40,306 nt of DNA, from positions 1 to 40,306 of the forward strand of contig JBLWVX010000022.1 of assembly GCA_048268245.1 (NCBI GenBank), read 5' to 3'. The notes under the pieces are model-generated. The model searched no databases, was not told where the DNA came from, and saw only the letters and a list, made by a program, of their open reading frames with translations. This DNA comes from Arcobacteraceae bacterium. Its GTDB lineage: Bacteria; Campylobacterota; Campylobacteria; Campylobacterales; Arcobacteraceae. A program made the position numbers and the translations under genes. This document shows positions 1 to 40,306 of the stretch, in pieces (the first letter of the stretch is position 1; the number at the start of each line of letters is the position of its first letter).

Positions 1-131
1 TTGAATTTATTGCAAACAAAATTGCTGATATTTTAGACGATATTGAAAACACTGAGTTACAAGCAAGTGTTAAGGCTGAACTTAAAGATTTAGCTAATAA
101 CTTTGTTATTTACAATCAGTCTACTTACTAA
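1..131 (+). CDS. glyA: Serine hydroxymethyltransferase, 3' end (partial)
   Basis: Frame from nt 3 reads [42 protein letters not shown] (TAA 129-131), resembling the Campylobacterota GlyA C-terminus. Not in the ORF track. Confidence 0.8.
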
Positions 132-154
132 ATTTTGATAAATAAGGATCAATT

Positions 155-1084
155 ATGGAAATTAAAGGCGATGATTTTTTAAAAAAAATCCAAGTGCATC
201 AAGAAAGAGAAGAGTTAGAACAAAAACTAAATGAATTAGAAGAAGTTGAAAGCCATATAGGTAAATCAACTTCATCTAATTTAAATAGTACTCCTCATAA
301 ATCTCAAAGAGTTAGTGAAAACCCAACTGAACAAGAATTAGATAATATAATGCTTCAATCTTCAAAATCAAACGAAGAAAATAAGAAAAGATATCTAATT
401 TTAGGTTTAGTATTAGTTGTTGTATTTTTATTAACTATCATTGTTATTCGCCTTTTAACAGATAGTCCAAAAGAAGATCCTTTTACATCAAATCAAACTG
501 AAACACAACTCGTTCAGACAGGTGAAGACGCAAACATTGAAGAAAACTTTCAAAAAATCATGAATGATAGAGTTAAAAAAAGTAATGAAGATGAAGAAAT
601 AATCTCTGAAGAAAAACTAAATGAGATTAAGCAAAGTGTTATTCAAGAAGAAGAACCTAAAAAACAAGCTTCAATTCAAGAGAGTGATTTAGATGCTACA
701 ATTGCTAAAATTAAAGAGCAAAAGAAAAAAGAAGTAGAGCAGAAAAAAGAAGTAATTAAAAAAGAAGTAAAAAAAGAAGAACCTAAAGTTACAAAGCAAG
801 AACCTGTAAAAACTGTAAAACAGTTGATTCAGAATACTTCAGATGCAGCTCCAAAAGGATATTTTGTACAAATTGGTGCATTTAGTAAAACACCAAGTGC
901 AAGTTATATCAATAAAATAAGAGATTCAAACTTAAAATATAAAATTTATAAAGTTGAAGTTAAAGGAAAAATGTACAATAAAGTACTTATAGGACCGTAT
1001 TCTTCAAGAGCAACAGCTAAGCAGAATATAGATGTTATTAAGAAAAAACTGAACCTAAGCAGTGCTTATGTTCTTAAATTTTAG
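155..1084 (+). CDS. SPOR-domain cell division protein (DedD/FtsN-like)
   Basis: One TM helix (YLILGLVLVVVFLLTIIVI), a K/E-rich linker and a C-terminal SPOR motif YFVQIGAFS...KVLIGPY; RBS AAGGA. Confidence 0.85.
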   Translation: MEIKGDDFLKKIQVHQEREELEQKLNELEEVESHIGKSTSSNLNSTPHKSQRVSENPTEQELDNIMLQSSKSNEENKKRYLILGLVLVVVFLLTIIVIRLLTDSPKEDPFTSNQTETQLVQTGEDANIEENFQKIMNDRVKKSNEDEEIISEEKLNEIKQSVIQEEEPKKQASIQESDLDATIAKIKEQKKKEVEQKKEVIKKEVKKEEPKVTKQEPVKTVKQLIQNTSDAAPKGYFVQIGAFSKTPSASYINKIRDSNLKYKIYKVEVKGKMYNKVLIGPYSSRATAKQNIDVIKKKLNLSSAYVLKF

Positions 1085-1096
1085 ACTGGAAGATTA

Positions 1097-2509
1097 ATGA
1101 ATTTTTATAGTAAAGAACTATTTTTAGACCAATTTACACCTGTTTCAATTTATGAAAAGATTAAAGCTTTATACCTAAATGAAGTAACTTTTCTTTTTGA
1201 AAGTACTATCAATTCAAGTGATGGGAACTACTCATTTATTGTAATTGGAGCAAGAGAAAGAGTTTGGTATGAAAATGGAATATGTTACTTTAAAAATGAA
1301 GAAGAAATTACAAAAGAAGTTGAGTCTAATCCTTTAAAGTTTTTACAAAATTATTATAAAAATTTTGATAAAGATTTTTATAAACAAAAAGCACAAGAAC
1401 TTGGTATTGGTTTTGTAGATGGATTTATTGGAAATATTGGTTATGATATAGGTAAAGAGTTTGAGCCAACACTAAAAAAATCAATGAACTCTTTGGAAGA
1501 CCAGTTAAATATTCCTGATTTAGACTTAATTAGACCAAATATAATTTTAGGTTTTTCACATAAAACATCAAAACTAATTATGTTAACTTCTGTTGATTCA
1601 TTCAAAAATGAGCTTGATAAAATAGAAAAAGAGCTTTATACTCCTTATGTATATCAAGCTCCTAAAAAAGCTGAAATATTAGATGAAGGAAAATTCAACT
1701 TCACAAAAGAACAATTCTTTGATATGGTTGCAAAATCAAAAGAAATGATAAGATCGGGGGATGTTTTCCAAATTCTTATGTCAAATAGATTTATTCAAAA
1801 AGCAAAGGTTGATAACTTAAGTTTTTATAGATCTCTTCGAAGTAAAAACCCAAGTCCATATTTAATTTTCCTAGAGTATGAAAACTTTTGTATCGCAGGA
1901 AGTTCACCTGAGGTTATGGTAAAACTTGTAGATGGTCATTTACTACTAAGACCAATTGCAGGAACAAGAAAAAGAGGTAAGACTTTAGAAAAAGACTTAG
2001 AGATGGAAAATGAGCTTAAAAATGATGTAAAAGAGAATGCTGAACATCTAATGCTTGTTGACCTTGGAAGAAATGATGTGGGAAGAGTTGCTAAAGCTGG
2101 AACTGTAAAAGTTACTGATTTAATGAGAATAGAAAAATACTCACATGTTATGCATATAGTATCAGATGTTGAAGCTGTTATTGATGACTCTAAATATGAT
2201 ATGTTTGATTTATTCATGGCTACTTTTACAGCTGGAACTATGACAGGAGCTCCAAAAATTAGGGCAATGGAATTAATTGCCGAGTTTGAAGGTATCAAAA
2301 GGAACTTCTATTCAGGAAGTGTTGGGTACTTTGGATTTGATGGAAATATGGATAGCTGTATTACTATTAGAACAACTATGCTTACAGATGATACAGTAAT
2401 TTTCCAAGCAGGTGCTGGTGTTGTTGCTGATTCTATTCCTGAAGATGAATATTTAGAAGTACATAACAAACTTGCAGCAAATATTGCAACACTAAAAGAC
2501 TTATCTTAA
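1097..2509 (+). CDS. trpE: Anthranilate synthase component I family protein
   Basis: Chorismate-binding motifs LFES, NPSPY, GSSPE, PIAGTRKRG, EHLMLVDLGRND, GAPKIRAM, QAGAGVVADS. No trpG adjacent; PabB cannot be fully excluded. Confidence 0.8.
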   Translation: MNFYSKELFLDQFTPVSIYEKIKALYLNEVTFLFESTINSSDGNYSFIVIGARERVWYENGICYFKNEEEITKEVESNPLKFLQNYYKNFDKDFYKQKAQELGIGFVDGFIGNIGYDIGKEFEPTLKKSMNSLEDQLNIPDLDLIRPNIILGFSHKTSKLIMLTSVDSFKNELDKIEKELYTPYVYQAPKKAEILDEGKFNFTKEQFFDMVAKSKEMIRSGDVFQILMSNRFIQKAKVDNLSFYRSLRSKNPSPYLIFLEYENFCIAGSSPEVMVKLVDGHLLLRPIAGTRKRGKTLEKDLEMENELKNDVKENAEHLMLVDLGRNDVGRVAKAGTVKVTDLMRIEKYSHVMHIVSDVEAVIDDSKYDMFDLFMATFTAGTMTGAPKIRAMELIAEFEGIKRNFYSGSVGYFGFDGNMDSCITIRTTMLTDDTVIFQAGAGVVADSIPEDEYLEVHNKLAANIATLKDLS

Positions 2510-2535
2510 AAAATAAAACTTTATTCTCTTCTTTA

Positions 2536-2581
2536 TTTAATATTGGATATGATTTCATCATTGAAATAATCCAATATTAAA
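2536..2581. promoter_or_regulatory. Long inverted repeat directly upstream of the pdxJ RBS
   Basis: TTTAATATTGGAT (2536-2548) / ATCCAATATTAAA (2569-2581), with inner ATTTCA/TGAAAT; contains TATGAT at 2548-2553. Confidence 0.5.
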
Positions 2582-2590
2582 GGACATACT

Positions 2591-3370
2591 TTGTTACTTG
2601 GCGTAAATATAGACCACATTGCTGTTTTAAGAGAAGCTAGAAAAATCAACGACCCTAACCCCCTAGATGCTGTAAGTATTTGTAAACTTTCAGGTGCTGA
2701 TCAAATCACTATACACTTAAGAGAAGATAGAAGACATATACATGACAATGATGCAAAAGTTATTATTGAACAATCTGCATTACCTGTAAACCTAGAGTGT
2801 GCTATTGATGATGAGATTATTGATATAGTTTGTAACTTAAAACCTGCACGAGCTACACTTGTTCCTGAGAAAAGAGAAGAAGTTACAACTGAGGGTGGAT
2901 TAGATTTATCAAAGTATTTTGAAAAAATCCATAGTGCTGTAAAAAAATTACATGAAAATGAAATTGAAGTATCTTTATTTATTGATCCTGACTTAAAAAT
3001 GATTGAATTATCAAAAGCTTTAAATGTAGAATGGATTGAACTTCATACAGGAACATTTGCAAATATATATGCTATGTTAAACTCAAATCTAAAAAATACT
3101 CATCATACTATAAAAGAACTTGAGCTAACAAAAAATGAATTAAAAGAAAAATTAGATAATTCAATTGAAGAAATTACAAAAGCAACTTCTTTTGCAAAAA
3201 AATTAAATTTAAAAGTTGCAGCAGGACATGGGCTTAATTATCAAAATGTAACTCTTATTAAAGCAATTGAAGGGATAGAAGAGCTTAATATTGGTCAAAG
3301 TATTATAGCTAGATCTGTATTTACAGGTTTAAAAGATGCAATTATTGAAATGAAAAACTTAACTAAATAA
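2591..3370 (+). CDS. pdxJ: Pyridoxine 5'-phosphate synthase
   Basis: LGVNIDHIAVLR, ITIHLREDRRHI, VPEKREEVTTEGGLD, AGHGLNY, ELNIGQSII; TTG start with AAGGA RBS. Confidence 0.97.
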   Translation: MLLGVNIDHIAVLREARKINDPNPLDAVSICKLSGADQITIHLREDRRHIHDNDAKVIIEQSALPVNLECAIDDEIIDIVCNLKPARATLVPEKREEVTTEGGLDLSKYFEKIHSAVKKLHENEIEVSLFIDPDLKMIELSKALNVEWIELHTGTFANIYAMLNSNLKNTHHTIKELELTKNELKEKLDNSIEEITKATSFAKKLNLKVAAGHGLNYQNVTLIKAIEGIEELNIGQSIIARSVFTGLKDAIIEMKNLTK

Positions 3371-3378
3371 GGTAGAAT

Positions 3379-4302
3379 ATGAAACCTAAAATAGCAATAA
3401 GTATTGGTGATTTAAATGGTATTGGTATTGAAATAGCATTAAGAACACATGATAAAATATCACAATACTGTAATCCAATATACTGTATAAGCAACAAGAT
3501 GCTAAAACGTGCAGCAAATGAACTAAAACTTGACATTCCTGAAAACTTTATAACTACTAAAGTAAAAGGTGAGCATGAAATAAAAGCAGGTGTTGTTACT
3601 AGAAAAGCAGGTAAATACTCATTTGATTCGTTTATGGAAGCAATTACCTTAGCTGATAATGGTGAAGTTAATGCTGTATGTACTCTTCCCATAAACAAAG
3701 AGTCATGGAATAAAGCAGATATAAAATATAAAGGTCATACCGAAGTTCTAAGAGACTACTTTGGGAAAAATGCAATTATGATGCTTGGATGTAAGAAAAT
3801 GTTTGTAGGTTTATTTACAGAGCATATTCCTTTAAGAAAAGTTGCTAAAAAAGTAAATGAAGAAGACTTAACACAGTTTTTAATAGACTTTTATAAAAAT
3901 GTAAAAGCCAAAAACATTGGTGTTTTAGGTCTAAATCCCCATGCAAGTGATAATGGAGTTTTAGGAGAAGAAGAAGTACAAATTTTCAAAGCTATTAAAA
4001 ATGCAAATAAATCTTTAGGAAATGAAATTTTCAAAGGTCCTTTAGTTCCTGATACTGCATTTTCACCAATGTCAAGAAAAAACTATAAATATTTTGTGGC
4101 AATGTATCATGACCAAGGACTATCTCCGCTTAAAGCTTTATATTTTGATCAAAGTATAAATGTTAGTCTAAATCTTCCTATTATTAGAACTTCTGTTGAT
4201 CATGGAACTGCATTTAATATTGCATATAAAAATCAAAAACTTAATACTAAAAGTTATATAAATGCAATCAAAGAGGCTGTTTCTCTAGTAAACAATAAAT
4301 AA
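3379..4302 (+). CDS. pdxA: 4-hydroxythreonine-4-phosphate dehydrogenase
   Basis: GDLNGIGIEI, PINKE, GHTE, GLNPHA, MYHDQGL, RTSVDHGTAF. Confidence 0.96.
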   Translation: MKPKIAISIGDLNGIGIEIALRTHDKISQYCNPIYCISNKMLKRAANELKLDIPENFITTKVKGEHEIKAGVVTRKAGKYSFDSFMEAITLADNGEVNAVCTLPINKESWNKADIKYKGHTEVLRDYFGKNAIMMLGCKKMFVGLFTEHIPLRKVAKKVNEEDLTQFLIDFYKNVKAKNIGVLGLNPHASDNGVLGEEEVQIFKAIKNANKSLGNEIFKGPLVPDTAFSPMSRKNYKYFVAMYHDQGLSPLKALYFDQSINVSLNLPIIRTSVDHGTAFNIAYKNQKLNTKSYINAIKEAVSLVNNK

Positions 4303-4309
4303 GTTATAA

Positions 4310-5377
4310 ATGAAAACACTAGAAGCCTGCTATGAAATTAATTTTTCTAAAATTAATTTCATTGAGCGAAAAATAAGAGTAACTCACCCAAAAACTATAG
4401 TAAAAGGTGCTTCAAAAGTTGGTAAAAGCTTTTTAATATTTGATTATCTATCAAACTTTAAAACTAGTGAATATATTTATATAGATTTACATGACCCAAG
4501 AAATGACAAAGAGGAAATAAAACTATATTTAGATGATTTTCTAAGAGAGAAAAAAATCAAAGTTTTAGTAATTGAAAGTTTTGATTTTAGTTTTGAAATT
4601 CCATATTGTGATAGTATTATAATTAGCTCAAATATTGATAAAAAAATAAAAGGTTTTAGAGATATAACTGTACTTCCTTTGGACTTTGAGGAATATTTAC
4701 TTCATGATAAAAGATATCAAAACACAACTCAAAGTTTTAATAACTTCCTAAAATACGGGAATTTACCTGAAGTTTTAAATGTTGATGAACATAGAAAGAT
4801 ACAAAGACTTCAAGAGATTATAAAACTTCAATCAAAAGATAATACACACTTTGAGATACTAAATATTTTATTTGAAAATGTTGATGAAAAAAAGTCTTTA
4901 TATCAGTTATTTAACACTTTAAAAACTAAAATAAAAATATCAAAAGATAAATTTTATAATACGTGTAAAAGTTTAGAACATGAAAATACTATCTATTTTC
5001 TTACTAAATATAATCAAGAAAAAGCAACAAAAAAGATATACTCATATAATCACTCTTTTTTAAATGTTATAAGTCATAATAAAAAGTTTAAGAATGAGTT
5101 TGCAAATATGATTTTCTTAGAATTAATACACAAGAATAAAGAAATTTACTACTTAGACTATATTGATTTTTATATAAAAGATACAAGTCAAGCAATTGTA
5201 GCTATTCCTTTTTTCAATACTTTTTTAATGAGTTCAACATTAAAAAAAATATATAGAAATATGAGTGAACATAATATTGAAGAACTTTTTATTATAACTA
5301 TTTCAAATACTGAAATAATTAAGCATAAAAAATTCAAAATAAATGTACTTCCCTTTTATGAATGGGCTTTAAGTTAA
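4310..5377 (+). CDS. P-loop ATP-binding protein (AAA_14/DUF4143-like)
   Basis: Walker A-like GASKVGKS, PLDFEEYL, FLKYGNLPE and C-terminal IDFY...LPFYEW are typical of this family; Walker B looks degenerate. Confidence 0.7.
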   Translation: MKTLEACYEINFSKINFIERKIRVTHPKTIVKGASKVGKSFLIFDYLSNFKTSEYIYIDLHDPRNDKEEIKLYLDDFLREKKIKVLVIESFDFSFEIPYCDSIIISSNIDKKIKGFRDITVLPLDFEEYLLHDKRYQNTTQSFNNFLKYGNLPEVLNVDEHRKIQRLQEIIKLQSKDNTHFEILNILFENVDEKKSLYQLFNTLKTKIKISKDKFYNTCKSLEHENTIYFLTKYNQEKATKKIYSYNHSFLNVISHNKKFKNEFANMIFLELIHKNKEIYYLDYIDFYIKDTSQAIVAIPFFNTFLMSSTLKKIYRNMSEHNIEELFIITISNTEIIKHKKFKINVLPFYEWALS

Positions 5378-5383
5378 AGCATT

Positions 5384-5420
5384 GTTAATCAAATATTAAT
5401 CTAAACTTAGATATAATCGC
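5384..5420 (+). promoter_or_regulatory. Putative sigma70 promoter of the pyrH operon
   Basis: TATAAT at 5412-5417 followed by CGC, preceded by TTAATC repeats 11 bp apart (5385, 5396). Confidence 0.55.
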
Positions 5421-5440
5421 AAAATTGTAAAGGAACATAG

Positions 5441-6148
<708 letters not shown>

Positions 6149-6163
6149 AAAAAAGGATTTTCA

Positions 6164-6382
6164 ATGATGAGATTAGAAGAGAGAATGACAAAAGCCTTAA
6201 AACAAGTAAATAATGATAGATACATCTTAGCTATTGCTGTTGGTCAAAGAGCTGATGAATTAAGTAAAGGTGCTAAACCACTATTAGAACAAAATACACA
6301 AAACATGAAATATACTGATATTGCAATTGATGAGATTGCAAATGGTTTATTAAAAATTGATGGTTTTGTAGAAGAAGAATAG
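6164..6382 (+). CDS. rpoZ: RNA polymerase omega subunit
   Basis: NDRYILAIAVGQRADEL and IAIDEIANG; lies between pyrH and spoT. Confidence 0.92.
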   Translation: MMRLEERMTKALKQVNNDRYILAIAVGQRADELSKGAKPLLEQNTQNMKYTDIAIDEIANGLLKIDGFVEEE

Positions 6383-6409
6383 TTATAAAAGCTTAAAGCT
6401 TTTATAACT
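6381..6409 (+). terminator. Hairpin between rpoZ and spoT (possible partial terminator)
   Basis: Perfect 12-bp stem AGTTATAAAAGC-TTAAA-GCTTTTATAACT. Confidence 0.45.
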
Positions 6410-6421
6410 TAGTTGGTGATC

Positions 6422-8569
6422 ATGGATCCATTTATTACAAAAATTCAAAATATTAATACTATTGAAGATGCACTTGCAGAACTTCATAACCAAACAGAAC
6501 TTTCCCCTAAACTACAAGATTTAATCAACTTTATCATAGAAGCGCATAAAAGTCAGTTTAGAAAAAGTGGTGAACCATACAGTGTGCACCCAATTCTAGT
6601 TGCTTGTATCACAGCTCATTTTTCACAAGAAGAAGCTATTATTGCAACAGCCTTACTACATGATGTTGTTGAAGATACACATTTTTCTCTTGATTACGTA
6701 AAAGAACGATGGGGAAGTGATATTGCTCATATGGTTGATGGTTTAACAAAAATTGTAGAGATTAGAGAAACAGAGTTTGTAGCATCAAACAATACTAATG
6801 ACTCAAAACTTATATCTTCTGCTTTAACATTTAGAAAAATGCTTATTGCATCAATTGATGATGTAAGAGTTTTAGTTGTTAAACTTTGTGATAGACTTCA
6901 CAATATGTTAACACTTTCAGCACTTCCACCTAATAAACAAAAAAGAATTGCCGAAGAGACATTAGTAGTTTATGTACCCATTGCAAATAGACTAGGAATT
7001 TCTACACTTAAAAATGCCCTAGAAGATTTAGCATTTTATTATATCTATCCAGATGAATATAAAAAAATTGATCAATTTTTAGAAGAGCAACAACATGCTA
7101 TGCAATTAAATTTCAATAATTTTATTTCAACAACAACAAAACTTTTAGAAAAAAATGGTTTTGATCCAGATAAATTTAAAATCTACAGTAGAGTAAAACA
7201 CCACTACTCTATATATTTAAAAATGCAAAGAAAAGGTATCTCCATAGATGAAGTACTTGATTTATTTGCTATTAGAATTTTAGTTGAAGATGATATTTCT
7301 TGTTACAAAGTTTTAGGATTTATACATCTTGAGTTTAAACCTTTAATTTCAAGGTTTAAAGATTATGTAGCTACACCAAAAGAGAATGGTTATCAAACTA
7401 TTCATACAACAGTTTTTTCAAACTCAAAGATTTATGAAATACAAATCAGATCTTTTGAAATGAATAAAATTGCAGAGTTTGGTATTGCTGCACACTGGAA
7501 ATATAAATCAGGTGAAAAAAATACAACAAATTTAAATTGGTTAAAATCATTAGAATTTTCAAATGACAATATTGAAGAGTTTTATCAAGATACTAAAAAT
7601 GAACTTTATGGTGAAGATATGGTTGTTTACTCTCCAAAAGGTGAAACATTTAATCTTCCAACAGGTTCAACTGCTTATGATTTTGCCTTTGCAATTCATA
7701 GTGATATTGGTAAGAAAGCAACTGCTTGTTACATAAATAAAATAAAAAAACCTTTATTAACAGAGCTTAAAAGTACAGATATTGTTTCAATAGAAACAGG
7801 AGATAAAGAAATAGCTAGATGTAGTTGGTATGATATGGTAAAAACATCAAGAGCTAAAAAACAAATCAAGCTCTTATGTACTCATAGAAAAAGAGAAATT
7901 GATGAAATGTCTGGGAAAAATATCATTGATACTATTTTTTCAAGATATCATAATGAAGTATCAAAAAAATACCCATATGAAGCACCATATAAAGTACCAG
8001 AAATTCTTGAATACTTTAAATATGTAAAGCAAACTGTTGAAAAAAGTATTGTAAAAGATAAAGGTATAGTTACAAGATTTAAAATCTTAACTAGTAAAGT
8101 AAAAGAGTATAAATTTGACAATATATTAATATATTCAAATTTTAGTATTAATTCTGTATCATTTGACCACTGTTGTCACCCTAAATTTGGTGATGACATT
8201 GTTGCATTTAGAAATGGCAATGAAGCAATTTTGCATCACAAGATGTGTGATAAAGCATATGAAAAAATTAAACAAAAACATCAAATGCTATTTTGTAAAT
8301 GGACAAGAGATACTTTATATCAATATAAAATGCTTGTAAGCCTTCCTAATACAAAAGGAGAGTTAGCAAGACTACTTACTTATATGAGCCAATATGAAGG
8401 TTATATATTATCAGTAGATTATGGTAGACAAAAGCACTCATATAGACAGTATTGTGATATAGAGTTTGAAATTAATAAACCAAATATAGATGAAGTTAGA
8501 AGAATAATAGAGAAAAAAGTAAAAGTAATAGAATTTTTTTCAAAAAAAGACGCATATAAAAATAAGTAA
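6422..8569 (+). CDS. spoT: Bifunctional (p)ppGpp synthetase/hydrolase
   Basis: RKSGEPY, HD motif LHDVVED, DRLHNM, synthetase DLFAIR/GYQTIH/EIQIR, TGS (DFAFAIHSDIG), C-terminal ACT-like domain. ATG 6422 preferred; TTG 6413 or GTG 6416 possible. Confidence 0.95.
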   Translation: MDPFITKIQNINTIEDALAELHNQTELSPKLQDLINFIIEAHKSQFRKSGEPYSVHPILVACITAHFSQEEAIIATALLHDVVEDTHFSLDYVKERWGSDIAHMVDGLTKIVEIRETEFVASNNTNDSKLISSALTFRKMLIASIDDVRVLVVKLCDRLHNMLTLSALPPNKQKRIAEETLVVYVPIANRLGISTLKNALEDLAFYYIYPDEYKKIDQFLEEQQHAMQLNFNNFISTTTKLLEKNGFDPDKFKIYSRVKHHYSIYLKMQRKGISIDEVLDLFAIRILVEDDISCYKVLGFIHLEFKPLISRFKDYVATPKENGYQTIHTTVFSNSKIYEIQIRSFEMNKIAEFGIAAHWKYKSGEKNTTNLNWLKSLEFSNDNIEEFYQDTKNELYGEDMVVYSPKGETFNLPTGSTAYDFAFAIHSDIGKKATACYINKIKKPLLTELKSTDIVSIETGDKEIARCSWYDMVKTSRAKKQIKLLCTHRKREIDEMSGKNIIDTIFSRYHNEVSKKYPYEAPYKVPEILEYFKYVKQTVEKSIVKDKGIVTRFKILTSKVKEYKFDNILIYSNFSINSVSFDHCCHPKFGDDIVAFRNGNEAILHHKMCDKAYEKIKQKHQMLFCKWTRDTLYQYKMLVSLPNTKGELARLLTYMSQYEGYILSVDYGRQKHSYRQYCDIEFEINKPNIDEVRRIIEKKVKVIEFFSKKDAYKNK

Positions 8570-8585
8570 AGGATAAGAGAAGTTT

Positions 8586-9794
8586 ATGGAACAGAAAATA
8601 CAAGAAGCATTAGCAGAAATAAATAGAGGAACTGCTGAGATTATTGATAATGAAAGAATTGAAAAGCTTGTAAGAAGATATTTTGAAACAGGTGAAAACT
8701 TCTATGTAAAAGCTGGATTTGATCCAACTGCTCCTGATTTACACTTAGGACATACAGTTCTAATTCAAAAAATGGCAACATTCCAAAAGTTTGGAGGAAT
8801 TATTCAATTCCTAATTGGAGACTTTACAGCTAGTATTGGTGATCCAACAGGAAAGAGTGAAACAAGAAAAGTTTTAAGTAATGAACAAGTATTAAAAAAT
8901 GCAGAAACATATAAAGAACAGGTATTTAAAATTTTAGATCCAAAAAAAACAGAAGTAATGTTTAACTCTAAATGGTTAAACGAATTAGGAACAGCTGGAA
9001 TTATAAACCTTGCTTCAAATTTAACTGTTGCAAGAATGTTAGAAAGAGATGACTTTGCAAAAAGATATGCATCAAATACACCTATTGCAGTAAGTGAATT
9101 TACATACCCACTATTACAGGGATATGATTCAGTTGCAATGGACACAGATATTGAAATGGGTGGAACTGACCAAAAGTTTAATTTACTTATGGGAAGAACA
9201 CTACAAAAAGCTTATGACTGTAAAAAACAGCAAGCAGTTTTAATGATGCCCATTTTAGAAGGTCTAGACGGTGTACAAAAAATGTCTAAATCTTTAGGTA
9301 ACTATATTGGTGTTACTGATGAAGCATTTGATATGTTTGGTAAAGTGTTATCTATTTCAGACGAATTAATGTGGAGATATTATGAATTACTATCTTCAAA
9401 ATCTTTAAAAGAAATAGAAGAGTTAAAAACAGCAGTTCAAAACAAAGAAGTTCATCCTAAAGATGCAAAAGATACTTTAGCTATGGAAATTGTTGATAGA
9501 TACCATGGAGTTGGTGCTGGCGAAAAAGCAAAAGAAGAATTCAAAAAAGTATTTGCTAAAAAAGATATTCCAACAGAAATGGATGAGTATACTTTTGAAG
9601 AGAACTCTTGGATTTGTCAAGTATTAGTTGATGCTAATCTTGTAAATTCTACATCTCAAGCAAGAAGAGATATCAAAGCTGGTGCAGTTAAAATAAATCA
9701 ACAAAAAGTAACAGATGATAAACTAAATTTAGTGAATGGTGAGTATATTTTACAAAAAGGTAAAAAGAATTTCGCTAAGATTGTAATAAAATAA
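8586..9794 (+). CDS. tyrS: Tyrosine--tRNA ligase
   Basis: [13 protein letters not shown] (HIGH-like), [22 protein letters not shown]-terminal S4 domain. Confidence 0.98.
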
Positions 9795-9807
9795 ATAAGG
9801 GCTAATT

Positions 9808-10890
9808 TTGAGAATAGGAAAATATGAAATAAAGCACCCCATTATCCAAGGTGGAATGGGTGTAGGAATAAGTTGGGATCAATTAGCTGGAAATGTAAGT
9901 AAAGAAGGTGGACTAGGTGTTATCTCATCTGTAGGTACTGGTTACTATAGAAACAAAAGTGAAAATGTTCAAGTAGTAATGAGAAAAGATAAACCTAAAG
10001 ATGTTGCAAATTTCTATTCAAGAGATGCATTTTTTGAGATTGTTGAAAATGCTAGAAAGATTTGTGGAGATGCACCATTAGCATGTAATATTTTATATGC
10101 TTGTAATGATTATGGAAGAATGGTAAAAGATGCTTGTGAAGCAGGTATTAATATTATTATTACAGGTGCTGGTCTTCCAACTAATATGCCTGAGTTTACA
10201 CAAGATTATCCAGATGTAGCATTAGTTCCAATTGTATCAAGTGCAAGAGCTTTAAAGCTTATTTGTAAAAAATGGAAAAAATATAATAGAGTTCCAGATG
10301 CAATTATCGTTGAGGGTCCACTAAGTGGAGGTCATCAAGGATTTAAATATGAAGATTGTTTTAAAGAAGAATTTCAATTAGAAAATATTGTTGGACCTGT
10401 TATAGAAGAAGCTAAAAATTGGGGAGAAGATATTCCAATTATAGCAGCAGGTGGAATTTGGGATAAAAAAGATATTGAAAAGTTCCAAGCCTTAGGATGT
10501 ACAGGTGTACAAATGGCAACAAGATTTATTGGAACATATGAGTGTGATGCTCATGCAAACTTAAAAAATATTCTTTTAAATGCTAAAGAAGAAGATATTA
10601 AATTAGGTAAATCTCCTGTTGGATTACCAGCAAGATCAGTTAGAACTAATTTACAATTTTCTATGGAAAATAATACAGCTCCAAAAGTACAATGTATATC
10701 AAACTGTGTAGCTCCTTGTAATAGAGGTGTTGAAGCAAAAGCAGTTGGTTATTGTATCGCTGATAGATTAGGTGCTGCGTACAATGGAGACGAAGATACA
10801 GGTCTATTCTTTACAGGTGCTAATGGTTATAGAATAAACAAAATCATTACTGTAAAAGAGCTAATTGAAAAACTTACAAAAGGAGAATAA
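9808..10890 (+). CDS. fabX: Nitronate monooxygenase-family flavoprotein, probable FabX ortholog
   Basis: PIIQGGMGVG, EGPLSGGHQG, AAGGIWD, Cys motif CISNCVAPC...YC; same tyrS-X-amiA position as H. pylori fabX. Confidence 0.65.
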   Translation: MRIGKYEIKHPIIQGGMGVGISWDQLAGNVSKEGGLGVISSVGTGYYRNKSENVQVVMRKDKPKDVANFYSRDAFFEIVENARKICGDAPLACNILYACNDYGRMVKDACEAGINIIITGAGLPTNMPEFTQDYPDVALVPIVSSARALKLICKKWKKYNRVPDAIIVEGPLSGGHQGFKYEDCFKEEFQLENIVGPVIEEAKNWGEDIPIIAAGGIWDKKDIEKFQALGCTGVQMATRFIGTYECDAHANLKNILLNAKEEDIKLGKSPVGLPARSVRTNLQFSMENNTAPKVQCISNCVAPCNRGVEAKAVGYCIADRLGAAYNGDEDTGLFFTGANGYRINKIITVKELIEKLTKGE

Positions 10891-10892
10891 AA

Positions 10893-12632
10893 ATTTTTAA
10901 AAAATTTTTTATTCTTAACCTTTTACTATTAACGTTTAGTTTAAATGCTTTTAGTGATAGCTTAAAAGATGAGTATCACTCATCTAAAATGAGCTACCTA
11001 AAAGCAGTTTTAAAAAAAGATAATGAACAAAAAAAACAAGCTTTAGAAAAACTAATTATTTTAGGTGAAAAACTAAATAAAGATACAACTCCAGATAAAA
11101 AAAAGCTTGAACTTTTACTTCAAAAAGAAAACAAAACTCTAGCTAAAGAAGTATCAAAACCAAAAGTACAAGCAAATAACAAAAATACAGAAATTCAAAC
11201 TTCTACTAAAAATAAAATTGAATCAGTATATACAGTTGAAAACAATATAGTAGTTAGTTACTCAAAAGAAGTTACAAAAGATGATGTGTTAAGATTTTTT
11301 GAATTAAAAAATGATTCTGCAACAAAAGATGTTTATGATTTAAAAGGAAACTTTCCTTTTGCACGAGATACAAAACTATCAATAAAAGGTGTTGATAAAG
11401 TTGTTGTAGGACAATTTAAAGCATACACTCTTAGAATCGTTATAGCAAATAAAAAGAATCTTAAGACCTCATATATGGTAGATAGAAAACAAATAATTAT
11501 TTCTATTGATGACTTAAATACTAAAAAGAAAGTAAAATCAAAACCAGAAAAAAAAGAAGTAAAAACATCTAATAAGACGAATAAATATATAGATACAAAA
11601 AATTCTATTAGAACACTTTATACACAAGATAACAAAATCATAGTTGAGTTTAATAAAAATATATCTAAAAAAGATATTGACTATGTTAGTTACAAAAACA
11701 AAGGCTTTATTGATGAAGTATTTGATATTAAGGGTAAATTCAAATATGCTAAACCTATAAAACTTGAAATGAATGATATTAATAAAATATCAGTTGGACA
11801 AGTAAAATCAAATACATTAAGGCTAAGACTTAGTAATAAAAAAGATTTAAAACTAATTTATGTTGTTAATAAAAGACAATTAGTAATAAAAATTTTAAAT
11901 ATTACTGCTACTTCAACATCAAAAGCTGTAAATCCTCAATATAACATTTTTAAAGATAAAGTTATAGTTATTGACCCAGGACATGGGAAACAAGATGTTG
12001 GAGCTATAGGGCCTAATAAAAGGTATGAAAAAGTAGTGACACTAAAAGTTTCAAAACAGTTATACTATATGCTGAAAAAAAGAGGCTATAAAGTTTATCT
12101 TACAAGACACAATGATAGTTTTATAAAAGTTAGAAATAGAACCCTTTTAGCAAATAAAAAGAATGCTGATATATTTATCTCTATACATGCTAATGCAATA
12201 GCTAAAAGCAGAGCATATAAAGTATCTGGTATTGAAACTTTTTTCTTAAGCCCTGCTAGAAGTGAAAGAGCAAAAAGAGTGGCAGCAAAAGAAAATAGTG
12301 TTGATATTAGAAAAATGAGTAATTCAACAAAGGCTGCATTCTTAGAATCACTAAATAGACCAAGAATTACTGCATCACATAAACTAGCTATTGATGTTCA
12401 AGCAGGACTACTGCAGTCAGTTAAATCAAGCTATAAAGATGTAAAAGACTCAGGAGTTAGAGAAGGACCTTTCTGGGTTCTAGTAGGAGCTCAAATGCCT
12501 TCTATTTTAATAGAACTAGGATATATGTCTCACCCAGTTGAGAGCAAAAGACTTTATAGTACTAAATATCAAAAACTATTAGCAAATGGTATTGCTAATG
12601 GAATAGACTCTTACTTTCTAAAAAACCCTTAA
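10893..12632 (+). CDS. amiA: N-acetylmuramoyl-L-alanine amidase (Amidase_3) with two AMIN-like repeats; probable ATT start
   Basis: VIDPGHG, ISIHAN, ILIELGY motifs. The frame is open upstream of ATG 10989 and encodes a signal peptide from ATT 10893, with AGGAGA 6 nt before it. Confidence 0.88.
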   Translation: MFKKFFILNLLLLTFSLNAFSDSLKDEYHSSKMSYLKAVLKKDNEQKKQALEKLIILGEKLNKDTTPDKKKLELLLQKENKTLAKEVSKPKVQANNKNTEIQTSTKNKIESVYTVENNIVVSYSKEVTKDDVLRFFELKNDSATKDVYDLKGNFPFARDTKLSIKGVDKVVVGQFKAYTLRIVIANKKNLKTSYMVDRKQIIISIDDLNTKKKVKSKPEKKEVKTSNKTNKYIDTKNSIRTLYTQDNKIIVEFNKNISKKDIDYVSYKNKGFIDEVFDIKGKFKYAKPIKLEMNDINKISVGQVKSNTLRLRLSNKKDLKLIYVVNKRQLVIKILNITATSTSKAVNPQYNIFKDKVIVIDPGHGKQDVGAIGPNKRYEKVVTLKVSKQLYYMLKKRGYKVYLTRHNDSFIKVRNRTLLANKKNADIFISIHANAIAKSRAYKVSGIETFFLSPARSERAKRVAAKENSVDIRKMSNSTKAAFLESLNRPRITASHKLAIDVQAGLLQSVKSSYKDVKDSGVREGPFWVLVGAQMPSILIELGYMSHPVESKRLYSTKYQKLLANGIANGIDSYFLKNP

Positions 12633-13041
12633 TCTCATTTATAAGTTTTAATTGTTTTTTCTTTAAAGGTGGTAAGTCATCAAGTGAGAAAAATTTAACC
12701 TTAGAGTTTTCCCAAGATAAATAGTTCGTTTTTAAAATATAGTTATTAAATTTATTTTGTAAACCTTCTATATTATTAGCATTTACTAACCAAACACCAA
12801 CATCTTTTTCTAAATTGATTTGTTCAAAATAGTCTTCAAAAATTCCTATTTCAATATCTATTGAGCTTTCTTCAAAAAATTCTCTTTTCGCACACTCAAA
12901 AGCTGTTTCTTCTTTAAGCTTCATACCTTTTAAGCAACCCCATTTTTCTCTGCTCATTACTGATTTACATAATAAGATTTTTATATCATCTTTTTGAACT
13001 AAATATGGAACAACTCCATATGCTTTTGCATGTGATTTCAT
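12595..13041 (-). CDS. NUDIX hydrolase
   Basis: Nudix box KGMKLKEETAFECAKREFFEES; N-terminal AYGVVPY; 3' end overlaps amiA by 38 nt. Confidence 0.8.
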   Translation of the reverse strand: MKSHAKAYGVVPYLVQKDDIKILLCKSVMSREKWGCLKGMKLKEETAFECAKREFFEESSIDIEIGIFEDYFEQINLEKDVGVWLVNANNIEGLQNKFNNYILKTNYLSWENSKVKFFSLDDLPPLKKKQLKLINEIKGFLESKSLFH

Positions 13042-13056
13042 TTAAACCAGACCTTT

Positions 13057-14124
13057 TTATGAATTCATTTTTCTATTATAAATATAAAGTGCACTTAAGA
13101 GCCATACTATCATAGGAAGCAATATAGACACTTCTGGAATTACTATACCACCACTAGTAAATTTAAATAGCATAAAGAATATTCCCCACACCACTAAAGT
13201 ACCAAAAACACAGAAAGACACAAATTTTCCCATATTAAAAAACCTGCTATTTAAAGATGCGTATGCAAATGTAAGTAAAATAATAGGAACCACAAAGAAA
13301 GGAACAATTATTTGATTATATAAAGCCCCTCTAATCTTATCTGTATTTATTCCTTGATTTGATAACAATATCAAAGCAGATACAGCATCAAAAATAGAAA
13401 AGTTAGATTTTGATTCATATACATTATCTAATATTTTAGGTCTAAAGCCTTCTAAAGTATGCAGAAACTTTTCATATTTTATATCTAATTTAGCATCACT
13501 TTGCTCTAAATCTGATGGTTTAGTTATGATTTTAGCATCAACTACATACCATCTATCATTTTGAAAATAAGCATTTTTTGCAATTATTGTTTGGCTAATA
13601 TCATCATCTTTTACTTTGTAAATATGAATATTTTCAGCCTTTTTTTCTAAAGGTAATAATTTTTTAAAATATATATAATTATCATTATATTTTAAAAAAA
13701 TATCTGACTTAGTATTTGTAAAATACTCTCCTTTTGCTATCTTTCTTTTTTGATCATAAGAATAAGCCAAAGGTGTAGCTTGCAATAAAACTAATAAAGC
13801 TATTAGAAACAGTGATACTTTAACAACTGGTGCGTATATTCTGCTACTTGCACTTCCTACTGCATTGAATGCAACAAGTTCATTATTTTTAATAAATAAA
13901 ACTAAAGTAATAATCCATCCAAAAATAATAGATAATGGTAATGCCAGCGTTAATGTAAAAAAAGCATTATATAAAATATATAAAAGCTGTAAGTTAGCCG
14001 AGTTTGGCAAATCTTTAAAGTTTTGTAAAAAATCAATCCCTACGAAAAAAAGCTCTAAGGAGATCAACACAATGATAAAATTTAGTAAGTATTTCTTTAA
14101 AATATATTTAGTTAATATGCTCAT
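13057..14124 (-). CDS. LptF/LptG family LPS export permease
   Basis: Three N-terminal TMs, NELVAFNAVG motif, periplasmic region (IIAKNAYFQNDRW), three C-terminal TMs. Confidence 0.88.
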   Translation of the reverse strand: MSILTKYILKKYLLNFIIVLISLELFFVGIDFLQNFKDLPNSANLQLLYILYNAFFTLTLALPLSIIFGWIITLVLFIKNNELVAFNAVGSASSRIYAPVVKVSLFLIALLVLLQATPLAYSYDQKRKIAKGEYFTNTKSDIFLKYNDNYIYFKKLLPLEKKAENIHIYKVKDDDISQTIIAKNAYFQNDRWYVVDAKIITKPSDLEQSDAKLDIKYEKFLHTLEGFRPKILDNVYESKSNFSIFDAVSALILLSNQGINTDKIRGALYNQIIVPFFVVPIILLTFAYASLNSRFFNMGKFVSFCVFGTLVVWGIFFMLFKFTSGGIVIPEVSILLPMIVWLLSALYIYNRKMNS

Positions 14125-14125
14125 C

Positions 14126-14680
14126 TTATTTCAATGTAAATTTAGATTTTACTTGAGCGATGTCTTCCCCACTTTTAAGTGCTTCTATCGCTTTAATAGT
14201 ATGAGGTATTATATCTTGTAGTTTATTTAATTCTTCTTTTGAAAAGTTATCTAATACATAATTTACAACTTCACTTTTATTTGCAGGCTTTCCAATACCT
14301 ATTCTAATTCTTATATAATCTTTTCCAATATGTGAATCTAATGATCTTAAACCATTATGTCCACCATGACCTCCACCTATTTTGAACTTAACAGCTCCAA
14401 AAGGTAAATCTAAATCATCATGAATAACAATAATATCTTCTAAGTCTATTTTATAATACTCTTTTATAGCATTTACTGCTAATCCTGAGTTATTCATATA
14501 AGTTGTAGGTTTTGAATATAGGCTATAGCCTGATTTCAAAAGCGTAGAATGAAAATTTGCTTTATTTATATTTGCAGTTGTAAGACCTTTAGTTATCTCA
14601 TCGATAACTAAAAAGCCTACATTATGTCGTGTTAATTGGTACTTTTCACCAATATTTCCAAGACCAACTATTAAGTTCAT
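14126..14680 (-). CDS. pth: Peptidyl-tRNA hydrolase
   Basis: LIVGLGN, TRHNVGF, KPTTYMNNSG, IHDDLDL, GGHGGHNGLRS. Confidence 0.98.
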   Translation of the reverse strand: MNLIVGLGNIGEKYQLTRHNVGFLVIDEITKGLTTANINKANFHSTLLKSGYSLYSKPTTYMNNSGLAVNAIKEYYKIDLEDIIVIHDDLDLPFGAVKFKIGGGHGGHNGLRSLDSHIGKDYIRIRIGIGKPANKSEVVNYVLDNFSKEELNKLQDIIPHTIKAIEALKSGEDIAQVKSKFTLK

Positions 14681-14690
14681 AAATCTAAAA

Positions 14691-15227
14691 TTACTTAGCT
14701 TTAATTACACCAACAACTGGAACTCTTGGGTCTAAGTGACAAGTAACATTTTCTGGGAACTCTAAATCTCTAATTAAAATGTTGTTTCCAACGTCTAAAT
14801 CAGTTACATCTAAAGTAAAGTTTTGTGGTAAATCTTCAATTGTACATTTAACAGGAACTCTTTTAGTGTGAACCATTAAAAGACCTTTGTTTTTAATACC
14901 TTTTGCAAGACCAGTTGCTATTACAGGAACTTTATAAGAAGCTTTAACACCTGCTTGTGCTACCATTAAATCAACGTGTAATAAATCAGAAGTGATTGGA
15001 CATCTTTGGTACTCTTGAACTACTACTTTAATCTCTTTATCTCCAACTTTTACATCAAATGCTAAACTATCTTTATTTTTCATAAATCTAATGAAGTCAT
15101 TTCTTTTGAATGCTGCTGAAATATTCTCTAAACCTTTTCCGTAGATGTTTGCAATTAAGAAACCTTCTCTTCTTAAAGTTTTTGTTGCTTGTTTTGTCAT
15201 ACTATCTCTTACGATACCCTCTAACAT
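14691..15227 (-). CDS. rplY: 50S ribosomal protein L25/Ctc
   Basis: [44 protein letters not shown]; upstream of pth. Confidence 0.95.
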
Positions 15228-15252
15228 AAACGATCCTTGTTTTAAATTTGAA

Positions 15253-15265
15253 GCGCGATTTTACC
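15253..15265 (-). promoter_or_regulatory. Putative rplY -10 with GC-rich discriminator
   Basis: Minus strand reads GGTAAAAT-CGCGC, upstream of RBS AAGGA. Confidence 0.5.
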
Positions 15266-15379
15266 TGAAACTAACTTTAAGTTTGTTTAAGTTTTAGATA
15301 TTTATAAGTTTAACTTTTTGTAATCGATTTTTAGATAATATATTCCATTAAAATTAACAAATAATAAGGGTTAAACTCC

Positions 15380-16246
15380 ATGACAGTAATAGACGGGAAA
15401 GCATTATCTGCGAAAATCAAAGAAGAAGTAAGAGTTGAAGTTGAAGAACTTAAAAATAAAGAAGGAATAACACCAGGTTTAGCTGTAGTATTAGTTGGTG
15501 ACGATGCTGCAAGTGCAACTTATGTAAACAGTAAACATAAAGCTTGTGAAAATGCTGGAATTTATTCAGTTGTTCATACTAAACCATCATCTACAACTCA
15601 AGAAGAGTTATTAAAGTTAATTGATGAAATGAACAATGATTCTAAACTTGATGGTATTTTAGTTCAATTACCACTTCCAAAGCATATTGATACAACTACT
15701 GTATTAGAAGCAATCAATCCACTTAAAGATGTGGATGGTTTCCATCCATACAATGTAGGAAGAATGGTTTCAAATTTAGATTCATTTTTACCTGCAACTC
15801 CTTTTGGTGTTATGAGAATGTTTGAAGAAAACAATATAGAATTAAGCGGTAAAAATTGTGTTGTTATTGGCTCATCTGATATTGTTGGTAAACCAATGGC
15901 TTCTTTACTTACAAATGCAAAAGCAACTGTAACAGTATGTAATTCTAGAACAAAAGATTTATCAGCTCACACAAAAGCTGCTGATATTGTAATTATTGCA
16001 GTTGGTGTTCCTCACTTACTTAAAGGTGATATGTTAAAAGATGGTGCTGTTGTTATTGATGTTGGAATTAATAGACTTGATACAGGTAAATTAACAGGTG
16101 ATGCTGACTTTGAAGATTGTAAAGAAAAATGTTCATTTATTACACCTGTTCCAGGTGGAGTTGGACCAATGACTATTGGTATGTTACTTAAAAATACTCT
16201 TAAAGCTGCAAAACTAAGAAATAAAAGAGAAGGTACAAATGCTTAG
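15380..16246 (+). CDS. folD: Methylenetetrahydrofolate dehydrogenase/cyclohydrolase
   Basis: PGLAVVLVG, GILVQLPLP, KDVDGFHPYN, TPVPGGVGPMT. Confidence 0.98.
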   Translation: MTVIDGKALSAKIKEEVRVEVEELKNKEGITPGLAVVLVGDDAASATYVNSKHKACENAGIYSVVHTKPSSTTQEELLKLIDEMNNDSKLDGILVQLPLPKHIDTTTVLEAINPLKDVDGFHPYNVGRMVSNLDSFLPATPFGVMRMFEENNIELSGKNCVVIGSSDIVGKPMASLLTNAKATVTVCNSRTKDLSAHTKAADIVIIAVGVPHLLKGDMLKDGAVVIDVGINRLDTGKLTGDADFEDCKEKCSFITPVPGGVGPMTIGMLLKNTLKAAKLRNKREGTNA

Positions 16247-17024
16247 AAAAATTTATGACTGGTCCTCTTCATGGACTGGTACAATTGTAATAGTACTATC
16301 AATTATTTTCTTTGTTGCACAAGCTTTTGTAATTCCTAGTGGTTCAATGAAAAATACATTATTAATTGGAGATATGCTTTTTGTAAAAAAGTTCTCTTAC
16401 GGAATAGCAACACCTAGAATCCCTTGGATTGAAGTGAAAGTTTTACCTGACTTTAATGACAATGGACACTTAATAGAAGGTGATAGACCACAAAGAGGTG
16501 ATATTGTTGTATTTAGATACCCTAAAAATGAAAAAGTCCATTATGTAAAAAGAGCTGTTGCTACTGGTGGAGATATTATTGCTATTCAAAATAAAAATCT
16601 TCTTTTACATCCTAAAGAAGGAAATGAGTTTGTAAAAGCAAACTATCCAAAAGAAAGTATCATAAAAGTTGGTGATAGATTATGGGTTGTAAATCCATAT
16701 ATGAAAGACCATCCAGGAATTCATACAGACCCAAGTGTTGTAAACAATGGCTTAAACCCAAGTGAATTGTTTAATATGATGCCTATAAAAGTTCCAGAAG
16801 ATGAAACTTTTATGATGGGTGATAATAGAGATCACTCAAATGACTCAAGATTTTGGGGAACAGTTCCATATAAATATATAGTTGGTAAGCCATGGTTTAT
16901 TTACTTTTCTTGGGATGATAACTACGAAATTAGATGGGATAGAATGTTTAAATCTATTGAAACAATAGAAGAAGATATGGAAAATAAAGAGTTTAAAATA
17001 GAACATAAAAAAGGAATTTATTAA
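16239..17024 (+). CDS. lepB: Signal peptidase I
   Basis: IPSGSMKNTL (Ser), YVKR (Lys), MGDNRDHSNDSRFWG. Confidence 0.97.
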   Translation: MLRKIYDWSSSWTGTIVIVLSIIFFVAQAFVIPSGSMKNTLLIGDMLFVKKFSYGIATPRIPWIEVKVLPDFNDNGHLIEGDRPQRGDIVVFRYPKNEKVHYVKRAVATGGDIIAIQNKNLLLHPKEGNEFVKANYPKESIIKVGDRLWVVNPYMKDHPGIHTDPSVVNNGLNPSELFNMMPIKVPEDETFMMGDNRDHSNDSRFWGTVPYKYIVGKPWFIYFSWDDNYEIRWDRMFKSIETIEEDMENKEFKIEHKKGIY

Positions 17025-17479
17025 TGAAGTATTTTATTGGAGCTGATCATGCTGGTATTGATATTAAAGCTTACGTAAAAGAGTTGTTTGAAAAAAGAGG
17101 TCATGAAGTTGTTGATTTAGGCCCTAATAGTAAAGATAGAGTTGACTACCCTGATTTTGCTGCAAAAGTTTGTGAAAATGTTTTAGAAAATGAAGGAAGC
17201 AAAGGTATTTTAATTTGTGGTTCTGGAATTGGTATGAGTATGGCTGCAAATAAATTTGATGGAATTAGAGCTGCACTTTGTCACAATGAATACTCAGCAC
17301 AAATGGCGAGAGAGCATAATGATGCTAATGTTATTTGTTTAGGTGAGAGAGTATCTGGATATGGTATGGTTGAAGCTATAGTTGATGCATGGGATGAAGC
17401 CTCTTTTGAAGGTGGAAGACATGAAGAAAGAGTTGAAAAGATCAATGCTTTAGGGAAAATGGGTTCTTGTAGAGCTTAA
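17024..17479 (+). CDS. rpiB: Ribose-5-phosphate isomerase B
   Basis: GADHAG, VDYPD, CGSGIGMS, HNDANV, FEGGRH. Confidence 0.97.
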   Translation: MKYFIGADHAGIDIKAYVKELFEKRGHEVVDLGPNSKDRVDYPDFAAKVCENVLENEGSKGILICGSGIGMSMAANKFDGIRAALCHNEYSAQMAREHNDANVICLGERVSGYGMVEAIVDAWDEASFEGGRHEERVEKINALGKMGSCRA

Positions 17480-17500
17480 AAAAATAAAAAAGGATTTTTA

Positions 17501-17620
17501 ATGAGAGAACCTTGGGAAGTATACCTAATGATGTTTATCGTTGTAGCTTTAATACTACTAGGGAAAAAAATGATGTTTTTTGGTGATAATGAAAATGATC
17601 CAAAAAATAAAAAGAAATAA
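17501..17620 (+). CDS. Unannotated small membrane protein (39 aa)
   Basis: MREPWEVYLMMFIVVALILLGKKMMFFGDNENDPKNKKK*; AAGGA RBS at 17490-17494; one hydrophobic helix; lies before the terminator. Confidence 0.7.
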   Translation: MREPWEVYLMMFIVVALILLGKKMMFFGDNENDPKNKKK

Positions 17621-17636
17621 CTTAAAAATTCTACAT

Positions 17637-17671
17637 AATATGAAAGCTTATATCAAATAAGCTTTCATATT
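17637..17671. terminator. Bidirectional terminator hairpin
   Basis: Perfect 15-bp stem AATATGAAAGCTTAT-ATCAA-ATAAGCTTTCATATT between convergent genes. Confidence 0.75.
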
Positions 17672-17684
17672 TATTCTTTAATTA

Positions 17685-19661
17685 TTAAAAACTATATTTT
17701 AAATTTGCATAAAAATATCTTCCTGGATCGTTTAATAATTCTGTCTGCCCTACACCTATATATTTTATATCATTATAAGTATTTGTTGATGTATATGTTT
17801 TATCAAAAATATTATCAACACCTAACGTGAAGCCAATATTTTTAGTAATACTATTACTATATTTTGTATTTACAACAGCATATCCACTTAACTCTTGTTC
17901 ACCATTTGAGCTATCAAAACTATCCCAACTATCAACAGCTATAATTTCAGTAGTAAATTTAGCTTCTCCTCTTTCATAGTTAACTGCAAAGTTTCCTTTA
18001 AGTGGTGCAATCTCTGCCAAATCTTTATCAGTAAAATCACCATCTTTCTTTCCTCTTTGATATGCAATACCATAATCAAAAGATAATTCATCAGTTAAGT
18101 AGTAAAAACCACTAATATCTAAACCATAAATTTTTGCATCAATATTTGTAAATGTTCCTGTATTATAGATATAATCTTCAAGTTTTGAATAAAAGGCTTT
18201 TGTTCTAATATTGAAGTTTCCTATAGTCTTTTCGAATCCTAAATCTAATTCATAGTTTTTAGTTTGATCTAAGTCATCATTACCACTACTGGCATAATAT
18301 AACTCTCTTGCATCAGGAACCCTTGAAGCTTTTCCTAATCCTGCAAAATATTTAGTATTTTCATCTGTGTTATAAGTAGCAAATATATTCCCATTTAATG
18401 AAGTATATTTTCTATCATTACTTGTTGAACTTATAGTATCAATATCAGTATAATCATATCTTGAAGCAAACTCTAAATCTAACTTTCCATAAGTTTTTTG
18501 TACTTTTGCAAATAAAGCTTTATTTGTTGTATCAGTTGATGCTAAACTTGTAGATATAGATGTTGGAATAACTACACCAGTTGCTGCAATACTTGAAAAC
18601 TTTTGACCCTTCCAGTTTCTTTGACTAGCATCTAGACCCACTGTGTATAAGGTATTAGAAAATTCCATACTATTCTTAAGTTTAAGTCCTTTAATTGAGC
18701 TTTTCATATGATTCGTCATATATTTATCTCTCATCATCATATTTGGATTTAAATCATAGTTTCTTAATCTTGTACTCATTGGATGATCTACATTTGAATA
18801 GTAATAATCTAAACTTAGCTCTTTAGAGTATTGTCCTAAATCTCTTTTTGCATATCCAAAAGTATAAATATTTGAATCATCATAATCTGCATCCATTGGA
18901 GTATTTGGATATAGAACATTATCACTTCTGTTTGCATTATAAGATAACTTTATTTCACGGCTATCATCTATATTGAAAATAAGCTTTGTTAAAAGTGTCT
19001 TTTTTTCATATGCTTCTTCATTATCATTTGAGTATTGGCTAAAACCTCCAACTCCATTAGCTTTTTGCTGTTCTAAAAAGTCATTTCCATTCCCATCTTC
19101 ATACTGGTCACTTTTTTCAGTTGAAGCAGAAACTAAAACTTTTACTTTATCATTTCCACCACTTATATTTGCACTTAGCTTTTGATATCCAAAGCTTCCT
19201 ACTCCTGCATTTATTTCACCTTTGAACTCTTTTGAAGGCTCTTTAGTATTTACTTTTACTTTACCACTTAAAGTACCAAAATTTTCAACATCATAAGGTC
19301 CTTCAATAACCTCAACGCTTTCTATGTTATTTGATAATACATGAGAAGTTGGTGGGTCCATTCTATTTGGACATGCACCATAAATTTTTGCATCATCAAT
19401 CAAGATGTTAATATTATCTTTCTTTTGACCTCTTAAAATAATATCATTAGCAATACCACTTCTTCTTACAATTGAGATTGATGGTATATTTTTTGTTAGA
19501 GATTCAGCTAAATCTGCACTTTTGATTTGCTCATTACTTACATCTTTTACTATCTTAGTATTTACTTTTTCTTGAACTTCTATTTTTTCAAGTTTAACAG
19601 CATCATTTCCACTTAAAATACTCGCAGCGCATAAAAGTGAAATAGTAGTGATTTTTTTCAT
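17685..19661 (-). CDS. TonB-dependent receptor, OprC/NosA-like copper receptor
   Basis: Signal peptide, TonB-box-like LEKIEV, plug motif GACPNRMDPP (CxxxM), barrel HPM (HxM), Met-rich NMMMRDKYMTNHM, C-terminal Phe. Confidence 0.85.
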   Translation of the reverse strand: MKKITTISLLCAASILSGNDAVKLEKIEVQEKVNTKIVKDVSNEQIKSADLAESLTKNIPSISIVRRSGIANDIILRGQKKDNINILIDDAKIYGACPNRMDPPTSHVLSNNIESVEVIEGPYDVENFGTLSGKVKVNTKEPSKEFKGEINAGVGSFGYQKLSANISGGNDKVKVLVSASTEKSDQYEDGNGNDFLEQQKANGVGGFSQYSNDNEEAYEKKTLLTKLIFNIDDSREIKLSYNANRSDNVLYPNTPMDADYDDSNIYTFGYAKRDLGQYSKELSLDYYYSNVDHPMSTRLRNYDLNPNMMMRDKYMTNHMKSSIKGLKLKNSMEFSNTLYTVGLDASQRNWKGQKFSSIAATGVVIPTSISTSLASTDTTNKALFAKVQKTYGKLDLEFASRYDYTDIDTISSTSNDRKYTSLNGNIFATYNTDENTKYFAGLGKASRVPDARELYYASSGNDDLDQTKNYELDLGFEKTIGNFNIRTKAFYSKLEDYIYNTGTFTNIDAKIYGLDISGFYYLTDELSFDYGIAYQRGKKDGDFTDKDLAEIAPLKGNFAVNYERGEAKFTTEIIAVDSWDSFDSSNGEQELSGYAVVNTKYSNSITKNIGFTLGVDNIFDKTYTSTNTYNDIKYIGVGQTELLNDPGRYFYANLKYSF

Positions 19662-19704
19662 AATTTTCCTTGATAAAAATTTTCTTGAATTATCTAATAG
19701 AGGT

Positions 19705-19742
19705 GTTAATTTAATATTAATTATTAGTTAAATAAATGTTAA
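19705..19742. repeat. Four RTTAA direct repeats at 11-bp period in a divergent promoter region
   Basis: GTTAA 19705, ATTAA 19716, GTTAA 19727, GTTAA 19738. Confidence 0.5.
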
Positions 19743-19756
19743 GTTTGGTGAAACTT

Positions 19757-19765
19757 TGTTATAAT
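19757..19765 (+). promoter_or_regulatory. Extended -10 promoter
   Basis: TGTTATAAT upstream of the AAGGA RBS of the 19788 ORF. Confidence 0.6.
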
Positions 19766-19787
19766 CCAAATAAAAAAAGGATAGATA

Positions 19788-20036
19788 TTGAGTAAAATTA
19801 CCCTTGATGTAGATAAACAAAATTTAGATACAGTTTTGACAATTTTAAACAACCTAAAAACAGGTTTAATAAACAATATAGATGTTGATCAAAAAGGTAT
19901 ATTAAATAAGATTCAAAATAAAAAAGCTGTTAAAAAACAAGCTGTTTTAGAAGATGAGTTTATATCAAAACCTACAAACTCAAAATATTTATCAAGAGAT
20001 GCTTTTAAACAAAGATTAAATAGTAAAAAAGGATAG
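19788..20036 (+). CDS. Hypothetical protein (82 aa)
   Basis: TTG start with AAGGA RBS and extended -10; no motif recognised. Confidence 0.7.
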   Translation: MSKITLDVDKQNLDTVLTILNNLKTGLINNIDVDQKGILNKIQNKKAVKKQAVLEDEFISKPTNSKYLSRDAFKQRLNSKKG

Positions 20037-20038
20037 AA

Positions 20039-20437
20039 ATGCAAATTTTAATATTTTCATTACTTATTATTGCATTAATAATTTATGTGGTTTATAAGAT
20101 AAAAAAGACATTTACAAAAAAAGAGTTAATTAGTTTTGTAAGTGTAGTTGTTTTAATCATAGGAGGATTACTTTATTTTAATCATCTACAAGAGAATAAA
20201 CTACCAAATGCTTTTAAAGCAAACTATTTAGATGAAAGAGGTATTAAAATAGAAAAACTCTCTATTAATCAAACAAGCTTAGAGATTTTAAGTAGTAGTA
20301 AACAAATTTACGATTTTATTTACATAATAAATAAAGATGGTAAAGAGTTAGTTTGTGAAGCAAAAGATGTTGAAGCTCAACTAATTGAAGATGAATATGT
20401 CTTCAAAAACTTCAAAGAAGAGTGTAGATTAAAATAG
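20039..20437 (+). CDS. Hypothetical membrane protein (2 N-terminal TMs)
   Basis: Two hydrophobic helices then a soluble domain with 2 Cys; RBS AAGGA within the end of the upstream gene. Confidence 0.75.
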   Translation: MQILIFSLLIIALIIYVVYKIKKTFTKKELISFVSVVVLIIGGLLYFNHLQENKLPNAFKANYLDERGIKIEKLSINQTSLEILSSSKQIYDFIYIINKDGKELVCEAKDVEAQLIEDEYVFKNFKEECRLK

Positions 20438-20461
20438 TAGATACTTTATCTACTATTTTAA
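20429..20461. terminator. Bidirectional terminator hairpin
   Basis: TTAAAATAGTAGATA-CTT-TATCTACTATTTTAA between convergent genes. Confidence 0.7.
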
Positions 20462-20462
20462 A

Positions 20463-21110
20463 TTATTGTGGTTTAAAAGATGACTTTGTTTTACAAACAT
20501 GAGGGAAAAGACAGTTATCACAATCAGGTTTAATCGCCTTACAAATATATCTTCCAAATAAAACCATCGCTTGATGGAAAATATGTAAATCATCACCCTT
20601 TAATCTCTTTACTAAATCAGCTTCCGTTTGGTCAACATTTTTAGCATCACTTAGTCCTAGTCTATGAGAAACTCTAAATACATGAGTATCAACAGCCATA
20701 AGGTTAGCACCTTCAAACTCAATCATAAATACATTTGCTGTTTTATTTCCTACACCTGCTAATTTCATAAGTTCTCTTTGATTATGGGGAATTTCACCAT
20801 TAAAATCTTCTAATACACTTTGTGCCATTTTGATGATGTTTTTTGATTTGTTATTAAAGAATGAACATGACTTTAGTAATTCTTTTACATCTTCTAAATT
20901 TGCAACAGCAAGTTCTTTTACACTTGGGTACTTTTCAAAAAGTGCAGGAGTTATGATATTTACTCTTTTATCAGTACATTGTGCTGATAAAATAATAGCT
21001 ATTAATAACTCATAATCATTTCTATAGTTTAACTCTGTAACAGCATCCGAGTATTTTTCAACAAATGCTTCTTTTATAATTTCTATATCTTTTTTTGTTG
21101 CTTTTTTCAT
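20463..21110 (-). CDS. nth: Endonuclease III
   Basis: LSAQCTD, HhH LAGVGNKTA, VDTHVFRV, [4Fe-4S] motif CKAIKPDCDNCLFPHVC. Confidence 0.97.
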   Translation of the reverse strand: MKKATKKDIEIIKEAFVEKYSDAVTELNYRNDYELLIAIILSAQCTDKRVNIITPALFEKYPSVKELAVANLEDVKELLKSCSFFNNKSKNIIKMAQSVLEDFNGEIPHNQRELMKLAGVGNKTANVFMIEFEGANLMAVDTHVFRVSHRLGLSDAKNVDQTEADLVKRLKGDDLHIFHQAMVLFGRYICKAIKPDCDNCLFPHVCKTKSSFKPQ

Positions 21111-21119
21111 ATTTTCCTT

Positions 21120-22391
21120 CTATAAATCAACATTAATTCTAAAATAATTCTTTCTTTTATTCTTTGTTGCTTTTACTTTTTCAATTAAATTAAAATCAAC
21201 TAATAACTTTAAATCTTTCTGTATTGTTCTAACACTTACATCAAATTTTTTTGATAATTCCTCACTAGTAATCATAAAAGTATTATTCTTATTTGATAAA
21301 ACTTTAATTATTTTCATTTGACGTGGAGTTAAATCAATATTATTGTTTTTTGCAACATTTTTAATAATATCTTCACGCAAATGTGTATTTATTCTATGTT
21401 TTAAAATACTTAAACCTTCAATCATTACCTCTGTTAAGTAATAGAAGAAATAAGTCATATCAAATGAATTTTTATCTGACATATTACTTCTTTCTACATC
21501 AATAAATGCTTGGTAATAGTCTTTTGCTTTTCTTCTATTTATTATTTCAGACAATGAGATATAATAAAACATATCATAACCATAATACTTAAGTAAATAT
21601 GTAAATAAAATTCTTACAGTTCTTCCATTCCCATCATCAAAAGGATGTATATAAGCAAATAAAAAATGAAAGGCAATAGATTTATATATTTTTTCAATAG
21701 GTCTTGAAAACTCATCATCTTTTAAAAATTCAAGTAACTCTTCTATCATAAAATTCATTTTATCTATATTTGCAATTGGCTGAAATATCACTTTCCCACT
21801 TTGATTAATTATCTCATTTGGTTCAGTTCTATATTCTCCAATATTATAGTCATCATCTAAAGTATTTTCAACAGTAATTCTATGAACCTTGAAAATTAGT
21901 TCATTTGTAATTTCATCCTTAATATCTTCAAGCTCAATTAATGCTTTAAAATTATTAAAAACCATAAATTCACTTTTATCTTTTGGTTCAGATTTTCCTT
22001 TTGCTAAAGTCTTAGCTCTTTTTATTGTACTATGAGCACCTTCAATTGTAGAAGAATAATATCCTTCTTCAATTAATGTTTCTTTTAAAAGTTCAAGGGA
22101 GAATTTACTCTGAAAATTATACTCAAGACTTTTCCAAAACTCTTTAATAATATCAATATTTTTTCTTAGCTTAAATGTATCTGTAATAAAAAAGTTTTTT
22201 TCTTCAAAAGTAAATATAGGCAATTTATTTCTTTGCCTATATCTATTTACTGATTCTAATATAGAGTCAAAGACACATCCAGTTTCAGTAATAATTTTTT
22301 TTCTATGTTCAATTTGAAAATCTGTATAATAATTATCAATAGTCAAATATTTTAACCATTCTTTTTCAGTTGTAGGATAATCTTTTTTCAT
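21120..22391 (-). CDS. Fic-domain protein with C-terminal HTH
   Basis: Intact Fic motif HPFDDGNGRTVR, inhibitory motif SSTIEG N-terminal to it, C-terminal HTH SEELSKKFDVSVRTIQKDL. Start is ATG 22391 or TTG 22397. Confidence 0.92.
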   Translation of the reverse strand: MKKDYPTTEKEWLKYLTIDNYYTDFQIEHRKKIITETGCVFDSILESVNRYRQRNKLPIFTFEEKNFFITDTFKLRKNIDIIKEFWKSLEYNFQSKFSLELLKETLIEEGYYSSTIEGAHSTIKRAKTLAKGKSEPKDKSEFMVFNNFKALIELEDIKDEITNELIFKVHRITVENTLDDDYNIGEYRTEPNEIINQSGKVIFQPIANIDKMNFMIEELLEFLKDDEFSRPIEKIYKSIAFHFLFAYIHPFDDGNGRTVRILFTYLLKYYGYDMFYYISLSEIINRRKAKDYYQAFIDVERSNMSDKNSFDMTYFFYYLTEVMIEGLSILKHRINTHLREDIIKNVAKNNNIDLTPRQMKIIKVLSNKNNTFMITSEELSKKFDVSVRTIQKDLKLLVDFNLIEKVKATKNKRKNYFRINVDL

Positions 22392-22426
22392 TCTCAATCT
22401 TCTATTTATTATTTAGATAATTATAT

Positions 22427-24400
22427 CTATATTTTCTTCACTTTATCAATTTCATCTCTTAATCTAATTGCTTCTTCAAAGTTTAAATCTTTTGCAGCTT
22501 TTTTCATTTGTTTGTTTAACTCAATTAAGATTTTCTTTCTCTCAGATGCAGGCATTTTTTCCATTTTCTCTTTTTTCCACGCTAAGTCATCATACTCTTC
22601 AAGTTTTAGATTTTCATCTAATCTTCTTTTTGTAGATGTTGGAGTAATGCCATGTTTTTTATTATGTGCTTCTTGAAGCTCTCTTCTTCTAGCTGTTTCA
22701 TCTATTGCAAACTGCATTGAATCAGTAATTCTTTTTGCAAATAAAATTACTCTACCATTTTGGTTTCTTGCAGCTCTACCTATTGTTTGAATAAGAGAAG
22801 TTCTACTTCTTAAGAACCCTTCTTTATCTGCATCTAAAATAGCAACTAGCGAAGTTTCTGGAATATCAAGTCCCTCTCTAAGTAGATTAATACCAATAAG
22901 AACATCAAACTCCCCTAGTCTAAGCTCTCTAATAATCTGATTTCTTTCAATCGCATCAATCTCAGAGTGCATATACTTTACTTTTATTCCTAAATCAGAA
23001 TAGTATGAAGCTAACTCTTCTGCCATTTTTTTAGTTAAAACTGTAATTAAAACTCTTTCATCTTTTTCAATTACTCTTTTTACCTCATCATAAAGTTTTT
23101 CAACTTGATGTTCACTATCCATAATCTCAATTTTTGGATCAAGAAGTCCTGTTGGTCTAATAATCTGCTCAGCTACTACAGCACTTTTTTCAATTTCTAA
23201 TTCATTAGGTGTTGCTGACACAAAAAGATATGAAGCTTTTCTATTAATAAACTCATCAAATTTCAAAGGTCTATTATCAAGTGCACTTGGAAGTCTAAAT
23301 CCATACTCTACAAGTACTTCTTTTCTACTTCTATCTGCTGCGTGCATTCCTCTAAACTGAGGAAGAGATACATGTGACTCATCAACTATAAGTAAAAACT
23401 CTTCATGCATTGATTCAAAATAGTTCATAAGTGAGTAAGGAGTTTCACCTGGTTTTTGACCAGTAAGGTGTCTTGCATAGTTTTCAATACCCTTACACAT
23501 ACCAGTTCCCTCAATCATCTCTAAGTCAAACTCAACTCTTTGTTTTAATCTTTGATACTCAACTAATTTATCATTTGCTTTTAGATTAGTTAATCTTTCA
23601 TCTAACTCTTCTTCTATTTGTTTAACTGCTGTTGCTAATTTGTCATTTGATACAACAAATGGATTTACAGAGTAAATAATTGCTTCATTTAGCTCTTTTG
23701 TTTTATCATTTGTTAAATACTCATGTTTCGTGATTGATTCAACTTCATCCCCAAAAAATTCAACTCTAATATATTCATCTTCAAAATATGCAGGGAATAT
23801 ATCTATCACATCACCATTTACTCTAAAGTCTGCTCTATCAAAAAACTTATCATTTCTTTTATACCCCATTTCCACAAGCTTTAATAAAAACTCACGCTGA
23901 GAATATTCGAAACCTACTTCAATTCTTTGAACCATAGATTTATACTCTTCTGGATTACCTAAACCATAGTTTGCTGAAACAGATGCAATTACAATAACAT
24001 CATCAAAAGATAAAAGTGAAGCTGTTGCACTTAATCTTAATCTTTCTAACTCAGCGTTAATTGAACTATCTTTTTCAATAAATAAATCAGTTCTAGGAAT
24101 ATATGCTTCTGGTTGATAATAATCATAATAAGAGATAAAATACTCAACATGATTGTTTGGGAAAAACTGCTTAAATTCAGAGTATAACTGAGCAGCTAAA
24201 GTTTTATTATGAGTCATAATTAATGTTGGCTTTTGAGTCTTCTCTATAACCTTTGCCATAGTGTATGTTTTACCACTACCTGTTACACCTAATAGTGTAT
24301 TATACTGGTTTCCTTCAAGGATACTATTGCTTAAAACTTCTATTGCTTTTGGTTGATCTCCTGCTGGAGAGTATTCTGATTCTACTTTAAATTTTGCCAT
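22427..24400 (-). CDS. uvrB: Excinuclease ABC subunit B
   Basis: [37 protein letters not shown]-terminal UVR motif FEEAIRLRD. Confidence 0.99.
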
Positions 24401-24413
24401 GGGCGATTATATC
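24401..24413 (-). promoter_or_regulatory. uvrB -10 box next to the start codon (leaderless architecture)
   Basis: Minus strand reads GATATAAT-CGCCC-ATG; no Shine-Dalgarno. Confidence 0.65.
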
Positions 24414-24431
24414 GAATTGAAGCTTTTTTAA

Positions 24432-24983
24432 CTATTTTAAAAATCTCTTTTTATTTAGTATAAAAAAGAAAAGGATTGATATTTCCCTACCTGAGAGAAT
24501 CATGTCTTTACAAAGTTCATCTTTTGTTTGACTTATATCTACATCATATAAATATTTTTCTAAGATCTCATCAACTTTTTGCATAAACTCTTTTTTATCT
24601 AGCTTATAAATGAAAGGGTGAAAGTTATTTTTAGAAACTCCAACATTTAAATCATAATCCATTTTTAAAAGATACAAAAGTATTGAGACTTGCCAAGCAT
24701 GCCATTCTATTTTATTTAAGCTATGTTCTGATCTATTAGCATAATCAACTGCTTTAAAAATATCAAATATTTTACTTGAAGCTTTTATAAGCATAAGACG
24801 ATTAAAGTCTTCAATTTTTGAGGGTATTGGAAGATGAGAGATATTTACTTTCTCTTTTTCATCTTCTTGGGGAGGAACAATGGTTTCATTTGAGCAATTA
24901 GAATCTTTTTTAAGTAACAAATATCCAACAATTAAAATAAGTAATATTATAAAAAAAATAAAACCAAAGAACATCAAGTTCAT
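24432..24983 (-). CDS. Hypothetical membrane-anchored protein
   Basis: N-terminal TM helix; ATGA overlap with the upstream gene; AAGGAG RBS. Confidence 0.75.
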   Translation of the reverse strand: MNLMFFGFIFFIILLILIVGYLLLKKDSNCSNETIVPPQEDEKEKVNISHLPIPSKIEDFNRLMLIKASSKIFDIFKAVDYANRSEHSLNKIEWHAWQVSILLYLLKMDYDLNVGVSKNNFHPFIYKLDKKEFMQKVDEILEKYLYDVDISQTKDELCKDMILSGREISILFFFILNKKRFLK

Positions 24984-25684
24984 AAAGGTTCTCCTTCAAA
25001 TTTTTCATTTCTAAAAACTGTATATTTATTATCGCAACATAAAGAAGGAATATTTACATAAGTTTTATTATCAATGTTATAAGTCTTACCTTGATGATAA
25101 TGACCTTCGATAATTATATCGCTTTTATAGTTACTAATTCTTTTAATAGCTAAAGATTTAAAGTCATTCATAACATGACAAATGTTTTTTGATAAAAGTG
25201 CATTATCTATTTTTTTAGAAATAATATTATTGAAGTCTATAAGATTTAAAAATTTCAGTAAAGGACCATTTCTTATTATCTTACAGTATAAATCATATTG
25301 CCAATTTATAAAATTATCCCCATGAGATAAGGCAATAGTTTGTTGCTTATATTTTATTATTAATGGTTGTTTTTCTCTTTTTATAACTAATATATTAGGG
25401 AAAAGATTCGCAAGATTATAGTCATGATTTCCTTCTAAATAAACTATTTGTATCTCTTTTGATAATTTATTTAAAATTTCTATTAATTCTTTGTTTTGTT
25501 TGATAAAATATTTACTTTCACCTGATATAAAATCAAAATTATCACCCATTAAAAAAAGTTGTTTTGTTTGAATATCTTGATTTTCAAGTTTTTTAAGAAA
25601 GCTAAGGAATTGTCTATTTTTTTTATTGAAGTGAGAATCAGCTACAAAAATAGCTGATTCTTCTAATTGTATATTATGGTACAT
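24980..25684 (-). CDS. lpxH: UDP-2,3-diacylglucosamine diphosphatase (metallophosphoesterase)
   Basis: DSH, MGDNFD, EGNHD, SHGD, GHYH motifs. Start moved to ATG 25684 (RBS AGGA, short overlap with argC). Confidence 0.8.
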   Translation of the reverse strand: MYHNIQLEESAIFVADSHFNKKNRQFLSFLKKLENQDIQTKQLFLMGDNFDFISGESKYFIKQNKELIEILNKLSKEIQIVYLEGNHDYNLANLFPNILVIKREKQPLIIKYKQQTIALSHGDNFINWQYDLYCKIIRNGPLLKFLNLIDFNNIISKKIDNALLSKNICHVMNDFKSLAIKRISNYKSDIIIEGHYHQGKTYNIDNKTYVNIPSLCCDNKYTVFRNEKFEGEPL

Positions 25685-26678
25685 ATGCAATTTTAGGAAT
25701 ACCTTCAGCCTCTTCAAAGCCACACATGATATTTGCATTTACCACTGCTTGAGATGAAGCTCCTCTAAGTAAGTTATCTATTGATGAGTTTATAAATAAA
25801 GCTTTTTTATTTCTTTCTACAAAAATATCACAGAAGTTTGTTCCTGCTGTAGATTTTAAATCAACTGGTGTTTCCCTAATTCTTACAAATTCACTATTTG
25901 AATAAGCATTGTTCAAAATTTCTTTTACATCAACTTCTTCTTTAAGTGTTGCATAAACAGAAACTAACATACCTCTTGTAACTGGTAATAAATGAGGAAC
26001 GAAATTAATTTGAAAATTTTTTCCTTTTACTTTTTTAACTTTTTCTTCAATTTCTGGCATGTGTCTATGTTTAAAAGGATTATATGCATGGTGATTTTCA
26101 TTTAAGTTTACAAAGTGTGCAACTTCACTTAATTTTTTACCAGCTCCACTTACACCTGATTTTGCATCAATAAAAATTGGTGTTCCCTCTTCAATATAAT
26201 CTACAAATGGTAATAAAGCTAAAAGAGATGCAGTTGGATAACAACCTGGGTTTGCCACAAGTTTTGCATCTTTTAACTCTTCATTATAATATTCTGGTAA
26301 TCCATAAACAGAATCTTTTATATGTTCTTTATCTTCATGAGGACAATAGTGTTTTTCATAAGTATCTAAATCAAGTCTATAATCAGCTGATAAGTCAACA
26401 ACTTTTACACCTAATTCTAAAAGCTCTTTTGCAAAAAACATAGATGTTTTATGAGGTAAAGCTAAAAATGCTAAATCAGCAACTTTTGAAACTTCTTTAG
26501 CATCAGCTTTACTTACTTCAATATCAATTACATCTTTTAAACAAGGATGTAAATCTTGTATATTTTGCTCACCTGTTGAGTTTGCAATATATGTGATGTC
26601 AAATTTCGGATGATTGATTAAAATTTTTACTAATTCTAAACCAGTGTAACCACTAGCTCCAATAATTGCTACATTCAT
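25674..26678 (-). CDS. argC: N-acetyl-gamma-glutamyl-phosphate reductase
   Basis: GASGYTG, DLSADYRL, ANPGCYPT, SGVSGAG, IDNLLRGASSQA. Confidence 0.98.
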   Translation of the reverse strand: MNVAIIGASGYTGLELVKILINHPKFDITYIANSTGEQNIQDLHPCLKDVIDIEVSKADAKEVSKVADLAFLALPHKTSMFFAKELLELGVKVVDLSADYRLDLDTYEKHYCPHEDKEHIKDSVYGLPEYYNEELKDAKLVANPGCYPTASLLALLPFVDYIEEGTPIFIDAKSGVSGAGKKLSEVAHFVNLNENHHAYNPFKHRHMPEIEEKVKKVKGKNFQINFVPHLLPVTRGMLVSVYATLKEEVDVKEILNNAYSNSEFVRIRETPVDLKSTAGTNFCDIFVERNKKALFINSSIDNLLRGASSQAVVNANIMCGFEEAEGIPKIAYVP

Positions 26679-27163
26679 TATAAACTAAACTCCTCATAAA
26701 AAACTTCTAATATTTCAAAAGACTTTGTACCACCTGGAAGAGTTGCTGATATTTCATCACCCCCTTCTTTTCCTAAAAGCTGTTTTGCTAGAGGAGAATT
26801 AAAAGAGATAAGTCCTCTTTCCGCATTTGATTCAACACCACCAACAATAGAATATTTAAACTCTTCATCTGTATCAACATCAACTAGTTTTACAGTTGAG
26901 CCAAAACTTACTTTATCATGAGGAAGTGTTGAAGGATCAATAATCACTGCCTTTGAAATAACCGCACCTAATTCAGCAATTTGAGCATCAATTAGTGCTA
27001 GTTTATCTTTAGCTGCATGATATTCTGCATTTTCTTTTAGATCTCCAAGCTGTCTTGCTTCATCTAATTCAATTACAGTATGAGGTCTTTCTTTAGATTT
27101 TAAAAAATCTAATTCCCCAGTAATTTTTTCATATCCTGCATTTGTCATAGGTTCTTTTTCCAT
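26678..27163 (-). CDS. greA: Transcription elongation factor GreA
   Basis: GDLKENAEYHAAK, ISFNSPLAKQLLGK. Start set at ATG 27163 (GGAG 6 nt upstream). Confidence 0.96.
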   Translation of the reverse strand: MEKEPMTNAGYEKITGELDFLKSKERPHTVIELDEARQLGDLKENAEYHAAKDKLALIDAQIAELGAVISKAVIIDPSTLPHDKVSFGSTVKLVDVDTDEEFKYSIVGGVESNAERGLISFNSPLAKQLLGKEGGDEISATLPGGTKSFEILEVFYEEFSL

Positions 27164-27187
27164 CAACATCTCCAATAAATTAATTTA

Positions 27188-27196
27188 TGATATAAT
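27188..27196 (+). promoter_or_regulatory. Extended -10 promoter for tcdA
   Basis: TGATATAAT about 28 nt upstream of the ATG. Confidence 0.6.
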
Positions 27197-27224
27197 ACCC
27201 AAAAATTTTAAAAGAGTAGATTAT

Positions 27225-27875
27225 ATGCAGTATGATAGAACTATAAAACTTTTTGGTCAAGATAAATTTGACAAGTTTAAAGATGTAAATCTTATATTAT
27301 TAGGTGTTGGTGGAGTAGGAAGTTTTGCTTTAGATGCCCTTTATAATACAGGAATAAAAAACATTACTATTGTTGATTTTGATACATATGAAGAATCAAA
27401 TATGAATAGGCAAATGGGAAGTCATGGAAATATTGGTAGAGTTAAAGTAGATGCTTTAAAAGAAAAATATCCAGAGGTTACAGCAATTCATGCAAAAATT
27501 ACTCCTGAATGGATTGGCAATTTTGATTTTTCACAATATGATTATATATTAGATGCGATAGATGACGTAACTCCAAAAGTTCATCTTATCAAAAAATACT
27601 ATACAAAAGTAATTACTACAAGTGGTAGTGCTAAAAGATTAGATCCAAGTAAAATTGAGTATAAATCTATATGGGATACATATAATGATCCATTTATAAA
27701 AAAAATAAGAACACAACTTAAGAAAGAAGGGTTCAAAAGAAAGTTTAAAGTAATATTTTCATCAGAAAACCCAAATTGTATAGAAAAAGGAAGCTTTGAA
27801 GCAGTAACAGGTTCTTTTGGTCTAATGATGGCATCTGTAGCAATGCAAAAAATTCTAAGAAAAATGGAAAAATAA
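27225..27875 (+). CDS. tcdA: tRNA threonylcarbamoyladenosine dehydratase (ThiF family)
   Basis: GVGGVGS, VDFD...SNMNRQ, ILDAID, DPFIKKIR, FSSENP, VTGSFG. Confidence 0.85.
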   Translation: MQYDRTIKLFGQDKFDKFKDVNLILLGVGGVGSFALDALYNTGIKNITIVDFDTYEESNMNRQMGSHGNIGRVKVDALKEKYPEVTAIHAKITPEWIGNFDFSQYDYILDAIDDVTPKVHLIKKYYTKVITTSGSAKRLDPSKIEYKSIWDTYNDPFIKKIRTQLKKEGFKRKFKVIFSSENPNCIEKGSFEAVTGSFGLMMASVAMQKILRKMEK

Positions 27876-27936
27876 CTTAAAGTTACTTAAAGAATAAAAG
27901 ATATATAATATATTAGTATAATAAAAAAGGATTCTC

Positions 27937-28839
27937 ATGAGTGGTATTAGTGGTAGTGTTGAGCAAATGACGCAAGGTCATTTAAGAAATGTTCAACAAT
28001 TAGCTGTTTTTTACACTGGTCATAATAATATTTATGCAATTAATATAGCAAAAGTAAAAGCTTTCATAATAAGAGATGAAGTTACTATTAATGATACACC
28101 AAAAGAGAGTGATGTAATTGCAGGTATTGCCACTATTAGAGGAGAGCCTGTAACATTAATCAACCTTGATGTATGGTTAGGCCTTCCTGCTTTAGATATA
28201 AGTGAATATAAGCTTATAATCTATTGTGAGTTTAATCATAAAAAAATTGGTTTCTTAGTAAAAGATATGCTTGATATTGTAGAAAAAACTACTGATCAAT
28301 TAAGACATTCAGAAGAAACAAATGCAAGAATTACATATACAACTTATGTAAAAGTTGATAATAATGATGAATTATGTACAGTATTTAATGCTGAGCAACT
28401 ATTAAGAGATGTTGGTTGGACAGATGATGGTGAAGATGATGTTAAAAAATATGTTGAAGATAAAATCAATAGTGATAAACTAATCTTAGCTGCTGAAGAC
28501 TCAGGTGTTGCAAGAGAAGTTTTAAATAAATTCTTTAAAAGAACTGGTGTGAGATTTGAAATATACACAGATGGAACACAACTTCTAAAAAGAGTTGAAG
28601 AATTAGGACCTGATAAAATAGGTATGATTATTACTGATATTGAAATGCCAGGAACTGATGGTTTCCAAGTTGCTTCATTTATTAAAAACAATAGTAAATA
28701 TGAACATATTCCTGTTATTGTAAACTCTTCTATGACAACAGAAGCAGTAAGAGGTAAAATGGATCAAATTGGTGTAAATGGATTTGTTGGTAAAACTGAT
28801 ATTCAATCACTATTTGATATGACAAAAAGATTCCTATAA
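27937..28839 (+). CDS. cheV: Chemotaxis protein CheV (CheW + receiver)
   Basis: YAINIAKVK, IRGEPVTLINL; receiver AEDS, TDIEMPGTDG, NSS, K. Confidence 0.93.
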   Translation: MSGISGSVEQMTQGHLRNVQQLAVFYTGHNNIYAINIAKVKAFIIRDEVTINDTPKESDVIAGIATIRGEPVTLINLDVWLGLPALDISEYKLIIYCEFNHKKIGFLVKDMLDIVEKTTDQLRHSEETNARITYTTYVKVDNNDELCTVFNAEQLLRDVGWTDDGEDDVKKYVEDKINSDKLILAAEDSGVAREVLNKFFKRTGVRFEIYTDGTQLLKRVEELGPDKIGMIITDIEMPGTDGFQVASFIKNNSKYEHIPVIVNSSMTTEAVRGKMDQIGVNGFVGKTDIQSLFDMTKRFL

Positions 28840-28870
28840 AAAAGCAATAAGTTAAAATTCATTGCTTTTT
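28838..28870. terminator. Bidirectional terminator between cheV and argH
   Basis: AAAAAGCAAT-N12-ATTGCTTTTT. Confidence 0.6.
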
Positions 28871-28892
28871 ATTCTATACTTTAGTTAGCTTC

Positions 28893-30284
28893 TTATTTTG
28901 AAGCTAACCACTTTTTAAACTCTTCTATTTGATATTCTGTTTGTTTTGTTGATGTTCCACCTATTGAAGTTCTAGCATTCATAGAATTTCTTAAATCTAA
29001 GTACATTACTATTTCTTCACTAATATCTTTTAATTCTTCGTTTGAATTTCTAATTTCATCAATTGATAATTCGCTAATATCTTTATTTAAAGAATTAGCT
29101 TGTGCAACTACATCTTTTGTAATATAGTAAGCTGTTCTAAATGGCATGTTTTGTTTTTGTACTAAATAATCAGCTAAATCTGTAGCACTTAAATGTCCTA
29201 TTTTACAAGCATTTTCCATTTTATCCACATTTACTATCATAGTTTTAATAACTTCAGTTAAAATATTAAGTGATATTTCTATAGTTTTTACAGAGTCAAA
29301 TACACCCTCTTTATCTTCTTGAGTATCTTTGTTATATGCAAGTGGTAAACCTTTCATTACCGTAAGAAGTGAAATTAAGTTTCCATAAACTCTACCCGTT
29401 TTACCTCTAAGTAATTCAGGTACATCTGGGTTTTTCTTTTGAGGCATAATAGATGAAGTAGTTGCATACTCATCTGACATTCTTACAAATTGGAATTCAT
29501 AAGAAGACCAAGTAATTAACTCTTCTGAGATTCTTGAAATATGCATCATAGAAGTCGAAATATTAAATAGAATTTCTAATGCAAAATCTCTATCTGATAC
29601 TGTATCCATAGCATGAGAAGTTGGTGCAGTAAATCCAAGTTTTTGGCAAGTTGAATTTCTATCTATATTATGAGGAGTTCCTGCAAGAGCTGCACTTCCA
29701 AGTGGTGAGTAATTATTTCTCTCATATGAACTTTCAAATCTCTCTAAATCTCTTTTAAACATATTTGCATAAGCTAACATATGATAACCAAAGTTAAGAG
29801 GCTGAGCGTGCTGTAAGTGAGTCATTCCAGGAATTAAAGTTTCAGTATGTTTTGAAGCTACATCTACAAATACTTCAACTAAAGATTTTAACTGTTCTTT
29901 GATACTTAGTGATTTTTCTTGTACATAAAGTCTAAAATCAGTCGCAACTTGGTCATTTCTACTTCTAGCTGTATGAAGTTTTTTACCAGGTTCACCAATA
30001 ATTTCTGTAAGTCTTGATTCAACTGCCATATGAATATCTTCAGTAGCTAAAGTAAATTCAAACTTTCCTGATTCAATCTCTTCTTTTACTTGAAGTAAAC
30101 CATTCTCAATTGCTTCTTGTTCTTCTTGTGTAAGAACACCTTGCTCACAAAGCATTTGTGAGTGAGCTATACTTCCTTTTATATCTTGAGAGTATAACTC
30201 TTTATCAAACATAATAGATGCATTAAATTCATCTAAAATTTGAGCATTAGTATTTTTTAATATTTGATTATTTTGATTTGACAT
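28893..30284 (-). CDS. argH: Argininosuccinate lyase
   Basis: [44 protein letters not shown]. Confidence 0.98.
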
Positions 30285-30320
30285 TTATATCCCTATATTA
30301 TAATAAGCTTGTTTTGGCGT

Positions 30321-30329
30321 ATTATAACA
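30321..30329 (-). promoter_or_regulatory. Extended -10 promoter for argH
   Basis: TGTTATAAT on the minus strand. Confidence 0.6.
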
Positions 30330-30338
30330 TAAGTGATA

Positions 30339-30527
30339 TTATGAGTTTTTGTTTTCTATATCTTTAATTGCTTCTTTTACAATATTTAATATTTTTCTTT
30401 GTGCTTTATCTTCATCATTTTCAGGAACATCCCATCCAATAATAGACATATACTTTGAAACAAGTGACTCAACATCATCTACAATAGTATCATGAAGTTG
30501 TTCTAATTCTTTATCTTGAGCTGTCAT
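30339..30527 (-). CDS. Small acidic hypothetical protein (62 aa)
   Basis: AAGGAG RBS and TGTTATAAT (30551-30559, minus) upstream; contains GWDVPENDE. Confidence 0.8.
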   Translation of the reverse strand: MTAQDKELEQLHDTIVDDVESLVSKYMSIIGWDVPENDEDKAQRKILNIVKEAIKDIENKNS

Positions 30528-30578
30528 AATTACTCCTTTTATTTAAATATATTATAACATTATTAAGATTAACTAAAT

Positions 30579-30611
30579 AAAAAAAGGCCTATGCAAAAGC
30601 ATAGACCTTTT
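30579..30611 (-). terminator. Rho-independent terminator of nifSU
   Basis: Minus strand AAAAGGTCTATGC-TTTT-GCATAGGCC-TTTTTTT (one G-U pair). Confidence 0.85.
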
Positions 30612-30636
30612 AAATAATTGTTTATATTTATATAAA

Positions 30637-31617
30637 TTAGATTGGTAAAACTCTTAAGTTTTCATCAATTTTTTGTTGTAATACAGACTCAATTGCATAT
30701 AATGTTCCAGTACTTCCTGAAGAACATCCTGAACATGCACCCAAGTATCTGATATATAAGTCATAGTGAGGTAAGTTTTCTTTAATATCAATAATTTCCA
30801 TGTTACCACCATCCATAGCTAACATTGGTCTAATTTCTTCATCTAAGATTGTATCAATAGCTTTAATTCTTTGAACTAAAGTCATTTTATCAAATGATAA
30901 TGAACCATCAGCACTTGCATCAGCAGCTGTTTTTAATTTTTCTTCTTCCATAGCAGCTCTAGTGTCTTTTAAAATATCTACTAAATAAATATCTTTTTCT
31001 TCATGACCACCTGGCTTAATACATGATTTACAGAAAGCTCCAGCTTTTGTATAATCAGTAATCTCTTCAACAGTTTTTAAATCATTTAATTTAATAACTT
31101 CTTTAATTGTAGCTAATGTAACTCTAGCACATTCACAGATAATTTCTTCTTCTTCAAAAGATTCCATATCTACACCTTTGTACTCACCTGCAGCTTTTTT
31201 AATAACATCATAAGCCATTACAGAACAGTGCATTTTTTGAGGTGGAACAGCAGGAGTATCTGGATTATCTCTTAAAGCATGTTCAACATCAATATTTGTA
31301 ATTTTTACAGCTTCATCTACAGTCTTACCAACACATAATTCAGCCATAACATCAGAAGATGCAATTGCAGTACCACAACCAAAAGATTTAAACTTAGATT
31401 CTAAGATTTTGTCATTAGACTCATCAACTGCCCAATATAATCTTACTGCATCACCACATGATTCAGCTCCAAAGTCAGCAATAATTAATTTTGCATTTAA
31501 CTCTTTTGCTCTCTCTTCTGTAATCTCACCTTGGTGTTGTGGATTGTTCATTCTATTTACTACTTCGTTTGAGTACTCATCCCAAATTGAACCGCTAATT
31601 AAATCATTTTTAGCCAT
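30637..31617 (-). CDS. nifU: Fe-S scaffold NifU (three domains)
   Basis: IscU-like SCGD, FGCGTAIASS, KMHCS; central CEC...CKSC [2Fe-2S]; Nfu-like DGG...GACSGC. Confidence 0.95.
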   Translation of the reverse strand: MAKNDLISGSIWDEYSNEVVNRMNNPQHQGEITEERAKELNAKLIIADFGAESCGDAVRLYWAVDESNDKILESKFKSFGCGTAIASSDVMAELCVGKTVDEAVKITNIDVEHALRDNPDTPAVPPQKMHCSVMAYDVIKKAAGEYKGVDMESFEEEEIICECARVTLATIKEVIKLNDLKTVEEITDYTKAGAFCKSCIKPGGHEEKDIYLVDILKDTRAAMEEEKLKTAADASADGSLSFDKMTLVQRIKAIDTILDEEIRPMLAMDGGNMEIIDIKENLPHYDLYIRYLGACSGCSSGSTGTLYAIESVLQQKIDENLRVLPI

Positions 31618-31661
31618 TTTATTATCCTTTTATTATTCTTTTTTATATTTATTTGTATCTA

Positions 31662-32879
<1,218 letters not shown>

Positions 32880-32882
32880 TTA

Positions 32883-32897
32883 TGATAATAACTATCA
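32883..32897. promoter_or_regulatory. Fur-box-like 7-1-7 site upstream of nifS
   Basis: TGATAAT-A-ACTATCA, one mismatch to TGATAAT-N-ATTATCA. Confidence 0.5.
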
Positions 32898-32948
32898 ATT
32901 TTAATTATAATTATTATTTATATTTCTTTTTATTTTTTGTATTCTATT

Positions 32949-32986
32949 CTAAATAGGATAAAATTTGTCTTAATTAAAGAATATCA
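32949..32986 (-). promoter_or_regulatory. nifSU extended -10 plus IscR/Rrf2-like operator
   Basis: Minus strand TGATATTCTTTAATTAAGACAAATTTTATCCTATTTAG, 33/38 identical to the element upstream of sufB. Confidence 0.7.
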
Positions 32987-33160
32987 ATAAATTTTATTCC
33001 ATTTTGTAACAAAAAACTGCAATAAATACTATATTTTTAGTTTCTTTTTTAAAAATTTCGCGCATATTATATTGTAATAATGATAAATTCTACAAATATA
33101 AATAAAGAAATGTTAAGTAAAGAGTAGAGATAATTAAAAAATTTTTATTTAAGGAAATAT

Positions 33161-33979
33161 ATGAAAAATAAACTATTACTACTTATTACACTATTTACTG
33201 CTGTACTGTTTTCAGCTTGTGATAATAAAACACAAAACAACGAAGAAATAAAAGAACCTAAAAAAGAGGTTTTAAAAGTTGGAATGGAACTTGCATACCC
33301 TCCTTTTGAAATGAGCGATATAGATGGTAATCCTCAAGGTGTATCTGTTGACTTTGCCAAAAAGTTAGGGGAACATTTAGGAAGAGAAGTTGTTATTGAA
33401 AATACTGCATGGGCTGGATTAATCCCATCACTTAAAACAGAAAAGATTGATTTAATCATCTCTTCTATGACAATAACAGAAGAGAGAAAAAAATCAATTG
33501 ATTTTTCAATTCCTTATGCGCAATCATCTTTAGCTATCTTAGCAAATAAAGAATCTGGTGTTACTTCAATTGATGAATTAAATGTTTCAGGCAAAAAGAT
33601 TGCAGTAAAAAAAGGTTCAACAGGACATGTTTATGCAACAAAAAATCTTAAAAATGCAGAAATTTTAGTATTTGATAAAGAAAATGCTTGTGTACTAGAA
33701 GTAGTTCAAGGTAAAGCAGATGGTTTTTTATATGATCAATTAACTATATATAAAAACTTTGTACAACATAAAGATACAACAGTTGCTCTTTTAAAACCTT
33801 TTCAAAAAGATTTTGAATACTGGGGTGTTGCTTTAAGAAAAAACGACCCTTTAAAAACAAAAGTTAATGACTTTATAAAAGAAGCAAAAGCAAATGGAAC
33901 ATTTGATGAATTTGCTAATAAGCACTTAAAAGAAGCAAAAGCTACTTTTGATGAACTTAATATTCCATTCTTTTTCTAG
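33161..33979 (+). CDS. Polar amino-acid ABC transporter substrate-binding lipoprotein
   Basis: Lipobox LFSAC; YPPFE, LIPSL...IDLIISSMTITEERKKSIDFSIPY (SBP_bac_3). Confidence 0.93.
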   Translation: MKNKLLLLITLFTAVLFSACDNKTQNNEEIKEPKKEVLKVGMELAYPPFEMSDIDGNPQGVSVDFAKKLGEHLGREVVIENTAWAGLIPSLKTEKIDLIISSMTITEERKKSIDFSIPYAQSSLAILANKESGVTSIDELNVSGKKIAVKKGSTGHVYATKNLKNAEILVFDKENACVLEVVQGKADGFLYDQLTIYKNFVQHKDTTVALLKPFQKDFEYWGVALRKNDPLKTKVNDFIKEAKANGTFDEFANKHLKEAKATFDELNIPFFF

Positions 33980-33988
33980 GACTGTCCT

Positions 33989-34777
33989 ATCAAAATTCAA
34001 GACTTTTTTATTAATGAACTAAGCTACAAAAAAGATAAACCACTTTCAAAGATGGTTTATCTTTTTAACTTACTATTTTTAGCACTTATTATAATAACTC
34101 CTGTATATATAATGTTTGCAAATATATCTTATGACTTTAACTGGTCACAAGTATATGAGTATAAACAAAAATTTATAAATGGTTTTATAATGACTATTAT
34201 AATCTCATTCTTTGCATTAATACTAAGTTTTATAATAGGTCTATTTTTTGCATATGCACAAAATTCAAAACTTATAATTTTGAGATTCTTTGCTAGATTT
34301 TATATAGAGATTATTAGAGGAACACCACTTTTAGTGCAAATATTAATCTTTTTTTATGTTTTTGCAAATAATTTAGGTTTTGAAAATCGATATATTGTTG
34401 GAACATTTATACTTGCTATTTTCTCAGGTGCTTATGTATGTGAGATAATAAGATCTGCCTTACAATCAATCGAAAAAGAACAGTTTGAAACAAGTTTAAG
34501 TTTAGGAATGTCTAATTATCAAATGTATAGATATATAATCTTTCCGCAAGCTTTTAAAAGAATGCTTCCTGCTCTAACAGGTCAATTTGCCTCAATTATA
34601 AAAGACTCATCTCTTCTATCTATTATTGCAATTTCTGAATTTACAATGAATGCACAAGAAGTTGATGCTATTACATATTCAACTTTAGAGAGCTATATTC
34701 CACTTGCAATTGGCTATTTAATGTTAACTTACCCTATTTCATACTATACTAAGAGATTAGAAAATAACATAAAATAG
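33989..34777 (+). CDS. Polar amino-acid ABC transporter permease
   Basis: IRGTPLLVQ, AYVCEIIRS, PQAFKRMLP, IKDSSL. First ATG is 34052 (no RBS); the frame is open back to ATC 33989, which has AGGA 7 nt upstream. Start uncertain. Confidence 0.88.
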   Translation: MKIQDFFINELSYKKDKPLSKMVYLFNLLFLALIIITPVYIMFANISYDFNWSQVYEYKQKFINGFIMTIIISFFALILSFIIGLFFAYAQNSKLIILRFFARFYIEIIRGTPLLVQILIFFYVFANNLGFENRYIVGTFILAIFSGAYVCEIIRSALQSIEKEQFETSLSLGMSNYQMYRYIIFPQAFKRMLPALTGQFASIIKDSSLLSIIAISEFTMNAQEVDAITYSTLESYIPLAIGYLMLTYPISYYTKRLENNIK

Positions 34778-34796
34778 AAAAAAAGTAGCAAATATT

Positions 34797-34825
34797 TTAA
34801 ATAGGACTTTTTTTGTCCTATTTAA
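34797..34825. promoter_or_regulatory. Perfect 11-7-11 dyad (operator copy; may also act as a hairpin)
   Basis: TTAAATAGGAC-TTTTTTT-GTCCTATTTAA. Confidence 0.65.
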
Positions 34826-34845
34826 GTTCTCTTTAATTATTTTAC

Positions 34846-34883
34846 TGTTATTCTTCAATTAAGACAATTTTTGTCCTATTTAA
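34846..34883 (+). promoter_or_regulatory. suf extended -10 plus IscR/Rrf2-like operator
   Basis: TGTTATTCTTCAATTAAGACAATTTTTGTCCTATTTAA. Confidence 0.7.
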
Positions 34884-34909
34884 AAAATTTAAAAAAATTG
34901 GAGTCTGTT

Positions 34910-36346
34910 ATGAGTCAAAATCAACAGATACATGATGTTATTAATAGTGATTATAAATTAGGATTTGAAACTTTAGTAGAAAGTGATACATTTCCTAAGG
35001 GTTTAAATGAAGATGTTATTAAAGCAATTTCAGCAAAAAAAGAAGAACCCCAATGGCTTTTAGATTTTAGATTAAAAGCTTATGAAAAGTGGAAGAGTAT
35101 GGAAGAGCCTAACTGGGCAAATTTAAAATATCCTACAATAGATTATCAAGACATTGCATACTATTCTGCACCCAAAAAACCTTTAGGTTCACTTGATGAA
35201 GTTGATCCTGAAATTTTAAAAACATATGAAAAGCTAGGTATTCCTTTAGAGGAACAAAAACAACTAGCAGGTGTTGCAGTTGATGCTGTATTTGATTCAG
35301 TATCAGTTAAAACAACTTATCAAGAAGAGTTAGAAAAATTAGGAATTATTTTCTGTTCAATCTCAGAAGCTGCAAATAAATATCCAGAACTTTTAGAAAA
35401 ATACTTAGCTTCTGTTGTTCCAGTTGGTGATAACTACTTTGCCTGTTTAAACTCTGCTGTATTTACAGATGGAAGTTTTGTATATATTCCACCAAATACA
35501 AGATGTCCCATGGAATTATCAACATACTTTAGAATAAATGCACTAGATACAGGGCAATTTGAAAGAACTTTAATTATCTGTGATGAAGGAAGTTATGTAT
35601 CATACAATGAAGGTTGTTCAGCTCCAACAAGAGATGAAAGACAACTTCACGCAGCAGTTGTTGAATTAGTTACTTTAGATAATGCACAAATAAAATATTC
35701 GACTATTCAAAACTGGTACCCAGGTGACGAACAAGGTAAAGGTGGTATTTTAAACTTTGTTACAAAAAGAGGTTTATGTAAAGGTGAAAACTCAAAAATC
35801 TCTTGGACACAAGTTGAAACAGGTTCAAGTTTAACATGGAAATACCCTTCATGTGTTTTAAAAGGTGATAATAGTGTTGGAGAATTTTATTCTGTTGCTA
35901 TTTCATCAAAAGCCCAACAAGCTGATACTGGTACAAAGATGATACATCTAGGTAAAAATACTAAATCAACTATTATCTCAAAAGGTATTTCTGCAATGCA
36001 AGGAATAAATGCCTACAGAGGATTAGTTAGAGTTGGTAAAAATGCCCATAATGCAAGAAATATTTCAGAGTGTGATTCACTTCTTATTGGAAATGCCTGT
36101 AATGCACATACATATCCATACCATGAAGTAAAAAACATGACAGCAAAAATTGAGCATGAAGCAACAACTTCAAAAATTTCAGATGAGCAACTATTCTACA
36201 TAGAACAAAGAGGTATTAATCCTGAAAATGCAGTATCTATGATAGTAAATGGTTTCTGTAAAGAAGTATTAAAAGAGTTACCTATGGAGTTTGCAGCAGA
36301 AGCAAAAGAGCTGTTAAATATATCACTTGAGGGAAGTGTTGGATAA
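34910..36346 (+). CDS. sufB: Fe-S cluster assembly protein SufB
   Basis: [56 protein letters not shown]. Start set at ATG 34910 (GGAG at 34900-34903). Confidence 0.97.
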
Positions 36347-36396
36347 TATATCCAAGACCTAAGAAAAAAGAAAAAACATTTTTAAGGAAATATATA

Positions 36397-37152
36397 ATGT
36401 TAAGTATAAAAGATTTAAAAGTAAATATTAATGAAAAAGAGATTTTAAAAGGTCTTGATTTAGAAATCAAAGAAGGGGAAATCCATGCACTTATGGGTGT
36501 AAATGGAGCAGGAAAATCTACACTTGTAAAAACTTTAAGTGCTCACTATGACTGTGAAGTAACAGGTGGAACAATAACTTATAAGAAAAAAGACTTACTT
36601 GATTTAGAAGTAAGCGAGCGAGCTAATGAAGGTATTTTTATGAGTTTTCAAAACCCTGTTGAAGTTCCAGGTGTAAATAATAGCTACTTTTTAAAAACAG
36701 CAATTAATGAAAAAAGAGCCTATAGCGGTGAAAAAGAGATTGATACAATGGAGTTTTTAAAACACGTAAAAGAAGAGACTGCAAAATATAATCTGGATAG
36801 AAAACTTCTTCAAAGAGATTTAAATGATGGTTTTAGTGGTGGTGAGAAAAAAAGAAATGAATTAATTCAACTGCTATTACTAAACCCTGATTTAATCATG
36901 CTTGATGAAATAGATTCAGGTTTAGATGTAGATGCTATAAAAATAGTTGCAAATGTAATAAATGGTATGTTAGATGGTAAAAAATCAGTTCTTATGATTA
37001 CTCACTATGATAGACTTTTAGAGTTAATCAAACCTGATTATGTACATATTTTAAATGATGGGAAAATTGTAAAAACTGGAGATTATAATCTAGCCTTAGA
37101 ACTTGATGAAAAAGGTTTTGAGGGAATAGGAATAAAAGATGAGAATAAGTGA
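36397..37152 (+). CDS. sufC: Fe-S cluster assembly ATPase SufC
   Basis: GVNGAGKST, FQNPVEVPGV, GFSGGEKKR, LDEIDSGLDVDA, ITHY. Confidence 0.97.
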   Translation: MLSIKDLKVNINEKEILKGLDLEIKEGEIHALMGVNGAGKSTLVKTLSAHYDCEVTGGTITYKKKDLLDLEVSERANEGIFMSFQNPVEVPGVNNSYFLKTAINEKRAYSGEKEIDTMEFLKHVKEETAKYNLDRKLLQRDLNDGFSGGEKKRNELIQLLLLNPDLIMLDEIDSGLDVDAIKIVANVINGMLDGKKSVLMITHYDRLLELIKPDYVHILNDGKIVKTGDYNLALELDEKGFEGIGIKDENK

Positions 37153-38173
37153 TTTAGAAAATATTAATCTTCCTTCAAAATATGATGAAGAGTTTAGAAA
37201 AGTAGATTTACAAGCTCTTTTTTCATATGATTTTAAAAATGTTAAAAGTTATGAGTTAGATATAGTTGGATTAAATTCAGTAGAAGATATAAACAATTAT
37301 GAAAATCCACTATTTGAAATCACAAAAAACTTTGAGAAAAAACAAATAGTTTTAACTATAAACTCTAATATTCCCGAACCTATTTGTTTAGTTCATAAAA
37401 TAAATGAAGATGAGACTTTTTATACAAATTCTATTAAAATAGAAGTAAAAAAAGGTGCAAAGGCTTCACTTATTGAAGTATTTACAAATACATCGAAAAA
37501 TAGTGCATATAGTGTAAATAGAGAGTTTCATATAGAAGAAGAAACAAATTTTGAGTATGCAAAAGTTCAAGATATAAATGAAGAAAACACATTTATATAT
37601 AATGCAATCTTTAAACAAGAAGATAACTCAAAATGTAAAGTTTCAAATTTTGAGTTAGGTAATGGTTTAATCGTAAATAGCTATGAAAATAGTATTGATA
37701 ATAAAAATATTGAATACAATCTAAATGGTTTAGTAAAATCAAAAGATAGTGCAAATACAGCAAACCTAATAAAAACAGTTCATAATAATGAAAGTTCAAC
37801 TAGTGATATTAACTATAAACACTCATTAAAAGATAGTTCAAAAGCTGTATTTAAAGCAAAATCAATAGTAAATAAAAAAGCCTTATACTCTAAGGCTTTC
37901 CAAAATTCAAATACTATTTTATTATCAAATGATGCAACAATTTTTGCACAACCTCATCTTGAAATATTAATAGATGAACTTGAAGCAAGTCATGGAGCAA
38001 CAACTGGTACACTTGATAAAGACCAACTTTTATATCTTCAATCAAGAGGTATAAAAAAAGAGAAAGCATATGATATGCTTTTAAACGCTTTTGAGGGACA
38101 AATATATGATAATATAGACGATGAACTAATAAAAGAGTTTATCGATTCATATGAAAGGGATAGATATGTTTAA
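37139..38173 (+). CDS. sufD: Fe-S cluster assembly protein SufD
   Basis: PHLEILIDELEASHGAT, LLYLQSRGI; located between sufC and sufS. Confidence 0.9.
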   Translation: MRISDLENINLPSKYDEEFRKVDLQALFSYDFKNVKSYELDIVGLNSVEDINNYENPLFEITKNFEKKQIVLTINSNIPEPICLVHKINEDETFYTNSIKIEVKKGAKASLIEVFTNTSKNSAYSVNREFHIEEETNFEYAKVQDINEENTFIYNAIFKQEDNSKCKVSNFELGNGLIVNSYENSIDNKNIEYNLNGLVKSKDSANTANLIKTVHNNESSTSDINYKHSLKDSSKAVFKAKSIVNKKALYSKAFQNSNTILLSNDATIFAQPHLEILIDELEASHGATTGTLDKDQLLYLQSRGIKKEKAYDMLLNAFEGQIYDNIDDELIKEFIDSYERDRYV

Positions 38174-39347
38174 AAAAGATTTTCCATATTTTCAAAACTC
38201 AGATATTATATATTTAGATAATGCAGCTACAACACAAAAACCAAAAGAAGTTGTTAATTCTCAAATTGAGTATTACGAACACTACTGTTCGAATACTCAT
38301 AGAAGTAATTTTGGTCATGCCAATAAAGCAACTCAGAACTTTGAAAATGCAAGAAAAGTATTAAAAGAGTTTATTCATGCTTCAAAAAATGAAGAGCTTA
38401 TTTTTACAAAAGGTGTAAGTGAATCTATAAATTTTATAGCCGAGTCTTTTGCAAAAGATTTTAAAACTGTAATTATTTCTTCACTAGAACACCACTCAAA
38501 TATAGTTCCTTGGCATATACAAGGAAGAACTTTGGGAAATGGATTAGAAGTTGTTAGATGTGATGAGAACCTCAGTTTTGATTTTGCTCATTTTGAAGAG
38601 TTATTAAAAAACAATCCAAATGCTTTTGTATCAGTGACTCATATTTCAAATGCCTTTGGAAAAATCCACGATATAAAAGCTATTTGTGAATTAGCGCATA
38701 AATATGAAGCTGTAGTTATGATAGATGGAGCACAAAGTTTAGCTCACATGAAAGTAGATATAAAAGATATAGATGCTGATTTTTTTGCTATTTCTGCACA
38801 TAAAACTTTTGGACCAACAGGTGTTGGAGCTATTTATGTAAAAGAGAAATATCTAAAAGATTTAAAACCTTATCAAACAGGAGGAGCAACTATAGACCAA
38901 GTTGATTTTGAAAAATCAACTCTACTTGATGCCCCTTATAAATTTGAAGCAGGTACTCAAAATATTGCTGGAATCATAGGTTTTGCAGCAGCAATTGAAT
39001 ATCTAAATCATGTTGGATATGAAAATATCGAAGCCATTGAAAAAGATGTGTATCAATATTTAGATGAAGAACTTAGAAAAATTCCTGATATTGAGTTTTA
39101 CAATGATATACAAGACTCTATTGGAAGTAGAAGCTTTAATATTAAAGGTTTAATTCATGATGATGTTGGTATTTTAGTAGATAAAATGAAAATAGCATTA
39201 AGAGTTGGACACCACTGTGCACAACCTATTATGAAGCAACTAGGTATCAAAGGAACTATTAGGGTTTCACTTGCATTTTATAATGATTATAAAGATGTAG
39301 ATGCCTTAATAATTGCACTTAAAAAAGCTATTAGCATGTTGAAATAA
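38166..39347 (+). CDS. sufS: Cysteine desulfurase SufS (group II)
   Basis: YLDNAATTQKP, EHHSNIVPW, DGAQ, SAHKTFGPTG, FEAGT, RVGHHCAQP. Start set at ATG 38166 (AGGGA RBS). Confidence 0.95.
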   Translation: MFKKDFPYFQNSDIIYLDNAATTQKPKEVVNSQIEYYEHYCSNTHRSNFGHANKATQNFENARKVLKEFIHASKNEELIFTKGVSESINFIAESFAKDFKTVIISSLEHHSNIVPWHIQGRTLGNGLEVVRCDENLSFDFAHFEELLKNNPNAFVSVTHISNAFGKIHDIKAICELAHKYEAVVMIDGAQSLAHMKVDIKDIDADFFAISAHKTFGPTGVGAIYVKEKYLKDLKPYQTGGATIDQVDFEKSTLLDAPYKFEAGTQNIAGIIGFAAAIEYLNHVGYENIEAIEKDVYQYLDEELRKIPDIEFYNDIQDSIGSRSFNIKGLIHDDVGILVDKMKIALRVGHHCAQPIMKQLGIKGTIRVSLAFYNDYKDVDALIIALKKAISMLK

Positions 39348-39358
39348 GAGGATATAAG

Positions 39359-39769
39359 ATGAGTAATATAGAAGCTAGAGTTGAAGAAATAAAAGAGGAT
39401 TTAGAGTTCTTTGAAGATGAATTACAAAAATATGAATACATTATTGACTTAGGTAAAAAGTTAGAACCATTAGATGAAGAACATAAAACTCCAGAAAACT
39501 TAGTACATGGTTGTACTTCACAAGTTTGGCTTATTTGTGAGCAAAAAGATGGGAAACTATATTTTTATGGAACAAGTGATGCAATAATTGTAAAAGGTTT
39601 AGTTTATATGATTTTACAAATTTTCTCTGATTCAACTATAGAAGAGTTAAAAGAGGTTGACATGGATATTATTCATGAACTACAATTAGCTGAAGTTATT
39701 ACACCAAATAGACAAAGTGGAGTAATAGGAATGATAAAAAAAATAAAAGAGTTTGCACAAAATGCTTAA
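39359..39769 (+). CDS. sufE: Sulfur acceptor SufE
   Basis: YEYIIDLGKKL, VHGCTSQVWL, SDAIIVKGL, TPNRQSG. Confidence 0.95.
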   Translation: MSNIEARVEEIKEDLEFFEDELQKYEYIIDLGKKLEPLDEEHKTPENLVHGCTSQVWLICEQKDGKLYFYGTSDAIIVKGLVYMILQIFSDSTIEELKEVDMDIIHELQLAEVITPNRQSGVIGMIKKIKEFAQNA

Positions 39770-39780
39770 AGGAAAGATTT

Positions 39781-40125
39781 ATGTCATTATTTGAAAATAA
39801 AGAAATTATTGAAGAAAAAATTATCAAAAATTTAAAGAATGTATTTGATCCAGAAATTCCTGTAAATGTTTATGACTTAGGATTAATTTATGGAATAGAT
39901 TTTGAAGAGAAAGGAAACTATTTACACTGTAATGTTCTAATGACACTTACAAGCCCTGCTTGTCCAGTTGCAGAAAGTCTTGTAGAACAAGTAAAATATG
40001 TAACACTAGCCGTTGATGAAGTAGATGAAGCAAAAGTAAACCTTACATTTAATCCTCCTTGGTCAAAAGACTTAATGAGTGAAGAAGGAAGAGAAATAAT
40101 GGAAGCCTCTGGGGCAGTTATTTAA
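39781..40125 (+). CDS. sufT: DUF59/SufT Fe-S maturation protein
   Basis: VFDPEIPVNVYDLGLIY, MTLTSPACP, FNPPW. Confidence 0.88.
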   Translation: MSLFENKEIIEEKIIKNLKNVFDPEIPVNVYDLGLIYGIDFEEKGNYLHCNVLMTLTSPACPVAESLVEQVKYVTLAVDEVDEAKVNLTFNPPWSKDLMSEEGREIMEASGAVI

Positions 40126-40306
40126 ACTTAAAATTCATTATCATTACTTAATAACAAAATTAGTGGAAAGAAAAAAATTATTAATACTTTAAAATCTTAA
40201 ATATTACTTCTTTATTTATAAATACTTTCCACTTATATAATGTACTGTATATAGTACTTACTAGCTATATAAAACCTCTTTTTAATATTTTTACCTATAT
40301 AATACT

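Follow-up and report, generated by a model that had tools for sequence, protein, structure and literature searches.

The 40,306-nt stretch of Arcobacteraceae DNA analysed here (hereafter, the window) carries two Fe-S cluster assembly systems in divergent orientation: a nifS-nifU operon and an operon formed by sufB, sufC, sufD, sufS, sufE and an FeS_assembly_P (SufT-like) gene. They are separated by genes of an amino-acid ABC transporter, an SBP_bac_3 binding protein and a permease. The same ABC-transporter gene lies between sufB and nifS in the relative G065, and in other relatives nifS or nifU is directly divergent from sufB. The features discussed below are collected in Table 1.

Table 1. 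Genes, predicted promoter elements and operators at the nifS-sufB locus, with the gene of the candidate regulator.
Feature	Position	Strand	Basis or remark
nifS-nifU operon	30637..32861	-	Pfam and NCBIfam matches
nifU	30637-31617	-	Pfam/NCBIfam
nifS	31662-32861	-	TIGR03403 nifS_epsilon, 648 bits (cut-off 588)
Fur-type 7-1-7 palindrome in nifS leader, TGATAAT-A-ACTATCA	32883..32897	.	box scan
Predicted nifS -10 hexamer, TAGAAT	32941..32946	-	2 nt downstream of operator; implied start about 32934-32936
nifS operator (predicted)	32949..32977	-	gene strand TTAATTAAGAC-AAATTTT-ATCCTATTTAG
Extended -10-like element, nifS side, TGATATTCT	32978..32986	-	non-conserved
Amino-acid ABC transporter genes (SBP_bac_3 binding protein, permease)	33161..34777	+	domain matches
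Distal sufB operator (predicted), perfect palindrome	34797..34825	+	about -64 to -36 from predicted sufB start; 20 nt past permease stop codon
sufB extended -10 (predicted), TGTTATTCT	34846..34854	+	TGnTAnnnT conserved
Proximal sufB operator (predicted)	34855..34883	+	TCAATTAAGAC-AATTTTT-GTCCTATTTAA; ends 26 nt before ATG
sufB, sufC, sufD, sufS, sufE and FeS_assembly_P (SufT-like) gene, one operon	34910..40125	+	Pfam, ORF coordinates
Candidate Rrf2 regulator, 133 aa	G000:C2:4614-5012	other contig	between rpsO and a 348-aa ORF

The initial annotation had noticed a 38-bp likeness between the regions upstream of nifS and sufB, together with a third copy of the dyad contained in both. Re-reading of the sequence placed all three copies at the coordinates given there. 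The reverse complement of 32949-32986, on the nifS side, is TGATATTCTTTAATTAAGACAAATTTTATCCTATTTAG, and 34846-34883, on the sufB side, is TGTTATTCTTCAATTAAGACAATTTTTGTCCTATTTAA; compared base by base they show five differences, which is the 33/38 identity originally counted. The third dyad is indeed perfect (TTAAATAGGAC-T7-GTCCTATTTAA), and its centre at 34811 is 58 bp from the proximal one at 34869. The unit common to the nifS and sufB copies is a 29-bp palindrome, TTAAATAGGAC-N7-GTCCTATTTAA, matched twice in the window at ≤3 mismatches, compared with 0.00 times in 100 shuffles, and a repeat search of the window gave both a 45-nt inverted pair (32947-32991 and 34841-34885, 87% complementarity) and a three-copy direct family. 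The likeness in core spacing to IscR type-1 sites also holds: GAC-N7-GTC is the spacing of the type-1 consensus as printed in PMC3899308, and comparison of the PWM columns with that printed consensus puts the GAC of each at positions -6 to -4 relative to the centre, with differences at the outer positions.

In the genome as a whole, the palindrome is found above chance. With expected counts taken as the mean of ten second-order Markov genomes, there were 2 matches versus 0 expected at ≤2 mismatches, 4 versus 0 at ≤3, 8 versus 0.4 at ≤4 and 14 versus 5.8 at ≤5. Scores of a position weight matrix (PWM) split sharply across the genome, with 12 sites at ≥23 and the next at 17.8 and 16.7; the matrix was built from this genome's own sites, whose scores are thus circular, and only the matches in other genomes are independent. 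None of these roughly 12 strong sites is within a long ORF. They lie between ORFs, with two exceptions: C34:2454 extends over the final codons of a kinase gene, and C12:33451 abuts a possible TTG start.

Scanning related genomes with the matrix, from which the initial annotation had expected hits before nifS and sufB orthologs, returned matches before nifS in 57 of 80 related loci (score ≥13), where the asymmetric form TTAATTAAGAC-N7-ATCCTATTT recurs, and before sufB in all 29 related loci with this gene, at -32 to -65 from the ATG. The 57 nifS loci carry Arcobacter, Aliarcobacter, Halarcobacter, Poseidonibacter and Sulfurospirillum labels; the nifS site is also present in sampled genomes of the families f3, f7 and f11, and in three of the five f3 genomes tested the palindrome is flanked by a TATAAT and by the ribosome-binding site of nifS. 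Even between families with NifS identities of only about 60-67%, the same genes are preceded by the site. Counts of the motif and of its reversed-pattern control in five further genomes of the family were 11 and 1, 7 and 2, 6 and 1, 4 and 0, and 10 and 1, with none of 35 sites inside an ORF of more than 150 aa. The genes beside these sites were apbC (5/5 genomes), sufB (4/5), Redoxin/tpx (4/5) and nifS or nifU (4/5), and further ccoN, HAD/DsbD_2, cytochrome c peroxidase and superoxide reductase genes. No nifS site was detected, despite an Rrf2 ortholog (see below), in G028 (f3), G005 (f5) and the loci labelled Sulfurimonas; that of G013 (f3) is weak (score 5.2), and in f2, a Helicobacter-like family, five of five genomes examined have nifS and no site before it. 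A class-wide count with a loose pattern was noisy, the reversed-pattern controls giving from 0 to 11 matches per genome, and is used qualitatively only. Above-chance frequency, intergenic placement and conservation before orthologous genes are general marks of transcription-factor operators, and they support the prediction that the dyad is a conserved cis-regulatory site common to nifS and sufB.

The two promoters differ in how this site is placed. At sufB, the extended -10 that the initial annotation had proposed is borne out: in 29 of 30 promoters a TGnTAnnnT precedes the operator with 0-7 nt between them, the background being 9% of 25-nt windows, and in 24 of the 30 the gap from this -10 to the operator is 0-1 nt. 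Since the extended -10 abuts it, the operator would cover the start predicted near 34861; the sufB contigs from public runs begin at 34897 and 34904 and are uninformative on this start. At nifS, by contrast, neither the extended -10 placed upstream of the operator nor the start placed near 32971 could be retained. A TGnTAnnnT abutting the operator on its upstream side occurs in one of 40 long-leader nifS promoters, the window's own, and the closest relative, L004, reads TCATAATCT at the position of TGATATTCT, whereas 39 of the 40 have a TAnAAT hexamer on the downstream side, 0-4 nt from the operator. This conserved -10 puts the predicted start nearer 32934 than 32971, so that the nifS operator most likely spans about -43 to -15. 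The nifS-covering contigs from two RNA runs of one study (X4 and X10) end at 32926, 32937 and 32910, which, as contigs do not show starts, is a weak hint at a start near 32934; in run X1, of uncertain kind, the nifS contig goes on to 33039. The nifS operator also contains a -35-like TTAAGA, whose partner is a second copy of TAGAAT that is not conserved; it was rejected as the nifS -35 because its spacer to the conserved -10 would be 21 nt. Thus, of the proposed 38-bp promoter-operator module, the 29-bp operator is conserved and the module as a whole is not, given that its upstream element is found at one of 40 nifS promoters; similarly, the idea of operators covering the starts of both operons is kept for sufB, where the predicted start lies inside the operator, and dropped for nifS, where it lies downstream. 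The double operator on suf is upheld: the 58-bp spacing recurs in six other genomes (L004, L008, L009, L010, L042 and L070).

The nifS leader contains a further element. Fur-type sites have a 7-1-7 consensus, and the palindrome of this type between the predicted start and the gene suggests co-regulation by a Fur-family protein. In Helicobacter pylori nifS is under Fur control, and the Fur-type box hints at such a second control layer here.

As the initial annotation had supposed, the putative regulator is not encoded in the window, which has no Rrf2 gene. A three-cysteine Rrf2 gene is found elsewhere in the genome. Its 133-aa product belongs to the Rrf2 superfamily (PF02082, 4e-29, 102.3 bits against a cut-off of 30; TIGR00738, 112.8 bits against 73.3), and its nearest curated equivalog is IscR, yet it falls below every curated equivalog cut-off. 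An alignment of 29 orthologs shows little or no variation in the signature C-x6-C-x7-C-xxWP, in Glu8 and in the helix SFLAKI, the three cysteines being invariant. Orthologs are present in 99 of 151 sampled Campylobacteria, including all 60 sampled f3 genomes (about 48-57% identity) and every sampled family but f2, where 1 of 53 genomes gave a weak match. Neither this genome nor six others of its family has the operator that had been expected at the Rrf2 gene (best PWM score below 0), no site lying within 1.5 kb of the gene in any of these seven own-family loci, so the usual signature of self-regulation is missing there. In two other families a degenerate site, overlapping a TATAAT, does precede the gene by 20-60 bp: in f11 it is present in 3/3 loci, and in f8 it scores ≥10 in three of six loci, the other three being alike by eye. 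A second Rrf2 protein, which lacks cysteines and is encoded between metY-like and cysK genes (CymR-like), is an unlikely binder because G012 has the nifS site and the three-cysteine ortholog is the only Rrf2-family gene found in that genome.

The genes that follow the strong sites would extend the regulon beyond Fe-S assembly. They include nifSU, sufBCDSE, apbC, a tpx-like gene and genes for superoxide reductase, a globin and a ygbA-like protein, among others, so that peroxidase, superoxide reductase, globin and ygbA-like functions are predicted to be controlled too. The globin is a single-domain protein that resembles the haem domain of an NO-inducible flavohaemoprotein (8e-43), and the ygbA-like gene belongs to the YgbA_NO family. 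The apbC and tpx-like promoters have the layout of nifS, with the site followed by a TATAAT, and at the superoxide reductase gene the site is centred about -44 from a TATAAT, a position that fits activation as well as repression.

Taking the binding sites and the protein together, we consider it probable that the three dyads of the window are operators of one dimeric Rrf2 regulator, for which the 133-aa protein is our candidate, and that this regulator represses both systems in parallel within an Fe-S-dependent feedback. Repression is inferred from the overlap of the operators with the promoters. The proximal sufB operator, right after the extended -10, would cover the transcription start, and the distal suf operator, with its centre 58 bp further upstream, would do the same for the -35 region; the nifS operator, at about -43 to -15, would occupy the stretch directly upstream of the conserved -10. 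At either promoter, RNA polymerase should be excluded by a dimer bound there. The form of the protein that binds DNA would, as the conservation of the three cysteines suggests, carry an Fe-S cluster on them, and when clusters become scarce or are damaged by oxygen, peroxide, NO or lack of iron, repression would be lifted from the two assembly systems and the antioxidant genes at once, closing an IscR-like feedback loop. The most likely reading of the sequences is a single Fe-S-sensing Rrf2 protein that would switch both assembly systems and several antioxidant genes on and off together.

A wider version of this idea, which we put forward tentatively and hold to be rather less probable, is that the protein is an ancestral master switch of the Campylobacteria: one cluster-sensing Rrf2, with C-x6-C-x7-C and perhaps Glu8 as ligands, would repress NIF, SUF, ApbC and the peroxide, superoxide and NO defences in parallel, would merge jobs that in E. 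coli are split among IscR, NsrR and part of OxyR, and would have been lost in the Helicobacter-like family.

It is also conceivable, if unlikely, that the operator is real and has another binder: the Crp/Fnr-family (NssR-like) protein encoded beside site C33:14538, a Fur/PerR-family protein or some other factor. C33:14538 lies in the divergent region between the Crp/Fnr-family gene and the ygbA-like gene, a layout that usually speaks for the adjacent regulator as the binder of the site, and globin, ygbA, tpx and superoxide reductase genes are typical of NO or peroxide regulons. Moreover, Helicobacter has few regulators, and f2, the family without the Rrf2 protein, may lack Crp/Fnr- and Fur-type regulators too, so that the pattern of presence and absence may not be specific to the Rrf2 protein. 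However, a different motif already fits the Crp/Fnr regulator, since a perfect FNR-type box (TTGATTCTAATCAA) stands upstream of the globin gene and a near-perfect one (TTGAC-ATTT-ATCAA) at the Crp/Fnr gene's own start, with eight exact boxes (TTGAT-N4-ATCAA) outside 100-aa ORFs genome-wide. Classical Fur-type boxes likewise have their own places: of 15 genome matches at ≤1 mismatch, none of them inside a 100-aa ORF, seven cluster around two FUR-family genes, feoB and a flavodoxin gene on contig C26. Both kinds of box form sets separate from the 29-bp palindrome, whose odd length and GAC-N7-GTC core have the layout of IscR type-1 sites, unlike the FNR-type and Fur-type boxes of this genome, and the degenerate copies before the Rrf2 gene in f8 and f11 also argue for the Rrf2 protein.

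Equally unlikely, in our view, is that the Rrf2 protein binds these sites and does not act as a simple repressor, activating some promoters or working on them with opposite signs or in different cluster states, in the way that E. coli IscR treats isc and suf differently. In favour of this, the position of the operator varies, being downstream of the -10 at sufB, upstream of it at nifS, apbC and tpx, and at about -44 at the superoxide reductase gene. In E. coli IscR, Glu43 decides which cluster form binds type-1 sites, and the residue aligned with it is Ala in all 29 aligned orthologs. Activation is nevertheless hard to square with a sufB operator that starts 0-1 nt after the -10 in most promoters, and the centre of the nifS operator, near -29, falls between the usual activator positions.

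The distal copy at sufB poses a separate question, as it could be chiefly an intrinsic terminator or insulator of the ABC-transporter genes instead of a second suf operator; we rate this as quite improbable. The copy begins just past the permease stop codon and was flagged by a terminator scan as terminator-like, with 12 pairs, three of them G-C, and a centroid RNA hairpin of -13.2 kcal/mol; the 71-nt stretch that contains it has a minimum-energy fold of -13.6 kcal/mol (z -3.1). Among the relatives listed, those with a copy at 58 bp show an apparent gene end just upstream, judged by eye, and no distal copy (PWM ≥10) was found at the loci where sufB faces nifS or nifU. Against this, the T-run after the stem is broken (GTTCTCTTTAATT), the arms hold the operator consensus (AATAGGAC or AATAGGAT) in 7/7 genomes without the paired drift that a hairpin could show, the same 58 bp separate it from the proximal site in these seven genomes, and L024, with an apparent gene end upstream (by eye), has only one site. 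The two roles can, in any case, coexist in one element. Finally, that the copies are a dispersed REP-like palindrome or a chance likeness in AT-rich DNA, with no regulatory role, is extremely improbable: the genome has 28% G+C, and an extended hairpin is formed by site C34:2454, which reaches into the 3' end of a gene, but we reject this reading because of the low copy number (only about 12 in the genome, yet well above the Markov expectation) and the conservation before orthologous genes across families, to which the fixed position relative to the -10 elements is added.

Campylobacteria are microaerophiles whose central enzymes have oxygen-sensitive Fe-S clusters, according to the part of PMC6682613 that was available. 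The literature searched contained no account linking an Rrf2 protein to nifS or suf in Campylobacteria, nor any of the regulation of cluster assembly in this class outside Helicobacter, and the available part of a 2019 review of regulation in the phylum makes no mention of IscR, NsrR, NssR or Cj0883. Our results define an operator, point to a candidate regulator that only one of the sampled families lacks, and yield a predicted regulon that can be tested. If the proposal of one Rrf2 switch is right, a conserved regulator of unknown role would gain a function in a group that includes food-borne pathogens, and if its ancestral version is right too, the only Fe-S assembly operon of Campylobacter jejuni would be under the control of its uncharacterised Rrf2 gene.

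The predicted switch shares features with, and differs from, several known systems: (i) The C. jejuni gene Cj0883c, annotated as 'RrF2 family protein, putative', is an uncharacterised Rrf2 gene of a sister family, which may be f3, and a possible ortholog of our candidate; within the text of PMC4073491 that was available it appears only in the table of a motility screen. (ii) The SUF regulator of TIGR02944 (suf_reg_Xantho) and RirA are, as proposed for the candidate, Rrf2 regulators of suf or iron genes that act via palindromic operators; however, the candidate scores 59.9 bits against a cut-off of 110.65 for the former and 52.9 against 193 for the latter, and its gene is not next to suf. (iii) NsrR is also an Rrf2 protein with three cysteines, and the predicted regulon shares with it the NO-type globin and the YgbA_NO gene. 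In contrast, the candidate has 34.6 bits against the NF008240 cut-off of 182, the main predicted targets here are Fe-S assembly genes, and the NsrR operator is an 11-1-11 palindrome unlike the present dyad in sequence and spacing. (iv) IscR of E. coli and Pseudomonas is the closest. Both proteins have the Rrf2 winged-helix fold, and the solved structures nearest to the candidate by sequence are 4HF0, 4HF1, 4HF2 and 4CHU (E 3e-10 to 1e-9), with E. coli IscR the best. Fe-S assembly genes are targets common to IscR and the predicted regulon, and tpx is an IscR target in Pseudomonas. Nevertheless, the candidate remains below the IscR equivalog cut-offs (TIGR02010, 77.7 versus 207.55 bits; NF008110, 51.1 versus 275). 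The cluster of E. coli IscR is held by C92, C98, C104 and H107 (C-x5-C-x5-C-x2-H), whereas the candidate lacks this pattern and has C-x6-C-x7-C, its third cysteine aligning with the position of His107. Its gene lies beside rpsO, does not head an Fe-S assembly operon and has no self-operator in its own family. As to the DNA, the type-1 consensus of PMC3899308 likewise describes a palindrome of odd length, its GAC-N7-GTC core in register with that of our dyads, and at the iscRSUA promoter, as described in the available part of that paper, two operators overlap the promoter, as they would for suf here; the outer arm differs, being ATA-G-GAC here and ATA-SYY-GAC in the type-1 consensus. A further proposed difference is one of sign at suf, which is activated in E. 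coli, whereas repression is predicted here, where suf and nifS share one motif. What we describe is thus a comparative-genomics prediction of a familiar type, and the circuit it predicts is a variant of IscR-like control.

The 29-bp palindrome that occurs once before nifS and twice before sufB is a real, conserved feature. The 38-nt stretches upstream of the two genes differ at 5/38 positions, which bears out the identity of 33/38 reported in the initial annotation, and the third copy is, as it also reported, a perfect palindrome lying 58 bp, centre to centre, from the proximal sufB copy. A repeat search of the window places the three dyads in one family and shows an inverted repeat of 45 nt, with 87% complementarity, for the nifS/sufB pair; a mismatch search finds the palindrome twice at up to 3 mismatches, vs 0 matches in 100 shuffles. 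The gene identities given there agree with domain and family profile matches.

Coordinates of the features discussed (window positions, or contig C or fetched locus L of the whole genome, G000)
Feature	Position	Strand	Remarks
nifS	31662-32861	minus	nifS_epsilon equivalog
nifU	beside nifS		profile match
Two amino-acid ABC-transporter genes	33161-34777		binding protein and permease; between nifS and sufB
sufB	ATG at 34910		then sufC, sufD, sufS, sufE, FeS_assembly_P gene; profile matches
nifS operator	32949-32977	minus
Distal sufB operator	34797-34825
Proximal sufB operator	34855-34883
sufB extended -10	34846-34854		TGTTATTCT
nifS TAnAAT copy	32946-32941	minus	TAGAAT
Half-site-like element	32989-33004	minus	AAATGGAATAAAATTT; 11 bp upstream of nifS operator
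Fur-type box in nifS leader	32883-32897		TGATAAT-A-ACTATCA; 22-36 nt before ATG
3-Cys Rrf2 gene	G000:C2:4614-5012		133 aa, three cysteines; downstream of rpsO
Cys-less Rrf2 gene	L001:1375-1788 (G000:C12)		between O-acetylhomoserine sulfhydrylase-like (metY-like) and cysK-like genes, named by eye
FNR-type box, globin gene	G000:C5:109474-109487		perfect; TTGATTCTAATCAA
FNR-type box, Crp/Fnr regulator start	G000:C33 ~14484-14497		near-perfect
138-aa protein gene	G000:C34:1755-2171		282 bp downstream of palindrome C34:2454
Thioredoxin ORF	L162:213-581 (G000:C19 ~19112-19480)		starts 62 nt after site C19:19024

The genome to which the window belongs as contig C22 (2.68 Mb, 28% G+C) was scanned with the pattern TTAAATAGGAC-N7-GTCCTATTTAA, taking the mean of ten second-order Markov genomes as background: 2 and 4 sites were observed at up to 2 and 3 mismatches (background 0 for both), 8 at up to 4 (0.4) and 14 at up to 5 (5.8). 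A weight matrix trained on ten sites of this genome, the scores of those ten being circular, added two strong sites; 12 sites score at least 23, and the next best score 17.8 and 16.7. Strong sites are intergenic except for two borderline ones: C34:2454 overlaps the final codons of a sensor-kinase gene, and C12:33451 abuts a possible TTG start. Besides nifS and sufB, the genes next to the motif are apbC/Mrp, a tpx-like gene truncated by the contig end (named by eye; its 36-aa fragment has no Pfam match), selO, the genes for a single-domain globin, a LysE exporter and a 138-aa protein without family, and three divergent pairs, namely a desulfoferrodoxin-type superoxide reductase gene with thiL, a Crp/Fnr regulator gene with a YgbA_NO gene, and purB with an RluA-like gene.

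Several of these surroundings deserve a description. The 138-aa protein is without a match in Pfam or NCBIfam and contains a C-x-LGVFG motif twice; the palindrome before it forms an extended hairpin. The weaker site scoring 17.8 lies between HAD-like and DsbD_2-like genes, named by eye. The thioredoxin ORF encodes a signal peptide, and an in-frame TGA takes the place of the first Cys codon in its WCGxC motif (W-U-G-S-C-K); translated with U at this codon, the ORF matches PF00085 over its whole length (2.6e-21), and its product is probably a selenoprotein. In the window, the ABC transporter has no adjoining ATPase gene; it is a candidate cysteine or cystine importer, a function that would make sense. 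The same nifS-transporter-sufB order is seen in one relative (G065), other relatives having nifS or nifU directly divergent from sufB.

The motif is conserved before nifS and sufB orthologs. Among 80 loci around NifS relatives, 57 have a site scoring at least 13 within 200 bp upstream of nifS, 39 of them with a long leader (Arcobacter, Aliarcobacter, Halarcobacter and Poseidonibacter labels, or MAGs) and 18 with a short one (mostly Sulfurospirillum); by the same measure 23 loci, from Sulfurimonas, Nitratifractor, spirochaetes and others, have none. In all of the 29 loci that hold sufB, a site is found between -32 and -65 relative to the sufB start codon. L004, L008, L009, L010, L042 and L070 share with the window a distal sufB site at exactly 58 bp; in L073 the distance is 90 bp. 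Five other genomes of the same family gave 11, 7, 6, 4 and 10 matches to a stricter pattern, vs 1, 2, 1, 0 and 1 for the pattern written backwards, and 0/35 of their weight-matrix sites fall inside an ORF longer than 150 aa. Sites are flanked by apbC in all five, by sufB, by Redoxin/tpx and by nifS or nifU in four each, by HAD (with or without DsbD_2) and by ccoN in three each, by cytochrome c peroxidase in two and by superoxide reductase in one. Regulon composition varies by genus. The three genomes of genus g2 (L128-L161) have sites before ccoN, a cbb3 oxidase subunit gene, and before a HAD hydrolase gene, which in two of these genomes is paired divergently with a DsbD_2 gene; a site precedes the cytochrome c peroxidase gene in one g2 and one g3 genome.

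Promoter layout differs between sufB and nifS. At sufB, an extended -10 element (TGnTAnnnT, found in 9% of 25-nt background windows) ends 0-7 nt before the operator in 29/30 promoters, and 0-1 nt before it in 24, so the element proposed for sufB in the window is well supported, and the proximal operator would cover the predicted start near 34861. The similar element proposed upstream of the nifS operator occurs in the window alone among 40 long-leader promoters and is set aside; 39 of the 40 have a TAnAAT hexamer 0-4 nt downstream of the operator, which most likely spans about -43 to -15 from a predicted start near 32934. The site is likewise followed by TATAAT at apbC and the tpx-like gene; in Sulfurospirillum-labelled loci and family f3 genomes the nifS site is preceded by a -10-like element and followed by the ribosome-binding site. 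Since the site overlaps the core promoter in every layout, repression is the favoured mode of action, although the superoxide reductase site, centred at about -44, suits an activator. Several relatives have GTTAC...GGAATAAAA where the window has its half-site-like element.

The initial annotation had placed both operons under one Rrf2-like repressor encoded elsewhere. A profile search finds two Rrf2-family genes above cut-off in the genome, and the product of the 3-Cys gene is the candidate regulator. The Cys-less protein has CymR as its closest family, at 109.6 bits where the cut-off is 195, and is probably a separate sulfur-amino-acid regulator. Orthologs of the 3-Cys protein occur in 99/151 sampled genomes of the class, in all families except f2, where 1/53 genomes gives a weak match; in 5/5 f2 genomes nifS is present (63-66% identity), and no site within 1.5 kb reaches a score of 5. 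In family f3, 3/5 genomes have a clear nifS site; of the remaining two, G013 has a weak one (5.2) and in G028 none was seen. G070 (f11) and G010 (f7) carry it, and G005 (f5) lacks it. G004 (f4) gave only a 37%-identical desulfurase, with no site there, and G014 (f8) gave no nifS match. We infer that f2 corresponds to Helicobacteraceae and f3 to Campylobacteraceae. In G012 the site is present and the sole Rrf2-family gene is the 3-Cys ortholog. Regulator and motif are also linked by degenerate palindromes, one arm a TATAAT-like element, 20-60 bp before the Rrf2 gene in f11 (3/3 loci) and f8 (scoring at least 10 in 3/6 loci, the other three alike by eye). The following points weigh against this assignment: (i) the operator predicted at the Rrf2 gene itself is missing from the window's own family (0/7 loci); (ii) some genomes hold the ortholog without a detectable nifS site; and (iii) Helicobacter has few regulators of any kind, and if f2 is also regulator-poor, the pattern of presence and absence would not single out this protein.

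If another protein binds the palindrome, the main alternative is the Crp/Fnr regulator encoded beside one site. However, FNR-type boxes are present too: one, perfect, shares sequence with the left arm of the palindrome before the globin gene, which may answer to two regulators; another, near-perfect, is found where the Crp/Fnr gene itself starts; and the whole genome has 8 exact boxes outside 100-aa ORFs. Fur-type boxes, scanned with what we take to be the 7-1-7 consensus, number 15 at up to 1 mismatch, 0 of them inside a 100-aa ORF and 7 on contig C26, in the neighbourhood of feoB, a pair of FUR-family genes and the genes for a P-type ATPase and a flavodoxin. Those regulators therefore seem to have boxes of their own. 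The Fur-type box in the nifS leader suggests that nifS may answer to both a Fur-family and an Rrf2 regulator; many relatives' leaders (L005-L048, e.g. L011, L016 and L022) have GGAATAG....TTGCATA some 40-60 nt before the ATG, an element that the window lacks, with the Fur-type box in its place. The distal sufB copy may also serve to terminate transcription of the permease gene, being flagged by a terminator scan (centroid hairpin -13.2 kcal/mol; minimum-energy fold of the 71-nt stretch, z -3.1). Its arms hold the operator consensus, and seven genomes have the same 58-bp spacing. As this spacing is about 5.5 helical turns, independent binding at the two suf operators is expected rather than looping.

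Returning to the 3-Cys protein, the Rrf2/IscR and Cj0883c literature searched for Campylobacterota genera (subscription journals and regulon databases lie outside it) contains no paper assigning it a regulon or operator. A motility screen (PMC4073491) lists Cj0883c, described there as putative and of the RrF2 family, and the available part of PMC11140963 reports abundance changes alone for an Rrf2 protein; the portions available of PMC12567157, PMC9241687 and PMC10653786 add nothing on the 3-Cys protein, and that of PMC6682613 does not mention IscR, NsrR, NssR or Cj0883. Close relatives are publicly named 'Rrf2 family transcriptional regulator', some automated JGI names adding 'iron-sulfur cluster assembly transcription factor'.

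The protein passes the superfamily model and fails every equivalog cut-off: IscR (TIGR02010; 77.7 bits, cut-off 207.55), the SUF regulator (TIGR02944; 59.9, 110.65), RirA (52.9, 193) and NsrR (34.6, 182). It is not an IscR equivalog; among solved structures, E. coli IscR chains come closest to it (E 3e-10 to 1e-9). In an alignment of 29 orthologs (30 loci, L110 left out as a wrong ORF), C-x6-C-x7-C-xxWP is invariant and the helix SFLAKI conserved, as is Glu8 in the 26 rows that reach it, three rows lacking the first ten residues because only ATG starts were allowed; the position aligned with IscR Glu43 is Ala. The GAC-N7-GTC core of the palindrome does match, as first proposed, the register of the IscR type-1 consensus printed in PMC3899308, where two type-1 sites overlap the promoter, and the arrangement as a whole most likely works like an IscR-type feedback repressor.
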